NCBI GenBank assembly: GCA_016926555.1
Contig: JAFGOI010000004.1
Location: 776-64,775 of the forward strand
Length of the DNA stretch: 64,000 bases
Direction: 5' to 3'
Source of the DNA: Patescibacteria group bacterium
GTDB lineage: Bacteria > Patescibacteriota > WWE3 > UBA101185 > UBA10185
Part shown: piece after piece, positions 1 to 64,000 of the stretch
How positions within the stretch are numbered: position 1 is the stretch's first letter
Layout of the letters: each line of letters starts with the position of its first letter
The notes under the pieces: model-generated
Database searches by the model: none
Told to the model about the DNA's origin: nothing
Seen by the model: the letters and a program-made list of their open reading frames with translations, nothing else
Position numbers and translations under genes: made by a program

Positions 1-724
1 GTTAGTGGTACGCCTTTTGGAATAAACCTCCTTATATCCTTAATCATCCTCTCGACACTACCTTTCTCCCAGCTAGAGTACGCATGACAAAAGTATGTTT
101 TTACATCCAAGTCATTTGCTATTTCCTCATGACAATAGTTCTCTTTACCATTGTCCATTGTTATTGTACGTAGAATGCCTCCCGGTAAGGTTCCCAACCT
201 AGTTACCACTGCCTTTGCCTTAGCATTTTTGGTCTGATTTTTCATCTCAGTTAGTACTGTGTAACGGTAAGACCTTTCCACACTCACAGACAGGGCAGGT
301 TTGGAGCTTTTCCATTGTTCCTAACTTTTCTACCCTTTTTAATCATTCTTTTTTTCCTGCCCGAGGGTAGATATTGCCATAGTTTGTATCTTTTAGCTTT
401 CTTGGAATAAATGTATTGGTATATACATTCCGGTGTGATTGTTAGTTTACTCTTACTTTCACGTTTCAATCTTCCAGAGATCACTTCCGGTGACCAGTAA
501 TAAGGATGTCTCAGGTGCTCTCTAACATACAGAAATATCTCTGGGGACTTCAGGGGGGCCTTATATCGCTGTTTACGTGTTATACGCTCATATCTAGCAT
601 GTGCATGGCAGGGAATATAGTTCTTGCCATATTTAGTGTTACGCGCTGTCTCTCTTGAGATTGTGCTTTGGTTTCTATTTAGTTTTCTAGCTATGTCTTG
701 ATGAGATATGCCTTTTTCCAGCAT
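1..724 (-). pseudogene. IS30-family transposase, apparently frameshifted. The N-terminal HTH ORF is 284..724. The DDE-domain segment (TITMDNGKENY...YFCHAYSSWEKGSVERMIKDIRRFIPKGVPL) continues in a different frame from ~283 to the window edge.
   Basis: The ORF 284..724 encodes an HTH-type N-terminus (HQDIARKLNRNQSTISRE). Reverse-complement translation of 1..283 in another frame gives IS30 catalytic-core motifs (DNGKE, YFCHAYSSWEKGSVE, RFIPKG). The gene runs off the left edge of the window. Confidence 0.55.
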
Positions 725-830
725 TCCATAAATTAATTCTCGTTCTTCAACGACATTTTTATCACCCCCTTAAGGTCAAAATTCTACCTTAAAGTGATGC
801 ATTTCGTTTTAGAACCTAGGAACCCTCAAT
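1..830. mobile_element. Partial IS30-family insertion sequence. The right end lies somewhere in 725..840 and the left end is outside the window.
   Basis: The transposase gene occupies 1..724 on the minus strand. Terminal inverted repeats cannot be defined because the partner end is off-window. Confidence 0.5.
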
Positions 831-839
831 TATTTTACT

Positions 840-2339
840 TTACAAGCGCTTATAGATATAAAAATTTACATACTTATATGGTGAATAAATTCCATCAAGC
901 TTAGAACTTTCTAGAATAATTTTATTATCTTCTTGTTCATTAGTCTTTATAACCAGATCATAATAACTATTAATATCTAAAACTTCTTTATCAAGTACAA
1001 ATCCATTATAAAATAAACGTAAGCTCTGATAGTCACCGATGTAGATAACTTTGTTGAAACCATAGGTAGTTTCTAAAAAGTTTGAAAGTTTATAAAACCC
1101 AACACCCCAGGATATGTAGTTGGTTGAGTAGTTTCTATCTAGTGTAAGAAAATTTCTATATATAAGAAAGTCAGGAAATAAGAAAATAAATTGAACGATC
1201 CGAATCGTAATGATCGTCACTATTATTATGGTAAACAATTTATAACGGGAAGCCACCCAGACAATACCCGACGATGCATAGAGAATAATAAAAGGGAATA
1301 AATATAGCATAAAACGTTCAACTTTTTTCGTTGAAAGCTGAAATAATAGGAGAAATATAAGTGGCACTACAACTAGAAAGATATATTTAGAAAGCTTATC
1401 GTAATTTTTGTTTAGCGAATTTCGTACAAGAAAGATGAACCCAGAAAACAACCCCACTAGTGTAAATTCACTTAATTGATTATATAAAAACCTAAAATAA
1501 AAATACCACTGTCGTACGTGTGCGGTTGTAGCATAGGTAAAAGTCTCTGCATCCTGTCCCTTAACGCCTTGAATAAAGGACCCGATAAATAACCTCCAAA
1601 ATGTGAAAGATAAATTACCCCAAAAAGCAGGAAATAATAAAATCATTGTAAGTAAAAATACTGATACTAAAGTTATCATTTTGAGTAATTTTACTTTTAT
1701 ACTTTCTCTTCTAACCATAATAAATCCCAAGAATATGGGCAACACGACTACTGTGGACGCTTTCTCGATATTAGATAAACCCAGCAGTGTCCCAACTAGT
1801 GCGTAATAGTAGTAATTACCTTTTTCTTTTATTCGGTAAAAAATTAGAGTTGATATAAATACAAGATAAGCTGGTAAGATATCTGTTTGGATAACACGTG
1901 TGTTACCCAAGACAAAAGGTTCGAGTCCCATTAATAAGAAAAATAGTAATCCGATACGAAAACCAAATACTCTCTTTACGAGGAGTGAAGCGGCTATAAG
2001 GCAAAGTAAAACTAATACACTTTTAGGTATTTTCGAAAAAATATGTATAAAAAGATCTGTCTGAGTTTCAGTAATATCTTGGAAAAACCCAAGTTTATCT
2101 CTCAAGAAATAGAACGATTTAAATCCAAGAATGTTTGTATATATGGTTAGTACACCCGGTTGTACTGAAACATACAATCTATCGTATTTTTTTTGCTCAT
2201 ACTCCTTCATAAAAACATAGGACCAGTTTTTAAAATGAGTGTCGTCAGTAGTTACAGAATCCAAACCTAATCTATAGAAGCTAAAAAAAATTACTACAGT
2301 AAGTGATAGAAAAGATAATATTTTTCGGCTTTTATTCAC
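840..2339 (-). CDS. Polytopic membrane glycosyltransferase, GT39/PMT-ArnT-like (GT-C fold)
   Basis: The 499-aa protein has more than 10 predicted TM helices. A DD...HFxxxSY segment (TTDDTHFKNWSYVF) in the first loop resembles the PMT-family DE-HFGKFASYY motif. Confidence 0.45.
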   Translation of the reverse strand: MNKSRKILSFLSLTVVIFFSFYRLGLDSVTTDDTHFKNWSYVFMKEYEQKKYDRLYVSVQPGVLTIYTNILGFKSFYFLRDKLGFFQDITETQTDLFIHIFSKIPKSVLVLLCLIAASLLVKRVFGFRIGLLFFLLMGLEPFVLGNTRVIQTDILPAYLVFISTLIFYRIKEKGNYYYYALVGTLLGLSNIEKASTVVVLPIFLGFIMVRRESIKVKLLKMITLVSVFLLTMILLFPAFWGNLSFTFWRLFIGSFIQGVKGQDAETFTYATTAHVRQWYFYFRFLYNQLSEFTLVGLFSGFIFLVRNSLNKNYDKLSKYIFLVVVPLIFLLLFQLSTKKVERFMLYLFPFIILYASSGIVWVASRYKLFTIIIVTIITIRIVQFIFLFPDFLIYRNFLTLDRNYSTNYISWGVGFYKLSNFLETTYGFNKVIYIGDYQSLRLFYNGFVLDKEVLDINSYYDLVIKTNEQEDNKIILESSKLDGIYSPYKYVNFYIYKRL

Positions 2340-2546
2340 ATTCTAATTCTATAGTTTCTTAACAACAAAATCACACGAAATTTTATGACTAATAAAAGTT
2401 CTAACTAAATCCCAACATGCCCAGCCAATGCACCACCTATGCTAAACTAAATATGTGACCGAAAACAATAAACCTAGCAATCTTCAAAACAAATTAACAA
2501 CTCCACCAAAATCATCTGATGCGGTCAGTCTTCCAACACACAAAAA

Positions 2547-2930
2547 ATGTGTGGTTGTGAGGGAAACGAGCTTAACAAACATACTCTGGAAAAAGCCAAA
2601 GAGCAAGAGGATCCAAATATTTGTTATGACATGATTTCTTGGCAATGTGAAGATATAGACACCTTGGGAGTTGATAGGGACTATGCCATAGAATCCTGTC
2701 TGAAATCTCTTGCCGTACAAACCAAAAACCCAGCTCTATGTTCTTCCCTAATAAGTAAGACACCCTTTTTAGATACAAAAGCGGAATGCTTAACCAAGGT
2801 GGCTAATGCTTCTGGAAACTTTGATATCTGCTACAAAATTGATAATGCAAAAATGGAAGTAATACAAATAATAACTAAGGTCAGCAACACCCACACGCTT
2901 CCTCAATTTCTCGTAGTGTATCCCCGCTAA
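2547..2930 (+). CDS. Hypothetical Cys-rich small protein (10 Cys in 127 aa)
   Basis: An ORF only. It has no SD I can see and no recognisable family. It overlaps the 3' end of ahcY by 50 nt. Confidence 0.2.
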   Translation: MCGCEGNELNKHTLEKAKEQEDPNICYDMISWQCEDIDTLGVDRDYAIESCLKSLAVQTKNPALCSSLISKTPFLDTKAECLTKVANASGNFDICYKIDNAKMEVIQIITKVSNTHTLPQFLVVYPR

Positions 2931-4200
2931 GATAGTTTTTTTGGTTATTACTTAATTCTGTAAGTTTGTCTTTTAGCTCAGGAAAATTCATTAAAGCGAT
3001 TTCATCATCCACTTCTGGAGGCAAGGAATAAATATTACCGGCTTCTAGTTTCCAACCTTTGGAAAGTTTAATATGAGCCAAGATATGGAGTGCAAATGTA
3101 ATACCTAAAACACGTGGCGGATTTCCCCCTATACGCATATTTAAGAGGTACCCATCACACAAAGAATCTATAAACCAATCGCCTTTTTTATATCGCACAA
3201 GGTTTTCGTTTATTACAACCTTTTCAACACCATCTATAGTTACAAGTTGCTGCGCATCATACTCTAAGTTCTCACCCATATTACATAGTGTAGCGCCCGA
3301 TTTCATTTTAAGAATCTGATCTAAGTTAAAGACATGAGGGGTTGTTGCTGCAGTGATAAAGATATCCATATCACTCAAACAGTCATTAACATTAACAACG
3401 GTTGTACCTTCCATTAATGCATGTGCAGCGCGAACCGGGGAAACTTCACTAACATATACATCAGCACCGCAAATCTTTAGCATATCCACAACGCCTTTAC
3501 CCACACGTCCATACCCGGAAACTAAAACCTTTTTGCCCCCAAACATTATGTCTTTGGTTCGTTTAAATGCGTATAAAAACGACTCCTTAGAACCATAATA
3601 ATTATCAAACGCAGCTTTAAAACCGGTATTTATATCAATTATAGGAACTTTAAGTTTGCCTTGCTTCTTTAAGGTTTTTGCAAATTCCACACCACATGTC
3701 GTTTGTTCAGACACTCCCTTTAATTCCTTTGCCCATTTATATTTATTTCGATGAATTAATTGAGTCATATCACTACCATCATCAATAATCTGTGTTGGGG
3801 GAACTATATTACCCTCAGCATCTTTAAATTCCAGAGCCCATTGAATACACTTAAAAAATTCGTCTAATGTTTGGTCTCTTTTCCCAAAAACTGAGACACC
3901 CCAGCTATCAACAGCAGCAGCAACACGATCATCTACTGAAATAATGTTGTCACTACAGAGACGCACTTCGGCACCTAAGTTTATTAGCGCCCAAATCAAA
4001 TTACCCGTCTCAGGCGTGGGAATAACACAAACTGAGATTCTAGAACCTTTTAATGGTTTAGTTTCTTTGTATTTTTTAACAAGCGAAACTAATGCAGGCA
4101 TATCATCTCTCGCTATCTCAATTAGTTGCTGGCCTTCCTCCGCTAATGAAGGATCTGCTATCCAGCTCTCTGTTTTGTTATTTTGTTTATTTTTATTCAT
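2881..4200 (-). CDS. ahcY: Adenosylhomocysteinase (S-adenosyl-L-homocysteine hydrolase)
   Basis: It has the DNYYGSKES and GKKVLVSGYGRVGKG (NAD-binding) motifs. The N-terminus MNKNK...DMPALVSLVKKYKETKPLKGSRISVCVIPTPETGNL aligns with the AHCY N-terminal region. I placed the start at the ATG at 4198..4200. The longer GTG-initiated extension to 4368 has no AHCY homology. Confidence 0.85.
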   Translation of the reverse strand: MNKNKQNNKTESWIADPSLAEEGQQLIEIARDDMPALVSLVKKYKETKPLKGSRISVCVIPTPETGNLIWALINLGAEVRLCSDNIISVDDRVAAAVDSWGVSVFGKRDQTLDEFFKCIQWALEFKDAEGNIVPPTQIIDDGSDMTQLIHRNKYKWAKELKGVSEQTTCGVEFAKTLKKQGKLKVPIIDINTGFKAAFDNYYGSKESFLYAFKRTKDIMFGGKKVLVSGYGRVGKGVVDMLKICGADVYVSEVSPVRAAHALMEGTTVVNVNDCLSDMDIFITAATTPHVFNLDQILKMKSGATLCNMGENLEYDAQQLVTIDGVEKVVINENLVRYKKGDWFIDSLCDGYLLNMRIGGNPPRVLGITFALHILAHIKLSKGWKLEAGNIYSLPPEVDDEIALMNFPELKDKLTELSNNQKNYLSGDTLREIEEACGCC

Positions 4201-4510
4201 AATACTTGCAAAAAGAAAAACTTGGAGTTCATTATACCCACTCAATTTAGAATATTCTATAGGGCCTGTATATATTTCGACATTAATAATTTTTGTAAGC
4301 GGAATACCGCTTTTAGAAAAAGCAGCAGATAAAAGGTAGACGCCCCCGGGCCTGAAAGGCCCGAGCACCCCGGTTGTTTAGTGGAGGAGTTGTTTTGTCT
4401 TCTGAATATAATCCCATTGTTTTTTACTATAGCATTAAATACATACCATATTAATTACATTTGGTCTGTTTCATTGTTGCCTCAAACCTTTTAAGTTAAA
4501 ATTAATACAT

Positions 4511-5065
4511 ATGAATATAGCTCAGCACAAAGAACAGCGCGTCGGTGTATTTGTCGACGTGCAGAATATGTATTATTCAGCAAAGAATTTATATCAAGCA
4601 AAGGTGGATTTTGGCCGTGTCTTGAACTCAGCTGTTGCGGGAAGGAGGTTAATTAGAGCCTTTGCATATGTAATAAAGGCTGATGTCGGTGCCGAGAAAG
4701 AATTTTTTGAGGCTTTAAATAAACTTGGTTACGAGGTTAGACAGAAAGAGCTTCAGGTATTTTACGGTGGCGCGAAAAAAGGTGATTGGGATGTTGGTTT
4801 ATGCATGGATGTTGTTCGTCTCATTCCTAAAATTGATGCTGTGGTTCTGGTGTCGGGGGACGGGGATTATGTGGATCTTTTAGAGTACGCGCAGAGCCAG
4901 GGGGTAAGAACTGAGATAATTGGGTTTGGAAAAACCGTATCAAGTCGTTTATTAGATGAGACAGACTATTTTTTGGATATGTCCAGATCTTCCTCAAAGT
5001 TTTTAATAGGAAAGCCGAAGTTTTCGCTTTCAAAGGGGGATGACACAAAGGAAGATAATCACTAA
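4511..5065 (+). CDS. NYN-domain (LabA-like) protein, putative RNase
   Basis: A 184-aa protein with the VGVFVDVQN...GDGDY pattern typical of PF01936 NYN/LabA. Confidence 0.65.
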   Translation: MNIAQHKEQRVGVFVDVQNMYYSAKNLYQAKVDFGRVLNSAVAGRRLIRAFAYVIKADVGAEKEFFEALNKLGYEVRQKELQVFYGGAKKGDWDVGLCMDVVRLIPKIDAVVLVSGDGDYVDLLEYAQSQGVRTEIIGFGKTVSSRLLDETDYFLDMSRSSSKFLIGKPKFSLSKGDDTKEDNH

Positions 5066-6814
5066 GTGATGCTGAAATCTTTGTCGGGAAAACTGCATCT
5101 GAATAACGCCTTAAAAAAGGTAATTGTTTTTATGTACGTCACCCTTGGTTTTGTGATTTTGTACCATGTATTCTATGCGAGAAAAATCATTTCGGGTGTA
5201 AAAGTGGGCAGTGTCTATGTGGGAGGGATGAATTTCTCTCAAGCAAAAAAAGCATTGGAAGATTTTGAATTGGGCAAAGTTAAGGAATTTAACGTTTTAT
5301 ACAAAGATAAAGAATACAGGATTGCTGCAAGTTCAATCGATCTTACATACGATTGGGAAGGTGTGGTGACACGAGCCTTCGAAGTTGGTAGAACGGGGGA
5401 TATTTTAGTCGATACAAAAGATAAAATAGCTGGTCTATTCAAGACTTTGTATATTGGGTCTTATTATGATTATTCAGATGATTTGTTAAACGTTGCTTTT
5501 TCTACCATTAGAGGTGAAGTGAATGAAGCGGCAGTTGATGCTGGGTTGAAAGTTGAAGGCGATGGTTTAATAATAACTCCGTCAAAAGAAGGTAAAAAGG
5601 TTGATACGGAAGCTCTCTTTAAAGTATTTACCTATTCGTTTGATAGGATGGACTTTTCCGATAAGAATCTTCCTGTGAGTGTTGTAAATCCGGGGATAAA
5701 AGAAGCGGATTTAGAACAATTAGTGGCAGAAGTTGAGGGTATAGTCACAAATAACTTAAAAGTTAAATATGAGAAAAAAGAGTGGAAGCCTGATATGGAG
5801 CAGAAGCTTTCATTCCTGGGATTTGTTAAAAAGGGGACAACTTTGGATATGAAACTTAATTCTCTAAATTTCGACCCTTTTGTAGATGAAGTTTCCTCGG
5901 AAATAAACAAACTTCCCCGAGGGAAAGTTACGAAAGTTGATGGCACACGTGTGGTCGATTTTGAAATAATCGAGGAAGGTACTGAAGTTGATGCGAAGAA
6001 ATTCACTGATGTTTTTAAAGATGCGTTCTTTGGAAAAAAATCTGAAGTTGAAGTTCCAATTTTGTCTGTTTCCGGCCCTGAGACTAAAGATAAGTATGGT
6101 ATTTACTCGTTGTTAGGGGAGGGGACATCTAAATTTACTGGATCTTCCCAGGGGAGAATAAACAATTTAACTCTCGCAGCGGAAAGAACAAGTGGTGTTT
6201 TAGTGTCCCCGGGGGAAGTATATTCTATGAATGAGGCAGTTGGGAAAATAAATGCGTCAACAGGGTATGATGTTGCGTATATTATAAGTGAGGGACGGAC
6301 TGTTTTGGGTTCCGGAGGAGGTGTGTGTCAGACTTCTACCACTTTGTTTAGAGCGGTTCTCAATTCTGGACTTCCTGTAGTTTCAAGAACGCCACACGCG
6401 TATAGAGTGTACTATTACGAAATTGAAAGCAAGCCCGGAATAGATGCAACAGTATATCAGCCGTCGGTTGATTTCAAGTTTAGAAATGACACGCCTAATT
6501 ACGTTTTGATACAAACCTCTTGGGATCTCAAAGAAAACATTCTATCGTTTAAAATTTACGGCACACCGGATGGGAGAGAAGTCGAATTATCCGATGTTAC
6601 CTTAACGGGAGAATCACCTCCACCCGCCCCATCGTATCAAGAGGATCCGACTCTGCCTAAGGGTGTTATAAAACAAGTAGATTTTCCGGCTTGGGGAGGA
6701 ACAGCCACGTTTACCCGCACAGTAACAAGAAACGAAGAAATACTTTTTGAGGAATCCTATACAACAAGATATCAACCATGGAGAGCGGTATATCTTGTAG
6801 GTACAAAAGAGTAG
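5066..6814 (+). CDS. VanW-family protein with an N-terminal TM anchor
   Basis: The C-terminal region (GRINNLTLAAERTSGVLVSPGEVYSMNEAVG...GGGVCQTSTTLFRAV) matches the VanW-like domain. The start codon directly abuts the NYN gene stop. Confidence 0.65.
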   Translation: MMLKSLSGKLHLNNALKKVIVFMYVTLGFVILYHVFYARKIISGVKVGSVYVGGMNFSQAKKALEDFELGKVKEFNVLYKDKEYRIAASSIDLTYDWEGVVTRAFEVGRTGDILVDTKDKIAGLFKTLYIGSYYDYSDDLLNVAFSTIRGEVNEAAVDAGLKVEGDGLIITPSKEGKKVDTEALFKVFTYSFDRMDFSDKNLPVSVVNPGIKEADLEQLVAEVEGIVTNNLKVKYEKKEWKPDMEQKLSFLGFVKKGTTLDMKLNSLNFDPFVDEVSSEINKLPRGKVTKVDGTRVVDFEIIEEGTEVDAKKFTDVFKDAFFGKKSEVEVPILSVSGPETKDKYGIYSLLGEGTSKFTGSSQGRINNLTLAAERTSGVLVSPGEVYSMNEAVGKINASTGYDVAYIISEGRTVLGSGGGVCQTSTTLFRAVLNSGLPVVSRTPHAYRVYYYEIESKPGIDATVYQPSVDFKFRNDTPNYVLIQTSWDLKENILSFKIYGTPDGREVELSDVTLTGESPPPAPSYQEDPTLPKGVIKQVDFPAWGGTATFTRTVTRNEEILFEESYTTRYQPWRAVYLVGTKE

Positions 6815-6824
6815 TATTATAGTA

Positions 6825-7247
6825 TTAACGGTTCGAAGTTTTTATAGTCACTATACTCACATTTAAATCAGGTTGTAATGTCGATTTTATGGTGACTAGA
6901 GTGTATTTGCTCTTGAATTCCATGATCATAAACGTATCTTCTACAGTTTCAGTTTCGACCTGCCATCCCTTTTCGTAAAATACACTATTATAGAACTCCC
7001 TTAGTTTTGCGAGATTAAGGTTTGTCTGAAACGTAACTTGCTCGCCTTCGGAGGTTTTACTAAAGCCGATCTTTTGTGATCCTCTTGGGTATGGAAGATG
7101 GAATTGATTATCATCCTTGATACCTTTGACTTCTTCGATCCTTTTTAATATTTTTGGTTTGTAATTTAAAAAGTTTTTGTAACTAAATAGAGTTACAACT
7201 GACAGTAAAGGTATTCCGATAAGTAAGAACACTAGGGATTTAACCAT
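6825..7247 (-). CDS. Hypothetical membrane-anchored protein (140 aa)
   Basis: An N-terminal TM helix followed by a soluble domain. No family recognised. Confidence 0.4.
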   Translation of the reverse strand: MVKSLVFLLIGIPLLSVVTLFSYKNFLNYKPKILKRIEEVKGIKDDNQFHLPYPRGSQKIGFSKTSEGEQVTFQTNLNLAKLREFYNSVFYEKGWQVETETVEDTFMIMEFKSKYTLVTIKSTLQPDLNVSIVTIKTSNR

Positions 7248-7334
7248 TTTAGTACTTAAATTATACGTAAGTTTAATGATTAAATAAAATATAAGGTATA
7301 ATATCTGGCGTATTTAGGTTTAAAGTTGTTTTAT

Positions 7335-7410
7335 GGCCCCATCGTCTAGTGGCCTAGGACGTCAGGTTCTCATCCTGGAAACCGGGGTTCGATTCCCCGT
7401 GGGGTCACCA
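7335..7410 (+). tRNA. tRNA-Glu (anticodon CUC)
   Basis: A 76-nt cloverleaf. The 7-bp acceptor stem is GGCCCCA/UGGGGUC and the D arm is GUCU/GGAC. The anticodon stem UCAGG/CCUGG carries the loop UUCUCAU. The T arm is GGGGU-UCGAUUC-CCCCG, followed by an encoded CCA. Confidence 0.8.
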
Positions 7411-7414
7411 GGCA

Positions 7415-7454
7415 AAAAAGCGGATATCATCTTTTATGGTAGCCGCTTTTTTGT
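7415..7454 (+). terminator. Rho-independent terminator after the tRNA
   Basis: AAAAAAGCGG...CCGCTTTTTTG hairpin with a T-tract. Confidence 0.5.
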
Positions 7455-7579
7455 TTGGGAAAGGGGAATCGAATGATTCGGACTGAGCGAATGAGTGTTA
7501 ACGAAATGAGCGAGGGAGAGGGGGTCGCGTGCTTTTGTATGTTATGAACGAAGTGAGTTACAGACAAAAGACATGTGAC

Positions 7580-7600
7580 CGATTCCCCGTGGGGTCACCA
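7580..7600 (+). repeat. 21-nt direct duplicate of the tRNA-Glu 3' end (CGATTCCCCGTGGGGTCACCA), att-like
   Basis: An exact copy of tRNA positions 56-76 lies 169 bp downstream of the intact tRNA. Confidence 0.7.
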
Positions 7601-7620
7601 ACCTTGAGTGGGTCAGGGTG

Positions 7621-8136
7621 CTATAATTTCTTAATCCATGTTTTTGCGTCCCCATCCCTACCATACTTTTCCTTAATGAAACCAGTGTTTTCATCGAAAA
7701 ACCTATCGTAGAACCCCCAACTTTGTTTATATCTTGGACCACTGCAAACTAATAAATACTCATATCCTTTGCTCTTGGTATCATGAAGAACTGCTTTTAA
7801 TAGCATTTTCCCAACACCTTTCCCTCGGTAGTGATCAACAGAAACAAAAGCATTTAACAATTCCACGGATTTGCTTGAGTTTTCACCAAAATGTTTTCTC
7901 ATATCTTTATCAGGTTCTGCATACGCCATGCAACCTATAACCTTGTCATTAATTTCTGCAACATAGTATGTTCTAACGCGACTCTCTGCATCTTGTGCGC
8001 CCTTCATATAGGAAATTACATCTTCAACTTCATTTTCAACTACCTCACCTGTGTCTCTATCTCTTATATGTTGTTTAAGGACAGGTTTTAAATATTGAAT
8101 ATCGTTCTCCACTAATTTTCTGGTTCGTATATTCAT
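7621..8136 (-). CDS. GNAT-family N-acetyltransferase
   Basis: A 171-aa protein with the motif-A-like HYRGKGVGKMLLKAV segment. Confidence 0.7.
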   Translation of the reverse strand: MNIRTRKLVENDIQYLKPVLKQHIRDRDTGEVVENEVEDVISYMKGAQDAESRVRTYYVAEINDKVIGCMAYAEPDKDMRKHFGENSSKSVELLNAFVSVDHYRGKGVGKMLLKAVLHDTKSKGYEYLLVCSGPRYKQSWGFYDRFFDENTGFIKEKYGRDGDAKTWIKKL

Positions 8137-9122
8137 TATTTTTTATTTACAAAGGTTTTAAGTTCTTCTAGTAAATTATCTTCAACTTCTATTTCACCCG
8201 ATTTTAATATTTCACTTCTAATTTTATCTCCTCGTTCCCCAGGTACGTATATTTCATCAACACCAGGTAACTTCTTAGCTTTTTTCATTGCCTTTGCCAT
8301 TTTTGTTGTTTCTTCAATAAAACGCTTCGTTCCAACAAGAGAATCAGGGTCAATGGCAATTATTACGTTACCGTCATTATCACTTCCGTTTAAAAAGTCG
8401 GCACCCACTAAAGCACCTCCAATAACTTGAACCATTAAAGCAAGTCCAGCACCTTTAAAGCCTTTGTCAAAAGGTTTTGTTGCACCTTCCATTATTTCAG
8501 CAGGGTCAGTAGTCTCGTTACCTTCTTTATCGTAGCCAATACCCTCTTCTACCTGCACACCTTTTGTCTTAGCTTCGACTAAGCCATAGTAAGCGATAGC
8601 AGATGAAGCCATATCAAGAACTATTGGTTCACCCTTTTTTGGCACACCCCATGCAATAGGGTTTGTACAGAATAAAGGTTCATAAGAGCCATGCGGCGGA
8701 ACACTTGGAAATGGGTAACTGGACATTGTAATACCAATCAAACCCTTATCCGCCACTTGTCTAGACCAATAACCAATCGCACCAGAAGAACCTGTGCCAT
8801 TATGCGTACCTACTATAGCTATTCCGTTTTTCTTTGCCTTTTTAACTACCATTTTTACAGCCATGTTCATAACAATAGCTTCCATAGTCAAATTACAGCT
8901 AAATAGAGCTGTAGATGGGGTTTCTTTTTCAATAGTTGGTTCCTTTGCATCTTTGTGTTTTGGAATGCCTCTACCAATCAACTTAACAATTCCTTGATTA
9001 TTGCCTCTTAGTTGGGCATACATTAACATTCCTAAAATAATTTCAGATTCTTCTTTGTTGTACCCGTATTTCGAAAGGGCTTTTTTAGATATACTCTCAA
9101 GTTCTTTTATTTTTATTTTCAT
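8136..9122 (-). CDS. Ldh_2-family malate/L-lactate/sulfolactate dehydrogenase
   Basis: A 328-aa protein. The stretch GIAIVGTHNGTGSSGAIGYWS...NPIAWGVP is typical of PF02615. Confidence 0.55.
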   Translation of the reverse strand: MKIKIKELESISKKALSKYGYNKEESEIILGMLMYAQLRGNNQGIVKLIGRGIPKHKDAKEPTIEKETPSTALFSCNLTMEAIVMNMAVKMVVKKAKKNGIAIVGTHNGTGSSGAIGYWSRQVADKGLIGITMSSYPFPSVPPHGSYEPLFCTNPIAWGVPKKGEPIVLDMASSAIAYYGLVEAKTKGVQVEEGIGYDKEGNETTDPAEIMEGATKPFDKGFKGAGLALMVQVIGGALVGADFLNGSDNDGNVIIAIDPDSLVGTKRFIEETTKMAKAMKKAKKLPGVDEIYVPGERGDKIRSEILKSGEIEVEDNLLEELKTFVNKK

Positions 9123-9290
9123 TTTATTAATCCTTCAATTTAATACCGGACAGATATTGTACTTACATTTTATCAGAGCTGGTAATAAGTGGGATATACA
9201 TCAGGGAATAAATTCATCAAATTTTTCACATAACCAACAAATTCTTCAAAAGAAAAGTTTAAATTAAGGTAATCTTGGCTCCACATTTAC

Positions 9291-9650
9291 CTAGCTACCG
9301 TATTTTTCTAGACGGTTGTATAAATCTTGACTGAAGGCGCAGTTGGCAGTTTCCCCGAAATGTTTTAATGCACTTTTTAATATATCAAATTCCGATGAAG
9401 TATCTCCTTCTACTTCTATCAGCGGATATATATCAACAAAAAATAATCTATTTTCTTCATCAGTTTCACCGTCTAGGTGTCCTAGCATAATATTGCCTAA
9501 TCTTATATCAGTATGTTCATCGCTGAATCCACTACTGTCAATTATATCTGGTAAATAGGGAGTCCCTCAACTATATCTTCTTTAGGTTGGAGTTTATCTT
9601 TGAAAGGGTATGCCCCCTCTAGTTCTTGTGTTGTTTTGCTCATATGTCAA
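9291..9650 (-). pseudogene. Possible frameshifted small gene. The upstream part is MSKTTQELEGAYPFKDKLQPKEDIVEGLP and the downstream part is the ORF 9291..9488.
   Basis: Two adjacent short ORFs in different frames read like one protein if joined (...EGLPYLPDIIDSSGFSDEHTDIRLGNIMLGHLDGE...). Confidence 0.2.
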
Positions 9651-9669
9651 AAATTACTATAAGTGTATA

Positions 9670-11058
9670 CTATACTGGCTCTGATACAACCTTTTTTTGA
9701 GTAGCCTCGTAGAAGCCAACTTTTCCGCTATTTCTCCCGATTCCAGATAGTTTGTATCCCCCAAAAGGAGAGTTCTCTGAGAAATAGGAAGTATTGTTTA
9801 TACTTACTTGTCCGGCATCAATTTTTGATGCGACTCTTTTAAGCTGGTCAATATTTTCTCCGTAAACATAAGCACTTAGGCCATAAATGGTTTTATTTGA
9901 TAATTCAACCGCCTCATCTTCAGTTTTGAAGCTTAATATAGGTAGAACAGGCCCAAAAGTTTCCTCAGTCAATACTCGCATATCTTCTGTAAGATTGGTT
10001 AATATTGTAGGCTTGTAATACGCGCCTTTAAGTTTCTTGTATACTTCACCTCCGATTACAACTTTCGCACCTTTCTTTTTCGCATCCTCAACTTGGTCGA
10101 TTAAAAGATCCAGTTGTCTTTTAGCTACTAGTGGCCCGATGTTGGTGGTTTCGTCTAGGGGATCTCCAATTTTCATGCCTTCCAATAATATTTTCATTCT
10201 CTCAACAACTTCGTCAAAAATGTCTTCATGAACTATTAATCTCTTTAGCGCGCAGCAAACTTGTCCGCAGTTCGTAAACCGTTCTGTACAGGCGTGCCCA
10301 CAAACTAAATCTAGGTTTGCTTCTTTAAATATTATTCCGGGCGATGACCCGCCCATTTCTAATACAGCGTGAATAAATTTCTTACCGGCTTTTTCATATA
10401 AGTAACGTCCTACTTTTGTGCTGCCGGTGAAGTGTATGGAATCAATTTCCTGGTCGGTCAGCATATCTCCCACTCTTCCATTTCCGTATACTTCATTAAA
10501 GACTCCTTTGGGGAATCCAGCTTTTTTCACAATGTCTTCCAGCAGTTTTCCCGTGAGGGGACATTCCTCTGAATGTTTGAAAACAACTGTGTTTCCCGCG
10601 AGTATCAACTGAACACAAGAAATGAAAAAGTTGGAGGATGGGTAATTCCATGGCACGATAACAGCTACAACCCCGTGCGGTTCAGGATATAGGACATTTC
10701 TTTGAGTATCTGTTTCGTCTAGTACTTTAGGCTGTAATATCTCTTTTGCGAGTTTAATGTTGCTTGCTATTATTGCCAGATCGAATTCGGTGTCCATCTT
10801 ACTCTCTCTTATAGGTTTGCCCATTTCCTTTGACTGTAGTTCTGCAACTTCATCTTTGTGCTTTTCGTATATTTTTAAAAGTGTCTCAAAGTACTCAATC
10901 CGTTTTTCTACGGGTGTTTCTTTCCAGGAAAGTTTGGCTTTTTGCGCTTTTCTTACTATGTCTTTTATTTCTTCTTCTGTTGATATTGATACCTCACCGA
11001 TCACTTCGTAGTTTTTCGCAGGATTTGTAGATATGAGTTTTTGCGGATTTGTTTTCAT
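9670..11058 (-). CDS. NAD(P)-dependent aldehyde dehydrogenase
   Basis: A 462-aa protein with a catalytic Cys region (FTNCGQVCCALKRL) and the ELGG motif (LEMGGSSP). Confidence 0.8.
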   Translation of the reverse strand: MKTNPQKLISTNPAKNYEVIGEVSISTEEEIKDIVRKAQKAKLSWKETPVEKRIEYFETLLKIYEKHKDEVAELQSKEMGKPIRESKMDTEFDLAIIASNIKLAKEILQPKVLDETDTQRNVLYPEPHGVVAVIVPWNYPSSNFFISCVQLILAGNTVVFKHSEECPLTGKLLEDIVKKAGFPKGVFNEVYGNGRVGDMLTDQEIDSIHFTGSTKVGRYLYEKAGKKFIHAVLEMGGSSPGIIFKEANLDLVCGHACTERFTNCGQVCCALKRLIVHEDIFDEVVERMKILLEGMKIGDPLDETTNIGPLVAKRQLDLLIDQVEDAKKKGAKVVIGGEVYKKLKGAYYKPTILTNLTEDMRVLTEETFGPVLPILSFKTEDEAVELSNKTIYGLSAYVYGENIDQLKRVASKIDAGQVSINNTSYFSENSPFGGYKLSGIGRNSGKVGFYEATQKKVVSEPV

Positions 11059-11102
11059 GGTCTAATTATAATATATTATGGGCTTCAAAGTTTTTTCTGG
11101 TT

Positions 11103-12302
11103 TTACATGTCTAAAAAGTATTTCGAGAATAAAGTATCTACTATTGCCTTTTTATCCATTTTTTTTGACCATTCAAGTGCGGATTTGCTCATTTCGGAAT
11201 ATCTTTTTTTGTCTTCAAAAAGCTCTTCTATAACTTTATTTGCTTTAGTGGCGTTTGAGATAAGTATACCGGCTTTTTCCTTTCTCATTTCATGTGATGT
11301 GTAAGTTGCATCGTTTGCAATTATTGGGAGTCCCAGTGCTGCGTATTCTCTTATTTTTAGTGAGTCTGCGAATTCAACATGTGATATCTCTTTATTATGA
11401 AACGCAAGTCCCAGCATACATTTACTTATGATTTCAAGATTTTTGGTTTTAGGTACCAGACCGTGAAATTTAATATTTTTATCGAGTTTGTTTTTACTTA
11501 TATATTCTGCCATCTCTTTGAACTGCTTATCTTCCGGGTCATGTGGGCCGATGATATCCAGGGAGATATCAGGGACAGTCTTTTTTAGTTTGTTTACCAA
11601 CCTAATAAAATCGAAGATCATAAACAATTTGTTTGTTACTCCGGCGCAAGTTGCGACCAGCGAGTGCTTTTTCCTTTTTTTAGTAGGAACTCTATATTTT
11701 TCGAATTCGTTATAGTCCACGCTGTTTGGTAATAGGAATGTCTGTTTTGCGCCCATTTTTTCCAGTTCTTTCTTCATTGGAGGGGAGACGGCACCTACCA
11801 GGTCTGCTGATCGAACCGCAAATACTAGCATTTTGGAATATACGGTATTAATTAATTTGCTTGAAAACCTATTTGTTGAGTAATCTACCGAGTGATAGTA
11901 GTGGAACTTGAAGAAATTGAGTTTTCTTAGAACAACCGCCGGAAAAGATGTAAGTGGATCCGCTGAAATCACAACTTTTCCAAGAGCTTTATATTTGAAT
12001 GTGTAATACAAGCTAATAAAAAACTCCAGTGGCCAACAGACAATTTCGACGGGGGAAGCTGTTGCTATATCGCGAAGAACTTTTTCTTCCTTTTTATCGA
12101 TATAACGGATAATGACTCTGTTATACGATTTATAGTAGAGTGGAAATTCAATAAGAAGGATCTTTTTACCCTTTGATATTAGATAATCAAAAACGATATC
12201 AAGACCCCCTTTTTTCACTCTTTTATCGCTGTATATTCGATGTATATATACTATGTAATCCGGTTTTTTTCTGTCCATACTTCTAATAGAAAAAGTCTCC
12301 AC
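11103..12302 (-). CDS. GT4 (family 1/4) glycosyltransferase
   Basis: A 399-aa protein. Its C-terminal half carries the GT-B EX7E region (EFADSLKIREYAALGLPII). Confidence 0.6.
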   Translation of the reverse strand: METFSIRSMDRKKPDYIVYIHRIYSDKRVKKGGLDIVFDYLISKGKKILLIEFPLYYKSYNRVIIRYIDKKEEKVLRDIATASPVEIVCWPLEFFISLYYTFKYKALGKVVISADPLTSFPAVVLRKLNFFKFHYYHSVDYSTNRFSSKLINTVYSKMLVFAVRSADLVGAVSPPMKKELEKMGAKQTFLLPNSVDYNEFEKYRVPTKKRKKHSLVATCAGVTNKLFMIFDFIRLVNKLKKTVPDISLDIIGPHDPEDKQFKEMAEYISKNKLDKNIKFHGLVPKTKNLEIISKCMLGLAFHNKEISHVEFADSLKIREYAALGLPIIANDATYTSHEMRKEKAGILISNATKANKVIEELFEDKKRYSEMSKSALEWSKKMDKKAIVDTLFSKYFLDM

Positions 12303-14023
12303 GTAAAGTATTCTTTCTGCATATCAAGATATTTATTGTCTGATTTTTCAAACAACGACTTTCTAAATTCAATATCCAAAATATCCAACGAAGCAGAATT
12401 ATTTTTTAAAATATAATCTTTTACTTTATTTATATCACTAGCCAGTACATCCCTCATCGGAAGCAAAAACCCTTTTTTCTTTCTATTTACTATATATTCG
12501 GGCAAGTATCTTTTGGATATTTGTCTGAGTATATACTTTTCCCTGGAATTTCTCATGTCGGGAAATATGCCGGAAAGTTTGAAATCGCTGGGGAGGGAAT
12601 AAATAAATTCCACTAGTTTGTGATCAAGATAAGGAACACGTGCCTCAATAGATGCCGCCATAGAGGCTTTATCTACTTTCATCAGAAGATGGTTTGGGAG
12701 TTGTGTTGTCATTTCGGTAAAACAAATCTCATTAAATACATCACCGCAACTAGGAACAGTTGAATTCAAGTATTTCGCGTAGAAACCAAACCCCTTAGTT
12801 ATATTTCTGGATATCGCGTAGTAATATATTGAACTTCTTAGATACTTAGGAAGTAGATTTAGTGGAAACTTAGAAATTCCGAACCAAGAGTATCCCCCAA
12901 GAATTTCATCGGCACCTTCACCGAGTAATAGGACTTTTATTCCCCTTTTATTTATTTCCTCACTGAGTATTCTTGTGGTAATTAAACCCCCATCAAAAGT
13001 AGTAAGATCATCGAAAGTGTCAATGTATTTTTCAATATCTCTATTTATTTTTGATACATCAATAGGAATTTCATGATGACTGGTTCCCAGTTCTTCAGCG
13101 AATCGTTTAGCTCCTTCACTTTCGTTAAATGGGTGATCGAATCGAGCGGTATATGTTTTTACTTCATTAAGAAGCTTATTTTTTGCTATTATGGCTGCAA
13201 GTAAGCTGGAGTCAATCCCTCCTGACAACATTACTCCCACGGGAACATCTGAAATCAGGTGCTGTCCCACCGTTTTTAACAGCAGCTCCTCTAATTTTTC
13301 ACACGCTTCATCAAACCCGATTTTTCTATTTTCTTCTGTATCAGATAAATTCCAATATTTGTGCGGGGAAATCTTATTTTTAGTGATTTCTAAATAAGTT
13401 CCAGGAGGAACTTTCTTTATACCTTTTATAATGGTATTTTCGGAGTCAGGTAAAAACATAAATCCCAATAAAGTCTTTACCTTATCGTAATCCAGCTGAA
13501 ATTTTTTGTTATCTTTCCTAAGATTGAGCAGCGCTTTCACTTCAGAAGAAAAATAGAATTCTTTATCTTTTTCCGTGTAATAAAGCGGCTTGATACCTAT
13601 TCTATCTCTCGCCAATACAAGTTTTTTGTTTGTTTTATCCCAAATAGCGATTGCGTACATTCCTTGTAGCTTCTTAAAAACTTCGGCTCCCCATTTTTCA
13701 TAACCGAATATTATTACTTCGCCATCACAGTCTGTTTTAAATTTGTAGCCCAGAGATTTTAGTTGCCCGCGAAGTTTTCTATAGTTATATATTTCTCCGT
13801 TGTAGATAAGAAGTTTAGTTCCGGCTTCATTATAAAGGGGATATATGCCTAGTGTAAGATCAATTATTGAGAGTCTTCTCATTCCCAGGCCGCAATGCGG
13901 ATCGTTATAATATACGGAGTCGTCGGGCCCTCTGTGCTTGAGAATATCCGTGCACTCTCGTAGCAGTTTCTGGTTGTCCGACGAGTTTGCGTTTTCTTTT
14001 AGAAATCCGAAAATTCCGCACAT
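12251..14023 (-). CDS. asnB: Asparagine synthetase (glutamine-hydrolysing), AsnB family
   Basis: The N-terminus MCGIFG (Ntn amidotransferase) and a central PP-loop (SGGIDSS) are present. 590 aa. Confidence 0.85.
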   Translation of the reverse strand: MCGIFGFLKENANSSDNQKLLRECTDILKHRGPDDSVYYNDPHCGLGMRRLSIIDLTLGIYPLYNEAGTKLLIYNGEIYNYRKLRGQLKSLGYKFKTDCDGEVIIFGYEKWGAEVFKKLQGMYAIAIWDKTNKKLVLARDRIGIKPLYYTEKDKEFYFSSEVKALLNLRKDNKKFQLDYDKVKTLLGFMFLPDSENTIIKGIKKVPPGTYLEITKNKISPHKYWNLSDTEENRKIGFDEACEKLEELLLKTVGQHLISDVPVGVMLSGGIDSSLLAAIIAKNKLLNEVKTYTARFDHPFNESEGAKRFAEELGTSHHEIPIDVSKINRDIEKYIDTFDDLTTFDGGLITTRILSEEINKRGIKVLLLGEGADEILGGYSWFGISKFPLNLLPKYLRSSIYYYAISRNITKGFGFYAKYLNSTVPSCGDVFNEICFTEMTTQLPNHLLMKVDKASMAASIEARVPYLDHKLVEFIYSLPSDFKLSGIFPDMRNSREKYILRQISKRYLPEYIVNRKKKGFLLPMRDVLASDINKVKDYILKNNSASLDILDIEFRKSLFEKSDNKYLDMQKEYFTWRLFLLEVWTEKNRIT

Positions 14024-14038
14024 ATTTAATAGTTTTAA

Positions 14039-14899
14039 TCAACCAAATATCTCAAATAAAATATCGCCGTCTCGAAATAGCGAATCGGAAACATTACTGA
14101 AGTTGCGTATAAACTTAAGGTTGTAATTAACACCGCATGCTGATATTGTCCTGCATAGATCCGAGAACAAATAATCTTTTGTATTTGCCTCTATATGTAA
14201 ATATTTAACTTTTTTTAACGTGTTTTTAGCTCCCGTTAGTACTTCAAGTTCGTATCCCTCCACATCTATTTTTAATATATCTATTTTCTCTATTTTCTGC
14301 TCTTGGCAGAACATATCTAATGTCTTAATCTGTATCTTTTCCGTATCAAATTCGTTGCTTAATATGTGTTTTACTGAAGAAAAAGCGGATTCTTTTTTAT
14401 CCACATACAAATCAACTTTATTATTTGAATTTCCCAGTCCCAAACAAAAAGGTTTAATATTCTTGAAGCCGCTGACGTTTTTTTTCAATACTTTATAAAT
14501 CCGTTGTGCAGGTTCCAAAGCATATACACTAGAGTTGTCAAAATTGTTTGAGAAAGCCATAGAAACATAGCCGACGTTGGCGCCCGCATCCACTAAGACG
14601 GGGTGATCGGAAAGCTCAAGTTGTTCAAACCAATACATATGTTCTACAAGAACAGCTTGGTAACCAGCATATGACGCTAGCCCGTTGTTATAGTAGACAC
14701 TTTGTCCCATCAAACTAGCGTAATCTTTGCCAAGCTCGAACTTAACAAAAGTGTGTTTTACCATTAAAAAATATTTTTTTAGAAATACCGCGATTTTATT
14801 TGCGCAACTAATTCTTGTACATCTAGAGAATAACTTCAGATCAAGAAGTATAGATCTATTAATCAACCATAAAATTTTTTGTAATCTTTTATTCTTCAC
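14039..14899 (-). CDS. FkbM-family SAM-dependent methyltransferase
   Basis: A 286-aa protein with LVDAGANVGYVSMAF, the typical FkbM motif. Confidence 0.6.
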   Translation of the reverse strand: MKNKRLQKILWLINRSILLDLKLFSRCTRISCANKIAVFLKKYFLMVKHTFVKFELGKDYASLMGQSVYYNNGLASYAGYQAVLVEHMYWFEQLELSDHPVLVDAGANVGYVSMAFSNNFDNSSVYALEPAQRIYKVLKKNVSGFKNIKPFCLGLGNSNNKVDLYVDKKESAFSSVKHILSNEFDTEKIQIKTLDMFCQEQKIEKIDILKIDVEGYELEVLTGAKNTLKKVKYLHIEANTKDYLFSDLCRTISACGVNYNLKFIRNFSNVSDSLFRDGDILFEIFG

Positions 14900-14949
14900 C
14901 TGTTGATTATACCAACGTGTATTATTCAGTGCCGTGATATACTACAAAA

Positions 14950-15561
14950 ATGAAGAAAAAGGGTAAGATAGTGCTTAATTTAGGTTGCGGAGACAAGAAA
15001 TTAAAGGGTGCGGTAAACGTTGATAAATCCAATCTACACAATGTTGATATAGTGCATGATCTTAATATAATTCCGTACCCTTTCCCGGATGCCCACGCAG
15101 ATGAGATTCATATGTACCATGTACTAGAACACCTTGATGATCCTATTGCAGTGATGGAAGAAGTCCACAGAATACTCAAGCCGGGGGGAATCTTATATTT
15201 AAGAGTTCCTCATTTCAGCAGTTTATACGCGTGGGGAGATATCACACACAAAAGAGCATATTCTTTAAACGCGTTTGACATATTTGACGAGTCAACTAGG
15301 CTAAGGGATTTGGGATACACAAAAGCTAAGTTTAAAATAAAACAAAGAAAGCTTAGATATTTTTATACTTGGCCTAATGAACCCTGGTACGAAGAACAAA
15401 TTGTTCGACCCATATGGCCGAAAGGAGCGGAATTTATACTCAAACCATGGATCCTCTTTGTGAATTTTTTGATCGGATTGTCGCCTCAGGTTTTCGAAAG
15501 ATTTTGGTGCTATTACGTTGGTGGCGCTGCAGAAATTTATATGATATTTGGGAAGGTATAA
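14950..15561 (+). CDS. Small class I SAM-dependent methyltransferase (paralog A)
   Basis: LNLGCGDKK (motif I), DEIHMYHVLEHL and ILKPGGILYLRVPH are present. Confidence 0.6.
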   Translation: MKKKGKIVLNLGCGDKKLKGAVNVDKSNLHNVDIVHDLNIIPYPFPDAHADEIHMYHVLEHLDDPIAVMEEVHRILKPGGILYLRVPHFSSLYAWGDITHKRAYSLNAFDIFDESTRLRDLGYTKAKFKIKQRKLRYFYTWPNEPWYEEQIVRPIWPKGAEFILKPWILFVNFLIGLSPQVFERFWCYYVGGAAEIYMIFGKV

Positions 15562-15588
15562 TGAGTTTGGTGATAAAATAAGTCTGTT

Positions 15589-16194
15589 ATGGCGAAGAAA
15601 AAAGTGATCTTGCATCTGGGATGTGGCACGACTCGCATGAAGGATGCTATAAACATAGATTCATTTGAAGCACCAACAGTAGATAAAGTAATGGATTTGG
15701 AAAAGTTTCCATATCCTTTTTGTGAGAACTCAGTGGATGAGATTCACATGTACTTTGTTTTGGAGCATCTGCGGGATCACGTTGGGGTAATGAAAGAACT
15801 TCATAGAATACTTAAACCGGGCGGAATTCTTTATATTAGAGTTCCCCATGGATCCAGCGTTTACGGACAATGGGGGGCTTTTACACATCTTAAAGGTTAT
15901 GGTTATAGGGCGTTTGACGAATTTACTGATGAATTAGCTTCAGGTCTTAGAATTCTTCCGAGATTTAATATAATAAAAAGAAAAGTTAAATATTTTCTCA
16001 CATATCCATATGATTTTTATAAGTTTAATACATGGTATCCAGAATGGGAGAATAAATGGTTTTCTCCGATAGTTAAACTTTATGTGAATTTTATTCAGTT
16101 CCTGATAGATTTAAACCCTGACATTTTTGAAAGGTTTTGGTGTTTTTGGGTAGGGGGTGCTGCGGAAGTGTATATTGAATTAGAAAAGGTATAG
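15589..16194 (+). CDS. Small class I SAM-dependent methyltransferase (paralog B, tandem duplicate of 14950..15561)
   Basis: Same length and collinear motifs (LHLGCGTTR, DEIHMYFVLEHL, ILKPGGILYIRVPH, ERFWCFWVGGAAEVY). Confidence 0.6.
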   Translation: MAKKKVILHLGCGTTRMKDAINIDSFEAPTVDKVMDLEKFPYPFCENSVDEIHMYFVLEHLRDHVGVMKELHRILKPGGILYIRVPHGSSVYGQWGAFTHLKGYGYRAFDEFTDELASGLRILPRFNIIKRKVKYFLTYPYDFYKFNTWYPEWENKWFSPIVKLYVNFIQFLIDLNPDIFERFWCFWVGGAAEVYIELEKV

Positions 16195-16202
16195 CTAGTA
16201 GG

Positions 16203-17123
16203 ATGGATCGTTTGTCTACAAAATTAAATACAGTGTGCAATTATTGTGGAAGTGGTGTCTATACTCCTGTAATAACGTCGAAGGATCCGTCTTTTCACGC
16301 CGAAGGAAATTGGACTTATGTCAAGTGTTCTAAATGCGGCTTGATTTACTTGAATCCCCAGCCTGATCAGGACAGTATAACTAGGCACTATGGGAATATA
16401 AGAAGAGAATATCTAAATAAGTTTGGGCTTAATTTGATCTTTTTTCTTAAACGTGTTCAGGTAAGGTTTTCTAAACGTATTCCATTAATGCGAGGTGGGA
16501 ATTTATTGGATGTAGGTTGCGGAGAAGACCCATTTTTGGAGGTACAAAAGAAGAGAGGTTACAACGTTTATGGAACCGATGTAGATAAAACTGCTCGTGA
16601 GCATTTTAAAAAACTAGGTATCGAAGTGAGAATCGGAAATTTGCAGAATGTTAAATGGTCGAAAAATTTCTTTGATGTTATTACTTTATGGCACACCCTT
16701 GAACATGATGTAAAGCCTCAAGAAACTCTTAAAGAATGTTATAAAATTCTTAAAGATAGCGGCACTTTAATTATTAGTGTGCCCAATTTTAATAGTCTAG
16801 AGCGAAAAATATTTAATGAACATTGGATCTATTTATCTCCTCCCAGGCATATTTTTCAGTTTACACCTGAATCTTTATCCAAGGTTTTGGCAGACGTCGG
16901 CTTTAGAGTATACAAAGTTAAGTATCCCGGTTTTAGTCCTCAGTTGTGGGCCAGAAGTTTTCTCGTGTTTTTGGAGGAGAGAAAATTGATAAAGCTGAAT
17001 TCTATAAGCAGAATATTTCTAACGTTAGTGTTGTTTCCGTTTGTTATACCGCTAAATCTAGTATCTACGCTGTTGAAAACGGGAAGTGTGCTAGATGTGT
17101 ACGCTGAAAAAAAGACCCCATAA
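16203..17123 (+). CDS. Class I SAM-dependent methyltransferase with an N-terminal zinc ribbon
   Basis: The N-terminus carries CNYCGS...CSKCG. The methyltransferase domain carries LLDVGCGEDP and LKDSGTLIISVPN. Confidence 0.6.
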   Translation: MDRLSTKLNTVCNYCGSGVYTPVITSKDPSFHAEGNWTYVKCSKCGLIYLNPQPDQDSITRHYGNIRREYLNKFGLNLIFFLKRVQVRFSKRIPLMRGGNLLDVGCGEDPFLEVQKKRGYNVYGTDVDKTAREHFKKLGIEVRIGNLQNVKWSKNFFDVITLWHTLEHDVKPQETLKECYKILKDSGTLIISVPNFNSLERKIFNEHWIYLSPPRHIFQFTPESLSKVLADVGFRVYKVKYPGFSPQLWARSFLVFLEERKLIKLNSISRIFLTLVLFPFVIPLNLVSTLLKTGSVLDVYAEKKTP

Positions 17124-17138
17124 GTTTTTAGTTTGAAA

Positions 17139-17384
17139 CTACTTACGTAAACTGCTGGTATTTTTTTTATTGATGAAATCAATAAGCTCGGATATAAGCA
17201 GAAAGACGAAAGATAGCAGGAATAAAAGAAAAATACTTCGTCCTTGTGAAAAAGCGGGGCTGGGACCCCCCCTATAAGCTGAGGTTTGGTTTTGTGGCCT
17301 TAAAGTAAATACTACGAGTATGAATGTGAGAAAATATCCTGAGATTCCGAACATTAATGACAATGTATTAAACAAAATTTTCAT
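17139..17384 (-). CDS. Hypothetical small 2-TM membrane protein (81 aa)
   Basis: An ORF with two hydrophobic segments in an otherwise empty 310-bp intergenic region. Weak call. Confidence 0.2.
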   Translation of the reverse strand: MKILFNTLSLMFGISGYFLTFILVVFTLRPQNQTSAYRGGPSPAFSQGRSIFLLFLLSFVFLLISELIDFINKKNTSSLRK

Positions 17385-17436
17385 ATGTTACGATAAAAAG
17401 TGGTAACTAAATAGTACTATATAATGTTTTTGTTTT

Positions 17437-19878
17437 ATGAGCAAAAGAAGTATTAAGAATTATATTCTGATGTACCTTGTTATTTTTACGTTTTCCTGTG
17501 TGGGCCTGACATGGATAAAATCAGGGGAGGTTTTGGGTTCGGGTGATTATTATGAGGCGATATCCACGCCGGAACGTCTGAGAGATAAAAATTCCGTTTG
17601 GGCTAGTGATCTTAATACAGGTAATACCGAAAACTTCTTTATGAGGTACAGTCCCTTTTCACTGCTCACCTTCGTTTTTGAATGGATTGGTTTGAGTGAA
17701 AGTGTCACTCAGAGAATATGGGTTGTTTTAGCGGCTTTTCTTCCTAGTGTGTTTATGTTTGAGTTCCTAAATGTTTTCTTGACAAAAGGAAAGAGGACTT
17801 GGGTGAATGTTTCTGTGGCTTTGTTTTATATCTTTAATCCGATTACAATGATTTACCCGATTTTTTTGAATGTTCCCAAAATTACCATGCATATATTATT
17901 GCCCTTGGTAGCGTTATTAGTGGTAAAGATGGCGGAAGAAATGGATAGTGTAAAAAAAATATATTATGCGATTGTACTTATACTTTTATCCCTCTTTGCG
18001 GCTCCCGGTTTTGTTAATATCGCTGAGGTAGTACCCCTTATGTTAATTGTGACTTTTCTTATTTTATACAAGATGATTTTTGAGAAAGCGGAACTAAATA
18101 TTTTATTATATTTGATATCGGTTGTTGTTGGGTCGTTTATTCTTAATTTTTGGTGGATAAATACTTCGTTTTACTCAACGTTTACCTCAAGATCAGTCTT
18201 AACCGGAGGTTTGGGAGAATGGAAAATGAGCAGTGTAGAACCCTTTAATGCTTTAAGACTGATGGGTTTTTGGGCATTAACCTCATCCGATAAAGGCGTA
18301 CTATACTATCCATTTGGTCCGGAATACTTAACTCGTAAATATGTTTTTTTAACCTTTGTTGTACCACTTTTGGTTTTCTTGCCGATTATTTTCTATCAGA
18401 CGACAAAGGGAAGATTTGACGGCAAACTAAAAAAGCGTGTTTTATTTGCCATATTCCTATTTCTTGTTGGTGTTTTTTTGGTTAAAGGGGGCTCGCCTCC
18501 TTTAGGGAAGTGGTTTACGTTTCTTTATGAGTCAAGCACTTTGATGAGGATATTTCGGGAAACATATTCTAAATTTAGTCTAATTAGTCTTTTTGGTGCT
18601 ACTCTTGGTATTTCCGCGAGTTTACTGTACCTATCCAGAAAACTTAAAAAGTATCTTCCGAAGGAAGCGGATCTTATTTTATTTGTAGTATGTATTTTTT
18701 ATATTCAGTTTCTTGTTTTTCCAATTTTTGACGGACAAATAATTCCGAGAGGAACTTATAAAGCTAGAAAACAGTTATCAGTTAAAATACCGGAATATTG
18801 GTGGGAAGCTTCTTCTTATATCAATGGTCAAGATAATGTAAATCGGATATTAGTACTTCCAAAAGTGAGCTATTTTGCTAAGAGTCATTTATGGGAATCA
18901 GGATATGTAGGGCATCCCGAAGATTTTTTTATTAGAAAGCCTGTGACTCAATATAGTTATAGACCCTTGAGAGAGGGAGAAATTTACGTCAACAAGCTTT
19001 ATGAAAATATGGAGAAATATATTGATAATCCCGCGCAAGAAACAAGGAATGAAATAATCAATATGGTAAAGCTTTTGGGTATTACTCATATACTTCAGAT
19101 GAACGATATTGATTGGATTTCAATGGCCGGATATGAAAGGTGGAGTGTTAATAATGTAAATAAATTGATTAATGATTTATTTCAAAACGATATTGAGTCA
19201 ACAAAAAGTTATGGTTATTTTTCTGAAGAATATTTGATGTCGATACCTCATGTGAAGGGAGGTGAGGGAATAATCAGACTTTCAGATAGTCCTACAACAC
19301 AAGACTACATTAGTGAATTTTCGGGAAAGAGTGCGCTAATTTTTTACAAACTCAAGCCCGATTACTCCCAGCCCAGAATATATTCACCTACTCAAATTTA
19401 TGGCACGGGAGCGGCCTTACTTGATAGTGACGTTCTGAAGGAGGGTTCTCGTGAAGATAATAGGGTAATGTACGTTGACAGTGAAATTGATCAGGGAGAC
19501 ACACAACCTATAGAGTTATCTTATAAACAGATTACGGAAGCAAAGTATCTGGTAGAGTTGAAGGGTGAAACTGATAAAGATTTCCGCTTAGTTTTTAACG
19601 AATCTTTTGATGAGGGTTGGACTCTTGCGGAAAATTGCACATCATTTTGGTGTTTTAACAAAGTAAAATCAACTCATTACACAGTAAACGATTACGCAAA
19701 TGGGTGGACAGTTGATCCAGGGGGTAGAATTCAGGAATTTTATGTTTATCACACACTCTATAATAGACTTAGATTTGGTTTGGCTGTTTCCACTTTAGGT
19801 TTTGTTGGTGCCGCGTTGTTTACCGTCTTTATCTTCAAGCGAAAAAAAGTCATTAGTTTACTAAGGCAAGTCCCATGA
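17437..19878 (+). CDS. Large polytopic membrane protein. A ~430-aa multi-TM N-terminal domain, a large extracytoplasmic domain and a C-terminal TM anchor. Putative GT-C-type glycosyltransferase.
   Basis: An 813-aa protein. The topology resembles YfhO/arabinosyltransferase-like GT-C enzymes. It is adjacent to the methyltransferase and glycosyltransferase genes. Confidence 0.4.
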   Translation: MSKRSIKNYILMYLVIFTFSCVGLTWIKSGEVLGSGDYYEAISTPERLRDKNSVWASDLNTGNTENFFMRYSPFSLLTFVFEWIGLSESVTQRIWVVLAAFLPSVFMFEFLNVFLTKGKRTWVNVSVALFYIFNPITMIYPIFLNVPKITMHILLPLVALLVVKMAEEMDSVKKIYYAIVLILLSLFAAPGFVNIAEVVPLMLIVTFLILYKMIFEKAELNILLYLISVVVGSFILNFWWINTSFYSTFTSRSVLTGGLGEWKMSSVEPFNALRLMGFWALTSSDKGVLYYPFGPEYLTRKYVFLTFVVPLLVFLPIIFYQTTKGRFDGKLKKRVLFAIFLFLVGVFLVKGGSPPLGKWFTFLYESSTLMRIFRETYSKFSLISLFGATLGISASLLYLSRKLKKYLPKEADLILFVVCIFYIQFLVFPIFDGQIIPRGTYKARKQLSVKIPEYWWEASSYINGQDNVNRILVLPKVSYFAKSHLWESGYVGHPEDFFIRKPVTQYSYRPLREGEIYVNKLYENMEKYIDNPAQETRNEIINMVKLLGITHILQMNDIDWISMAGYERWSVNNVNKLINDLFQNDIESTKSYGYFSEEYLMSIPHVKGGEGIIRLSDSPTTQDYISEFSGKSALIFYKLKPDYSQPRIYSPTQIYGTGAALLDSDVLKEGSREDNRVMYVDSEIDQGDTQPIELSYKQITEAKYLVELKGETDKDFRLVFNESFDEGWTLAENCTSFWCFNKVKSTHYTVNDYANGWTVDPGGRIQEFYVYHTLYNRLRFGLAVSTLGFVGAALFTVFIFKRKKVISLLRQVP

Positions 19879-19938
19879 CTGGAACTACATATAATGAGAG
19901 CTAGAGGCAGTCTAATACTTTTACTATTTAAGGTGTCC

Positions 19939-20127
19939 TTACTCTGCGTTTTCGAGCATTGCGGTTGCCGCGTTCAGTTTCACTTGTAAGTCATCAACCC
20001 GTGACTGTAAGTGGCGCGTTTTACTGGCTGCTGCGAAGAGGAGTGTTCCGAGCATAAGTATAAGTACGATAAGGACTGCAAAAAAAGTTTCACTTATAGT
20101 TACTTTCCTTTTTCTTCTCCAAAACAT
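19939..20127 (-). CDS. Hypothetical small single-TM protein (62 aa)
   Basis: An ORF with a TM segment (FFAVLIVLILMLGTLLFAAA) and a coiled-coil-like C-terminus. Confidence 0.3.
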   Translation of the reverse strand: MFWRRKRKVTISETFFAVLIVLILMLGTLLFAAASKTRHLQSRVDDLQVKLNAATAMLENAE

Positions 20128-20170
20128 ATATGCGTAAATTCTATAGCAAATAAACCACTATGAGAAGATA

Positions 20171-21412
20171 TTATTTGGGGTTCTTGAATTCGAGAGTGTC
20201 AAACATTAAATTTACTGTTTTTTCAAATTCTTCCCCGGAAATATTTTTAATTGCGAAAATCAATATACCGTTATATTGACCGTCTTTTAGAGCAGGCATT
20301 TCGATATAGATATATATGTTTCCCTCCCAGGAGTAGCCATTTAAAATATAAGCATTGCTGTCGTCTATTGTTATCTTTTCCTCTTCCGTTTCTGGTTTGT
20401 ATCCTCTAACCACCACAAAATCGTCTATAAGTGTATTTTTTTGAGTTTCAATATATTTTTCAAACGTTGTCTCTTGGGGATTTATCGATTCCTGATAAAT
20501 ACTTACACCGTCAAATTTTAGTTTATCTACATATGTGTTTTTGTCGTATAAATTAACAACGTGTTTCAGGTTTTTGGATTTAGGTACTGTTATTTGGCAA
20601 CATTCCTGACTTAGCTTTGGGTGTACAAATTGGAAATACTTTTCAGGTGAAACATATGTTGTATATGGGCTTATTGGTCCGCTGTCACTGTCAGGATAAA
20701 ACCTTATTGAATGAAGCATTTGTTCGGTTGCCATTTTGTATTGCTGTCTGAAACCCAGATCCCCTTTGTATACTTGTGCGAACTCGTAATATGTATCAAA
20801 TTTATAGACGTAGTTTATTTTGTAGTCTTCGTCGCAGTTCGTAACCTCAAAAGTTTTTGCTGGCGTATCATGAATTACTGTGTCTGTAATTTTAGAATAG
20901 ATCGTACTATCGGGGCATCTCTTTTGATAACTTCCAAGTTTGATTTTGGCCACTTCTTCAAGGTTTCTTATGTTTGTTGAAAATGCGGAGACTCTAAAAA
21001 CGTAGCCCTCCAAACCCTGCTCACCCACATCATATATTATATCAACCCTTTTTGTAATATTTTCCTCGTCTATTTCCTCGATTTCTGCTGTTTTTGGATA
21101 CTCAAATGAGACCTTAAGGTCGTCGTTTTTATAGACACGCCACTCCATCTCTTTTTTGGGTTCTTCTTTACCTCCATTTTCCTCTTCCGATGGTGTTATG
21201 TCGACTATGATTGGCGGCTCCCGTTGTCGTGTAAGTTCTTTTACTACATAAAATGCTATTACTAATGCAATCCCTAAGCCTACAAGTAGTAGAAATAACT
21301 TCACAATTTTGAAGAATCTCTTTTTCTGCTGCTGAACTTCTTGTTCCTTCTCAATTAGCTCTTTGTCATCTAAGTTTGTAACTTCGGCTTTGTACAACTC
21401 TGATACGTGCAT
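20171..21412 (-). CDS. Hypothetical membrane-anchored extracytoplasmic protein (413 aa)
   Basis: A single N-proximal TM helix followed by a large soluble domain. No family recognised. Confidence 0.45.
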   Translation of the reverse strand: MHVSELYKAEVTNLDDKELIEKEQEVQQQKKRFFKIVKLFLLLVGLGIALVIAFYVVKELTRQREPPIIVDITPSEEENGGKEEPKKEMEWRVYKNDDLKVSFEYPKTAEIEEIDEENITKRVDIIYDVGEQGLEGYVFRVSAFSTNIRNLEEVAKIKLGSYQKRCPDSTIYSKITDTVIHDTPAKTFEVTNCDEDYKINYVYKFDTYYEFAQVYKGDLGFRQQYKMATEQMLHSIRFYPDSDSGPISPYTTYVSPEKYFQFVHPKLSQECCQITVPKSKNLKHVVNLYDKNTYVDKLKFDGVSIYQESINPQETTFEKYIETQKNTLIDDFVVVRGYKPETEEEKITIDDSNAYILNGYSWEGNIYIYIEMPALKDGQYNGILIFAIKNISGEEFEKTVNLMFDTLEFKNPK

Positions 21413-21450
21413 ATCTAAATGTTATAGAAAACTTTAGGTGGAAGCAAATG

Positions 21451-23574
21451 CTAGGATAATTCCGGCATTTTTTCTAGTGAAGACATTACGAACATGACAT
21501 GTTCGCCGAAATCTACGCCGAGTTTATCTATCCCGTAAGATATTTCGTTTCTATCAACCTTTGCGGCGAAAGCCTTATCTTTGAACTTCTTTTTTATGGA
21601 TTTCGCGTTCATGCCTGAAAAACCTTCAGGTCTCATTAAGTAATAGGCGTATAATAGCCCGGCCAGTTCGTCTATTGCGATCAAAGCGGCCGCCAATTTA
21701 GTTTTTGGTTCTATTCTAGGTTCTTTTATTGAATGGGCTCCAACGGCGTTTATAAGATTTTTATCGTAACCCAATTTCTTAAACCATTTTATGCTCTCAT
21801 CGGGATGTTCATCAGGGTACTCGAAGTAGTCCAGATCATGAAGCAGGCCGGTTACATACCACAGATCCGCATTTTCGTTCAACTTTTCCGCATAATCGGC
21901 CATTACTTTTGCCACCATCTTTGCGTGTAATAATTGGTATTCATCTTTGACATGTTTCTCTAGTAAATCCAAGGCCTCTTCCCGTGACGGGATGATAGTA
22001 CCTTCCTCACTGTTGCTGCTCGAGGTGCTATCTGGCTTGGGTTTAGTTTCGGTTATTTCCGTTTCATTGTTGCCCAGACCGTATATTTTCTTTGTAGTTT
22101 CATCGTATTTATATTTCATTTGCGGGAATAAAGTGCCTTCTCTACTTGTTACATCTTCAAGAAACCAAAAGACTCTTTCGCTAACGCCCATACCTGTTAC
22201 TGGCGGCATTCCGTATTCAAGCATTTCTACAAAGTCTATGTCCAGCATCTGTGCTTCCTTGTCCCCCGCGTCCCGTGCTCGTTGCTGCTCTAAAAATCGT
22301 TCTAATTGATCCTGTGGATCGTTGAGTTCTGTGTACCCGTTTCCGAGTTCACTGCCAGCGATTATTGGCTGGAATCTTTCAGTTAGTGCTTCGTTATCAG
22401 TTTTTGACTTAGCAAGAGGAGATATGAATTTTGGTATATTTATAAGATATACAGGCCCTGCTATTTCCTTTCTTATAAGTTTCCATAAGTTATCTACTAT
22501 GCGTGTTTTACCTGCTCCCTTTGGAAGGCTGATGTCGTTTTTTTCTAAGATGGAAAGCATTTTGCTTTCTGGATCTTTGAAGATGTCAACGTCAAATTTA
22601 TCGGCTATCGCAGTTGCGTAGTCTAGCTCTTCCCATTTATCAGCTAGATCGAACTCCATTCCCCTTCTTGAAAATTTCGTTGTGCCGTATACTTCCTTTG
22701 CTAGGAATCTATACAACTCCGTTACCAGTTTCATGTTGTCTCGGTAGTTTGCATAAGCCCAGTACCATTCAAGTTGATAAAACTCCTGGAGGTGTTCGTC
22801 GTCGATTCCCTCATTTCTGAAATTAGGACCTAATGTGTATACTTTCTCAAACCCTCCGCCCACTAATCTTTTTAGATAAAGTTCTGTGGAGATTCTTAAG
22901 TAAAAATTCTGATCTAAAGCGTTGTGATAAGTCACAAATGGCGCAGCGTCTGCTCCGCCTGTAACAAGTTCCAGCACAGGGGTTTCTACTTCCATGAAGC
23001 CGTTACTCCCCATGAATTCTCTGCATTTTTTCCAAAAGATCGCTTTTCTTCCAAATAGCTCTTTTATTTCAGGATTTATTATCAAGTCAAGATAGCGCCT
23101 TCTAAATCTTGTTTCCTTGTCCTTTAAACCTTCATGTTGGTCTGGAAGCGGCCTTAGGGATTTAGTTAGAATTTTGACTTCTACCACTTCTAAAGATATC
23201 TCACCGCTTTTGGTTTTTGTTACAGTACCTTTTGCTTGGATAAAGTCTCCAGCATCAAGGAGTTGAAGGTCAGAAAAACCAATTGTCTGACTGTTTTTAT
23301 CTGTGTCCTGGTTTATATTCTCCTTTTTGAGATATAGCTGAATTTTTCCACTGGCATCACGTATATCGAGGAACAAAATAGGCCCATGTTCTCTTAGAGA
23401 TATTATTCTTCCGCAGATGTGTAGTTCTTCGTTCTCATATTTAGCAAAATCTTGAGAAATATCACTGTTGTTTACATCCTTGATGCTCTCAGATGGAAAT
23501 GGATTGATTCCCAGCTCTACTAGTTTATTAAGTTTTTCTATTCTAATATCTCTAAGATCTTTTAGAGTTGACAT
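21451..23574 (-). CDS. lysS: Lysine--tRNA ligase (class II) fused to a C-terminal HD-domain phosphohydrolase (YqeK-like)
   Basis: The N-terminal ~500 aa have the class II LysRS motifs (FRNEGID, GGADA, GMGVSERVFWFL). After a TKPKPDSTSSSNSEE linker comes a ~200-aa domain with H...HD (LLHAKMVA...GLLHDLDY). Confidence 0.85.
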   Translation of the reverse strand: MSTLKDLRDIRIEKLNKLVELGINPFPSESIKDVNNSDISQDFAKYENEELHICGRIISLREHGPILFLDIRDASGKIQLYLKKENINQDTDKNSQTIGFSDLQLLDAGDFIQAKGTVTKTKSGEISLEVVEVKILTKSLRPLPDQHEGLKDKETRFRRRYLDLIINPEIKELFGRKAIFWKKCREFMGSNGFMEVETPVLELVTGGADAAPFVTYHNALDQNFYLRISTELYLKRLVGGGFEKVYTLGPNFRNEGIDDEHLQEFYQLEWYWAYANYRDNMKLVTELYRFLAKEVYGTTKFSRRGMEFDLADKWEELDYATAIADKFDVDIFKDPESKMLSILEKNDISLPKGAGKTRIVDNLWKLIRKEIAGPVYLINIPKFISPLAKSKTDNEALTERFQPIIAGSELGNGYTELNDPQDQLERFLEQQRARDAGDKEAQMLDIDFVEMLEYGMPPVTGMGVSERVFWFLEDVTSREGTLFPQMKYKYDETTKKIYGLGNNETEITETKPKPDSTSSSNSEEGTIIPSREEALDLLEKHVKDEYQLLHAKMVAKVMADYAEKLNENADLWYVTGLLHDLDYFEYPDEHPDESIKWFKKLGYDKNLINAVGAHSIKEPRIEPKTKLAAALIAIDELAGLLYAYYLMRPEGFSGMNAKSIKKKFKDKAFAAKVDRNEISYGIDKLGVDFGEHVMFVMSSLEKMPELS

Positions 23575-23640
23575 AACAACTACATTACAATGGGCACCCT
23601 GATTTTACAATACTTTGGTACAGAGTCTTTTAGTTGAGAT

Positions 23641-24117
23641 TTAGTACTTGATGGTAAGAATAGTGTAGGTCAGTATTCCAACAGGAGCTTCCACTTCTAT
23701 TTTATCGCCCACTTTTTTACCATATAACGCCTCTCCAAGGGGTGACTGATGTGATATTTTCCTGTTCATTGGGTCGGCCTCCAGAGGACCTACTATATGG
23801 AATTCCTCTTCGTCGCCATCAATATGTACGGTTACCCTGCAACCCACATCGACGCTGTCTTTCGTTGCTCCTTCTGATACTTTTGAATGTTTGATTATAT
23901 CTTCCAATTCGGCAATTCTCCCTTCGATGAGAGCCTGTTCTTGACGCGCAGAGTCATATAGAGAGTTTTCAGAAATATCTCCCATATCCCTAGCTTCTTT
24001 TATTTTTTGGGCTGATTCAGGTCTTTTAGCTTCCTTAAGTTCCTTTAATTCAGCTTTTAATTTCTCCAAACCCGCTCTAGTTATGTATACATAGTCTGGT
24101 TGATTCATATAATACAT
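23641..24117 (-). CDS. greA: Transcription elongation factor GreA
   Basis: A 158-aa protein with an N-terminal coiled coil and a C-terminal FKBP-like domain (VTVHIDGDEEEFHIVGP). Confidence 0.85.
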   Translation of the reverse strand: MYYMNQPDYVYITRAGLEKLKAELKELKEAKRPESAQKIKEARDMGDISENSLYDSARQEQALIEGRIAELEDIIKHSKVSEGATKDSVDVGCRVTVHIDGDEEEFHIVGPLEADPMNRKISHQSPLGEALYGKKVGDKIEVEAPVGILTYTILTIKY

Positions 24118-24367
24118 TGCCTTTCTGTATGCGACTAATTGTTACACCATAACCGAAAAATCCGTTTATTTTTCGGGTAAGTATCTATCTTTCCACAAAG
24201 AAAAATTCCTCCCCAATTGGGGTATCTATAAAAAGACGTCATAATATTTATCATAAGGAGTGACTTGTGTCAACTTGTACAAATTGCTACAAACAGCATT
24301 GTTGTAACAAATTATGCAGTTTTTTAGGGGCACAACAATGTAAATCTTTGGTATAATATTTCTCGCC

Positions 24368-26290
24368 ATGAGAAGAGATGTATTACAGAGCATAACAAAG
24401 GTATATTTTCCGAGTGTTCCTCGGAATAATCTCAAGAAGGCTTTACTGGAGATAATTCAGGACTTGATTAACGATTTAGAAGCTGATTGGGATTACAATG
24501 CGATTAGGTACGAGACAGTAATGACAAAAAAAGAGTGGAATGATTATTCTCAACATCCTGAGCGAAAAAAATACAAATCCAAGCGGTTGGCAAATATGAG
24601 TTTGTCCGACAGATATAAATACGTTTTTGAGTTTCTTTCGTACATATTTCCATACTATAACTCTCTTAGAAAATCTGAATATAAAAACAAGCTTAAGCTT
24701 GGTATATCGGCGTTGATTACTTGTACGTTGAATGGTCGTTATGAAATAGAGAATATTAGAATGGCTGATACCTATGTTGGAAGATCAGCTGAGGATCGTG
24801 ATGCAGGTATCGTAAATCCTACGGCACCCACAAAATACAGAATAGAGTATGCATTGAGTGAATATTGTAAGTTGTCCGGTAAAAATATTAAGAGGTTGTC
24901 GGATAGAATATCCAAGGTTTCACAAGATAGGCCAGATATATTGGTTGAGTATTACGTCACTTGCGATATCGATCCTGAGTTTCGGGAGGACATAAGACAG
25001 ATAATGAAAGTTTTGGGGAGAGACTTAACCTTATCTTTTTATAATATTAAGCTTGGTTGGGAAATATGGAAGGATATGCGGAAAATTGGGATGGACGTTG
25101 AAAAGTTTCTGGAGTTTAATGAATTTCCTTCCTATTCAAAGGTTAAGGAAAAACTGTTAAATTTTCTTGTAAGAGGAGATTACGTAGAGGAGCTTGAAAA
25201 GCACATGAAAGATGATCTACCTGAGTGTTACAAGGACTATCAGAAATCAGGCTACGTCTTTATTAAAGATATATTTGCAGAGGAGGCGAAAAGAAAAAAG
25301 TATCCTAAGAAGCTAAGATCGATTGAAGAAGTTAAGGCGATGATTAAGGAGGCTGAAAAGGAGGTTTTGTCGTATTTTCCTCTGACAAAGAGAAAATCCC
25401 CAAGAAATACAATTTTTAATCCTCTTCATCCCGCGTCAACAATGAGGGCTTTTCAGTCAAGTACAAGAAATTCGAAAGGGAAAAGAGTTAACAGCATTGT
25501 TATGACGCCAAGAACAGAATTGCTTGACGAATACCTGCCTATTTTGGCGCATGAGACTGCACATGCCGTGCATAAAATGGTATTAGAGCTCGGTGAGGAA
25601 GCAGGTATACTTGAAAAGGGGGCGTCAGAATTGGTCCCAACAGCTGTTCTGGAGGACTTTTCTCAATTAGTTGAAGGTCAGTTTCATTCCGACAAAAAAC
25701 TTCCATATAAGAAGAAGTTCCACGGAAAAGAGTTCCCCAACTTTCACTCGGGTTTAACCCAAAGGAGTCAGGTGCCGTATGCGCTTGTGCAACTTGGGAT
25801 AAGAAAATACTTTGATAAGATTTGGGATGAGGGATATCGCACCTTTTTGACAGATCAGATGGTTTGGGAGATAAAAGAGATGTTTGATCCCTTGATTAAA
25901 GAGTGTGCCGAAATGGGGCTTCATATACGTCGTGATGTATATGATTCGCTTGGATATTTTTCTGCGGAAAATCCAGGAGATGGGTTAGTTTATATGAAGA
26001 AGTATGTGGTGGATTCCCCGAAAAGTGTTGCCAAGACAATGGACGAGGAAGAACAGTCTGTAGGAAATGCAGATACTGTTTCAGATATATCTATGTCCTC
26101 GGCGTTTGAAAAGAAATATGGTAAAAACTGGATTTCTAACAAAGAAGCTCGTATTACCCTACTGTGGCTATTATTGGAGTCAGGGAGAAATTCGGCTACC
26201 GAGACCTTCCATAAATATATTTTGACCGGTAATATTGGTAATTTCTTGGGGGAGTTAAAAGCAATCCGCGTTGAAGAGTTCCAGATATAG
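24368..26290 (+). CDS. Hypothetical 640-aa cytoplasmic protein with an HExxH motif (LAHETAHAVH), possible zincin-like metallopeptidase
   Basis: No signal peptide. An HExxH motif with downstream Glu residues. No family recognised with confidence. Confidence 0.45.
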   Translation: MRRDVLQSITKVYFPSVPRNNLKKALLEIIQDLINDLEADWDYNAIRYETVMTKKEWNDYSQHPERKKYKSKRLANMSLSDRYKYVFEFLSYIFPYYNSLRKSEYKNKLKLGISALITCTLNGRYEIENIRMADTYVGRSAEDRDAGIVNPTAPTKYRIEYALSEYCKLSGKNIKRLSDRISKVSQDRPDILVEYYVTCDIDPEFREDIRQIMKVLGRDLTLSFYNIKLGWEIWKDMRKIGMDVEKFLEFNEFPSYSKVKEKLLNFLVRGDYVEELEKHMKDDLPECYKDYQKSGYVFIKDIFAEEAKRKKYPKKLRSIEEVKAMIKEAEKEVLSYFPLTKRKSPRNTIFNPLHPASTMRAFQSSTRNSKGKRVNSIVMTPRTELLDEYLPILAHETAHAVHKMVLELGEEAGILEKGASELVPTAVLEDFSQLVEGQFHSDKKLPYKKKFHGKEFPNFHSGLTQRSQVPYALVQLGIRKYFDKIWDEGYRTFLTDQMVWEIKEMFDPLIKECAEMGLHIRRDVYDSLGYFSAENPGDGLVYMKKYVVDSPKSVAKTMDEEEQSVGNADTVSDISMSSAFEKKYGKNWISNKEARITLLWLLLESGRNSATETFHKYILTGNIGNFLGELKAIRVEEFQI

Positions 26291-26337
26291 AAAAAAAATT
26301 ATAGACAAATTATTTACTCGATCTATATAATAAAGCT

Positions 26338-27558
26338 ATGGAAATGCCAAATGATACTACCCATTTAGACTCTAATTTAGGTGAAAGTACTGATAATACT
26401 TCTCATGACTTGGATTCTCCCAAGTTTCAAGGGTTCTATTCCGAAAAAAAGAAAAATTGGTTAATGATAGCACTTGGTATTTTTATTGCTATTTTGATGG
26501 CAGGTTCTTTCGTATATGTGATGGCAAAAAAGAAAAGTTTGGAAGTGCTGTCGCCATTTTCTGACGCTGTACCGGATAATAAGAAGATATCGGAAAAAAA
26601 GGTTGTAAATCCGATAACAGGAATTGAATTCTCAGAAAGTGATGCACCGTGGACAAAGTACCGACCCTTGGGAGTTATGGTTAATAATTATATAGATGCC
26701 CGTCCTCAATCGGGTTTGGCTGATGCGGATTTAGTGTATGAGATTGTGGCTGAAGGCGGTATAACGAGATTTCTTGCTTTCTATCTTACGAATACTCCCG
26801 AAAAGTTGGGTCCGATCAGAAGTACTAGGGAATACTACCTTGTGTTAGTCAAAGAACTCGGCGATGCAATGCTTATGCATCACGGATATTCCCCTCAAGC
26901 TTTGGAAGCGATTCAGTCTTGGCCAATACGAAGTCTTCAGCGTGGAGATGCGCCTTATTGGAGAGATACTTCTCGTGACGTCGCTGTGGAGCATACGCTA
27001 TATGCGAACGGGGTTGACTTGAGAAAAAGAGGGGACGAGTTGGGCTGGGAAGGAACTAGAGACTTCGTTTCATACAAATTTAAGGATGATAAGCCTATTT
27101 TAGAGTTGTTGGAGACAGACGATCCGAAAGCCGTGGGACAAGATCCGTTTATAGAAATCCACTTTTGGTATGAAGGAGATTACTCAGGTATTTTTGAATA
27201 TAAACCTGACAGTAATTCTTATTTGAGATATACAGGTTATGATGCTAATGGAGATCCGATTGCACATAAAGATGCAGAGACCGATATTCAGGTAGAAGTT
27301 AAAAACCTAATTGTTCAATTTGTAACTGAAAAGGCGATTGTTGGTGATGATTCTAATCGTTTAGAGTATGAACTTATTGGGAGCGGTGAGGGTAACGTGT
27401 TTATGGATGGGAAAGTAGTGGGTATAACCTGGACGAAAGCGGACCGGGATTCACGGACAATGTTTTATGATCAAGATGGGAATGAAATAGAATTTAATCG
27501 GGGAAAATTTTGGATAGCTATAGCCCCCGACCGAAATGTTGATCAAGTCACATACTGA
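26338..27558 (+). CDS. DUF3048 (YerB-like) membrane-anchored protein
   Basis: An N-terminal TM helix. The stretch KYRPLGVMVNNYIDARPQSGLADADLVYEIVAEGGITRFLAFY matches the DUF3048 core. Confidence 0.6.
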   Translation: MEMPNDTTHLDSNLGESTDNTSHDLDSPKFQGFYSEKKKNWLMIALGIFIAILMAGSFVYVMAKKKSLEVLSPFSDAVPDNKKISEKKVVNPITGIEFSESDAPWTKYRPLGVMVNNYIDARPQSGLADADLVYEIVAEGGITRFLAFYLTNTPEKLGPIRSTREYYLVLVKELGDAMLMHHGYSPQALEAIQSWPIRSLQRGDAPYWRDTSRDVAVEHTLYANGVDLRKRGDELGWEGTRDFVSYKFKDDKPILELLETDDPKAVGQDPFIEIHFWYEGDYSGIFEYKPDSNSYLRYTGYDANGDPIAHKDAETDIQVEVKNLIVQFVTEKAIVGDDSNRLEYELIGSGEGNVFMDGKVVGITWTKADRDSRTMFYDQDGNEIEFNRGKFWIAIAPDRNVDQVTY

Positions 27559-27620
27559 CAGTATAAAGTTAATACTAATTTACTGCCCCAAACCGAGTAT
27601 AGATAGGAGTACTCACTAGT

Positions 27621-28208
27621 ATGAATATGTTGAAGAACTTCTTTATATCTGAGGTTAGGGTGAAGATTCTTAAATTGTTGTTGCTTAACCCGGATGAAAA
27701 TTATCATGTAAGAGCAGTTGTAAGAGCTGTAGATGCTGAAATTAATGCTGTCAGGAGAGAGTTGGAAAATCTAATTAGTATAGGTTTTCTAACAAGAAGG
27801 CAAAGCTCCAATAGGCTCTACTACGCTGTAAATACAGAGCACCCGTTATATCCTGAGATGCTGTCTCTTGTTGCGAAAGAGGAAGGTATAGGAAAGGCGA
27901 TAATAGAGAACGCAGATTCCATTGGGCACGTAGAATTCGCTATGGTGTCAAAGGGATTTGTAAAGGGAAGAGAAGCAACTCTTCTTGATGTTGATTTGTT
28001 TGTTGTAGGTAATATCTCGCTTGATGCCCTCACGAGAATTGTTAAAGAGCAGGAACTTAAATATGGTACAGAAATCAACTTTTCTACCATGACATTTGAC
28101 GAATTTCAATATAGAAAAAGAACACTTGATAGTTTTATTATGAAGATTTTAGCCCAGAGCAGAATTATGCTTGTCGGAGACGAAGAACGATTCTGTTCCC
28201 TTAGTTGA
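27621..28208 (+). CDS. Putative winged-helix DNA-binding protein with a C-terminal nucleotidyltransferase-like segment
   Basis: An N-terminal wHTH-like region (VRVKILKLLLLNPDENYHVRAVVRAVD...ISIGFL). The C-terminus has G..x..DVDLFVV. Weak. Confidence 0.35.
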   Translation: MNMLKNFFISEVRVKILKLLLLNPDENYHVRAVVRAVDAEINAVRRELENLISIGFLTRRQSSNRLYYAVNTEHPLYPEMLSLVAKEEGIGKAIIENADSIGHVEFAMVSKGFVKGREATLLDVDLFVVGNISLDALTRIVKEQELKYGTEINFSTMTFDEFQYRKRTLDSFIMKILAQSRIMLVGDEERFCSLS

Positions 28209-29611
28209 ACAGTGTATACTTGAGCAGTTGTTTTATGATAAAGATCCAATTGAGGTTAAGTATAATATCGGTGGTGGTAACATTAGCAGCTCTTGTTATT
28301 ATTCCCAGGATTCCAGTAAGTGTTGATACGCGATTTCTTAAACTGGATTCATCTATTGGGGGGTATCAGCTCAACCTATTCGGTGGTCGAGTTAGCCGTG
28401 ACTTAAGTGTTTTTAGCAAAGGGTTCGATTTCAAAGGGTCCACGAAGATATTACTCAGTGTTGATGCGGATGACGGTGATCAACAGAAGGGCAGCTCAAA
28501 GATAGATGAGTGTATAGATGTGATGACACATAGGCTTAATTTGTTGGGCGTAAGTGAGTATATTTTGTCAAAAGAAACTATAGGAGATCGTGATTTTATT
28601 TCTCTTGTGGTTCCTACGACCGATTCTCCGGAAAATGTTGTTAGCACTTTGACTGATTCTGCAAAGGTTATTTTCAGGCAGTTGAACCCGGAGCTGGAAT
28701 GGTCCAAAGAGAAGTTTACTGATTATTTTTATAATATCGATGTTTGGGAAGACTCTGATGTTAACCAGAGAGATTTGTACGGTATAGATCTAATTGATCC
28801 CCATACAAAAACGTATGAAGAAGGCAATCCACCAAGGTTAAGAATCAGGTTTACGGATGAAGGCAGAAATAAATTTATACAGCTTGCAAAAGAGAATGTT
28901 AATAGACCGCTAGCGTTATTTGTTGGGAATATTCCTTTTCCTATTTCTATGCCGGAGGTTAGTCAGGAATTTGCGAATGGATTAACGGGTGACCCTGTCA
29001 TAAGCGGTAATATAAATATTCCTACGGCAAAAGTGCTTAGTATGCAGTTGGAATCAGGGGAATTGCCTCTTGCAACTTCAATATATAAAACTGAGGACAT
29101 CGAGCCTAAAATGCCTCCGTTGCTAATAAAGTCAAACTTATTTGTAGGTTTGTTCGCTTTTGGTGCCTTGACGTTTTATTTCTTGGTCAAATATGGAAGA
29201 CCTGGACTGGTGGGTTTAATTTGCTTTACGTCATTTATAATTACTTACCTGGCGTTATTTAAACTGGTTCCTATTAGGCTTTCGATAGCTTCGATAAGCG
29301 GAATGTCGCTCGCTTCTATTTACTGTATATATTTGTTATTTATGGTCTTGGGGAGTTTGAGCCAGGAGCTGATGCAAGATAAGCCGAGGAATCTGGCCGA
29401 GAGAAATGCGTTTAAACGAGTCTGGAGTTCGGTTATTAGCAGCGGCACTTTCATATTATTGTTTTCAGCTCTGATGTATTCGCCAGGTGACTTACCGTCA
29501 CGAGAAATGATTCTGGCATTGGTTGTTGGATCTGTTACAAGTATATTTATAGTGTTCTATATGTTTAGGGTGCTTTTAGACACCTTAGGTTGGTATAGGA
29601 GTACGAAATGA
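28205..29611 (+). CDS. secD: Protein-export membrane protein SecD-like
   Basis: An N-terminal TM helix, a GFDFKGSTKILLSVDADD segment (compare GLDLRGGARVLLEAD) and a C-terminal TM bundle collinear with the SecD TM4-6 region. Confidence 0.55.
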   Translation: MNSVYLSSCFMIKIQLRLSIISVVVTLAALVIIPRIPVSVDTRFLKLDSSIGGYQLNLFGGRVSRDLSVFSKGFDFKGSTKILLSVDADDGDQQKGSSKIDECIDVMTHRLNLLGVSEYILSKETIGDRDFISLVVPTTDSPENVVSTLTDSAKVIFRQLNPELEWSKEKFTDYFYNIDVWEDSDVNQRDLYGIDLIDPHTKTYEEGNPPRLRIRFTDEGRNKFIQLAKENVNRPLALFVGNIPFPISMPEVSQEFANGLTGDPVISGNINIPTAKVLSMQLESGELPLATSIYKTEDIEPKMPPLLIKSNLFVGLFAFGALTFYFLVKYGRPGLVGLICFTSFIITYLALFKLVPIRLSIASISGMSLASIYCIYLLFMVLGSLSQELMQDKPRNLAERNAFKRVWSSVISSGTFILLFSALMYSPGDLPSREMILALVVGSVTSIFIVFYMFRVLLDTLGWYRSTK

Positions 29612-30129
29612 ACCTTTTATATTTAGGATTATTACTAGCAGGGATGTTTGTATATTTTGGGTTTAGTTATAGAAGTGTTTCCGGCAAGATTTTTAGTGTT
29701 TGGCACGGGTTTGTGTTTTTATCTGGATTGGTAATTAGCGCGCTGTTTTCGGCGGGTTTGACAGGATTTATTAAAAATATGCCGGGGGATTCACGGGTCC
29801 ATCTTATACTTTCCGCGTTAGGCGGAGTTATTTTTTATCTACAGACTCTATCTTTTATCTTTGAGAGTATGGCGGGGGTACGTGCGAAAAATCCAAAGGG
29901 AGATAGTATACAAAAAATACCATACTATATATTTTTAAGAAATTCTCCTATTTATTTTGGTATTTTTCTAGTTCTTGCCATTTCTCTTATTATTGCGACA
30001 TTTTTTGATATGGGTATTTTGGGAAAGTATATCCAAGTGGCTATGTTAGGCTGTTTATCCGGGTTTTCTTTGGCACTATTATTTGGATGTCCTTTGGTTT
30101 CTTTGCTTATGGTTCGGGGTAAAAAATAG
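29608..30129 (+). CDS. Hypothetical 5-TM membrane protein, translationally coupled to the secD-like gene
   Basis: A 173-aa protein with a 4-nt overlap with the upstream gene. It is too short and lacks the motifs expected for SecF. Confidence 0.4.
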   Translation: MNLLYLGLLLAGMFVYFGFSYRSVSGKIFSVWHGFVFLSGLVISALFSAGLTGFIKNMPGDSRVHLILSALGGVIFYLQTLSFIFESMAGVRAKNPKGDSIQKIPYYIFLRNSPIYFGIFLVLAISLIIATFFDMGILGKYIQVAMLGCLSGFSLALLFGCPLVSLLMVRGKK

Positions 30130-30208
30130 GTTTTAGAAACTAGATAACAACGGCCAAAACCAAAAACATTTTACACACATAAACATCACATGGTATAAGC
30201 TAACATGC

Positions 30209-31873
30209 ATGCCTAACAAAAAATGGAATATTCAAGCGGAATACAAAAAGGGAGATTTAGTTAAGCAACTTCTAAAAAACAGAGATATAAAAAATACGGG
30301 AGAGTTCATAAACATTCCCTCGATAGGATACTACATAAATAATCTTAAACCCGTTTTGAAAACATCTTTAGGAAAAGCTAAAAAAGTAATTCAGGATTCC
30401 ATCGAAAAAAAAGACACGATTATTGTTTACGGAGACTATGACGCGGATGGAATTTCCGCGACTGCTATTTTTATATCGTATCTGAGAAATGAGCTCAGAT
30501 ACAAAAACACCCACTATTTTATACCGAACAGGTTTGAACATGGCTATGGTTTGTCAAAGGCTGGAATAGAAAAATGTCTTAATCTTTATGATATCGAAAA
30601 AACTCAGGATGTTTTATGGGTTACAGTTGACACAGGAATAACTGCGAATGAGGAGATCGAATACTTAAAATCCCTTAGTCACAGAGTTGTACTTACCGAC
30701 CACCACCAGAAACCGAAAATACTTCCCCCGAGTGATGTTGTAGTTTGGTCGGATGAAGTGGTAGGTGCAACCCTATCGTGGTTAGTAGTCAAATTCCTGG
30801 GATCGAAAAACAATCAGAATTTATCTTTAGCGGCGCTTGCGACAGTAACTGATTTGCAGCCTCTTATGGGTTTTAATAGGTCTATTGTGAAATCGGGCTT
30901 AGAAATACTCAACAAGAAACCTCCTATTGGCATACAAAAGTTGCTTCAGGTGTCTGGCAGAAACAACGGAGAAGTAGCTACGTATGATCTTGGATGGGTT
31001 ATAGGCCCAAGAATTAATGCGTTAGGAAGATTGGGAGACGCGGAAGAAGCTGTGGAACTTCTTCTTGCGACAGATACTAAGAAAGCGGAAGAACTCGCCG
31101 TAAAGCTAAATAGCATAAATATAGAAAGGCAAGACAAAACAATGGAAATGTATGAGCTTACTACTGAGTTAGATGAGAAAGAACTGCCCCATATAATTTT
31201 TTCGACGCATGATAATTATCATGAAGGTATTATCGGGCTTGTTGCGGCCAGGTTGGTTCAGAAGTATTACCGGCCATCAATTGTTATAAGTCTTGACGGA
31301 GATTTTGGCAAGGGTTCTGTCAGATCGATTCCCGGAATTAATATTATCGAAACTTTAAGGGAGTTTGAGCACTTGTTTGAAAACGTGGGAGGTCATCCAA
31401 TGGCTGCCGGGTTTACAATACATAGAGATAATATTGATGAACTGGAAGATGAAATGGTTAAGTATGCGCAAGTAAATTTCCCGTCTGATTTGTTTGTGCC
31501 TGTTTTGGATATAGATATGAAGATTCCGGCGAAGGTTATTAATTTAGAATTATTAGATGAGATAGATAAGTTGAAACCATACGGTATTGGTAATGCGCAG
31601 CCCGTTTTTCTGACCGCTGACTTTGGTGTAGCTGGTGTAGACTGGGTAGGGCGTGAAAATAATCATTTATTGTTAAAGTTGTTTGATGGGAAGGATTTTT
31701 TAAAGGCAATTTACTTTAATTTTAATTCAGATAAAAATGATTACATTCCGCAGATTGGCGATAAAATTGATGTTGTGTACTCTTTGAAGCGTAACGAGTA
31801 TAACGGTAAAACTAACATAGATTTAGTAGTAAAAGATATCCGGATGTCGGAACCGTCTATTGACAGCGAGTAA
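30209..31873 (+). CDS. recJ: Single-stranded-DNA-specific exonuclease RecJ
   Basis: DHH motifs (IVYGDYDADGIS, DHH) and a DHHA1 motif (GGHPMAAGF). Confidence 0.85.
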   Translation: MPNKKWNIQAEYKKGDLVKQLLKNRDIKNTGEFINIPSIGYYINNLKPVLKTSLGKAKKVIQDSIEKKDTIIVYGDYDADGISATAIFISYLRNELRYKNTHYFIPNRFEHGYGLSKAGIEKCLNLYDIEKTQDVLWVTVDTGITANEEIEYLKSLSHRVVLTDHHQKPKILPPSDVVVWSDEVVGATLSWLVVKFLGSKNNQNLSLAALATVTDLQPLMGFNRSIVKSGLEILNKKPPIGIQKLLQVSGRNNGEVATYDLGWVIGPRINALGRLGDAEEAVELLLATDTKKAEELAVKLNSINIERQDKTMEMYELTTELDEKELPHIIFSTHDNYHEGIIGLVAARLVQKYYRPSIVISLDGDFGKGSVRSIPGINIIETLREFEHLFENVGGHPMAAGFTIHRDNIDELEDEMVKYAQVNFPSDLFVPVLDIDMKIPAKVINLELLDEIDKLKPYGIGNAQPVFLTADFGVAGVDWVGRENNHLLLKLFDGKDFLKAIYFNFNSDKNDYIPQIGDKIDVVYSLKRNEYNGKTNIDLVVKDIRMSEPSIDSE

Positions 31874-31899
31874 TACTGTATATATATTTCATTCATAGT

Positions 31900-32080
31900 T
31901 AAAAAGGCTATAAGCGGATTTGTGACGGCCGCTTTTTCCGGTACGGGAAAGCTTCTGAGAGGAAATGCTCAGACGGGAATGCCCGTTACAGCTGTAAATT
32001 AAGTGAAAAGTTTCAGGTGGCACCGTCGCTCGAAAACTCGGGAAGACCCTGGCAAATAAGCCGGGGATTTTTTATTTTAA
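31900..32080 (+). promoter_or_regulatory. Candidate T-box riboswitch leader upstream of aspS
   Basis: A T-box-like core AGGUGGCACCG lies at 32015..32025 (consensus AGGGUGGNACCGCG). A downstream terminator hairpin CCCTGGC-aaataa-GCCGGGG plus TTTTTTATTTT lies at 32047..32076. The whole element sits immediately 5' of an aminoacyl-tRNA synthetase gene. Confidence 0.45.
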
Positions 32081-32092
32081 GGGGGTTTTATT

Positions 32093-33385
32093 ATGGTCAG
32101 AACTTATATTAAAGACTTGAAGGAGAAAATAGGAAAAGATGTAACAGTTAAAGGTTTTGTGCAGAGTATACGAAATCAAGGGGGAATAAAGTTTCTAATA
32201 TTAAGAGATGTAACTGGTATTATCCAGTGTGTGGTAATGAAATCCGATAAAGAGGCTTTTGGATTTGTAGAAGATTTAAGTTTGGAATCAGTTGTATCAA
32301 TTGAAGGCTTGGTTAAGGAGGAGAAACAAGCTCCTGACGGTTTTGAAGTTCAGGTCAAAAGTATTGAAATATTGTCTAAAGCGTACCCCGAACTTCCGAT
32401 TCCTGTTGTATATGAAAAAAGCGGAGATGAAACAGATGTGACTAAAAGATTAGATTATAGGTGGCTGGATTTAAGAAGACCCGAGCACTTACAAATATTC
32501 AAAGTTTGGACTGAACTAGAAAAAGGTTTTAGGAAATTTTGTGATGAAAACAATTTCGTTCAGATATATACGCCGTCATTTATGATTGCACCAAGTGAAA
32601 GTGGCTCTGAGGTGTTTGAGGTTGAATATTTTGACAGAAAGGCATATCTGGCTCAATCTCCCCAGTTCTATAAGCAAATGGCGTTAGCATCCGGTTTTGA
32701 CCGCGTATTCATGGCAGGTCCTGTTTTCAGGGCTGAACCTTCTTTTACGACCAGGCATATGACCGAGTTTACCGGTTGGGATTTTGAAATGGCTTATGTT
32801 GATAGTCATCACGATGTTATGGATCTGTTGGAAGGTGCTATAGTGGCGGGATTTTCCCAAATAAGAGATAGTTTAGATATAGATATTGTGGTACCTTCTC
32901 GACCCTTTCCGAGATTAACGATGGCGGAAGCAAAAGAAAAACTTAGCTCCAGAAATGTTCCAAGTAAAGCGGTATTTGATGTAAGCCCGGAAGAAGAACG
33001 CATTTTGTGTGAAATAGTAAAAGAGGAGACCAACCATGATTTTGTCTTCCTGACAGATTGGCCCGTTGAGGGAAGGCCTTTTTATCACATGAGATATGAA
33101 GGTGATCAGAAGACAACAAAAAGTTATGATCTTTTATACAGGGGATTGGAAATTGTAACTGGCGCGCAGAGAGAACACAGACACGATGTTTTGGTTAGGC
33201 AGGCGGAAGAGAAGAAAATGAATTTAAACCAGCTGAAGGACTATCTGGAATTTTTTAGATATGGGTGCCCTCCGCATGGTGGTGCAGGTATAGGTCCCGG
33301 AAGAATTATTATGATGCTCTTAGATCTATCTAGTGTTAAGGAGGCAACATTCCTGCCGAGAGATGTAAAAAGATTGAGACCTTAG
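32093..33385 (+). CDS. aspS: Aspartate--tRNA ligase, archaeal/type-2 short form
   Basis: A 430-aa protein with an N-terminal OB fold, LAQSPQFYKQ, motif 2 FRAEPSFTTRHMTEF and motif 3 GGAGIGPGRIIMML. Confidence 0.8.
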   Translation: MVRTYIKDLKEKIGKDVTVKGFVQSIRNQGGIKFLILRDVTGIIQCVVMKSDKEAFGFVEDLSLESVVSIEGLVKEEKQAPDGFEVQVKSIEILSKAYPELPIPVVYEKSGDETDVTKRLDYRWLDLRRPEHLQIFKVWTELEKGFRKFCDENNFVQIYTPSFMIAPSESGSEVFEVEYFDRKAYLAQSPQFYKQMALASGFDRVFMAGPVFRAEPSFTTRHMTEFTGWDFEMAYVDSHHDVMDLLEGAIVAGFSQIRDSLDIDIVVPSRPFPRLTMAEAKEKLSSRNVPSKAVFDVSPEEERILCEIVKEETNHDFVFLTDWPVEGRPFYHMRYEGDQKTTKSYDLLYRGLEIVTGAQREHRHDVLVRQAEEKKMNLNQLKDYLEFFRYGCPPHGGAGIGPGRIIMMLLDLSSVKEATFLPRDVKRLRP

Positions 33386-33448
33386 TATTTTTAGGGAGAA
33401 TTACTTTGCAATATTTAAAGAAATGTCCAAAACCGGATATAAGAAAGT

Positions 33449-33922
33449 ATGGATGTAGTGAAAAAGATAATTGAAGAATTAGAGAGAAATGAGATTGAGT
33501 ACGAAAAGCACAAGCACGCGCCTGTTATTACGTCTTCTGAAGCTGCGAAAATTCGCAAGACAAAACTAAATATGGGTGCGAAAGCATTACTATTTATAGC
33601 CGATGGAATCCCGATTATTCTCGTAGTTCCGGGAGATAGAAAAGCGGATACAAAGAAGTTCAAAGAGGTATTTAGTATAAAAGACTTAAGAATGGCAACA
33701 GGAGAGGAACTAAAAGAGTGTACTGGTTTGGAAAAGGGGGCGCTTCCTCCCATAGGTTCAGTATTTAGCATTCAATCTTATTTTGATAATGAGCTTAAGA
33801 AAAATGATAAGGTGGCGTTCAATGCCGGTTCAAGGAGCATTTCGATAGTTATGAGTTCTAAAGATCTAATAGAAATGGAGAAACCAATACTCGGATCTTT
33901 TTCAAAACCTGCGGGAACTTAA
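33449..33922 (+). CDS. YbaK/ProX-type aminoacyl-tRNA trans-editing deacylase
   Basis: A 157-aa protein with the YbaK-like fold pattern (KALLFIADGIPIILVVPGDRKADTKK...NAGS). Confidence 0.6.
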   Translation: MDVVKKIIEELERNEIEYEKHKHAPVITSSEAAKIRKTKLNMGAKALLFIADGIPIILVVPGDRKADTKKFKEVFSIKDLRMATGEELKECTGLEKGALPPIGSVFSIQSYFDNELKKNDKVAFNAGSRSISIVMSSKDLIEMEKPILGSFSKPAGT

Positions 33923-33943
33923 TTAGGATATAATTTTTAGGTA

Positions 33944-35002
33944 ATGACACTTACACTGAGTCAAAATTTATTACTGTATGTGCTCTACTCCTTTGCTTAT
34001 GTAATAGCTTTTCTCGATCATGTTTTGATCTTTCCGTTAAAACGTGTATATGAAGTTGTAAGCAGATCAACATTACTTCTTATAAATGCTGTTTTTGTTT
34101 TTTTCCTAATTTACTCCATCCGCACTGGTTATGTGCATAGAGTGTTTGAGGGGTTAGTTTATGCTCCCTATCAACTTAGTATGGGATATACAGAAAGTAA
34201 TGTTTTAGGTATGTCAAAAGTGTTGTCTCTGCCCATTCAATTAAATGATTCGGAAGCTCCAAATATTTCCGCTGAGTCTGTTTTAGTGTGGGACGTTGAT
34301 AATCAGAGGGAGTTATACTCAAAAAATAAAGAAGAAAAACATGCCCCGGCTTCAACTACAAAATTGATGACTGCCTTGATAGCCTTGGATTTATATCCTC
34401 TTGATGAAAAATTAGTTGTGCCCGGGGAATGTACATTAGTAGACAGTACTAGGGTAAACTATCCAAGCGGCGAAATATTTACCGTTAAGAGTTTGCTTTA
34501 TAGTCTTCTTGTTGCGTCCGCGGGAGATTCAGCTTGTGTGTTATCCAGCGGGAGCGTTGATTATAATTCCTTTGTTGATTTAATGAATGTCAAAGCCGCG
34601 AATTATGGGATGGAAAATACTCACTTTACGAATCCCGTGGGTTTAGATGGGATTAACGGCGGACACTATTCTACCGCGGAAGACTTACTTAAACTATCTC
34701 TGATAGCTATAAGAAACCCTCTTATATCTGAGATTGTTAAGACTCCAGTATATAAGATTGTTTCTGAAGATTTCAATTTCAGTAAAGATCTTAGAAATAC
34801 TAATGATTTATTGTGGGAGATTCCCCAAACAGTTGGGGTTAAAACTGGAACTACAGAAGAAGCTGGTGAGGTTTTGATATATGAGTATAAGGATGATGAG
34901 AAGAATATCCTTGTATTGATAATGGGGAGTAAGGACAGATTTGGGGATACGAAAGAGTTGTTAGATTGGATATTGAATAAATATTCTTGGAATATACAGT
35001 AG
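33944..35002 (+). CDS. D-alanyl-D-alanine carboxypeptidase (PBP5-like, S11 family)
   Basis: The SxxK motif (PASTTKLMTAL) and a KTG triad (VKTGTTEEAG) are present, plus an N-terminal TM helix. Confidence 0.7.
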   Translation: MTLTLSQNLLLYVLYSFAYVIAFLDHVLIFPLKRVYEVVSRSTLLLINAVFVFFLIYSIRTGYVHRVFEGLVYAPYQLSMGYTESNVLGMSKVLSLPIQLNDSEAPNISAESVLVWDVDNQRELYSKNKEEKHAPASTTKLMTALIALDLYPLDEKLVVPGECTLVDSTRVNYPSGEIFTVKSLLYSLLVASAGDSACVLSSGSVDYNSFVDLMNVKAANYGMENTHFTNPVGLDGINGGHYSTAEDLLKLSLIAIRNPLISEIVKTPVYKIVSEDFNFSKDLRNTNDLLWEIPQTVGVKTGTTEEAGEVLIYEYKDDEKNILVLIMGSKDRFGDTKELLDWILNKYSWNIQ

Positions 35003-35005
35003 TAT

Positions 35006-36139
35006 TTACTCCATCTCCACTTTTTTTATCCACTCACCTCTAATTGCAGGATAGTAAAGTGTTATTTCTCCGCCTTCTGTTCCTTTGGTCTGGAAATTGC
35101 CTTCAAACAGGTAGATTGGCTGCAGATACTGCTGTTTGTCGTTTGTTTCATAGTAAGCGAGATATATGTTGTTTATAAGGATTATATCAACGTTTAACGG
35201 TGTATATTCTTCGAATGGGTTGTAGTCTTTTTCTCTTACATGAGTAATAACAGCCTTGTTTTCTTGTAATGCTTTCCACGCCTCTTGAACTGTTAGAATT
35301 GGATATGTGGCGTTTGATTCTGTATCAATTTCCCAGTAGTGAGCCTCTATAATGGGATAGTTGAGGGGAGTGCTATCTTTTGTGGGGTTTCTTACAATGG
35401 CATGGAGTAGGCCTACTGATGGATCAGGTCCGACGATGGGGTAGTTGTTTATAAGCCTGTAAATATCTGTCATAGCTATCTGTCTGTCTCTGGTTGATTT
35501 TGCTTGTACCAGTCTGCCGTTATATATTGTGCCGAATTTTATTTTTACATAACTGGAAGGGTAAAGGGAGTCGTTGTATCTCCAGATAGCTTTAAAGAGG
35601 TTTACTACGGCCTTTTCAGCAATATTATGATCTAGTATTCCCTTGGGATACGCGTTTTCGTTCCTTGGGATATCAGTAAATAAGCTTAGTTCTTTAGTTC
35701 TTATATCTATTTCAAGTGTGCTTCCGGTCGAAAGTTTCTTCCATTTGTATATATCTTCTTTGAGGTTTGATGCTAAATCAGAGTCATTAAAACCTAAAAA
35801 TGCTGCGTCTTTTTGCGCATCTTTCCCAGATTGAAATGAAAATGGGTGGTCCTTGATTTTATAAACGTACATTCTGTTCGGAAGGCCCGTTGGCAGTTTT
35901 CCGTCTGTAGTATTTAGCGAATATCGAGGTGTCTTTGAGTTTATAGGTTTTGGTTCAAATGTTAAAGGATCCAATAGGCCATACGTTACAGTTGGCGGGT
36001 TTTTCGGGGGGAACAGAACTGCGATCATCTTTTTTCCTGTGGGTATTACAAGAAGGATTACTATGTAATACACAAAAGCAGCAACAAATACCAGTTTTAA
36101 TCCCGATCTGAATTTTCTGGCTGATTCAGTTAAACTCAT
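35006..36139 (-). CDS. Hypothetical membrane-anchored protein (377 aa)
   Basis: An N-terminal TM helix (LKLVFVAAFVYYIVILLVIP) followed by a soluble domain. No family recognised. Confidence 0.45.
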   Translation of the reverse strand: MSLTESARKFRSGLKLVFVAAFVYYIVILLVIPTGKKMIAVLFPPKNPPTVTYGLLDPLTFEPKPINSKTPRYSLNTTDGKLPTGLPNRMYVYKIKDHPFSFQSGKDAQKDAAFLGFNDSDLASNLKEDIYKWKKLSTGSTLEIDIRTKELSLFTDIPRNENAYPKGILDHNIAEKAVVNLFKAIWRYNDSLYPSSYVKIKFGTIYNGRLVQAKSTRDRQIAMTDIYRLINNYPIVGPDPSVGLLHAIVRNPTKDSTPLNYPIIEAHYWEIDTESNATYPILTVQEAWKALQENKAVITHVREKDYNPFEEYTPLNVDIILINNIYLAYYETNDKQQYLQPIYLFEGNFQTKGTEGGEITLYYPAIRGEWIKKVEME

Positions 36140-36205
36140 GTTCCCATTTATTATAACAATATATCAGCCATATCTGTACATTTCTATCTATGCTAGAATT
36201 CACGC

Positions 36206-37666
36206 ATGCAAGTGAAAACAAGGATGGCTCCCAGCCCGACAGGTGAGTATCACATTGGTCATATTCGCACTTTGCTTTATAATTACGCATTCGCTCGCAA
36301 AGAAAGTGGAAAATTTCTTATTAGAATTGAGGATACTGATAGGGAAAGGTATGTAGATGGTGCCGTGGAGAGAATTCTTGATGTTATTGAGGACTATGGA
36401 TTTGATTGGGATGAAGGTCCTCGTGTTGGTGGTTCCTGTGATTCATATATACAGTCCGAAAGGCTTCCGATTTATAAAGAAAAAGCCTTGGAGTTAGTTT
36501 CAAAAGGAAAGGCGTATTATTGTTTTTGTACACAGGAAAGATTGAAGGAAATGAGAGAGATGCAACAAAGGGAAGGAATGCCAAGTACTAAATATGATAG
36601 GAAATGCCTTCAGTTAACCGAGAAAGAAGTAGAAAAGAAATTGGCTGACAATGTGCCTTATGTTATTCGTCTGAAAGTTCCCCAGGGTAGGATAATTACT
36701 TATAATGATCTTGTTTATGGTGATATGGCAGTGAATTCAAATGATTTGGATGATCAAGTGCTGTTAAAATCGGATGGATTTCCCACTTATCATTTGGGAG
36801 TTGTTGTTGATGATCACGAAATGGGTGTGACACACATTATGAGGGGAATGGACTGGCTCCCGTCAACTCCCAAACATGTTCTATTATATGAGGCTTTTGG
36901 ATGGGAGATGCCTTTGCATTGTCACCTGCCGAACCTTAAAGAACTTGATGGGAACAGGAAATTATCCAAAAGATTTGGGTCAGTTTTTGCGTCCGATTTT
37001 TTGCGGGAAGGATATTTGTCCGAAGCTGTTGTCAATTTTCTTATGTTTTTAGGATGGAATCCCGGGACTGAGAGAGAAATCTATTCTCTTGAGGAATTCA
37101 TAAAAGATTTTTCTGTAGATAGGTTGCAAAAAACTGATCTGGTAAGTTTTGACAGAAAAAAGCTAAGTTGGTTTAATGGCCAGTATATAAGAGCTTTGAG
37201 AACGGAGGTTCTGTTGGATAGAATACTTATCTGGGCTGACAAATATCAGGTTGATCTGGTGAGCAGGGATTTGGATAGAGGGGTTATTTTGCGCGTATTG
37301 GACTTGGTTAAGGACAGGCTGCGGGTTTTGTCCGATTTTAATGATTTAGCATTGTATTTTTTTACAGAGCCCGAAATAGATAAGAAACTACTTTGTAAAT
37401 TTGCGAAAGAAAAAAAGGCGTACGAAATATTAGAGGCTTTTCTTGATAGCTTCAATAAGGTTGCAGATGCTGGATGGACTAAAGAAAATCTGGAGAATGT
37501 GTGTTCTTTGGTTCTTGGAATAGGGGAATATAAACCGAAGGAAGCTTACATGACTCTTCGTGTAGCTTTAACTGGGAGGGAGGCATCTCCTCATATATTC
37601 GATGTCCTTGAGCTTTTAGGAAAGGATGTTGTACTAGAAAGAATTACTTCTGCCTTGAAACATTAG
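36206..37666 (+). CDS. gltX: Glutamate--tRNA ligase
   Basis: The HIGH motif (PSPTGEYHIGHIRT) and the KMSKS-like KLSKR motif are present. 486 aa. Confidence 0.9.
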   Translation: MQVKTRMAPSPTGEYHIGHIRTLLYNYAFARKESGKFLIRIEDTDRERYVDGAVERILDVIEDYGFDWDEGPRVGGSCDSYIQSERLPIYKEKALELVSKGKAYYCFCTQERLKEMREMQQREGMPSTKYDRKCLQLTEKEVEKKLADNVPYVIRLKVPQGRIITYNDLVYGDMAVNSNDLDDQVLLKSDGFPTYHLGVVVDDHEMGVTHIMRGMDWLPSTPKHVLLYEAFGWEMPLHCHLPNLKELDGNRKLSKRFGSVFASDFLREGYLSEAVVNFLMFLGWNPGTEREIYSLEEFIKDFSVDRLQKTDLVSFDRKKLSWFNGQYIRALRTEVLLDRILIWADKYQVDLVSRDLDRGVILRVLDLVKDRLRVLSDFNDLALYFFTEPEIDKKLLCKFAKEKKAYEILEAFLDSFNKVADAGWTKENLENVCSLVLGIGEYKPKEAYMTLRVALTGREASPHIFDVLELLGKDVVLERITSALKH

Positions 37667-37786
37667 TCTCGCTTAACAAGAATTCAGTAATTGATATGTT
37701 TTTCACAACTGATAGAATAAAAATACATTAAACTGCCCTCGTGTTTATAATTCCCTGTATATCAGGTAGAAATTTTAGGAGGTTGT

Positions 37787-38869
37787 ATGACTAACAAATC
37801 ACCGGATAAAGACAAAGTACAAAAAAACAAAGAAATTGCATTAAGTACAGCTTTGGCCCAAATTGAGAAGAATTTTGGAAAGGGAGCAATAATGAGACTG
37901 GGAGATAAGGTTGGGAGTGGTAAAATCCCTGTAATTCCCACAGGATCTATTGCGCTTGATATCGCTTTAGGCGTTGGGGGTGTTCCAAGAGGCCGTATAG
38001 TTGAAATTTATGGCCCCGAAGCCTCTGGGAAAACTACGTTGGTCCAGCATATTATTGCGGAAGCTCAAAGAATGGGAGGAGCGGCTGCTTTAATTGACGC
38101 AGAGCATGCTTTTGACCCGGTTTATGCGGGAAAGACTGGTGTAGATATTGAGAATTTATTGGTATCCCAGCCCGATACCGGGGAACAGGCTTTGGAAATA
38201 GCTGAAACATTGATAAGGTCAAATGCAGTAGATATCATTGCTATTGATTCGGTTGCGGCATTGGTTCCTCGGGCGGAAATAGAGGGAGATATAGGAGATA
38301 GCCATGTTGCGGTTCAGGCGAGGTTAATGAGCCAAGCTCTAAGGAGGATAACGGGTGCGGTAAGCCGGTCAAACTGCACTGTAATATTCACTAACCAGCT
38401 CAGATCAAAAATAGGTGTGATGTTCGGAAATCCGGAAACCACGTCCGGCGGAAAAGCCCTCAAGTACTACGCGTCGGTAAGGATAGAGATCAGGAAGATA
38501 CAGTCAATAAAGGAAGGACAGGACTTCTCGGGAATAAGAGTTCGTGCAAAGACAGTAAAAAATAAAGTTGCACCTCCGTTTAGGACTTCTGAGTTTGACA
38601 TAATGTTTAAGGAGGGAATAAGCAAAGAAGGCGGGATACTGGATGTAGCGGTCGAATTCGATATTGTTAAAAAAAGCGGGGCTTGGTATGAGTATGAAGG
38701 CGAGAAACTGGGACAGGGGAAAGAAGCAGTAAAACAGATTCTGAAGGAGGATACTAAAAAAAGAGACGAAATCGAGAAGAAGATTCGTGAAACGTTAAAA
38801 AAAGGCAGGGAAGTGCCTATAGAGATAGGTGGAGAAGATGGAAAACAGGAGGGGAAAGAAGCAGAATGA
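37787..38869 (+). CDS. recA: Recombinase RecA
   Basis: Walker [11 protein letters not shown], the ALKFYASVRIE-type region and an acidic C-terminal tail. Confidence 0.95.
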
Positions 38870-38879
38870 AACGTTTGTA

Positions 38880-39365
38880 ATGGATACCGAACTGTTTGAG
38901 CAGATATTAGAGAAAGTATTGGCTTATTTGGATTATAAGCCTCGGAGTGTTAGTGAGATCAATAGGCATATAGATAGGATTCTTAAAAAGTTCGGTGTGA
39001 GTGCGGATACCAGAGATAATATTGAAACGGAGTTATTGAAAAAGCTGGACAAGTTTAGTTATCTAAATGATTCGAAAGTAGCAAATGATTATATTCAAAA
39101 TGCTATCTTTTCCACGAAGCCGAGAAGCCGTGGCGCGGTCTACGTTTATCTACTTAAAAAGGGTATACCGGAGGAGGTTGTAAAGAGGGAAATAGAGATA
39201 TTTACTGACGATGTAGAGTTGAAGAATATGCAGAAAGAAGTGGAAAGAAAGTTCGGAATTGATAAGTTACATATTCAAGAAATAAATAAGCAGGACATTG
39301 TTAATTATTTGATCCAAAAAAGGTATGAAGCCCGTTTAGTATACGAATATACAAGTTCAGCTTGA
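38880..39365 (+). CDS. recX: RecX-like regulatory protein
   Basis: It lies immediately after recA. Helical repeats with YLLKKGIPEEVVKREIE. The start is ambiguous: the ORF opens at 38829 and overlaps recA. Confidence 0.5.
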   Translation: MDTELFEQILEKVLAYLDYKPRSVSEINRHIDRILKKFGVSADTRDNIETELLKKLDKFSYLNDSKVANDYIQNAIFSTKPRSRGAVYVYLLKKGIPEEVVKREIEIFTDDVELKNMQKEVERKFGIDKLHIQEINKQDIVNYLIQKRYEARLVYEYTSSA

Positions 39366-39645
39366 AAATTCCTGATATATTAAATAAAATCATAACAGCG
39401 AGTTAATGAAAGATGATATATAGATTAACTGTATTACTAAGATGGTAGCCAAAAATGGAAAGAACTAAATATTCAATAAAATACTGGTTAAAAATTGTGC
39501 AGTTGTTGTTATTGAGAAAAGTATTATTAATTGATTATTATTCCTCATGTCCATATCTTATGTTAAGTATTTAGGCATGCTTGAATGTAATACTCTTTAT
39601 TAGTTAATTCGCTAAAAGTAAATTTATATTTGTTGGAGGTTATAT

Positions 39646-41133
39646 ATGAAGTTTTTGGATGTATTACAGAAATTTCTTCGACAAGAGGAAGTTGCTAAAG
39701 AAACCAGAGATAATATGCGGATCTCTGCGGAGGCTTTAGAACTTGAAGCTAAAGCTAAAGCTAAGGAGATAATTGTGGAAGCAAAGGATACAGCTTTAAA
39801 GATAAGAGAAAAAGCTCAAACTGAAGCGAGAAAAATAAAAGAGGACGCAACCGACCTGGAACGTAAATTAGAAGTAAAAAAGGCGCAAATAGACGCGAAA
39901 GAGCAGGAATTAATCGAAAAAGTGAGAGATTTGAAGAACGCTAAAGTGAGCTTTGATACGGAGAAAGAGAGAATCGAGCAGATGAGCAGTCAGAAAAAGA
40001 AGGAGTTAGAGAGGATAGCAGGAATGACTCGCGAGGAAGCGAAAAATGAATTACTAAAGGAGTTTGAGTGTGAACTTATAAATGAGAAGGGAAGAAGGAT
40101 AAAGGAATTGGAAGAAGAAATAAGAAGGGACTCTGATAACTTAGCTAAGGAAGTAATAGTAAATGCGATGAAATACGGGGCTACTGATTATGTGGTTGAG
40201 TACTCGACTTCAAAAGTGAGACTAGAGGATGATGAAATGAAAGGTAGAATAATTGGGAAAGAGGGTAGGAATATTCGTACCTTTGAAGAACTTACCGGTG
40301 TGGATTTAGATCTGGATTCGTCCCCTGGGGAGATTATAATATCCTGTTTTGACTCAGTAAGAAGGGAAGTGGCTCGGGTGGCGCTCGAAAGATTGATAGC
40401 AGATGGAAGAATACAGCCCGCAAGAATTGAAGAGGTGGTAAACAAAGCCCATGAAGATATTGAGAAGATAATGTTTAAGGAAGGGGATACTCTATGTCAC
40501 AAGGTTGGAGCGTATGGTGTGCCAAAAGAACTTGTACAGGAACTTGGGAAATTTAAATATAGGTTTTCGTATGGCCAGAATATGATAGAGCATACACTCG
40601 AAGTCACAAGGATAGGTATAGCACTAGCCAGAGAATTGGGCGTGGATATAGAAGTTGTAAGGATGGGGTGTCTATACCATGATATAGGTAAAGTTGTTGT
40701 TGATAGCAATGGTTCTCATGTCGATTTAGGGCTCGACATACTGGGAAAGTATGGAGTGTCAGATAAGGTAATAGCGTGTGTCAGGGAACATCACGAAGAC
40801 AACCAAAGCACTATTGAATCAGCTATTGTTGCCTTGGCCGACCATATCAGCGGTTCCAGGCCAGGGTCACGAGGTGAAGATTACGAATCCTATATCAAGA
40901 GACTTAAAGATATGGAAGAAATAGCTACATCTTTTGACGGTGTTGACAAGGCTTTCGCAGTATCAGCGGGGAGGGAAGTGAGAGTATTTGTTAATCCCGA
41001 AAGAGTGGATGATTATGCCACGCAACTTTTAGCTCGAGAGATAGCTAAGAAAATAGAATTGGAGCAATCATATCCTGGAACTGTGAAAGTAATAGTCATA
41101 AGAGAAACTAGGGTAACTGAAACAGCTAAGTAA
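39646..41133 (+). CDS. rny: Ribonuclease Y (KH + HD domains), lacking the usual N-terminal TM helix
   Basis: Coiled coil, a KH domain (IIGKEGRNIRTFEELTGV) and an HD domain (HTLEV...YHDIGK). Confidence 0.9.
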   Translation: MKFLDVLQKFLRQEEVAKETRDNMRISAEALELEAKAKAKEIIVEAKDTALKIREKAQTEARKIKEDATDLERKLEVKKAQIDAKEQELIEKVRDLKNAKVSFDTEKERIEQMSSQKKKELERIAGMTREEAKNELLKEFECELINEKGRRIKELEEEIRRDSDNLAKEVIVNAMKYGATDYVVEYSTSKVRLEDDEMKGRIIGKEGRNIRTFEELTGVDLDLDSSPGEIIISCFDSVRREVARVALERLIADGRIQPARIEEVVNKAHEDIEKIMFKEGDTLCHKVGAYGVPKELVQELGKFKYRFSYGQNMIEHTLEVTRIGIALARELGVDIEVVRMGCLYHDIGKVVVDSNGSHVDLGLDILGKYGVSDKVIACVREHHEDNQSTIESAIVALADHISGSRPGSRGEDYESYIKRLKDMEEIATSFDGVDKAFAVSAGREVRVFVNPERVDDYATQLLAREIAKKIELEQSYPGTVKVIVIRETRVTETAK

Positions 41134-41158
41134 TTATTTATTTAAATGAGGAGAAAAT

Positions 41159-41368
41159 ATGTACTACGTGCTTTTGTTGTTGCTGTTCGGCCTTTTGTAT
41201 TATGTGTTTGCGAAGATACTTAGTTCAATGATTAAAGGATGTTTGGTGTCTGCCTTCATTTTAATTGTTGTTTTAGCAGGAATAATATTGTATAAGTCTA
41301 CTAAAGAACCCGTAAATATTCTTGGTCTTTACGTGGTCGATAATTTTGAGATAACCAGGAAATTTTAA
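41159..41368 (+). CDS. Hypothetical small 2-TM membrane protein (69 aa)
   Basis: An ORF between rny and ymdB with an SD (gaggag) upstream. Confidence 0.3.
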   Translation: MYYVLLLLLFGLLYYVFAKILSSMIKGCLVSAFILIVVLAGIILYKSTKEPVNILGLYVVDNFEITRKF

Positions 41369-42147
41369 TGAAAATACTCTACGTCGGAGAAATTGTTGCC
41401 GGTTCGGGTAGAAAAGCTGTTAATGCATTCCTACCTGATTTACTAAGAGAATATGATATAGATTTTGTGTTCTCAAACGCAGAAAACCTTTCAGGAGGAA
41501 GAGGTTTTATTCAAGAGAATATTGAAGAAATGACTCTAGCTGGAATAAATTATTATACAAGCGGTGAGCATGTATTTTGGCAGAAAGATACAGAGGATTA
41601 CATTGAAACCACCCCTATTTTAAGACCTGCAAATTATCCCGAGGGCACACCGGGGAAAGGACACACGGTCATAGACCTAGGTAGTAAGGGAAAGATTTTA
41701 CTGATTAACTTGATGGGGAGAACATCTTTTGGTGGACCCAAAATATACTTAGACGATCCGTTTAGAAAAGCCGACGAGATATTAAATATATATAAAGATG
41801 AAGAGTTCCATGCAACAATTGTCGATTTTCATGCAGAAGCTACAAGCGAAAAATATGCAATGTCCTTCTATCTTGATGGACGAGTTACAGCTGTGTTGGG
41901 ATCCCATACACATGTTCCTACATGTGATCAAAGGGTACTTCCGAAAGGAACGCTATATGTTACAGATGTTGGTATGACGGGGAATATTGACTCTGTATTG
42001 GGTGTCGAGAAAGATATAATTATAAACCTTTTTCTGACAGCGAGAAATCAGAGATTCAAATGGGAAAGTACTGGTACTAAAGCATTTAGAAGTGTATTAT
42101 TAGATACGGTAGAACATACCATTTTTAGAATTGATAAGTTAGTTTGA
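41368..42147 (+). CDS. ymdB: YmdB-like metallophosphoesterase (2',3'-cNMP phosphodiesterase family, TIGR00282)
   Basis: MKILYVGEIV...SNAENLSGGRG...GEHV. The rny-ymdB adjacency is conserved. Confidence 0.8.
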   Translation: MKILYVGEIVAGSGRKAVNAFLPDLLREYDIDFVFSNAENLSGGRGFIQENIEEMTLAGINYYTSGEHVFWQKDTEDYIETTPILRPANYPEGTPGKGHTVIDLGSKGKILLINLMGRTSFGGPKIYLDDPFRKADEILNIYKDEEFHATIVDFHAEATSEKYAMSFYLDGRVTAVLGSHTHVPTCDQRVLPKGTLYVTDVGMTGNIDSVLGVEKDIIINLFLTARNQRFKWESTGTKAFRSVLLDTVEHTIFRIDKLV

Positions 42148-42191
42148 AAATTTAGCCACCAGGCGCAACCACGAAGGGGGGTGTCTTTAAG

Positions 42192-42464
42192 ATGACAAAG
42201 TCAGATCTAATCGCAAAAGTTGCTGATGTAGCAGGAATGACAAAAGTTGACGCTGGAAAAGCAGTCGATGCTGTTTCCACAGTAGTCACAGATTCTCTGA
42301 GAAGAGGTGAAAAAGTTACCTGGACAGGTTTTGGAACATTCGAAGTTAGACGAAGAGCCGCGAGAATGGGAAGAAATCCTCAGACAGGTGCTCCTCTCCA
42401 TATTCCTGCAAGCAAGACTCCTGCCTTTAAAGCTGGAAAAGGTCTAAAGGATGCAGTAAAGTAA
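42192..42464 (+). CDS. hup: DNA-binding protein HU
   Basis: A 90-aa protein with [11 protein letters not shown]...[20 protein letters not shown]. Confidence 0.9.
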
Positions 42465-42492
42465 TCTTTTAGATTTTAATATGACTTTAAGT

Positions 42493-42519
42493 AGGGCGCC
42501 CGCTTTCAGCGGGCGCCCT
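42493..42519 (+). terminator. GC-rich hairpin terminator after hup
   Basis: AGGGCGCCCGC-tttca-GCGGGCGCCCT, a perfect 11-bp stem. Confidence 0.55.
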
Positions 42520-42600
42520 ATCTGTATTTAAATAGTGTATAAATTCTGAATGGTGCCCATTATATAGCAAACAACAATTACAAGTGCTAAAATCTAAGTC

Positions 42601-43524
42601 ATGGCAAGAGATTATTACGATATATTGGGAATTTCAAAGAACGCTTCGCCTGAAGATATAAAAAAAGCTTATAGAAAGCTTGCAAGGGAGCACCATCCTG
42701 ATATGGTTAATGAATCCGATAAAGCTGACGCCGAAAGAAGATTCAAAGAAATAAATGAAGCATACCAGGTTCTAAGTGATAAAGATAAAAAAAGTATGTA
42801 TGATCAGTATGGTCACTCTGGACCAGGTTTTTCAAATGGCGCAGGTTTTCAAGGTACAAAGGGGGGGCAGTGGGGTCCTTTTACGTATACTTATACTTCA
42901 GGAGGTGGCAGCCCGTTTGGGCAGCAGGATTTTGACCCTTTTGATATTTTCGAGCAGTTTTTCGGGTTTAGAGGTTATGGGGACAGGAGAGCACCGAAGA
43001 AAGGCAAAAATCTTACATATGAAATGGTTATAGATTTTAGAGATGCTATTTTTGGCTTGGAAAAGGAAGTAAATGTTGAAAGTGGTAGAGTAAGGATTAA
43101 GATCCCAAAGGGTGTTAGAGATGGCACAGAATTAAAGTTTTCCGGGAAGGGAATGCCGGGTTCCAAAGGAGTGCCTCCGGGTGACTTGTTTCTTGTTGTA
43201 AGGTACAAATCCCCCAGCGATTTTAAGTTATTGGGGAGTGACGTTTATGTTAGGACTGAAATTGATTTTATTACCGCGATATTAGGAGGTAGTGTTGAAA
43301 TTCCTGTAATAGATACTTCCAAGAGTAGCGGTGTTGGAAAAACCAAACTAAAGATACCTTCAGGAACCCAGCATAGTACCAGATTTGTTTTACATAACAA
43401 AGGTATGCCGAAGTTGCACTCTTCCGGGTACGGCGATGTTTTAGTACAGGTAGCTATAAGTATCCCCAAGAGATTGAATAGAAAGCAAAAGAAGGCCCTG
43501 GAGGAGTATCAGGATAACGGTTGA
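42601..43524 (+). CDS. DnaJ-family co-chaperone lacking the zinc-finger domain (CbpA-like)
   Basis: A J-domain with HPD (REHHPDM), a G/F-rich region and C-terminal substrate-binding domains. There are no CxxCxGxG repeats. Confidence 0.75.
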   Translation: MARDYYDILGISKNASPEDIKKAYRKLAREHHPDMVNESDKADAERRFKEINEAYQVLSDKDKKSMYDQYGHSGPGFSNGAGFQGTKGGQWGPFTYTYTSGGGSPFGQQDFDPFDIFEQFFGFRGYGDRRAPKKGKNLTYEMVIDFRDAIFGLEKEVNVESGRVRIKIPKGVRDGTELKFSGKGMPGSKGVPPGDLFLVVRYKSPSDFKLLGSDVYVRTEIDFITAILGGSVEIPVIDTSKSSGVGKTKLKIPSGTQHSTRFVLHNKGMPKLHSSGYGDVLVQVAISIPKRLNRKQKKALEEYQDNG

Positions 43525-43588
43525 TGTTTTGATTTTCCTTATATATTATGTAATAATTGCGTCAACAATTTATATATTTAATTAAATT

Positions 43589-43613
43589 GGGTGGGTTTTA
43601 TCCCGCCTTTTTT
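43589..43613 (+). terminator. Rho-independent terminator
   Basis: GGTGGG-tttta-CCCGCC followed by TTTTTT. Confidence 0.6.
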
Positions 43614-43664
43614 GATTAGGTATCTTGCCTTTAAAGCAAAATAATTGATGATATAATTTGAAAT

Positions 43665-44891
43665 ATGGCAATGACTGAATTTAACGCAGCATTAAACCAG
43701 GTTGCCACCGAAAGGGGCATATCTGTAGATAGTGTTTTAGAGTCTGTTAGACAGGCTCTGGCTACTGCATACAGAAAAGACAGGAAGGAACATGGTGTTG
43801 ATGTTGATTTGGATGAAATAGTTGTTGAGTTAGACTCGGATACTGGTGAAGTTAGAATACTTAAGGATGGAAAGGATGTAACACCTGCCGGCTTCGGGAG
43901 AATAGCGGCTCAAACCGCTAAACAGGTAATTTTGCAGAAAATAAGAGAAACGGAAAAGGAAACTATCGCTTCAGAATATAGAGCAAAAATAGGTGAAATT
44001 GTAAATGGTATTGTTTTTAGAGTGGAAAATAGCATTGTTACGCTGGATCTTGGAAAGACGCATGCCCACGGTATTATGCTTCAAAGTGACCAAGTACCTA
44101 CCGAGTCCTACAGGATGAATCAGAGGTTGAAGGTATTGATTAGAGATGTCAGAGATAGTACTAGGGGTACGGAAATATTGGTGAGCCGTTCGTCGCCTGA
44201 TTTTGTAAAGAAGCTTTTTGAGCAGGAAGTTCCAGAAATAGCTACAGGTGTGGTGAAAATAGAGGCTATTGCAAGAGAGGCTGGTTCACGAACAAAGATG
44301 GCTGTTTCGTCTTCAGATGAGAAGGTTGATCCTGTGGGGAGTTGTGTGGGTCAAAAGGGTGTTCGAGTTCAGTCCATAATTTCAGAGTTATTTGGCGAGA
44401 AGATTGATATAGTCCCCTATTCTCCAATTACTGAGAAGTTTATAGCTGCAAGTTTATCTCCAGCCAGAGTAGCTGAGGTAGAGCTGGAAAAGGAGGAGAA
44501 AAGAGCTATAGTAACGGTTCCGGAAGATCAACAGAGTTTAGCAATTGGTAAAGAGGGACAAAATGCTCGTTTGGCAAACAAACTAACGAAGTGGAAAATA
44601 GATATTAAGGGTTCAACAGGCGTGTTTGTTACAGGGGAAGAAACTAGTGAAGTATCATCTGAAGGGCAGCAAGTTGTGGGGGTATGGGACGCAGAAATCC
44701 AAAGAAGCAGGGAAAGAACTAAAGATCAAGATTCTGAACAAAGTGACTCCTCTGGAGAGAATCCGGAAGAAGAAGATGAAGGAAAAGCTGTGGATGATAT
44801 GGAGACTGTTGCAGTGTCCGGGGATGGGGATGTTTCTGAAGATACATCTTCAGAATCTGCTCAGGAAGATATACCTGAAAAAGAAAAATGA
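43665..44891 (+). CDS. nusA: Transcription termination/antitermination factor NusA with an acidic C-terminal tail
   Basis: An N-terminal domain, an S1 domain and two KH domains (GSCVGQKGVRVQSI, LAIGKEGQNARLANKLT). Confidence 0.9.
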   Translation: MAMTEFNAALNQVATERGISVDSVLESVRQALATAYRKDRKEHGVDVDLDEIVVELDSDTGEVRILKDGKDVTPAGFGRIAAQTAKQVILQKIRETEKETIASEYRAKIGEIVNGIVFRVENSIVTLDLGKTHAHGIMLQSDQVPTESYRMNQRLKVLIRDVRDSTRGTEILVSRSSPDFVKKLFEQEVPEIATGVVKIEAIAREAGSRTKMAVSSSDEKVDPVGSCVGQKGVRVQSIISELFGEKIDIVPYSPITEKFIAASLSPARVAEVELEKEEKRAIVTVPEDQQSLAIGKEGQNARLANKLTKWKIDIKGSTGVFVTGEETSEVSSEGQQVVGVWDAEIQRSRERTKDQDSEQSDSSGENPEEEDEGKAVDDMETVAVSGDGDVSEDTSSESAQEDIPEKEK

Positions 44892-44919
44892 CATCAAGGT
44901 TGTTCTATACAATTAAAGT

Positions 44920-46416
44920 ATGGCTAAAAAAGCTGAGAATACAAGTAAAGACATTACAAGACCGCCCATTGTTACAGTTATGGGACATGTTGATCATGGG
45001 AAAACCAGCATTCTTGATGCAATCAGAAAAACAAATATTCAAGGCGGTGAATATGGGGGAATAACCCAGCATATTGGTGCTTATCAAATAATTCACGCTA
45101 ATAAAAAAATAACTTTTATAGATACGCCTGGGCACGCTGCGTTTACTCAAATGAGATCTCGAGGGGGGAAAGCGGCAGATATAGTTGTATTGGTTGTTGC
45201 GGCGGATGAAGGTGTAAAACCACAGACAAAGGAAGCAATATCTCACGCGAAAGTAGCGGGCGCTCCGATAATTGTAGCAATAAACAAAATGGATAAAGCG
45301 GGAGCGGATCCTCAGAAAGTTAAACAGGGTTTAGCTCGGGAGAGTGTATTGACTGAAGACTGGGGGGGCGATGTTATTAGTGTCAATGTTTCAGCTAAGA
45401 CAGGAGAAGGATTGGGCGATTTATTGGATGCTATTCTGGTTTTAGCTGAAGTGATCAATATAGCCGGAGATAAGAATGGAGAGCTGGAGGCAGTGATAAT
45501 AGAATCAAAAGTCGACAGGAAAAGGGGAGTTGTAGTTTCTGGCATTATACGCAACGGAACTTTGTCTCTTGGAGATGAGGTTGTAGCAAGTGGCCTGGAC
45601 GCCAAGATTAAGTCTATTGGTGACGATAAGGGTGAGAGGCTTAAGTCAGCGACATTATCCACGCCGGTGGAAATCCTAGGTTTTAAAGACACACCACATG
45701 TTGGCGATCTGATAGTGAAAAAAGGGAGTGATCTTGAAGAACTTTCTATAGATGAAGGAAGAGAAGAGATTATTGGTAAAGATGCTAAAAAAACCATATC
45801 ATTGGTTTTGAAGACTGATACACAGGGTACTCTGGAGGCTGTAAAAGGTAGTTTGGCCGATTTAATAACTTCCTCAATTGAGGCTACTTATGCACTGAAA
45901 TTTGTTCATACTGCAACAGGCGATATATCGGAATCTGATGTTATGTTAGCAAGTAGTACAGACGGTGTTGTTATTGGATTTAATGTGAGACTGCCTAGTA
46001 GTGTTAGTGATTATGCCGATTCGCAAAGGGTTGTGATAAGAGTCTACAAAACGATATATGAACTTATAGATGACGCGAAAGATCTGCTTGAAGGTACAGC
46101 GAGTAAAGAGGAGGCTAAAATCAAGGGTAGAGCGCAGATTCAGAAGACATTTAAACTGCCATCCGGGGATGTGATAGCGGGATGTAAGGTGTTAGCGGGA
46201 GCGGTAAAAGAAGGTTCGAGGATTAGTCTGTATGATAAAGATCCGGCGGATTTAACCGAGGAAGATGTCCCCATATATACCGGTGTAATTAAGAAAATTA
46301 AGCACAAAAAAGATGATGTGTCTATGGCAGGAAAAGATACGGAATGTGGGATATTGTTAAAACCGAAATTTGAAGGATTGCTAAAGGGATTGTGGGTAGA
46401 AGTGGATCGCCTTTGA
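44920..46416 (+). CDS. infB: Translation initiation factor IF-2, short form starting at the G domain
   Basis: GHVDHGKTS, DTPGH, NKMD. 498 aa with no N-terminal extension. Confidence 0.9.
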   Translation: MAKKAENTSKDITRPPIVTVMGHVDHGKTSILDAIRKTNIQGGEYGGITQHIGAYQIIHANKKITFIDTPGHAAFTQMRSRGGKAADIVVLVVAADEGVKPQTKEAISHAKVAGAPIIVAINKMDKAGADPQKVKQGLARESVLTEDWGGDVISVNVSAKTGEGLGDLLDAILVLAEVINIAGDKNGELEAVIIESKVDRKRGVVVSGIIRNGTLSLGDEVVASGLDAKIKSIGDDKGERLKSATLSTPVEILGFKDTPHVGDLIVKKGSDLEELSIDEGREEIIGKDAKKTISLVLKTDTQGTLEAVKGSLADLITSSIEATYALKFVHTATGDISESDVMLASSTDGVVIGFNVRLPSSVSDYADSQRVVIRVYKTIYELIDDAKDLLEGTASKEEAKIKGRAQIQKTFKLPSGDVIAGCKVLAGAVKEGSRISLYDKDPADLTEEDVPIYTGVIKKIKHKKDDVSMAGKDTECGILLKPKFEGLLKGLWVEVDRL

Positions 46417-46474
46417 CACTATAGGCCAGTGATGATATAATTCGGTAACTCTAATTTGGAAAACGTATATTTTT

Positions 46475-47146
46475 TTGCCCTTAAATATGACAAATAAAGT
46501 AGTTGAGAGTACAGACAATTTAATAACAGAATTGATCCAAAATGCGGTAAATGTTGCAGTTATACCATCAAAAGTTGCCGGTGCGGATGCTTTTACTGCA
46601 GGTATTGGTCTTTACTATTCTTTAAAGCTGAACGGTAAAAAGGTCTCTTTTGTATACCCAGGCAAGATACCGGAAGGTTTTGAAAATTTGATTGATGTTG
46701 AGGAAGTTATGTCTGATATTAAGAGAAGATCTTTAATTGTGTCTATAGATTATTCTAATATTCCTGCGACAAAAGTTCACTACACAACCAAAGATGATGT
46801 GTTAAAGCTTGTCCTCAGTCCTGTAAGTAAAGATTTTGATCTCGGCAGAATATCTACTGAGTTAAAAGGATTTGATTTTGATTTGATTTTCACTGTCGGA
46901 GCGCAAGATCTAAATGATTTTGGACAGACTTACAGGGAGTTGCAAAGAGAATTTGGTGCCGCCAAAATTGTAAATTTGGATAATCATAATATAAATCAGA
47001 GATTTGGGACTGTGGATATAGTTGATACTAGTGAACAAGGATTGTGTCTTTTAGTGCTAAATAAGCTTGCTAGATGGGGATTAAAGGTGGACTACGTTTC
47101 AGCAGAGGCGTTGTTGAGGGGAATTTCTAGTACGAAACTCAAGTAA
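46475..47146 (+). CDS. DHH-family (NrnA-like) N-terminal domain protein. Catalytically degenerate and lacking DHHA1.
   Basis: An NrnA-like N-terminus (IPSKVAGADAFTAGIGLYYSLKLNGKKV), but DGD becomes GAD and DHH becomes DNH (NLDNHNIN). Only 223 aa. Confidence 0.4.
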   Translation: MPLNMTNKVVESTDNLITELIQNAVNVAVIPSKVAGADAFTAGIGLYYSLKLNGKKVSFVYPGKIPEGFENLIDVEEVMSDIKRRSLIVSIDYSNIPATKVHYTTKDDVLKLVLSPVSKDFDLGRISTELKGFDFDLIFTVGAQDLNDFGQTYRELQREFGAAKIVNLDNHNINQRFGTVDIVDTSEQGLCLLVLNKLARWGLKVDYVSAEALLRGISSTKLK

Positions 47147-47190
47147 TAGTTGCAATTTAAGTAATGTTTTGTTAACATTCATTAGCAGTT

Positions 47191-47460
47191 ATGGCTTTGA
47201 ATAAAGGAAAAAAGACAAAAATAATAAAGGATAACAGGTTACACGATGATGATACTGGCTCTCCCGAAGTCCAGGTTGCACTATTGTGTGAAAAGATAGA
47301 TAAGTTGTCTGATCATTTGAAAAGCCATAAGAAGGATCATCACTCGCGAAGAGGACTCCTACAAATGGTTAATAAAAGAAGGAGATTGCTCGCGTATTTG
47401 AAAAGAAAAGATTCCGAGAGATACAACTCTTTAGTTGAGAAACTCGAACTGTCAAAGTAA
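47191..47460 (+). CDS. rpsO: 30S ribosomal protein S15
   Basis: An 89-aa protein with [24 protein letters not shown]. Confidence 0.9.
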
Positions 47461-47569
47461 TAATTTGGATTAGGTGGTATCGGGTTAGGGTATAGGCTAT
47501 TGTGCATTAAATCAATGATTTTTTGCATAGTATTTTATTCCTTAACTCAGATAAATCTCCTACTAAAAA

Positions 47570-49792
47570 ATGGAAATAATTAAAAAAGAAATAATGTTTA
47601 ATGGAAAAAGTTTAAGCTTAGAAACTGGGGAATTAGCGGCGCAGACTAATTTAGCAGTGAAGGCATCCTATGGAGATACAGTAATACTGGCAACAGTTGT
47701 GTCAGGCGATCCAAATCCTGAGGTTGACTTTTTTCCCCTTACGGTAAATTACCAAGAAAAGTTATATGCTGGGGGAATAATAAAATCCTCTAGGTTTGTT
47801 AAAAGAGATGGTCGCCCCACAGATGCCGCGATAATAACAAAAAGAATGGTGGATCATGCGATCCGACCTTTGTTTCCCTCCGATTACATGGACGAAGTGC
47901 AGTTAGTTCTAACTGTATTGTCTCTTGACGAGAATTCCGATCCGGAATTTCTTGCGATGGTCGCATCTTCTGCAGTTTTATATGCTTCAGATGTCCCTTG
48001 GGACGGACCGATGGTAAGCGTGCGAGTGGGTTATATTGATAACAAATACGTAATCAATCCTACAAGAGATGAATTGGAAGAGAACAGCGATTTGGATATG
48101 ATGGTCTCTTTTGTTGGAGACGATAAAAAGTTTCTAGCTGTTGAAGCCGAGTCAAATATACTACCTGAAGATACTATTTTCGGTGCAATAAATTATGCTA
48201 GAGATAGTGTTGATGATGTGTATAAATTAATCAAAGAGTTTGCCTCTGAAGTTAACCCAGATGATAAAAAATATGAGTATGAATCTCAAAAAATCGGAGA
48301 AGATGTACTTGTTGCCGTTCAGGAAATTGCCAAAGATGAGGTTAGGAAAATAATCAGAATGGAATATGACAAAACCGAATTAAGTGACAAAAGAGATGAT
48401 CTGAAAGAAAAAGTATTAACCGAGTTGGAAGGTAAATATAAGAAATCCCTAATGATAAGAGCGCTTGAGGAATTAGAGAAGCATGAAATACAGCATTTAG
48501 TACTAGATGAGGAACATAGGCCAGATGGAAGAGGTATAGAAGAGATTAGAAATATAGAATGCAAGGTTAATTTATTGCCCAGAACCCACGGGTCCGGTTT
48601 GTTTACGAGGGGACTTACACAGGTGTTGACAGTTGTAACTTTAGGGTCTCCCTCAATGGAATTACTTATTCAGGATATGTACGGGGAAACTAATAAAAGA
48701 TTTCTTCACTACTATACATTTCCGCCATTCTCGACAGGGGAAACAGGCCGAGTGGGAGGTTTTCCAAGGAGTAGAGAAATAGGTCACGGGATGCTGGCTG
48801 AGCGTGCGTTGAGACCTGTAATACCCGATCAGAAGGAATTTCCCTATACTATATTACTAGTTTCTGAAACGTTATCCTCTAGCGGTTCTTCTTCGATGGC
48901 GTCTGCGTGCGGATCTACATTGGCCTTAATGGATGCTGGTGTGCCGATTAAGGATAAAATCGCAGGGGTTGGAGTTGGTCTGATAACAAATGATGACTTT
49001 TCGAAATACAAAATTATGACAGACCTTGCGTATATGGAAGACGCTTTTGGATTCCTAGACTTTAAGATGACAGGTACAAGAGAAGGTGTAACGGCAATTC
49101 AGTGTGATATGAAAGTAAAAGGTATACCTATGGATATATTGTCTCAGGTTATAGATCAATCTAAGAGGGGCCGGTTAGTCGTTCTTGGTAAAATGGAGAA
49201 AGCTATAAATGCGCCCAGGGACACTGTTTCGCAGTATGCTCCTAAGATGCTTACTACAAAGGTAGCCGAGGATCAAATAGGAAAGGTTATTGGCTCAGGT
49301 GGGAAGACAATAAAAGAAATTCAGGAACGGACAAATACGGAAGTGTTTATCGAAGATGACGGTAGCGTAGTTATAGCTTCACCGGATATTGCGAATGCCC
49401 AGAAAGCTTTAGACATAATAAATGGAATGACGCGAGAACTGGAGATAGGTGAAGTGTTTGAAGGTCGTGTAAAGGAAATACTTGATTTTGGGGCGTTAGT
49501 GGAGATATTTCCGGGCAGAGTGGGGTTGCTTCATGTGAGTGAGATCTCCCATTCTTATGTCGAAAAAGTTGAGGATCATGTAAAAGAGGGAGATATAGTT
49601 AAAGTAAAGATAGTTGGATTCGGTGAGAATGGAAAGATAAGTCTGTCAATGAAAGCTTTGGAATCAAATCCTAATACAGGTGACCAAAGACACGGGGATC
49701 AAAGAAGGGATTCGCATGGAAGTGGAAGTAGAAACATTCGAAGTGACCGAGGAAGAAGAGATCCCAAACGCAGAGACCGCAGGCGTGATTAA
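47570..49792 (+). CDS. pnp: Polyribonucleotide nucleotidyltransferase (PNPase) with an Arg/Asp-rich C-terminal tail
   Basis: Two RNase PH domains, a KH domain (VIGSGGKTIKEIQE) and an S1 domain. The tail reads GDQRHGDQRRDSHGSGSRNIRSDRGRRDPKRRDRRRD. Confidence 0.9.
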   Translation: MEIIKKEIMFNGKSLSLETGELAAQTNLAVKASYGDTVILATVVSGDPNPEVDFFPLTVNYQEKLYAGGIIKSSRFVKRDGRPTDAAIITKRMVDHAIRPLFPSDYMDEVQLVLTVLSLDENSDPEFLAMVASSAVLYASDVPWDGPMVSVRVGYIDNKYVINPTRDELEENSDLDMMVSFVGDDKKFLAVEAESNILPEDTIFGAINYARDSVDDVYKLIKEFASEVNPDDKKYEYESQKIGEDVLVAVQEIAKDEVRKIIRMEYDKTELSDKRDDLKEKVLTELEGKYKKSLMIRALEELEKHEIQHLVLDEEHRPDGRGIEEIRNIECKVNLLPRTHGSGLFTRGLTQVLTVVTLGSPSMELLIQDMYGETNKRFLHYYTFPPFSTGETGRVGGFPRSREIGHGMLAERALRPVIPDQKEFPYTILLVSETLSSSGSSSMASACGSTLALMDAGVPIKDKIAGVGVGLITNDDFSKYKIMTDLAYMEDAFGFLDFKMTGTREGVTAIQCDMKVKGIPMDILSQVIDQSKRGRLVVLGKMEKAINAPRDTVSQYAPKMLTTKVAEDQIGKVIGSGGKTIKEIQERTNTEVFIEDDGSVVIASPDIANAQKALDIINGMTRELEIGEVFEGRVKEILDFGALVEIFPGRVGLLHVSEISHSYVEKVEDHVKEGDIVKVKIVGFGENGKISLSMKALESNPNTGDQRHGDQRRDSHGSGSRNIRSDRGRRDPKRRDRRRD

Positions 49793-49840
49793 TATTAGTA
49801 TATTGAGGGGCTTTACATGGTACTATATAAGTAATCTAGT

Positions 49841-50743
49841 ATGAATAGAGTCTGCCCAAAATGCGAATCGGAACTAGGGTCGTATGACCATCATTTTTGT
49901 ACATCCTGTGGTACTGAATTGCCGGAAGAATTGATATCGAAAGATGAGTCGTTTCGGCAGGTAAATCATCTTAGTTTGTCCACTCAAAGTAACCCCGACG
50001 AACAAAAAAATGTACATGGGTACTTTAATAGACTTAGAAGCTCTTTAGGAGATCGAGTGATTGTTGGTGTAGCAGTTCTGTTGCTAATGCTTGTTGCGTT
50101 TACAATATATCTGGTAGTTACGCAAGCGACTCTGTCCGCGAAAAGAAGTGTAGCGCCTGTTGAAAACAAGTCTGCAAAAGTGGACACAGGTCTTATGGGA
50201 GATGAGATGATCGCTAAATATGTACCTTATGAAGCCGATGTATATATTGAAACGGCAGATAGCCAGTTACTTGGCAGGTTATTTTTGGAGTTTGATCCTG
50301 GTTATTATACGTTGGTTCAGGATATTGAGAAAAACACGAAATCGCATACTGGACTATATATACTTGGTCTGTCTTCAGAACCTTCTATGACGATTATTAT
50401 TTTTCCTGAAAAAGAAGATTTTGGTGTAGATGGACTCAAGTTGGATGGATATGACTGGCTTGTTGCGCGTGAAGTAGAGAAATCAATAGTTATATCTACT
50501 AGAGAAGATAATATTTCTAATACGCTGTACGCAAAGTCCGGGTTAGCTAAAAATTTGATACAACACCCAAAATTTGTTACATATACCAAACAAAATATCC
50601 CGGAGGGCAAAATCATAATTTATACATCTTCTTCGGAGGTTAAGGATATGCTTATTATGTTATTATCAAAATCTGATTCGGATACGATTAGATCTATTTT
50701 GGAGGACTATAAACAAACTGAGTCGAATTTTGTTATATTGTGA
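49841..50743 (+). CDS. Hypothetical protein: N-terminal zinc ribbon (CPKCES...CTSCG), one TM helix and an extracytoplasmic domain
   Basis: A 300-aa protein. Its stop overlaps the start of the Lon-like ATPase gene by 14 nt. Confidence 0.45.
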   Translation: MNRVCPKCESELGSYDHHFCTSCGTELPEELISKDESFRQVNHLSLSTQSNPDEQKNVHGYFNRLRSSLGDRVIVGVAVLLLMLVAFTIYLVVTQATLSAKRSVAPVENKSAKVDTGLMGDEMIAKYVPYEADVYIETADSQLLGRLFLEFDPGYYTLVQDIEKNTKSHTGLYILGLSSEPSMTIIIFPEKEDFGVDGLKLDGYDWLVAREVEKSIVISTREDNISNTLYAKSGLAKNLIQHPKFVTYTKQNIPEGKIIIYTSSSEVKDMLIMLLSKSDSDTIRSILEDYKQTESNFVIL

Positions 50744-51809
50744 GAATATGGCTACAAAGGATTTTGTATTTGAAGAACTAAAAACACTATCAGACAAAGT
50801 ATCTGGTGCTCCCGGTATGCCCGAAGATTTGCAGGAGAAGTTAAATCAGATGATCCAGCGATTGGAGAGAATGGCTAACATGGGGCACTATGCGGCTGAG
50901 TTTGACACTTTGTCTAGGTATATTGAGATTGTTGCGTCTATTCCCTGGGAGGAAAGAACAGAGGATCTGCTTGATATTAATAGGGCCAGAGAACTTCTTG
51001 AGAAACATCATTACGGAATGCAGTCCGTGAAAGAGAGGATTATCGAGTATCTCGCATCTTTGATATTACTAAAAAAAAGGGGGAAAGAGGCCATTTCGCG
51101 GACTCCCATATTACTGCTAGTGGGGCTTCAGGGGGTCGGGAAAACAACTCTTGCTATTTCCGTTGCTGAAACTTTGGGGAGGAAATTTGTGCGAATTGCC
51201 ATGGGAGGTATTGGTTCAACATTGGAGCTTCGAGGTAAAAGTAAGGCGCTTCCCAATGCGGAACCGGGACAGTTAGTAAAAGCGTTAATAAAAGCCGGTA
51301 CAAGAAATCCGGTTATTCTTCTTGACGAAATAGAAAAGGCCAGCGGTGAAAAGGGTTTATTATCGGATATTATGGCTATAATGCTTGAAATACTAGATCC
51401 CAGTCAAAATAAAACCTTTAGAGATCATTATCTGGATTATCCTTTGGATCTCTCCGAGGTCCTATTTGTTTGTTCAGCGAACAACACCGGAACTATATCA
51501 GCAGCTCTTATGGACAGGATGGAGCTGATTAAGATGCCTTCTTATACTGATAATGAAAAGATTGTAATAGCTAGAGATTATCTTATGCCTCAGATACTTG
51601 AGAGATCTGGCCTTGAACCCGGAGAACTTGAGATACAGCCTGATTTATGGCCAGGTGTTGTAAGACCCTTTGGATATGATTCTGGTATTAGAAGCTTAGG
51701 TAGAACTCTAGAGTCTATTTGTAGAAAGGTTGCTAAAGAAATTGTCGAAGGGAAAACGCAGAGAGTGTATTTAACTGAAGAGAATTTAAAGCACTATTTA
51801 CCGCAATGA
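50730..51809 (+). CDS. Lon-like AAA+ ATPase module without an S16 protease domain
   Basis: Collinear with the LonA helical linker and AAA region. It has HYGMQSVKERIIEYLA, Walker A GLQGVGKTTL, Walker B ILLDEIEKA, and the arginine-finger/sensor region LMDRMELIKMPSYT. It ends after the alpha-helical subdomain. Confidence 0.6.
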   Translation: MLYCENMATKDFVFEELKTLSDKVSGAPGMPEDLQEKLNQMIQRLERMANMGHYAAEFDTLSRYIEIVASIPWEERTEDLLDINRARELLEKHHYGMQSVKERIIEYLASLILLKKRGKEAISRTPILLLVGLQGVGKTTLAISVAETLGRKFVRIAMGGIGSTLELRGKSKALPNAEPGQLVKALIKAGTRNPVILLDEIEKASGEKGLLSDIMAIMLEILDPSQNKTFRDHYLDYPLDLSEVLFVCSANNTGTISAALMDRMELIKMPSYTDNEKIVIARDYLMPQILERSGLEPGELEIQPDLWPGVVRPFGYDSGIRSLGRTLESICRKVAKEIVEGKTQRVYLTEENLKHYLPQ

Positions 51810-52330
51810 GAGAAATATCATTAGAAGAGTTAGATAAAGTCAGAAAGTCCGGTTATAGACCAGGTGTAGTATGCTGTTTTGTTCATGGAAGGAAATTGCT
51901 ACTCTTCTATAAGCGAGATTATGGTATTTGGCTTTTGCCACAAGGGGGTATAGAAAACGATGAGTCTGTTAAAGAAGCTTATAAACGTGAAATTACTGAG
52001 GATGTGGGGAGTGATTTGTTATCAAAGTGCGAGAATGTCCTGACTTATATTGGGGAAGGTGATATTGAGTTTAATCCAAATAGCAAGGGAATAAGAGATC
52101 TTAAAACAGATGCTGGTGAGCATGTGAGTATGAAAGGCAAAAAATACTTCTTTTTTGTTATAAATGTAAATGATCCTGTGTTTGATATTAAGAATTCTGA
52201 GTTTAACGAATACGTCTGGGCAAATTACGAACAGGCTCTTTTTTTGTTTGGTAAGAATTATCAGGTAAATAAGAAAAAATTAACTTTGAATGCTTTAGAA
52301 CAGCTAAAAAGTAAAGGTTTGGTAGAGTAG
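51806..52330 (+). CDS. NUDIX hydrolase
   Basis: The Nudix box GGIENDESVKEAYKREITEDVG. Confidence 0.7.
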   Translation: MREISLEELDKVRKSGYRPGVVCCFVHGRKLLLFYKRDYGIWLLPQGGIENDESVKEAYKREITEDVGSDLLSKCENVLTYIGEGDIEFNPNSKGIRDLKTDAGEHVSMKGKKYFFFVINVNDPVFDIKNSEFNEYVWANYEQALFLFGKNYQVNKKKLTLNALEQLKSKGLVE

Positions 52331-52335
52331 ACATT

Positions 52336-52968
52336 ATGAATAATGTGGACATGTTGAAAGAAATTGAAAAAAATGTGAAAGGATGTCAAAAATGCCGCTT
52401 GTATAAGACAGCACTAAATCCTGTCCCAGGTGAGGGAAGCAAGTTTCCTAAGATTGTGTTTGTTGGGGAAGCACCCGGAAAATATGAAGATGAAAGCGGG
52501 CGCCCGTTTGTTGGAAGGGCAGGGAAGTTTCTAGATACTTTATTAGGAAAAATTGGATATAAAAGAGAGGAAGTTTGGATCGGCAATGTCATAAAACATA
52601 GGCCTCCAGAAAATCGCGATCCTCTGCCCGATGAAATTGCGGCTTGTAAAGAGTATTTAACTTTACAATTACAAATCCTCTCCCCCACTCTTATTGTCAC
52701 TTTAGGAAGATTTGCAATGAATTACTTTTACCCTGAAGGGAAAATATCCAGGGACAGGGGAAGATTAATCAGAGCAGGAGGATATAATATATTTCCCATA
52801 TACCACCCTGCGGCGGGTCTTAGGAATCCGAGAATGCTGGAAGCTTTGGAAGAGGATTTTATGAGAATTCCAGCAGTACTTAAAAAGATCAATCAGGGTG
52901 ATTTTGAGAGGGATTCCGAAGTAAAAGAAGACGATAAGAGTGCGGATGGGCAGCTGCACCTTTTATAA
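52336..52968 (+). CDS. Uracil-DNA glycosylase, family 4
   Basis: GEAPG..E...G.PFVGRAGK and an HP...R C-terminal motif. Confidence 0.8.
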   Translation: MNNVDMLKEIEKNVKGCQKCRLYKTALNPVPGEGSKFPKIVFVGEAPGKYEDESGRPFVGRAGKFLDTLLGKIGYKREEVWIGNVIKHRPPENRDPLPDEIAACKEYLTLQLQILSPTLIVTLGRFAMNYFYPEGKISRDRGRLIRAGGYNIFPIYHPAAGLRNPRMLEALEEDFMRIPAVLKKINQGDFERDSEVKEDDKSADGQLHLL

Positions 52969-52980
52969 GGCAACAAGTGT

Positions 52981-54681
52981 ATGAAATTTAGTATTGCAAA
53001 AGATAATATGAATGATAAAAAAGTACTAAGAATAATTAATTTAGGTGGAACTGAAACGGTTACTAAAAACCTTACTGTGTATGAATATGATGATGAGATA
53101 ATAGCTGTGGACTGTGGCGTGTATTTTCCGGATAGTGAAATGCACGGGGTTGATGTAGTAATTCCAGATTTTACTTACCTTGAAGAGAATTCCCACAAGT
53201 TTAAGGCGCTGTTTATAACTCACGGGCATGAAGACCATTTTGGCGCGGTGCCTTATTTTTTGGATAGGTTTGATGTGCCTATTTATGCGGATAAACTTGT
53301 TCAGGGATTTTTACGGGAAAGATTTAAGGATAAAGATTCTAAGAAGTACGCGGAAAAGGTACGGTTTGTTGATTTTGAAAGCAGTACGCCAGAGGTCCAC
53401 CTGAAGCATTTTAAGGTCTCCGCTTTTGGAGTAAATCACTCGGTTCCGGATAGCAAGGGTTTAGCCATTAGAACTCCGGAAGGTCTGGTTTTGCATATTG
53501 CGGATTTTAAAGTTGATTGGACTCCTGTTATAGATCCTCCTATTGAAATTGACAAAATAGCCAATTTTGGAAATGAAGGTGTTCTTTGTCTATTGTCGGA
53601 CTGTCTTGGAGTAACTAAAGAAGGTATGTCTGCATCAGAAGTGACTATAGAGCCGACTTTTCTTGATCTATTTGAAAAAGCTAAGGGAAGACAGCTTATG
53701 ATAACTACTATATCCTCAAATCTTTCAAGGATGTATCAGATAATTAAAACCGCAGAGCATTACGGTAGAAAAGTTGTTCTGGGGGGAAGATCCATTCAGC
53801 AGAGTGTTAGTGTGGCTCAGAACTTGGGATATCTTCCCTTTCCTGATGATCTTTTTGTAAGTGAAAAGAGTGCACAAAGCCAAAATCAGGGAAATATAGT
53901 ATATATAATAGCCGGATGTTATGGACAGGTCGGTTCAGCTTTGGAGAGAGTAAGTAGAGATGAAAATGAAAGGATATATTTGGAAGATAACGCGATGATC
54001 GTGTTTTCAGCGGATCCTAACCCTCCGGGGACTGATGTTATGGTGGAAAAAGTCATGGATCGGTTGACACTAAAAGGTGCGGAAGTTGTTTATTCAGATA
54101 TCCAAGATAATTTACACATTTCGGGGCATGGCACAAAGGGTGATTTGACTTTAATTGCCCAATTGGCAAAACCAAAATACTTCATTCCGATTGGCGGAAC
54201 TATAACAAAAATGAGAGCCTATAGAAATATGCTTGTGGAGTTGGGGATTGAAAAAGAGAGAGTGTTTGAAAATCTTGAGGGTGAATCAGTGGAGTTTTCA
54301 AACGGCGAGGCAACTGTTGGATCTACTATTAAAACAGAATTGGTTATGATAGGCTCTGATACTGGAGAAATAAGCCCAATTGTGATGAAAGATAGAGAAC
54401 AATTATCTTCAGAAGGAGTATTTGTTGTAGTTGTTCCAAGAGATAAAAATGGCAATCTGGTACCGGAAAAATCTGAAATTATCACACGCGGGTTCATTTA
54501 TGTTAAAGAATCCCCAGAATTAATGCAGCAATACAGAGATTTCGCCGCTAAATCAATAAATAAATGGCTTGATAAAGATAAAGATTGGAATGAGTTGAAA
54601 AGAAAGGTCGAACTTGATTTTGAGAAGTACTTGTATAAGAAATCAAGAAGAAGGCCTATGGTTTTGGTACATAGTATCTAA
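52981..54681 (+). CDS. rnj: Ribonuclease J (metallo-beta-lactamase/beta-CASP)
   Basis: HGHEDH, the beta-CASP region and a C-terminal domain. 566 aa. Confidence 0.85.
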   Translation: MKFSIAKDNMNDKKVLRIINLGGTETVTKNLTVYEYDDEIIAVDCGVYFPDSEMHGVDVVIPDFTYLEENSHKFKALFITHGHEDHFGAVPYFLDRFDVPIYADKLVQGFLRERFKDKDSKKYAEKVRFVDFESSTPEVHLKHFKVSAFGVNHSVPDSKGLAIRTPEGLVLHIADFKVDWTPVIDPPIEIDKIANFGNEGVLCLLSDCLGVTKEGMSASEVTIEPTFLDLFEKAKGRQLMITTISSNLSRMYQIIKTAEHYGRKVVLGGRSIQQSVSVAQNLGYLPFPDDLFVSEKSAQSQNQGNIVYIIAGCYGQVGSALERVSRDENERIYLEDNAMIVFSADPNPPGTDVMVEKVMDRLTLKGAEVVYSDIQDNLHISGHGTKGDLTLIAQLAKPKYFIPIGGTITKMRAYRNMLVELGIEKERVFENLEGESVEFSNGEATVGSTIKTELVMIGSDTGEISPIVMKDREQLSSEGVFVVVVPRDKNGNLVPEKSEIITRGFIYVKESPELMQQYRDFAAKSINKWLDKDKDWNELKRKVELDFEKYLYKKSRRRPMVLVHSI

Positions 54682-55134
54682 TCTATTTAGCTAGGTTCTG
54701 AACAGGCTACAGACGCTAAAGGCTTGGGTCCAGGTACTAATCGGAATTTACAGCGCGACCTATAGTATTGACTTCTCGGATAATTTATACTATAATTAAC
54801 GTTGCAATGTTAGTATAAGGAACATTCTAGAGTTCAAGTTTGAAATGACACACCCAGTGAAATATTATGGTGGTAATGAAAAACCATGCACATTTAACAA
54901 TATATTATGACAGAGAGATACATAATCAAGGTACCGGGAAATAAGTAATAAAAAACAAACTTTGTTATTTATTTTCCGGCATCTTAGAGATATAGACCTT
55001 ATTTTTCCATGGAGGTGGAAATAATAAGAGCGGGTTAGTTACACCGCGCTTCTCTAGGAGAAACCTTGTTGTGTGTAGTTTAGCCGGAAATACACGATAT
55101 TACATTACGTTACGATCAGAAAAAAAGGAGTACA

Positions 55135-55875
55135 ATGAGAGCGAAAATCGTTGTTGTGTTGGTTTTGTTGTCCCTGGTCACCATTCCCGTCCTTGCGGAT
55201 CCTCCCGCGTCTAGCGGAATCCTGCCGAGGCAGGAGGATGTCCCGGGCTTTTGCGAGCACGGGGCAGTGGTTGGGAGGGAGGGGACCCTCGTGTACCGAG
55301 GACCGGGTACCTATTATGGTACCTGGGGCACTTTGCCCGCAGGGGCGGTGGGGATTGTCGACACCGACGGGGATTGGTACCGCATCTCGTACGACTATGA
55401 GATGTGGGTTCCGGGATACGCTGTCGTATCCCACAGCGGGTGTAACATTCCCCCGGAGTATGGGTTTGGTTACCCCCACCCGGTTTCGCTTCCAGCTCCT
55501 CTGCAAGGAGCAGAATGGAAAAGGATCTGGGAGCTTCTCCCCGAGAACTACTGGCAAGAAGGAATGCCGATAAGTTTTCGGGTGAGCGTTGCCGGGGAGG
55601 ATGGGGAGACCATTATGGAGTATAGCGGAGGATTTTCTCCTAACTCACTGGTGCCCGTCCCCAGCAGTGTTCGCGGTTATGTGGTGCGGATAACCGCCGC
55701 AGTTAACTTTCCTCCCCCAGGGGAGGCTCGGGTTTACTGGACCAACCAGGTCGAATGGGCGGTCTTAGACCCCGAAGCCGGTTGGATCAACCTCCCGCTA
55801 GAAAGCCAAGATAGGCTCTCTTTGGCGGGGGAGGATCAGGATTGGACGGACGGGGTCTACTGGTGGAGGTGGTAA
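55135..55875 (+). CDS. Secreted SH3b-domain protein encoded by a GC-rich, compositionally foreign ORF
   Basis: An SD aaaggag precedes the ATG. A signal peptide MRAKIVVVLVLLSLVTIPVLA and an SH3b-like segment GTLVYRGPGTYYGTWGTLPAGAVGIVDTDGDWYRISY follow. Third codon positions are mostly G/C, unlike every other gene in the window. Confidence 0.55.
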   Translation: MRAKIVVVLVLLSLVTIPVLADPPASSGILPRQEDVPGFCEHGAVVGREGTLVYRGPGTYYGTWGTLPAGAVGIVDTDGDWYRISYDYEMWVPGYAVVSHSGCNIPPEYGFGYPHPVSLPAPLQGAEWKRIWELLPENYWQEGMPISFRVSVAGEDGETIMEYSGGFSPNSLVPVPSSVRGYVVRITAAVNFPPPGEARVYWTNQVEWAVLDPEAGWINLPLESQDRLSLAGEDQDWTDGVYWWRW

Positions 55876-55900
55876 GCCACAAAGCTAGATAGACCCCCAT

Positions 55901-55970
55901 GAGCTACGGTTCCCTGTTCTTAAGTGTAAACACAATTGGTGACTCACACACTGAACAGGAACCGTAGCTC
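55901..55970 (+). terminator. Long inverted repeat (18-bp stem, 34-nt loop) immediately downstream of the GC-rich gene. Possibly a terminator.
   Basis: GAGCTACGGTTCC(C)TGTTC ... GAACAGGAACCGTAGCTC followed by TTTACGTTTTTC. Confidence 0.4.
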
Positions 55971-56036
55971 TTTACGTTTTTCAATACCTTTTTATTCAAA
56001 TGGATATCACATAAATCACGTGTTAATATATTATCG

Positions 56037-58319
56037 ATGGCTAAAAGAGGGCGCAAAAAGAAATTTAAGCTTAAATTAAACATTCGTCCGGAAACAGTAA
56101 GATCAATACTTGCTCTTGTTTTTCTTATGTCAGCGGTATTATCTCTCATTTCATTTTTTGCTCCCAATTACACCATAAATTCTAAAATTCAAGCGGCACT
56201 AAAGGGGGTTTTTGGTATGGGGGCTTATTTGATGCCCATTTTGCTTGGAGTAATCGGTTTGTTCTTTGTGCAAAGAATACAGACGAAGATTAAGGAGTTC
56301 CGTATTGTCTTGGGGTTAGCTTTACTTGTTGTGAGCGTTTCCGGTTTTTTTGGTGTTATTGGCTCTAAAAAAAATCTTGGTGGAGTATTGGGGGGACAAT
56401 TGGCCGGTATTTTATCCAGTATGATTAGCAAATATGGGGCTGGTTTTGTCTTCATTTTTGGCGTAATGATATCTTTTATTATTGTGTTTGATGTGTCCAT
56501 TGATCAGCTTATAGATTTTGTTAGCAGGTTTATGAATGTTACTTGGCTCAGGAAGCTTAGAAAAAAAGATGTCGAGAATTTGGATGGTGCAGGTGATGTA
56601 GATGTAGAGATTACCGCTGGAGCCGTTCTTGATGAGGACGGCGACGGTTCTGAGTTAAAACAAAAGAAGCTCGAATTACAAGAGGAGGAAAATGAGGAGC
56701 CTTCTTTCGAGGTTATTCCTTCCATGTCGGAGCCGCAGTCTCTCAAAATGGTTGAGGACGCCGATGCCTCGACCGCAACTATTTCTCCGAGGTTGCCTTA
56801 TACCGATAGAATCTGGCAGAATCCCCCTTTGAGCTTATTGAATTCTCCTACAGGTGCTCAAGCCGATGTTGGCGACGTGCAGGAAAGGGCGCGAATAATC
56901 CAGGAAACTCTAAAATCATTTGATATACATGCTCAAGTTGTCGATGTGAAAGCGGGACCCACAGTTACCCAGTATCAGTTAAAACCGAAATCCGGGACCA
57001 AGGTATCAAAAATAGCCAATTTACATAACGATTTGGCGATGGCGCTCGCATCAAAAACCGGTACAGTCAGAATCGAGGCTCCAATACCTGGAAAATCTCT
57101 AATCGGTATTGAAGTACCTAATAACACAAGAGAAATAGTCTACTTTAAGTCCCTGTTTTTATCGGATCCCATGAAATCACAGAAGTCAAAGCTTGCGGTG
57201 ACGCTGGGGATCGATGTAGGCGGACAGGTGCATGTATACGATATAGCAAAAATGCCCCATCTGCTTATCGCGGGATCAACCGGTTCAGGTAAATCAATAT
57301 TTATCCATAACATACTTTTTTCTATTTTGTTTAGAGCAAGCCCGCAGGAAGTTAAATTTATTATAGTGGATCCAAAAAGGGTCGAAATGTCCCACTATCA
57401 GAACATACCTCATCTGCTAACGCCTGTGGTAACAGATATGGACAAGGCGCCTTCTGTTTTTAGATGGGCTGTTGCGGAGATGGAGAAGAGGTATAAACTT
57501 TTGGAGCAGGCCAAAGCGAGAAATATCGATGCGTACAATGAAAAATCAGGTTTTCAGGCTATGCCTTATATTGTGGTTGTTGTAGACGAGTTGGGTGAAA
57601 TTATGGCGAGGGATCCGGCTAATGTTGAAAAGAGTATTATTCGTTTGGCACAGTTGGCGCGAGCTACGGGTATACATTTGGTAATGGCTGTCCAAAGACC
57701 TTCCGCTGATATAATAACAGGTTTGATTAAGGCAAATATTCCGGCGAGGGTGGCATTTAGTGTGTCGAGCCAGGTTAACTCCCGCGTAATAATTGATCAA
57801 CCCGGGGCAGAAAAACTTCTTGCGAAGGGAGATATGCTTTTTGTTCCTCCCGATGCGCCAAAACCGGTAAGACTTCAGGCTCCTTGGATTGACGATAAAG
57901 AAATTGAAGCTCTGGTTGATTATTTGAAGAGTCAAGGAGTTGAAGCGGACTTCAAGGACGAAATTTTGGAAATGCCTTCAGATAAACAAACCAATGGCAG
58001 ATCTACGGGTTCGTCGGCATGGGGAGGTGATGTAGATGAACTTTTTGATGATGCAGTAGAGTTGGTAATCTCAGCGGGAAAAGCTTCCGCGTCCCTTCTT
58101 CAAAGAAAACTTTCAATCGGATATGCGAGAGCCGCGAGAATAATAGATGAAATGGAGGAAAGAGGGGTTATAAGCGAGTCTTTGGGAGGGAGTCGCGCAA
58201 GGGATATACTTGTTTCAGGCGCATCTCCAGGCAGGTCTATGGATTTTGATGATGATTATGAGGATGATACTGATATTATCGCTCCTGACGATCCTGTGCG
58301 TACGCTTACAGGTAATTAG
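56037..58319 (+). CDS. ftsK: DNA translocase FtsK/SpoIIIE
   Basis: An N-terminal 4-TM domain, a linker, the motor domain (Walker A GSTGSGKS, VVVDELGEIM) and a C-terminal gamma wHTH. Confidence 0.9.
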   Translation: MAKRGRKKKFKLKLNIRPETVRSILALVFLMSAVLSLISFFAPNYTINSKIQAALKGVFGMGAYLMPILLGVIGLFFVQRIQTKIKEFRIVLGLALLVVSVSGFFGVIGSKKNLGGVLGGQLAGILSSMISKYGAGFVFIFGVMISFIIVFDVSIDQLIDFVSRFMNVTWLRKLRKKDVENLDGAGDVDVEITAGAVLDEDGDGSELKQKKLELQEEENEEPSFEVIPSMSEPQSLKMVEDADASTATISPRLPYTDRIWQNPPLSLLNSPTGAQADVGDVQERARIIQETLKSFDIHAQVVDVKAGPTVTQYQLKPKSGTKVSKIANLHNDLAMALASKTGTVRIEAPIPGKSLIGIEVPNNTREIVYFKSLFLSDPMKSQKSKLAVTLGIDVGGQVHVYDIAKMPHLLIAGSTGSGKSIFIHNILFSILFRASPQEVKFIIVDPKRVEMSHYQNIPHLLTPVVTDMDKAPSVFRWAVAEMEKRYKLLEQAKARNIDAYNEKSGFQAMPYIVVVVDELGEIMARDPANVEKSIIRLAQLARATGIHLVMAVQRPSADIITGLIKANIPARVAFSVSSQVNSRVIIDQPGAEKLLAKGDMLFVPPDAPKPVRLQAPWIDDKEIEALVDYLKSQGVEADFKDEILEMPSDKQTNGRSTGSSAWGGDVDELFDDAVELVISAGKASASLLQRKLSIGYARAARIIDEMEERGVISESLGGSRARDILVSGASPGRSMDFDDDYEDDTDIIAPDDPVRTLTGN

Positions 58320-58327
58320 ATATAAAA

Positions 58328-58582
58328 ATGGCAACAAAAAAAAGTAGGACAAAAAGGTCTAGAAAAACTAAAGGAAGCTTGTCTCAATCTAAAAAATCCA
58401 AACCAGGAGAAAAAAAGAAACCAGAGAAAGAGACAGTTGTTGATAATATAATGGATACACTCGCGAGGAATCGTATAAAGAAGGAATTGATTATTGACCT
58501 AATTTATTTAGCTGTTGTGACTGCAGCATTATTGGCGACTAAGGGTTTTGGGCTGTGGGACATTCTTTTATCTAGGTTTTAG
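58328..58582 (+). CDS. Hypothetical small Lys-rich protein with a C-terminal TM helix (84 aa)
   Basis: An ORF 8 nt after ftsK. Its 3' end overlaps prfB convergently by 11 nt. Confidence 0.35.
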
Positions 58583-59612
58583 ATTTGGAGTCGTCAAGTG
58601 AACCTGATAAATTTAGTTTTATTTCGGCATCTATAAACTCATCAATATCTCCATCGAGGACTTTGTTGGGGTTACTGCTTTCAATATTTGTTCTTAAGTC
58701 CTTCACTAATTTGTAGGGGTGCAAAACATAATTCCTTATTTGGTTGCCCCATCCCGGAGTCTTGTAAGATCCTTTCAGTTCTTTTTTCTCTTTGCCCAGT
58801 TTAGCCTCTTCCTGTAATAGCAGTTTTGATTTTAGGAGTTGTAGTGCTTTGTCCCGGTTTCTTCCTTGGTATCTTTCCTCCTGGCATTCGATAACAATCC
58901 CGCTTGGTTTGTGTTTGACTCTTACGGCGGTTGAGACTTTGTTTACGTTTTGTCCGCCATGTCCGCCAGCCCTAAAAAAATCCCACTCCAGATCCTCTTC
59001 TTTTATTTCCACATCGATGTCTTTCTCGATAATAGGGGTTACCTCCACGAGAGCGAATGAAGTTTGCCGTAGATTGTCGGCATTGAAGGGAGATTGGCGA
59101 ACTAATCTGTGCACACCGCTTTCATTTTTTAAAAATCCGGCTGCATATTTTCCCTCAATTTCGAATGTTACAGACTTAATACCGACCTCTTCACCTGTAA
59201 TTTTATGAATCTCAGAGGCGTTCCAAACCTTTTTTTCGGCGTATCTTATGTACATGCGATATAACATTTCAGTCCAGTCCATTGCTTCTGTTCCGCCTTG
59301 GCCCGCGTGAATAGAGACTAAGGCATTACACGAATCATATTTTCCAGATAAGTATGTTTTTAGTTCGAGTTTAGGAAAATCCTGTTCAAATTGTTCCGTC
59401 TCATTTTCTTCAAGAAGTAACTCAAGCATTTCGTACTCTTCAATATCTTTCTCCAATGAGGCTAAATCTCGGGCAATTTTTTGGCCCTCTTCCCAATTTT
59501 GCCAAAGGGTTTCGTCTTCCATTTGTTTTTTCAGGTTATTGATTTTTTTCCTTTTCTCGTCTATGAAAAGAGCCTTCTTTAAATTCTCTAATCGTTCCTG
59601 TTGTTCTCGCAT
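58572..59612 (-). CDS. prfB: Peptide chain release factor 2, encoded without a programmed frameshift
   Basis: The SPF tripeptide ([16 protein letters not shown]) and the GGQ motif ([11 protein letters not shown]). A single uninterrupted 346-aa ORF. Confidence 0.9.
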
Positions 59613-59627
59613 GGGGTAGATTATATA

Positions 59628-62207
59628 TTAGTCTTTGTCATCCTCAAAAACTTCAGTTCCAAGATCTAATATATCTCCTTTTTTTATCTCTTCCGTTAAA
59701 AATTTCGTAGCCAGATAGGATTCGACTGAATCTTCGATTACTCTAGCCAGTGGGCGTGCCCCCCATTCTGGGTTGTAGCCCCGTTTCATGAGTTCCTCAA
59801 TTAGAACCTCTTGAAATGTGACTTTTACGCCTTTTTCTTCGGCGATTTCCTTAACCTTTGATAGAAGTAATAAGGCTATATCCCGAACGTTTTCTTTTGT
59901 TAGAGGATGAAATACGATTATCCCGGAGAATCTGTTTAGGAATTCGGGCGCGAAGTGATTTCTAACTTCAGTCATCGCTGTGTCCTTCATTTTTTCGTAA
60001 TCGCCATTGTCGCGAAAAACCTCCTGGATGGCTCTGGTTCCCACATTGCTTGTAGCTATAATTATTGTATTCGAGAAATCAATGACTGTGCCCATAGAGT
60101 CGGTGACATGTCCCTCGTCGAGTATTTGTAGGAAAGTGAGAAGGATATTTGGATGCGCTTTTTCTATCTCGTCTAGCAAAATGAGTGCAAAAGGCCGGGA
60201 CCTGACTTTATCTGTTAAAATACCTCTTATGCTTCCATCCGGCGCTCCTATTAATCTATTGAGACTGTCCAGTTGCTGATATTCACTCATATCGAGTCTT
60301 ATCATTGTTTTTTCGTCCCCAAAATACGTTTTAGCGAGTGCTTTCGCGGTTTGTGTTTTTCCGACACCGGTTGTGCCTATAAATAAAAAGCTTGCGATTG
60401 GTTTATCCTCATTTCGTATTCCTACTCTGGCTCTTTTTAGCGCGGATGAGATTTGTTTTAGCGCATGATCTTGTCCAATTACCATATTTTTCATTTCTTT
60501 ATTGATCGTGAGAAGTTTTTTGGCTTCATCTTTGGTTACAGATTCAACCGGTATTTTTGTCATATCGGCAACTTCTTTTGAGATCTCATCTTTATTGAGA
60601 TATTTATTATCATTGGCAACTCTTGTGGCGGCACGGCTAATAATATCTATAGCCTTGTCAGGTAGTACTCTTTCGTGGATTAATTTTTCCGAAAGTTTTA
60701 CGGTTTCTGTAAGAGCGGGATAAGTAATAAAGACGCCATGTCGCGATTCCAGTTCCCTAGCCTTTTCTTTTAATATTTCTATTGTGTCGTCAAAAGAAGA
60801 TTCGGAAATTTCTATAACCTGGAATAATCTTGTAAAAGCTCCGTTTGGTTCAATAAATTTTCGATAGTTTCTTATTGTTGTGGCGCCAATAACTTGGACC
60901 TGTTCACTTGCGATTAGAGGTTCCAATATAGTGAAGATTGCGGAGGTTTCAGCTTGTTGATCGCCTGTTCCCGCGACAACATTATGGATTTCATCAAGAA
61001 AAAGAATTATATCCCGCGATCTCTTTATTTCGTTGATTACATTATTAAGTTTTTCAGCGATTTGCCCCGCTGTAGCTGTGCCAGCTATAATTCCACCTAT
61101 TTCCAAGCTTACAAGCCTTCTGTTTTTTAGAGATTTATATTTGGTTCCTCGAATGATTCTGTGAGCAATTCCCTGTATTATAGATGTTTTTCCGCTGCCT
61201 GCTTCACCTATAATAAGTATGTTGTCTTTAGAACCAGTAAGCATTTCAGCAATTTGTCTGATTTCTTCTTCTCTTCCTACGATGTTTTTTAAGCGTCCTT
61301 TCTGCACTTCCTTTGTGTAATCAGTGGAAACTGAGTCCAGAAAGGGGGTAACCACACCGGTCATTCCTTTGCCTATACCGCCCGTGTAAAGCACTTCGTA
61401 ATCGTCTTGCCAAATGTAAATTTTGGCTAGTTTTTCTCTTTCTTTAACATTCCATTCGGATGATTTTTCTAATATTTCTATTTTGCTGTCATGAGAAGCT
61501 AACAGATTCTCAATATTCGGTGAGGTAGATAAAATAGCCGTGAATAAATGTTCAAATTCAATATACCGCGCTTCATGAGCTTTGGCATACTCAAACATTT
61601 TTTTTTCAACATCTTCTGAATTTAGTTCAGAGAGTTTTGCTAAATCAGTGAGAAAGCCCATGGTGTTAAGTTCGCATCTTTGAAGTAAAAGAACGACGGG
61701 GCTTTTTTTGGTGAGTTTATTTAGACCAAACTTGAAGTTACTCTTAATAAGAGTGTATGCAGTTCCGGTATCGGGCCTTACGCATTTTTTCCAGTCCTTG
61801 TAGTTTTCGACTTGATGTAATTTCTTATCCGGAATATTCAGAGTTTGATATGTCCAAATAAAGTATGCTATCGCAATAATAGGTATCAGGAAAACGTGGA
61901 TTTCATAGAGTGCATAAAAAGGCAAGGTCCACCACGATATAGGAAGTATGAGAGTTAAAGCAGTAAGCATAACCATAATTACTAAACCTGAGATAATCTC
62001 CATTATTCTTATGAAAAGGCCGATAATACGTCCTATAACCGTGTAATCGCCGAAAAGGGGAGTAAATAGGAGCCGCGCATTTAAAGTGAATGAGAGCTCA
62101 TTGTTAACCAAAATCATTATTCTTTTAAAAACAGTGAATATGCGTTTCGGTGTATCTACAGCCCACCATATTAGGAATTTATGAGGGCTTTTCGGCAGCT
62201 GAACCAT
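59628..62207 (-). CDS. ClpA/ClpC-like double-AAA+ ATPase with an N-terminal 4-TM membrane domain
   Basis: The D1 domain (GREEEIRQIAEML...IIGEAGSGKTSI) and D2 domain (VIGQDHALKQI...FIGTTGVGKTQTAKALA...LLDEIEKAHP) are present. The first ~150 aa are hydrophobic helices. No IGF/IGL tripeptide is found at the ClpP-loop position. Confidence 0.8.
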   Translation of the reverse strand: MVQLPKSPHKFLIWWAVDTPKRIFTVFKRIMILVNNELSFTLNARLLFTPLFGDYTVIGRIIGLFIRIMEIISGLVIMVMLTALTLILPISWWTLPFYALYEIHVFLIPIIAIAYFIWTYQTLNIPDKKLHQVENYKDWKKCVRPDTGTAYTLIKSNFKFGLNKLTKKSPVVLLLQRCELNTMGFLTDLAKLSELNSEDVEKKMFEYAKAHEARYIEFEHLFTAILSTSPNIENLLASHDSKIEILEKSSEWNVKEREKLAKIYIWQDDYEVLYTGGIGKGMTGVVTPFLDSVSTDYTKEVQKGRLKNIVGREEEIRQIAEMLTGSKDNILIIGEAGSGKTSIIQGIAHRIIRGTKYKSLKNRRLVSLEIGGIIAGTATAGQIAEKLNNVINEIKRSRDIILFLDEIHNVVAGTGDQQAETSAIFTILEPLIASEQVQVIGATTIRNYRKFIEPNGAFTRLFQVIEISESSFDDTIEILKEKARELESRHGVFITYPALTETVKLSEKLIHERVLPDKAIDIISRAATRVANDNKYLNKDEISKEVADMTKIPVESVTKDEAKKLLTINKEMKNMVIGQDHALKQISSALKRARVGIRNEDKPIASFLFIGTTGVGKTQTAKALAKTYFGDEKTMIRLDMSEYQQLDSLNRLIGAPDGSIRGILTDKVRSRPFALILLDEIEKAHPNILLTFLQILDEGHVTDSMGTVIDFSNTIIIATSNVGTRAIQEVFRDNGDYEKMKDTAMTEVRNHFAPEFLNRFSGIIVFHPLTKENVRDIALLLLSKVKEIAEEKGVKVTFQEVLIEELMKRGYNPEWGARPLARVIEDSVESYLATKFLTEEIKKGDILDLGTEVFEDDKD

Positions 62208-62333
62208 ATATGTATAGAATATCAGAATATTAGAGTTAGAGGAATTTGGTTGTCTTACTTGTATAGATGAGAAAGTTAATTGAGGGGCGAATTGGGAATA
62301 TTACGAGGATATTTATACGAATTATACTATAAG

Positions 62334-62362
62334 TTGATTATGGGACCAATATAGTCTATAAT
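62334..62362 (+). promoter_or_regulatory. Sigma70-type promoter TTGATT-17-TATAAT
   Basis: The -35 element TTGATT lies at 62334..62339. A 17-nt spacer follows, then the -10 element TATAAT at 62357..62362, 48 nt upstream of the ATG at 62410. Confidence 0.5.
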
Positions 62363-62409
62363 GTTATGAGTTCAAGTTTGAATATCGCTTAAAAAAAGGA
62401 GGCATTACA

Positions 62410-62565
62410 ATGCGTAGAATGCGTAGAATGCTGAGGTTCTGTTTAGGACTTGCAGGTCCAGTTTTAATCATGGTCGGGGGACTTTGGTGTTTTTTCCTGT
62501 GTCCCTATCCAGCGTTTGTGGTTGTGGGGGGAGTAGCTCTCGTGCTACTCTACCGCAAGCTCTAA
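62410..62565 (+). CDS. Unannotated 51-aa two-TM membrane protein (MRRMRRMLRFCLGLAGPVLIMVGGLWCFFLCPYPAFVVVGGVALVLLYRKL)
   Basis: A strong SD AAAGGAGG lies 7 nt upstream of the ATG, with a consensus promoter further upstream. It is below the 60-aa cutoff of the ORF track. It is followed by a hairpin at 62571..62631. Confidence 0.45.
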   Translation: MRRMRRMLRFCLGLAGPVLIMVGGLWCFFLCPYPAFVVVGGVALVLLYRKL

Positions 62566-62570
62566 CCCAC

Positions 62571-62631
62571 CTGAAGCCGAGGGGAAATGTTTATCACACA
62601 TATACTATGAACATTCCTCTCGGCTTCCGGC
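62571..62631. terminator. Hairpin between convergent genes (GAAGCCGAGGGG ... CCTCTCGGCTTC), candidate bidirectional terminator
   Basis: An 11/12-bp stem with a ~37-nt loop. It is located between the 3' ends of the small ORF (+) and the TasA-like gene (-). Confidence 0.35.
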
Positions 62632-62641
62632 TTCTTGTGTA

Positions 62642-63229
62642 CTACTCCGCACCTATGGAACCAAACTCAAAGTCAAAAACCGCACTTGTGCCTTGTTTTG
62701 AATCTGGAACGATATCAGTTGAAAACTTAAGAATTATTGATTTTATTTCTCCTGAATTGATAGAACCCAAGTTAAATCCTTCGGTTTTCCATTTGACTAT
62801 GGTTTTTCTTCCGAAACTTGATCCCGTTTCTCCTTCTTCCAGTAGGCCATTTCCATTAGTATCATTCCATTCCAGAGGTTCGACATATATTAGTTGGCGC
62901 AGTTCATCCGGATCATTGGCAGTTTCGTAGTTTGAATTACTCGTGAGGTGTACTTGACCCGGTGAGTTGTTAAACACTTTTATTAGGTATTCCGTTTTCC
63001 AATTGGAGCTGATATTACCAAATACTGGGCCATCAATTTCGTCTTTAAGGTTTTCTGGTATAGTACCGAGCGTAATATCTTCCAGCAGTTTTATGTCCGC
63101 GCTCCCCACGCTAAATGAAGACCCGAGTATTTTGCCTTTGTCCGAAAATGCTGAATATGTTGCTCCTACGCATATAGTTAAAAGAAGAAAAAGTACACCT
63201 GCAAGAATTGTTTTCTTTTTATTTCTCAT
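62642..63229 (-). CDS. TasA/camelysin-like secreted protein with a SipW-cognate-type signal peptide
   Basis: The N-terminus MRNKKKTILAGVLFLLLTICVGATYSAFSD carries the (A/G)xxYAYFSD-like motif of SipW-dependent proteins (TIGR04088 class). 195 aa. Confidence 0.5.
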   Translation of the reverse strand: MRNKKKTILAGVLFLLLTICVGATYSAFSDKGKILGSSFSVGSADIKLLEDITLGTIPENLKDEIDGPVFGNISSNWKTEYLIKVFNNSPGQVHLTSNSNYETANDPDELRQLIYVEPLEWNDTNGNGLLEEGETGSSFGRKTIVKWKTEGFNLGSINSGEIKSIILKFSTDIVPDSKQGTSAVFDFEFGSIGAE

Positions 63230-63926
63230 TTATATCACCTCCTTTCGTGTTTCTATCACCTATTAACTTCACCGCTTTCATACTTGTATAATCTTTCGCA
63301 CTTACAATTAGGTGATCCAATAGTGGGATTCCTATAATTTGTCCCGTTTTATAAATTCTCTGCGTGACGTAAATATCCTCTTTACTTGGTGTGGTGTCGT
63401 TAGAAGGATGGTTGTGAGCTAGAATTATTGATACCGCGTTATTTCTTATTGCTTTGTTGTATATTTCTCGTGGGTGGATTACTGCTTCATTTATTGTTCC
63501 GATTGAGACTATGTCTTTTGATATTAGATTATTTTTTGTGTCTAAAGAAATTAGAAATAGGTATTCTTTCTTTTTTCCAAAAATGTCTTTTCTAACCAGA
63601 TCGTACACATCCTTTGGTTTGTTTACTTGTATTGAGCTTTCAGTATCGGGGTTGTTTAACCTTAAGGCTATTTCTGTTAATGCCTTTATACTTGTCGCTT
63701 TGGCCTTTCCAATATATTTGTAAGATGTGAGCTCATTTAAGTCCGCATCAACGAGGTTTTTAAAACCGCCGAAGTTTTTGATTATTTTTCGTGATAGATC
63801 TAGAACGGATGTTCTTTTACCGCCATGCCTGAGTATTATTGCTAATAGTTCTATGTCAGTTAAATTAGAGCTTCCATATTTGTATAGTTTTTCTCGGGGA
63901 TGCTCTTTTAGTAAAAGGTTTTTCAT
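63219..63926 (-). CDS. radC: RadC-like JAB/MPN-domain protein (UPF0758)
   Basis: An N-terminal HhH-like region and a JAMM motif (ILAHNHPSNDTTPSKEDI). 235 aa. Confidence 0.8.
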   Translation of the reverse strand: MKNLLLKEHPREKLYKYGSSNLTDIELLAIILRHGGKRTSVLDLSRKIIKNFGGFKNLVDADLNELTSYKYIGKAKATSIKALTEIALRLNNPDTESSIQVNKPKDVYDLVRKDIFGKKKEYLFLISLDTKNNLISKDIVSIGTINEAVIHPREIYNKAIRNNAVSIILAHNHPSNDTTPSKEDIYVTQRIYKTGQIIGIPLLDHLIVSAKDYTSMKAVKLIGDRNTKGGDINEK

Positions 63927-64000
63927 AACAAAATTAGAGACACCCGCAATATAGGTTATTGCAATATATATTGCAATATGGTAGCTTCTAAGTTATTAAG

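What the first reader, a model, noticed from the sequence alone, without database searches (positions are those of the whole stretch)
55135..55975. Compositionally foreign GC-rich gene encoding a secreted SH3b-domain protein, embedded in an AT-rich core-gene block
Every other gene in the window uses A/T-ending codons. This 741-bp ORF has G/C at most third positions (ctg ccg agg cag gag gat gtc ccg ggc ...). That is why three long overlapping ORFs appear here in the six-frame track (55105..55557 -, 55135..55875 +, 55151..55573 +). Only the + frame at 55135 looks like a real protein. It has the SD aaaggag, a signal peptide MRAKIVVVLVLLSLVTIPVLA, an SH3b-like fold signature and a W/Y/G/P-rich tail ending WWRW. 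The GC shift starts and stops exactly at the CDS boundaries. The 450-bp leader is AT-rich and native-looking, and the gene is followed by an 18-bp-stem inverted repeat. This pattern fits recent horizontal acquisition from a high-GC donor, for example a cell-wall-binding or lytic accessory protein, wired to a local promoter. An assembly chimera is the alternative. It sits between rnj and ftsK, which are core genes.
Basis: partly seen in the sequence, partly recalled or inferred. Interest (0 to 1): 0.7.

Follow-up and report, generated by a model that had tools for sequence, protein, structure and literature searches.

The report
Inserted GC-rich secreted SH3b gene cassette
A real 1.35-kb unit carrying its own promoter, folded leader, GC-rich gene for a secreted SH3b-domain protein and terminator has been inserted between two normally adjacent core genes of an AT-rich Patescibacteria genome, and its only known relative shows the same AT-rich-leader/GC-rich-gene mosaic, so this is not a simple jump from a high-GC donor onto a local promoter.

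Summary
ORF 55135-55875 has 58% GC and GC3 0.65. Every other ORF in the window has GC3 0.25-0.41.

It is not an assembly artefact. An independent assembly is identical across both junctions.

In five relatives, rnj and ftsK lie 14-173 nt apart. Here they are 1355 nt apart, so the whole spacer is a lineage-specific insertion.

The gene is really coding. Identity to its homologue by codon position is 0.51/0.61/0.31. It encodes a signal peptide, an SH3b-like domain and an unclassified Trp-rich C-terminal domain.

Only one homologue was found among about 15 billion proteins, at 36-40% identity. It is also a GC-rich gene (56% GC, GC3 0.68) in a roughly 40%-GC contig. It sits behind a homologous AT-rich promoter and leader: a 14/14 block, a 19/20 block, and a 22-bp hairpin with 6 compensatory pairs.

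The promoter and leader therefore travelled with the gene. The mosaic composition is older than this insertion.

Why the coding part stays GC-rich is unresolved. It could reflect an unsampled donor pool of about 56-60% GC, or selection at the mRNA level.

The window copy also has three times the expected number of short perfect hairpins. This is unexplained.

Interest is moderate and rests on two sequences.

The parts
54682..56036 (.). The whole rnj-ftsK spacer (1355 nt), a lineage-specific insertion
   Evidence: The spacer is 20, 49, 37 and about 14-88 nt in L002, L003, L009 and L010, and 173 nt in the closest relative.
54759..54772 (+). Conserved 14-mer CCTATAGTATTGAC, covering the -35 hexamer and its upstream flank
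   Evidence: It is 14/14 identical to L004 2063-2076. It occurs once in the window at 2 mismatches or fewer. It is longer than any exact match in 200 shuffles.
54768..54796 (+). Sigma-70-like promoter TTGACT-17-TATAAT (11 of 12 consensus positions)
   Evidence: The L004 counterpart is TTGACA-17-TATTAT with an extended TG, also 11/12.
54908..54923 (+). Weaker conserved leader block TGACAGnnGAGATAyA
   Evidence: Read from the sequences. An 11-mer TAGAGATATAG and a 10-mer TATTATGACA are shared.
54928..54985 (+). Conserved 22-bp leader hairpin
   Evidence: RNAalifold on the two loci gives 22 pairs. Six have changes on both sides and none is broken. The hairpin is part of the MFE and centroid folds of both leaders.
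54974..54993 (+). Conserved 20-mer TTCCGGCATCTTRGAGATAT, made of the 3' arm of the hairpin plus a tail
   Evidence: It matches L004 2401-2420 at 19/20. It is unique in the window at 3 mismatches or fewer. It beats 200/200 shuffles.
55125..55130 (+). Shine-Dalgarno AAGGAG
   Evidence: AAGGAGTA is conserved in front of both start codons.
55135..55875 (+). CDS of 246 aa (NCBI MBN1162230.1), 58% GC
   Evidence: Codon-position identity to the L004 homologue is 0.51/0.61/0.31, and 50 of 77 identical residues use different codons.
55135..55197 (+). Signal peptide (aa 1-21, MRAKIVVVLVLLSLVTIPVLA, then DP)
   Evidence: Read from the sequence. The homologue has NRKKR...AAPASA|Q. No predictor was run.
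55267..55431 (+). SH3b-like domain (aa about 45-99), bracketed by the conserved Cys40 and Cys103
   Evidence: phmmer gives E down to 5e-9 against SH3_3 repeat proteins. hhalign gives 96% probability, E 2.9e-9. PDB 2krs and 2kq8 match at E 0.008 and 0.019. Pfam SH3_3 gives only 14.8-16.3 bits against a cut-off of 27.
55444..55872 (+). Trp-rich C-terminal domain of unknown family (aa 104-246), ending DGvYWWRW
   Evidence: No Pfam, NCBIfam or PHROG hit. The AF2 model is beta-rich but has pLDDT 50. Foldseek finds no match at E<=0.001.
55901..55982 (+). Long terminator-like hairpin plus T-rich tail
   Evidence: -38.8 kcal/mol, z -6.5.
56006..56034 (+). Promoter-like site for ftsK (ATCACA-17-TATTAT, 9/12)
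   Evidence: This is a consensus match only.

Best explanation
The feature is a self-contained, horizontally gained transcription unit in the rnj-ftsK spacer of a WWE3-like Patescibacteria genome. It has four parts: a near-consensus sigma-70 promoter, a structured AT-rich leader of about 335 nt, an SD plus a 246-aa CDS, and a long-stem intrinsic terminator.

The product is exported by the Sec pathway and cleaved by SPase I. It carries one SH3b-type domain, probably stapled by a Cys40-Cys103 disulfide, and a Trp-rich beta-type C-terminal domain. No catalytic domain was found. It most likely acts as a surface or cell-wall (glycan or peptidoglycan) binding protein, for example in envelope anchoring or attachment to a partner cell.

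The unit arrived as a whole, promoter and leader included. It was not a naked GC-rich ORF captured by a resident promoter. The GC-rich composition of the coding part is an inherited property of this tiny cassette family. That composition predates the divergence of its two known members.

Shown: the insertion, its coding status, the SH3b similarity, the homology of the leaders, and the shared mosaic composition.

Inferred: secretion, the binding function, the roles of the promoter and terminator, and the mode of transfer.
For: 1. Compositional outlier: GC3 0.65 against 0.25-0.41; the island spans 55172-55914.
2. Not a chimera: the Logan contig from SRR13394437 is 100% identical over 12.7 kb spanning both junctions. 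An independent JGI contig shows the same AT-to-GC transition.
3. Insertion: UDG-rnj-ftsK is collinear in five relatives with spacers of 14-173 nt.
4. Coding: codon-position identity of 0.51/0.61/0.31, and a signal peptide, both cysteines and the Trp-rich C-terminal tail all conserved.
5. SH3b.
6. The unit includes the leader: a 14/14 block and a 19/20 block, collinear and beating all 200 shuffles; a hairpin with 6 compensatory pairs; 11/12 promoters in both loci.
7. The mosaic is shared: the L004 gene has 56% GC and GC3 0.68, its neighbours have 37-41% GC and GC3 0.34-0.36. RSCU correlation between the two genes is 0.44, between each gene and its host -0.29 to +0.07, and between the two hosts 0.73.
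8. No Rfam family, RT, template repeat or phage family explains the feature.
Against: - The family has only two members, so all comparative statements rest on one pairwise comparison.
- No mobility gene, flanking direct repeat or att-like site marks how the unit inserted.
- The taxon of the L004 contig was not established. Its codon usage and GC merely resemble the window's.
- The SH3b match fails Pfam's gathering score. The AF2 models are poor (pLDDT 42 and 50), so the fold and function of two thirds of the protein are unknown.
- Secretion and binding were not tested.
Confidence: 0.6

Rival explanations
1. Simple recent HGT. The ORF, with or without its leader, was taken very recently and directly from an organism of about 56-60% GC. 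Its composition is an unameliorated fossil of that donor. The L004 copy is a second, independent, equally recent transfer from a related donor.
For: - GC1/GC2/GC3 of both genes (0.61/0.49/0.65 and 0.55/0.46/0.68) lie close to the values expected from the Muto-Osawa relations (recalled from established knowledge) for a genome of 56-58% GC. There is no sign of GC3 decaying faster than GC1 and GC2.
- Amino-acid usage is GC-type: Lys 0.8-2.5% against 8% in native proteins, and high Gly/Pro/Trp.
- The insert is absent from five relatives.
Against: - No donor-side homologue was found among 1.84 billion representatives of about 15 billion proteins, in word-index searches, or in JGI metagenome, viral, phage or plasmid DNA.
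- Both known copies sit in AT-rich contigs.
- The conserved distal leader is AT-rich in both copies (30-37% GC), although synonymous sites between the genes are saturated. The AT-leader/GC-CDS mosaic must therefore already have existed in any donor.
- Arg AGR is used at 44-50% and Ile ATA at about 20%, which is atypical for classical high-GC bacteria (small counts).
Confidence: 0.3
2. Selection-maintained GC richness. The cassette belongs to the mobile gene pool of AT-rich Patescibacteria. Its coding region is kept GC-rich, and in this copy hairpin-rich, by selection on the mRNA. One possibility is a long-lived, RNase-resistant message. Another is slowed translation of a secreted protein. Under this reading the composition is functional, not a fossil.
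For: - The two copies have diverged to synonymous saturation, yet both keep GC3 0.65-0.68 behind AT-rich homologous leaders in AT-rich contigs.
- The window mRNA folds at -354 kcal/mol, against -302.6 +/- 7.0 for shuffles that keep the protein and the codon usage (z -7.4). Summed local 90-nt windows give z -4.7.
- It has 30 short perfect hairpins against 10.2 +/- 3.5 expected (z +5.7). Fourteen native genes give z -1.3 to +2.0.
- The stems use otherwise rare codons, such as the gene's only GTA.
- The first 90 nt of the CDS are not over-structured (z +1.4), as expected for a translated message.
Against: - The L004 copy shows no significant excess structure (z -1.9 and -1.6; hairpins 11 against 8.8), so the hairpin excess is not a family trait.
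- Amino-acid composition is also shifted to GC-type. This fits long residence under GC mutation pressure more simply.
- I know of no precedent for single-gene GC3 maintenance of this size. No expression data are available.
Confidence: 0.25
3. Assembly chimera or contamination. A fragment of a GC-rich genome was mis-joined into a Patescibacteria contig.
For: There are sharp compositional steps near 55172 and 55914, and the gene has no close homologues.
Against: - A second assembler's contig is identical across both junctions.
- An internal 0.74-kb insert would need two mis-joins.
- An AT-rich promoter, SD, signal-peptide start and terminator frame the ORF precisely.
- An independent sample and assembly (JGI 3300041075) shows the same leader-to-GC-gene arrangement.
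Confidence: 0.02
4. Not a protein gene. The GC-rich stretch is a structured non-coding RNA, or a DGR or other diversification target, in which long ORFs are open only because stop codons are rare in GC-rich sequence.
For: Three overlapping long ORFs are present. The predicted structure is strong.
Against: - No Rfam family matches at gathering score, and no convincing match appears at E<=10.
- Third codon positions diverge most (0.31 against 0.51 and 0.61), and 50 of 77 conserved residues use different codons.
- There is significant similarity to real SH3b domains.
- The window holds no reverse transcriptase motif and no template-like repeat.
Confidence: 0.03

Closest known systems
Bacterial SH3b cell-wall-binding domains (Pfam SH3_3 PF08239; solved examples 2krs and 2kq8)
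   Same: It has the core motif (v-R-x-GPG-x-x-Y-x-x-x-G-x-L-x-x-G-x-x-V ... g-x-W-y-x-I-x-y), an N-terminal signal peptide and an extracytoplasmic location. hhalign gives 96% probability. Fifty reciprocal phmmer hits are genuine SH3_3 proteins.
   Different: It has a single, divergent copy that scores below Pfam's gathering threshold. Lys is replaced by Arg/Ala/Pro/Gly, and the domain is bracketed by two conserved cysteines. It is not fused to an amidase, NlpC/P60 or glucosaminidase domain as many SH3_3 proteins are. Instead it is fused to an unclassified Trp-rich domain.
Compositionally atypical genomic islets acquired by horizontal transfer
   Same: It is anomalous in GC and codon usage, absent from the orthologous site of relatives, and inserted in an intergenic spacer between core genes.
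   Different: It is only 1.35 kb long. It has no integrase, tRNA or direct repeats. The anomaly covers the CDS but not its co-transferred promoter and leader. The only homologue shows the same internal mosaic in another AT-rich contig, and no donor lineage can be named.
Surface-protein transcription units with a strong promoter, a long structured 5' UTR and a strong terminator, such as S-layer genes whose leader hairpins stabilise the mRNA. This comparison rests on my own knowledge and was not tested here.
   Same: It has a near-consensus promoter, a leader of about 335 nt with a conserved long hairpin, a strong SD, a secreted product and a long-stem terminator.
   Different: No homology to S-layer proteins was found, there are no expression data, and codon usage is opposite to that of the host's other genes.

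Membership tests
SH3b / Pfam SH3_3 (PF08239) | Score at or above Pfam's gathering threshold (27 bits) | tested here: not met
   14.8 bits (E 0.032) for the whole protein and 16.3 bits for the isolated N-terminal part. The homologue P0002 has no hit.
SH3b / Pfam SH3_3 (PF08239) | Significant sequence or profile similarity to established SH3_3 domains | tested here: met
   phmmer against 1.84 billion representatives gives 50 hits over aa 45-99 (E 5e-9 to 9e-4). The eight of them scanned all carry SH3_3 at E<=5e-26. hhalign against 13 such domains gives 96% probability, E 2.9e-9. PDB 2krs and 2kq8 match at E 0.008 and 0.019.
SH3b / Pfam SH3_3 (PF08239) | SH3-type beta-barrel fold | tested here: inconclusive
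   The AF2 model has pLDDT 24-34 over the domain.
SH3b / Pfam SH3_3 (PF08239) | Binds peptidoglycan or another cell-wall polymer | not testable with these tools
   This needs purified protein and a binding assay.
Sec/SPase I secreted protein | N-terminal basic n-region, a hydrophobic h-region of 12-17 residues, small residues at -1 and -3, and no lipobox Cys | tested here: met
   MRAK / IVVVLVLLSLVTIP / VLA|DP in the window. NRKKRNN / LVNIVAALAFLAIFAFAAP / ASA|Q in P0002. This was judged by inspection only; no predictor was run.
Horizontally acquired islet | Composition and codon usage deviate from the host genome | tested here: met
Horizontally acquired islet | Absent from the orthologous site in related genomes | tested here: met
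   Five relatives, with RNase J 53-74% identical, have spacers of 14-173 nt.
Horizontally acquired islet | Identifiable donor lineage, meaning homologues in genomes whose bulk composition matches the gene | tested here: not met
   The only homologue is again a GC-rich gene in an AT-rich contig.
Horizontally acquired islet | Mobility signatures (integrase or transposase, flanking direct repeats, tRNA target) | tested here: not met
   No convincing flanking repeats, no related sequence elsewhere in the window, and no phage family hit.
Peptidoglycan hydrolase / endolysin accessory | Catalytic domain (amidase, NlpC/P60, glucosaminidase, lysozyme), either in the protein or encoded adjacent to it | tested here: not met
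   No catalytic domain in Pfam, NCBIfam or PHROGs. The neighbours are rnj and ftsK.
Diversity-generating retroelement target | A nearby reverse transcriptase and a template repeat matching the 3' end of the gene | tested here: not met
   The gene has no repeat elsewhere in the 64 kb. The single YxDD match, at 41746, lies far from this gene; it was not examined further.
Known cis-regulatory or other RNA family (Rfam 15) | Match at the family's gathering score | tested here: not met
   Only a tRNA in the window reaches threshold. In 54600-56100 nothing comes near a gathering score.

The most novel reading that the evidence does not exclude
The unit may be a Patescibacteria-restricted mobile expression cassette whose coding sequence is actively kept GC-rich by selection on the RNA. 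In the window copy it is also packed with short perfect hairpins. The selected trait could be a nuclease-resistant, long-lived or slowly translated message, governed by a previously undescribed conserved leader hairpin. The product would be a Trp-rich SH3b surface adhesin. Under this reading the 'foreign' composition is a functional trait and not a trace of a GC-rich donor.
Probability: 0.22. Interest if true: 0.65.

Novelty: new variant of a known kind. Interest (0 to 1): 0.42.

Why it matters
The standard reading of anomalous GC is recent transfer from a donor of that GC content. Here that reading fails its most direct test. The only relative has the same GC-rich CDS behind the same AT-rich leader in another AT-rich contig, even though synonymous sites between the two are saturated.

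If more members confirm this pattern, it would be a case of single-gene base composition maintained against the genome's mutational bias. It would also define a new leader RNA element in Patescibacteria.

More practically, this is a lineage-specific secreted SH3b protein in a group whose members are mostly obligate episymbionts. That makes it a candidate for a role in envelope biology or partner attachment.

If more members turn up in ordinary genomes of 55-60% GC, the feature is an ordinary orphan HGT gene.

Tried and rejected
Searches for further family members:
- Word-index search with the protein and with the 2-sequence profile.
- Full HMMER scan of 1.84 billion representatives.
- Back-translated pattern scans of JGI metagenome and IMG/VR contigs.
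- tblastn against phage and plasmid collections.
- All of these returned only the query and P0002.

Searches for the leader elsewhere:
- The 20-mer in JGI metagenomes gave 4 hits, none with a preceding hairpin or a similar context. These are chance matches.
- The 20-mer in viral contigs gave 0 hits.
- A pattern built on the hairpin arms gave 9 hits in viral contigs, and none folds as the hairpin.

Structure:
- AF2 on the full protein (pLDDT 42) and on the C-terminal domain (pLDDT 50) was too poor to use.
- Foldseek against PDB found nothing at E<=0.001, only generic beta-sandwich hits with TM about 0.3.

Other ideas rejected:
- DGR: no RT and no template repeat.
- Known RNA family: none.
- Conserved leader peptide: no shared small ORF. 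The minus-strand ORF called by JGI in the L004 leader is cut to 5 codons in the window (and reading).
- rnj terminator in 54676-54770: no structure (z +0.8).
- Target-site duplication: only a 9-nt CTGAACAGG is shared between 54700 and the right arm of the terminator hairpin. I judged this chance.
- Taxonomy of L004: its neighbour proteins have no Pfam or PHROG family beyond an XRE HTH and a zinc-ribbon.
- Literature: no paper mentions the run accession or this kind of gene.
Full report
OBSERVATION

The window averages 38.4% GC. The ORF at 55135-55875 (+) has 58.3% GC, with GC1/GC2/GC3 of 0.61/0.49/0.65. Every other ORF of 120 aa or more that corresponds to a real gene has GC3 of 0.25-0.41. In 300-nt windows the island reaches 0.62, while the rest of the window is 0.381 +/- 0.039 and never exceeds 0.50. 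Maximum-likelihood segmentation places the island at 55172-55914, about 38 nt downstream of both CDS ends. The shift is therefore close to the CDS boundaries but not exactly at them.

The three overlapping ORFs, the SD (AAGGAG, 55125-55130), the hydrophobic N-terminus and the downstream inverted repeat are all present. The repeat folds into a stem of about 18 bp with a bulge and an inner helix. Its energy is -38.8 kcal/mol (z -6.5), and a T-rich tail follows.

IS IT REAL DNA?

The protein is NCBI MBN1162230.1, 'SH3 domain-containing protein [Patescibacteria group bacterium]', on a 288-kb contig. An independent Logan assembly of run SRR13394437 gives a 15-kb contig. That contig is identical to the window over 12,717 nt, including both junctions. 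An internal insert would need two mis-joins. A separate JGI sample also shows the same arrangement (see below). I reject the chimera reading, subject to read-level confirmation.

IS IT A GENE?

The only full-length homologue, P0002 (237 aa, 36-40% identity by alignment method, E 7.5e-16), aligns along the whole mature protein. Nucleotide identity by codon position is 0.51/0.61/0.31. Of 77 identical non-Met/Trp residues, 50 use different codons. This is the signature of purifying selection on this reading frame with saturated synonymous sites. The other two ORFs are open only because stop codons are rare in GC-rich sequence.

No Rfam family matches. The window holds no reverse transcriptase and no template-like repeat.

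WHAT THE PROTEIN IS

Both proteins begin with a basic n-region, a hydrophobic h-region and an A-x-A-type cleavage site (VLA|DP and ASA|Q). This was read by eye.

Residues 45-99 are SH3b-like:
- Pfam SH3_3 scores only 14.8-16.3 bits against a cut-off of 27.
- An exhaustive phmmer scan returns 50 proteins matching just this stretch (E 5e-9 to 9e-4). The eight of them scanned against Pfam are all multi-repeat SH3_3 proteins, three of them also carrying amidase, NlpC/P60 or glucosaminidase domains.
- A profile-profile comparison with 13 such domains gives 96% probability, E 2.9e-9.
- The solved SH3b domains 2krs and 2kq8 match at E 0.008 and 0.019.

The domain is bracketed by two invariant cysteines (FCEH and GCNIPP). 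I infer a disulfide between them.

Residues 104-246 have no family in Pfam, NCBIfam or PHROGs. They are Trp-rich: 5.3% and 8.0% Trp in the two whole proteins, against 0.9% in native proteins. Both proteins end in a conserved W-x-DG-x-YW...W-x-W tail. AF2 models are beta-rich but of low confidence (pLDDT 42 and 50). Foldseek finds nothing significant. No catalytic domain is present.

My functional call is a secreted, non-enzymatic protein that binds the cell wall or a glycan. This is inferred, not shown.

THE INSERTION

The neighbours are UDG, RNase J and FtsK.

| Relative | RNase J / FtsK identity to window | rnj-ftsK spacer |
|---|---|---|
| L002 (WWE3 MAG) | 56% / 53% | 20 nt |
| L003 | 53% / 53% | 49 nt |
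| L009 | RNase J 60-62% | 37 nt |
| L010 | RNase J 60-62% | 88 nt as called, about 14 nt by my reading of the FtsK N-terminus |
| JGI 3300072015 (closest) | RNase J 74% | 173 nt, no gene called |

The closest relative is collinear from S15 to ClpB. In the window the spacer is 1355 nt (54682-56036). The whole spacer, not only the ORF, is therefore specific to this lineage. The insertion splits a probable rnj-ftsK operon. A weak promoter-like site at 56006-56034 precedes ftsK.

THE KEY RESULT: THE HOMOLOGUE HAS THE SAME MOSAIC

P0002 lies on a 3.3-kb JGI contig (3300041075, locus L004). Its gene has 56.2% GC and GC3 0.68. The four neighbouring genes have 37-41% GC and GC3 0.34-0.36.

The two 'host' backgrounds have similar codon usage (RSCU r = 0.73). 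The two GC-rich genes resemble each other (r = 0.44) and not their hosts (r = -0.29 to +0.07).

The regions upstream of the two genes are homologous:
- A 14/14 block, CCTATAGTATTGAC, covers the -35 hexamer of an 11/12 sigma-70-type promoter in both loci.
- A 19/20 block, TTCCGGCATCTTRGAGATAT, is shared.
- There is a weaker TGACAGnnGAGATAyA block.
- The SD context AAGGAGTA is conserved.
- All of these lie in the same order.

Both strong blocks exceed anything found in 200 dinucleotide shuffles. The first half of the 20-mer is the 3' strand of a 22-bp hairpin. The upper part of that hairpin differs completely in sequence between the loci but stays paired: 6 pairs changed on both sides and none broken.

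The distal leader is AT-rich in both loci, at 30% and 37% GC. The proximal 130-140 nt are 40% GC in the window and 55% in L004.

The promoter and leader are thus conserved parts of the unit. They are not 'local' or 'native'. Because synonymous sites in the CDS are saturated, the leader blocks must be under selection, and the AT-leader/GC-CDS mosaic predates the split of the two copies.

WHY IS THE CDS GC-RICH?

There are two readings.

(a) Donor fossil.
- GC1/2/3 of both genes fit what I recall of the Muto-Osawa relations for a genome of 56-58% GC, with no amelioration signature.
- Amino-acid usage is GC-type (Lys 0.8-2.5%).
- Against it: there is no donor-side homologue anywhere.
- Against it: both copies are in AT-rich contigs.
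- Against it: the AT-rich leader must then have co-existed with the gene in the donor.
- Against it: Arg AGR at 44-50% and Ile ATA at about 20% are unlike classical high-GC bacteria (small counts).

(b) Maintained by selection at the RNA level.
- The window mRNA folds at -354 kcal/mol, against -302.6 +/- 7.0 for shuffles that preserve protein and codon usage (z -7.4). Local windows give z -4.7.
- It contains 30 short perfect hairpins, against 10.2 +/- 3.5 expected (z +5.7). Fourteen native genes give z -1.3 to +2.0.
- The stems recruit otherwise rare codons.
- Against it: the L004 copy shows no such excess, so this is not a family trait.

I cannot decide between these readings with two sequences. 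I give (a) about 0.30 and (b) about 0.25 as accounts of the composition. I hold the cassette-insertion statement itself at about 0.6 overall. Its components 'real gene' and 'lineage-specific insertion' are well above 0.9.

COMPARISON WITH KNOWN THINGS

The N-terminal domain works like an SH3b domain and is very probably homologous to one. It fails Pfam's formal threshold, so I call it SH3b-like.

The locus meets the compositional and phyletic criteria of a horizontally acquired islet. It lacks mobility signatures and an identifiable donor.

The layout (strong promoter, long structured leader, strong terminator, secreted product) resembles that of abundant surface-protein genes. This comparison rests on my own knowledge and was not tested.

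VERDICT

The feature is real and is a lineage-specific gain.

The feature is a new variant of a known kind: an orphan secreted SH3b-like protein gene in a self-contained cassette. It has two unexplained aspects:
- a compositional mosaic shared with its only homologue;
- an excess of hairpins in the coding sequence.

Interest is moderate (0.42), limited by n = 2 and by the absence of functional data.

Noticed in passing
window 55135-55875: The CDS holds 30 short perfect hairpins (stem of 5 or more, loop 3-12), or 40.5 per kb. Synonymous-codon shuffles give 10.2 +/- 3.5 (z +5.7), and 14 native genes give z -1.3 to +2.0. Examples are GGGATACG-ctgt-CGTATCCC at 55413-55432 and GCGGTTAT-...-ATAACCGC at 55673-55697. 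Both use codons that are rare in this gene (GTA, ATA). The L004 homologue lacks the excess. This is unexplained; selection on the mRNA or template-switch mutation are possibilities.
   Followed up: partly
window 54928-54993; L004 2357-2420: A leader hairpin of 22 bp is conserved, with 6 compensatory pairs between the two loci. An invariant tail CATCTTRGAGATAT follows it. No Rfam family matches. A downstream GCCGGAAA (near 55085) is complementary to the 3' arm TTTCCGGC, so an alternative pairing is conceivable. With two sequences this cannot be tested.
   Followed up: partly
L004 about 2038-2069: A tandem 16-nt direct repeat, TGCAAAGAAACCCTAT x2, overlaps the conserved promoter block. It lies directly downstream of an XRE-family HTH gene (1813-2028) and could be an operator. 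The window copy has neither the repeat nor a regulator gene next to it.
   Followed up: no
L004 2128-2145 and 2183-2212: The L004 leader has a terminator-like hairpin about 30 nt after the first promoter, and then a second 11/12 promoter-like site (TTGACA-18-TAAAAT). That second site coincides with the conserved TGACAGnnGAGATAyA block. The window has a second promoter-like site at 54840-54868.
   Followed up: no
window 55261-55284: A G-quadruplex-like motif, GGGGcagtggttGGGaGGGaGGGG, lies on the coding strand within the SH3b-coding region.
   Followed up: no
window 54759-54772, minus strand: The reverse complement of the conserved 14-mer reads GTCAATACTATAGG. Its ACTATAGG resembles the initiation core of T7-type single-subunit RNA polymerase promoters, but the upstream specificity region does not match. 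This is probably chance.
   Followed up: no
window 54682-56036 compared with L002, L003, L009, L010: In relatives, rnj and ftsK are only 14-49 nt apart and are probably co-transcribed. The insert, with its strong terminator, uncouples them. ftsK here is preceded by a 61-nt stretch of 25% GC containing a weak promoter-like site (56006-56034).
   Followed up: partly
window 56600-56900: There is a local GC rise to about 0.50 inside ftsK, in the acidic linker region (EEENEEPSFE...). It is the second-highest GC in the window and is explained by amino-acid composition, not by foreign origin.
   Followed up: no
window 7335-7410: The only tRNA in the 64 kb is tRNA-Glu(CTC), which reads GAG. This has no evident link to the finding.
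   Followed up: no

What the first reader, a model, noticed from the sequence alone, without database searches (positions are those of the whole stretch)
62410..62565. Unannotated, strongly signalled 51-aa membrane protein gene missed by the ORF track
A near-consensus sigma70 promoter (TTGATT-17-TATAAT) and a perfect SD (AAAGGAGG, 7-nt spacer) drive the ORF MRRMRRMLRFCLGLAGPVLIMVGGLWCFFLCPYPAFVVVGGVALVLLYRKL. It has an Arg-rich N-terminus with a tandem MRR codon duplication (atgcgtaga x2), then two hydrophobic helices. It ends just before a hairpin shared with the convergent TasA-like gene. The expression signals are among the strongest in the window. This suggests an abundant small membrane protein, such as a toxin-like or holin-like peptide or a regulatory peptide. 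It shares its promoter module with the GC-rich SH3b gene. An SH3b cell-wall-binding protein plus a small two-TM peptide is reminiscent of lysis or cell-envelope-remodelling modules, although the two are not adjacent.
Basis: partly seen in the sequence, partly recalled or inferred. Interest (0 to 1): 0.6.

Follow-up and report, generated by a model that had tools for sequence, protein, structure and literature searches.

The report
Orphan small membrane-protein gene cassette
An unannotated 51-codon gene with its own promoter, ribosome-binding site and terminator sits in extra DNA between two conserved genes of an uncultured Patescibacteria genome; it probably encodes a two-helix membrane peptide with no known relatives, so it is a plausible but unproven, fairly ordinary kind of small accessory gene.

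Summary
GGAGG, 5-9 nt, ATG and at least 50 open codons arise together in only 0.5% of shuffles of all intergenic DNA in the window. The peptide is predicted to be a helical hairpin with Arg/Lys only at the two ends and no S/T/N/Q/D/E/H residue.

The ORF lies in a 434-bp gap between a TasA-like gene and a membrane-anchored ClpB-like gene, antisense to both. In six other relatives that gap is about 30-200 bp. The closest relative (L024) has a different, unrelated 101-aa antisense gene at the same site with the same layout.

The peptide has no homologue in any database searched, and its codon choice is non-native. No genome is close enough for a dN/dS test.

A second GC-rich orphan insertion, the SH3-like gene 55135-55875, shares an exact 15-mer after a consensus promoter and an A7GGAG..TACAATG ribosome-binding site.

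Best reading (about 0.65): a real, lineage-specific, "moron-like" stand-alone gene for a small membrane hairpin protein. Its function is not established. The toxin, holin and lysis-module ideas are not supported by context or family tests. Chance ORF or small RNA remains possible (about 0.2).

The parts
62334..62362 (+). Sigma-70-type promoter: TTGATT, 17 nt, TATAAT. The expected transcription start is ~62368-62370.
   Evidence: 10 of 12 matches; sequence. It overlaps back-to-back minus-strand promoter-like sites that face the ClpB-like gene (TTGAAC-16-TATATT, 62375..62348).
62368..62382 (+). 15-mer GAGTTCAAGTTTGAA containing the palindrome TTCAA-GT-TTGAA. It overlaps the expected transcription start and is a candidate operator. 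The exact same 15-mer lies at 54830-54844.
   Evidence: These are the only two copies in the window, and BLAST E = 0.024 for the pair within the 72-kb set. The operator role is inferred, not shown.
62395..62402 (+). Shine-Dalgarno sequence AAAGGAGG, 7 nt before the ATG. It is part of A7GGAGG..TACAATG, which resembles the ribosome-binding site of ORF 55135.
62410..62565 (+). 51-codon ORF: MRRMRRMLRFCLGLAGPVLIMVGGLWCFFLCPYPAFVVVGGVALVLLYRKL. Predicted N-in/C-in helical hairpin.
62410..62430 (+). In-frame 9-bp tandem repeat (ATGCGTAGA x2 followed by ATG). It gives three in-frame Met codons separated by Arg-Arg.
   Evidence: Sequence. The repeat can form a 6-bp hairpin over the first two AUGs.
62570..62630 (.). 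Long hairpin between the convergent small ORF and the TasA-like gene. It is a probable bidirectional terminator. It is the positional counterpart of the hairpin that follows the TasA-like stop in relatives.
   Evidence: dG -32.3 and -30.0; z -6.0 and -3.65. Hairpins in relatives. There is no canonical U-run on either strand.
62208..62641 (.). The whole 434-bp TasA-like to ClpB-like gap, about 230-400 bp longer than in six of the eight relatives. Its right half is GC-rich (~0.5 against 0.38 for the window).
54768..55875 (+). Sister insertion, comprising: promoter TTGACT-17-TATAAT (54768-54796); the same 15-mer (54830-54844); a ~290-nt leader with a hairpin at ~54933-54980; the ribosome-binding site A7GGAG-TACAATG; and a 246-aa orphan secreted SH3-like ORF (55135-55875; GC 58%, GC3 65%). 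A further hairpin follows at 55901-55970.
   Evidence: The RNase J to FtsK gap is 21-165 bp in relatives against 1355 bp here.

Best explanation
The segment is a self-contained, lineage-specific accessory transcription unit. Its layout is 'moron-like': it has its own promoter, strong SD, short ORF and terminator hairpin, and atypical composition. It is inserted antisense between two genes that are adjacent in most relatives.

The mRNA would start near 62369. It would be translated from the SD-led AUG at 62410, possibly also from the in-frame AUGs at codons 4 and 7, and would end at the hairpin shared with the TasA-like gene.

The product is a 51-aa peptide that inserts into the cytoplasmic membrane as a helical hairpin. 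The Arg-rich N-terminus and the C-terminal RK would lie in the cytoplasm, following the positive-inside rule. A Cys-Pro-Tyr-Pro turn would lie outside.

The Gly-rich helix faces (G13xxG16, G23G24, G40G41) suggest that it acts inside the membrane. It could do so by self-association or by docking onto a larger membrane protein, as a small membrane-active or modulatory peptide.

The palindrome over the transcription start is shared with the other GC-rich orphan insertion. This suggests that the two are switched by a common DNA-binding factor.

Shown: the sequence anatomy, its statistical non-randomness, the insertion status and the absence of homologues. Inferred: transcription, translation, topology, regulation and any activity.
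For: 1. Signals and their conjunction: GGAGG, 5-9 nt, ATG and >=50 codons arise in 0.5% of shuffles of all intergenic DNA, and in 0.12% of shuffles of this gap alone.

2. SD is a working signal in this genome but is used sparingly, by recA, RNase Y and the TasA-like gene. About a third of genes instead have TATAAT 4-15 nt before the start.

3. Peptide design:
- It has no S/T/N/Q/D/E/H residue, against a mean of 11.4 and a minimum of 4 in 2000 composition-matched open shuffles.
- Its 39-residue uncharged run is reached by 30 of 20,000 shuffles, and its GRAVY of 1.22 by 2.1%.
- Its period-3 signal is reached by 2.9% of shuffles.
- Single-sequence AF2 gives a helix-turn-helix at mean pLDDT 81.8.

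4. The 9-bp duplication keeps the reading frame.

5. The ORF fills the space between the ribosome-binding site and the hairpin.

6. Insertion status: the synteny RadC, TasA-like, ClpB-like, RF-1 is conserved. The gap is 34-201 bp in six relatives.

7. Positional analogue: the closest relative, L024, carries an unrelated 101-aa antisense gene at the same site. That gene also has a TATAAT promoter, a GAGGAGG SD and a hairpin shared with the TasA-like gene.

8. Codon choice is as non-native as that of the NCBI-annotated GC-rich SH3-like gene: log2 RSCU -0.13 and -0.19, against 0.13 +/- 0.10 for native windows.

9. The same sequence occurs in an independent Logan assembly of the sample.
Against: - No homologue was found anywhere. 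Searches covered phmmer against 1.84 billion representatives, the word-indexed search, back-translated scans of JGI metagenomes and IMG/VR, tblastn of phages and plasmids, PDB, and Pfam, NCBIfam, PHROGs and PADLOC. No evolutionary test of coding is therefore possible.
- The codon-usage log-odds (-0.12 per codon) equals the mean of spurious ORFs (-0.116) and lies below all 336 native 51-codon windows.
- Gene callers skipped the ORF.
- Shadow ORFs in this AT-rich genome can be equally hydrophobic; this one ranks 6th of 184 by GRAVY.
- The ORF RNA folds better than shuffles (z = -3.0), which would also suit a structured RNA.
- Helix 2 is short, 14-17 apolar residues.
- The hairpin lacks a U-run.
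- The 'no polar residue' statistic was chosen after seeing the sequence.
Confidence: 0.65

Rival explanations
1. There is no protein. The gap holds only regulatory DNA: divergent promoters for the ClpB-like gene and the TasA-like terminator. It may also produce a small structured or antisense RNA from the plus-strand promoter. On this view the 51-codon frame is a by-product.
For: - 12% of composition-matched sequences stay open for 51 codons.
- The codon-usage score is indistinguishable from that of spurious ORFs.
- The ORF RNA has z = -3.0 and the whole 283-nt transcript z = -3.95.
- GC-rich patches in AT-rich genomes are often RNAs.
- There is no homologue and no gene call.
- A plus-strand transcript running past the hairpin would be antisense to the TasA-like mRNA.
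Against: - The strong SD at ideal spacing, the ATG and the long frame occur together in <=0.5% of shuffles.
- An RNA-only model does not explain the charge segregation, the total lack of polar residues or the period-3 bias.
- No Rfam family matches even at E <= 10.
- Much of the folding signal comes from the terminator hairpin.
Confidence: 0.2
2. It is the toxin of a type I toxin-antitoxin-like module. A membrane-depolarising peptide would be held in check by RNA-level repression, by an antisense RNA or by a 5'-3' fold that hides the SD.
For: - It is small, very hydrophobic, intergenic, lineage-specific and lacks homologues, as is typical of type I toxins (background: PMC10730256).
- In the full-length predicted transcript the SD pairs with CUUCUU at 62631-62636, with P(unpaired) = 0.09.
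- Read-through from the TasA-like gene would be antisense to it.
Against: - The SD occlusion is not significant: 9% of shuffled tails do as well.
- There is no sigma-70-like minus-strand promoter inside or just downstream of the ORF.
- It has two helices and only a 3-residue tail, whereas known toxins have one TM plus a polar tail (own knowledge).
- There is no Pfam or NCBIfam toxin family hit.
- A near-consensus promoter plus a strong SD is an odd way to keep a toxin silent.
Confidence: 0.08
3. It is a holin or pinholin-like partner of the secreted SH3-like protein, forming a split lysis or envelope-remodelling module. The MRR-MRR-M starts would give holin and antiholin isoforms.
For: - It has two predicted TM helices in N-in/C-in topology, like class II holins (PMC9636201).
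- The in-frame Met codons separated by basic residues resemble the dual-start motif of S105/S107 and S21-68/71.
- The 15-mer and the type of ribosome-binding site are shared with the SH3-like gene.
- Both are GC-rich orphan insertions.
Against: - There is no hit to any holin family in PHROGs or Pfam.
- The C-terminal tail is only RKL, with no charged cytoplasmic domain.
- At 51 aa it is smaller than class II holins (own knowledge).
- There is no phage context; the neighbours are RadC, TasA-like, ClpB-like, RF-1 and FtsK.
- The SH3-like gene is 6.5 kb away, has its own signal peptide and has no recognisable catalytic domain. Its SH3_3 match is sub-threshold and its AF2 model is unusable (pLDDT 37).
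Confidence: 0.04
4. It is the stump of a larger foreign gene. Only the start, signals and N-terminal signal-anchor survive, truncated when the rest was deleted, so it is now a non-functional relic.
For: - The composition and codon choice are non-native.
- The N-terminus (basic stretch followed by a hydrophobic stretch) resembles a signal-anchor.
- The site is a hot spot for gene gain and loss among relatives.
Against: - The frame closes 5 nt before a strong hairpin, giving a tidy gene end.
- The second hydrophobic helix plus a terminal RK makes a complete hairpin rather than a cut-off signal peptide.
- There is no similarity to the SipW peptidase or to the 101-aa gene that occupy this site in relatives.
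- No longer homologue was found by any search.
Confidence: 0.05

Closest known systems
Phage 'morons': independent accessory transcription units (Juhala/Hendrix concept, reviewed in PMC3594210)
   Same: - A single short gene with its own promoter and terminator.
- Composition different from the neighbours.
- Inserted between two genes that are adjacent in related genomes.
   Different: - It lies in a chromosomal housekeeping block of a Patescibacteria genome, not in a phage or prophage.
- No mobility genes or target-site duplications were seen.
Bacterial small membrane proteins found as unannotated sORFs (for example MgrB, AcrZ, MgtS-type modulators; reviews PMC10723866, PMC10730256, PMC11539335)
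   Same: - About 50 aa, very hydrophobic and missed by annotation.
- Stand-alone sORF with its own ribosome-binding site.
- Expected to act inside the membrane, often on a larger partner.
   Different: - Most characterised examples have one TM helix and are conserved at least within a genus (own knowledge).
- This one has two helices, is an orphan and has foreign-looking codon usage.
- No partner is identifiable.
Pmp3/YqaE (UPF0057) proteolipids
   Same: Similar size (~52-57 aa) and a two-helix hairpin topology (own knowledge).
   Different: - No sequence match to PF01679 or any other Pfam model, even at E <= 10.
- The poly-Arg N-terminus is not a feature of that family.
Class II holins / pinholins with a dual-start motif (phage 21 S21-68/71)
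   Same: Predicted N-in/C-in two-TM topology. Several in-frame Met codons separated by basic residues.
   Different: - No charged C-terminal domain, and a smaller size.
- No lysis cassette or phage context.
- No PHROGs or Pfam hit.
Type I toxins (Hok, TisB, Fst/Ldr, BsrG and others)
   Same: A small hydrophobic peptide from a lineage-specific intergenic locus, with no detectable homologues.
   Different: - Two helices instead of one.
- No antisense RNA gene detected.
- No family hit.
The 101-aa antisense gene at the same site in the closest relative (L024, GCA_042571515.1)
   Same: - Same position between the TasA-like and ClpB-like genes, in the same antisense orientation.
- TATAAT promoter, strong SD and a hairpin shared with the TasA-like gene.
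- Membrane-associated product with a C-terminal TM helix.
   Different: - No sequence similarity.
- It is twice as long and has a basic soluble N-terminal domain.
- Its GC content is native (0.38 against 0.37).

Membership tests
Type I toxin-antitoxin toxin | Small (<60 aa) hydrophobic peptide with a predicted TM segment | tested here: met
   51 aa, GRAVY 1.22, and two predicted helices.
Type I toxin-antitoxin toxin | Antisense or overlapping RNA antitoxin with its own promoter | tested here: inconclusive
   No minus-strand sigma-70-like site within 62400-62640. The only minus-strand site (62375..62348) fires away from the ORF. A consensus scan cannot exclude a weak or non-canonical promoter, or read-through from the TasA-like gene.
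Type I toxin-antitoxin toxin | Sequence membership of a described toxin family (Hok/Gef, Ldr, TisB, Ibs, ShoB, Fst, TxpA and others) | tested here: not met
   No hits in Pfam or NCBIfam at E <= 10 and E <= 1 respectively.
Type I toxin-antitoxin toxin | Toxicity on overexpression, neutralised by the RNA | not testable with these tools
   Needs an experiment.
Class II holin / pinholin | Two TM helices in N-in/C-in topology | tested here: met
   By prediction only. AF2 gives helices 4-30 and 33-50, with basic residues at both ends (sequence).
Class II holin / pinholin | Dual-start motif giving holin and antiholin isoforms | tested here: inconclusive
   Met1, Met4 and Met7 are in frame and separated by Arg-Arg. 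The SD is optimally spaced only for Met1; the spacing is 16 and 25 nt for the others. Use of the later starts is unknown.
Class II holin / pinholin | Hydrophilic, highly charged C-terminal cytoplasmic domain | tested here: not met
   The C-terminus after helix 2 is only R-K-L.
Class II holin / pinholin | Located in a phage lysis cassette next to an endolysin, with a match to a holin family | tested here: not met
   The neighbours are RadC, TasA-like, ClpB-like and RF-1. There is no PHROGs or Pfam hit, and no relative in IMG/VR or GenBank phages.
Pmp3/YqaE (UPF0057, PF01679) | Match to the family profile | tested here: not met
   No Pfam hits at E <= 10. Only the size and topology are alike.
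Moron-like autonomous accessory cassette | Lies between two genes that are adjacent in related genomes | tested here: met
   The TasA-like to ClpB-like gap is 34-201 bp in six relatives and 434 bp here.
Moron-like autonomous accessory cassette | Own promoter and own terminator | tested here: met
   At the consensus and thermodynamic level only: promoter 10 of 12, hairpin -32 kcal/mol with z = -6. Transcription has not been observed.
Moron-like autonomous accessory cassette | Nucleotide composition differs from the surrounding genes | tested here: met
   GC is 0.49 against 0.38 for the window. GC3 is 0.49 against 0.34 +/- 0.07, and synonymous codon choice falls in the lowest 0.6% of native windows.
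Moron-like autonomous accessory cassette | Resides in a phage or prophage genome | tested here: not met
   The context is a conserved chromosomal block running from ribosomal protein genes through RadC, TasA-like, ClpB-like, RF-1 and FtsK. The resemblance is therefore architectural only.

The most novel reading that the evidence does not exclude
The two GC-rich orphan insertions, the 51-aa hairpin peptide and the secreted SH3-like protein, form one horizontally acquired regulon. They would be switched by a factor that binds the shared TTCAA-GT-TTGAA palindrome. The peptide would be a minimal pinholin-like membrane gate whose MRR-MRR-M triple start yields isoforms with different N-terminal charge. 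Together the two would form a split envelope-remodelling or host-attack module in an episymbiotic Patescibacteria cell.
Probability: 0.04. Interest if true: 0.7.

Novelty: new member of a known kind. Interest (0 to 1): 0.3.

Why it matters
If the gene is real, it adds one more case to the large, under-annotated class of small membrane proteins, here in a reduced, uncultured Patescibacteria genome where every accessory gene is likely to matter for its symbiotic lifestyle.

It also shows that the conserved TasA-like to ClpB-like junction is a hot spot. Unrelated small antisense genes with their own promoter, SD and shared terminator come and go there.

SD-led, GC-rich cassettes can also be recognised against a largely leaderless, AT-rich background. 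That contrast could be used to find recently acquired genes in such genomes.

The practical value is modest. There is no homologue, no assignable function and no cultured host.

Tried and rejected
- **Homology searches for the peptide, all empty.**
  - exact look-up and word-indexed search
  - exhaustive phmmer against 1.84 billion representatives
  - back-translated scans of JGI metagenome contigs and IMG/VR
  - tblastn of GenBank phages and PLSDB plasmids
  - PDB sequences
  - Pfam, NCBIfam, PHROGs and PADLOC
  - Foldseek of the AF2 model against PDB
- **Paralogues.** No paralogue of the peptide, and no long repeat of the insertion, occurs in the window or in L001.
- **Known RNA families.** Rfam gave nothing at gathering threshold or at E <= 10 over 62150-62700.
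- **Relic of a SipW peptidase.** L005 has a SipW-type signal peptidase at this site, but tblastn found no similarity. There is also no similarity to the 101-aa gene of L024.
- **Closer relatives for dN/dS.**
  - The best TasA-like relatives are only 62-65% identical.
  - Eight syntenic loci were inspected and none has the ORF.
- **Shared 15-mer as a wider regulatory motif.**
  - Scanning TATAAT-N(3-33)-GAGTTCAAGTTTGAA in metagenome contigs gave 16 unrelated, largely coding hits.
  - There are no further copies in the window.
- **SD sequestration by a 5'-3' interaction, as in type I toxin mRNAs.** It is predicted, but 9% of shuffles do as well.
- **SH3-like protein.**
  - It is an orphan too.
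  - It has no relative in IMG/VR.
  - Its AF2 model is unusable at pLDDT 37 (96), so no fold search was run.
- **Integron attC reading of the hairpins.** Considered by eye and dropped, because no R''/R' core sites were seen. This was not formally tested.

Full report
**1. What is there**

The window is AT-rich (38% GC). It comes from an uncultured Patescibacteria genome.
- The neighbouring TasA-like protein is NCBI 'hypothetical protein JXA34_00650 [Patescibacteria group bacterium]'. Its best relatives are WWE3 or Saccharibacteria-type MAGs at only ~62-65% identity.
- An independently assembled Logan contig (L001, SRR13394437) is 100% identical over 59875-64000. The region is therefore not an artefact of one assembler. 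The read set may, however, be the same.

| Feature | Coordinates | Detail |
|---|---|---|
| Promoter | 62334-62362 | TTGATT-17-TATAAT |
| Shine-Dalgarno | 62395-62402 | AAAGGAGG, 7 nt before the ATG |
| ORF | 62410-62565 | 51 codons |
| Tandem repeat | 62410-62430 | ATGCGTAGA x2, in frame |
| Hairpin | 62570-62630 | -32 kcal/mol, z = -6 |

The hairpin lies between the ORF stop and the stop of the convergent TasA-like gene at 62642. No gene is called there in L001, and the peptide is absent from the protein collection.

**2. Is it more than chance?**

Taken one at a time, the signals are weak evidence.
- 12% of composition-matched ATG-led shuffles stay open for 51 codons.
- Promoter-like sites are no more frequent than in shuffles.
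- GGAGG occurs 109 times in the window.

The conjunction is rare. GGAGG, 5-9 nt, ATG and >=50 sense codons ending in a stop appear in 0.5% of dinucleotide shuffles of all ~6 kb of intergenic DNA on both strands. With AGGAGG the figure is 0.1%, and for this gap alone 0.12%.

The genomic background makes the SD more telling.
- About a third of genes (20 of 56) have a TATAAT-like box ending 4-15 nt before the start codon, which suggests leaderless or near-leaderless mRNAs.
- Only 11 of 56 genes have any SD.
- The long SDs belong to recA, RNase Y, the TasA-like gene, the GC-rich SH3-like gene and this ORF.

**3. Does the frame look like a protein?**

In favour:
- The peptide has no Ser, Thr, Asn, Gln, Asp, Glu or His. 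Composition-matched open shuffles have 11.4 such residues on average and never fewer than 4 in 2000 trials. This statistic was chosen after seeing the sequence.
- All seven charged residues are Arg or Lys, at positions 2-9 and 49-50. The 39-residue uncharged run is reached by 0.15% of shuffles, and the GRAVY value by 2.1%.
- Codon position 2 is T or G in 42 of 51 codons. The period-3 information is reached by 2.9% of shuffles.
- Single-sequence AlphaFold2 gives helix 4-30, a turn at Cys-Pro-Tyr-Pro, and helix 33-50, at mean pLDDT 81.8.
- This layout fits an N-in/C-in hairpin under the positive-inside rule.

Against:
- The genome-trained codon log-odds (-0.12 per codon) equals the mean of spurious ORFs and is below all 336 native windows.
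- Synonymous codon choice falls in the lowest 0.6% of native windows. It is, however, similar to that of the NCBI-annotated GC-rich SH3-like gene (-0.13 against -0.19).
- Shadow ORFs antisense to real genes can be equally hydrophobic; this one ranks 6th of 184.
- The ORF RNA folds better than shuffles (z = -3.0).

**4. Comparative context**

The block rpS9, HTH(-), RadC, TasA-like, ClpB-like (with an N-terminal membrane domain), RF-1, FtsK(-), RNase J(-) is conserved in all relatives examined. All three flanking genes run on the minus strand here, so the small ORF is antisense to them.

| Genome or locus | TasA-like to ClpB-like gap | Content |
|---|---|---|
| L002, L003 | ~96 bp | empty |
| L006, L007 | 76-112 bp | empty |
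| L025 | 117 bp | empty |
| P0029 contig | 33 bp | empty |
| P0002 contig | 201 bp | empty |
| L005 | - | SipW-type signal peptidase |
| L024 | 445 bp | antisense 101-aa gene |
| This window | 434 bp | antisense 51-aa ORF |

L024 has the closest TasA-like protein, at 65% identity. Its 101-aa gene has a TATAAT promoter, a GAGGAGG SD and a hairpin shared with the TasA-like gene. It encodes a basic soluble domain followed by a C-terminal TM helix. It shows no similarity to the window's peptide or DNA.

Every relative has a hairpin directly after the TasA-like stop. The window's hairpin is therefore most simply the TasA-like terminator, reused by the inserted gene. The junction thus behaves as a hot spot where unrelated small genes with the same 'own promoter, strong SD, shared terminator' layout are gained and lost.

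**5. A sister insertion**

ORF 55135-55875 (246 aa, signal peptide, GC 58%, GC3 65%) lies in a 1355-bp RNase J to FtsK gap. That gap is 21-165 bp in relatives.
- The ORF is also an orphan; its only database hit is itself, named 'SH3 domain-containing protein' by NCBI.
- Pfam SH3_3 is sub-threshold (E = 0.032).

The two loci share three things.
- An exact 15-mer, GAGTTCAAGTTTGAA, containing the palindrome TTCAA-GT-TTGAA. It lies 5 nt (here) or 33 nt (there) after a consensus -10 box.
- An A7GGAG(G)..TACAATG ribosome-binding site. Three A7GGAG sites occur in the window: these two intergenic ones and one inside the ClpB-like coding sequence.
- A long-stem hairpin after the stop.

It suggests a common origin or a common regulator, but no more than that. 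A metagenome scan for the -10 box plus 15-mer returned only unrelated hits.

**6. Interpretation**

The best-supported reading is a real, recently acquired or lineage-specific stand-alone gene for a small helical-hairpin membrane peptide. The architecture is that described for phage morons: own promoter and terminator, deviant GC, and a position between genes adjacent in relatives (PMC3594210). Here, however, it sits in a chromosomal housekeeping block. I put the probability at about 0.65.

What the peptide does is not determinable from sequence.
- Gly-rich helix faces and the lack of any soluble domain point to action within the membrane, by self-association or by docking to a partner.
- Type I toxin and class II holin readings were tested against their defining features and are not supported (see the membership table).
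- The MRR-MRR-M triple start resembles holin dual-start motifs (PMC9636201), but only Met1 is well spaced from the SD.
- Predicted occlusion of the SD by the 3' end is not significant.

Alternatives:

| Alternative | Probability |
|---|---|
| Non-coding reading: chance frame, small RNA or antisense RNA | ~0.2 |
| Type I toxin | ~0.08 |
| Truncated relic of a foreign gene | ~0.05 |
| Split lysis module with the SH3-like gene | ~0.04 |

**7. Verdict**

- Novelty is limited to a new orphan member of the broad class of unannotated small membrane proteins and accessory cassettes.
- With no homologues, no close relatives and no cultured host, interest is modest (0.3).
- The decisive data are strand-specific transcript mapping, population pN/pS in the source reads, and tagged expression.

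Noticed in passing
window 54682-56036: A 1355-bp RNase J to FtsK gap (21-165 bp in relatives) holds a GC-rich (58%) orphan gene for a secreted 246-aa protein. NCBI names it 'SH3 domain-containing protein', but Pfam SH3_3 scores only E = 0.032. A ~290-nt leader precedes it, with a consensus promoter (54768-54796), a possible 21-codon mini-ORF starting at 54845 and a strong hairpin at ~54933-54980. Another hairpin follows at 55901-55970.
   Followed up: partly
window 31901-32054; L001 3896-4021 (minus strand): A GC-rich leader upstream of a class II aminoacyl-tRNA synthetase (32093-33385) matches the Rfam T-box model only weakly (24 bits, E = 9e-4, against a gathering score of 93). An 85%-identical copy lies upstream of the seryl-tRNA synthetase gene in L001. 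These are probably divergent T-box leaders that Rfam's threshold misses.
   Followed up: partly
window 7390-7410 and 7580-7600: The last 21 nt of tRNA-Glu(CTC) are repeated exactly 190 bp downstream. The 169-bp GC-rich segment between the copies looks like the att-site scar of an integrated element that has been lost or reduced.
   Followed up: partly
whole window (for example 9670-11058, 24368, 26338, 33944, 35006-36139, 43665, 58572-59612): About a third of genes (20 of 56) have a TATAAT-like box ending 4-15 nt before the start codon, and only 11 of 56 have any SD. This suggests widespread leaderless or near-leaderless translation, with SD-led genes a minority (recA, RNase Y, TasA-like and the two GC-rich insertions).
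   Followed up: partly
window 59628-62207 (minus strand) and homologues in L002-L007, L024, L025: A ClpB-like double AAA+ protein with a ~120-residue N-terminal multi-pass membrane domain in place of the usual Clp_N domain. It always lies directly downstream of a TasA-like (SipW-dependent signal peptide) gene and upstream of prfA.
   Followed up: no
L024 553-858 (minus strand): The closest relative carries an unrelated 101-aa antisense gene at the same TasA-like to ClpB-like junction. It has its own TATAAT promoter, a GAGGAGG SD and a shared terminator hairpin, and encodes a basic N-terminal domain plus a C-terminal TM helix.
   Followed up: partly
window 41159-41368 (+) and 58328-58582 (+); L006 7253-7531 (minus strand): Other small candidate membrane-protein ORFs with native composition: a 69-aa two-TM ORF with a GAGGAG SD, and an 84-aa ORF with a Lys-rich N-terminus and a C-terminal TM that overlaps the prfA stop. 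L006 has a 92-aa two-TM antisense ORF between the ClpB-like gene and prfA.
   Followed up: no
window 62391-62414 vs L001 6703-6726: The small ORF's ribosome-binding region (TAAAAAAAGGAGGCATTACAATG) is 22 of 24 nt identical to a coding stretch of the rpoA C-terminal domain (..KKGGITT..) in the same genome (BLAST E = 0.002 in a 72-kb set). It may be chance or a hint about the origin of the ribosome-binding site.
   Followed up: no
window 62321-62375: Plus- and minus-strand promoter-like elements are interleaved back to back: + TTGATT-17-TATAAT; - TTGAAC-16-TATATT; and - TTGGTC-17-TATAAT at 62349..62321. The same ~55 bp may therefore drive both the small ORF and the ClpB-like gene divergently.
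   Followed up: no
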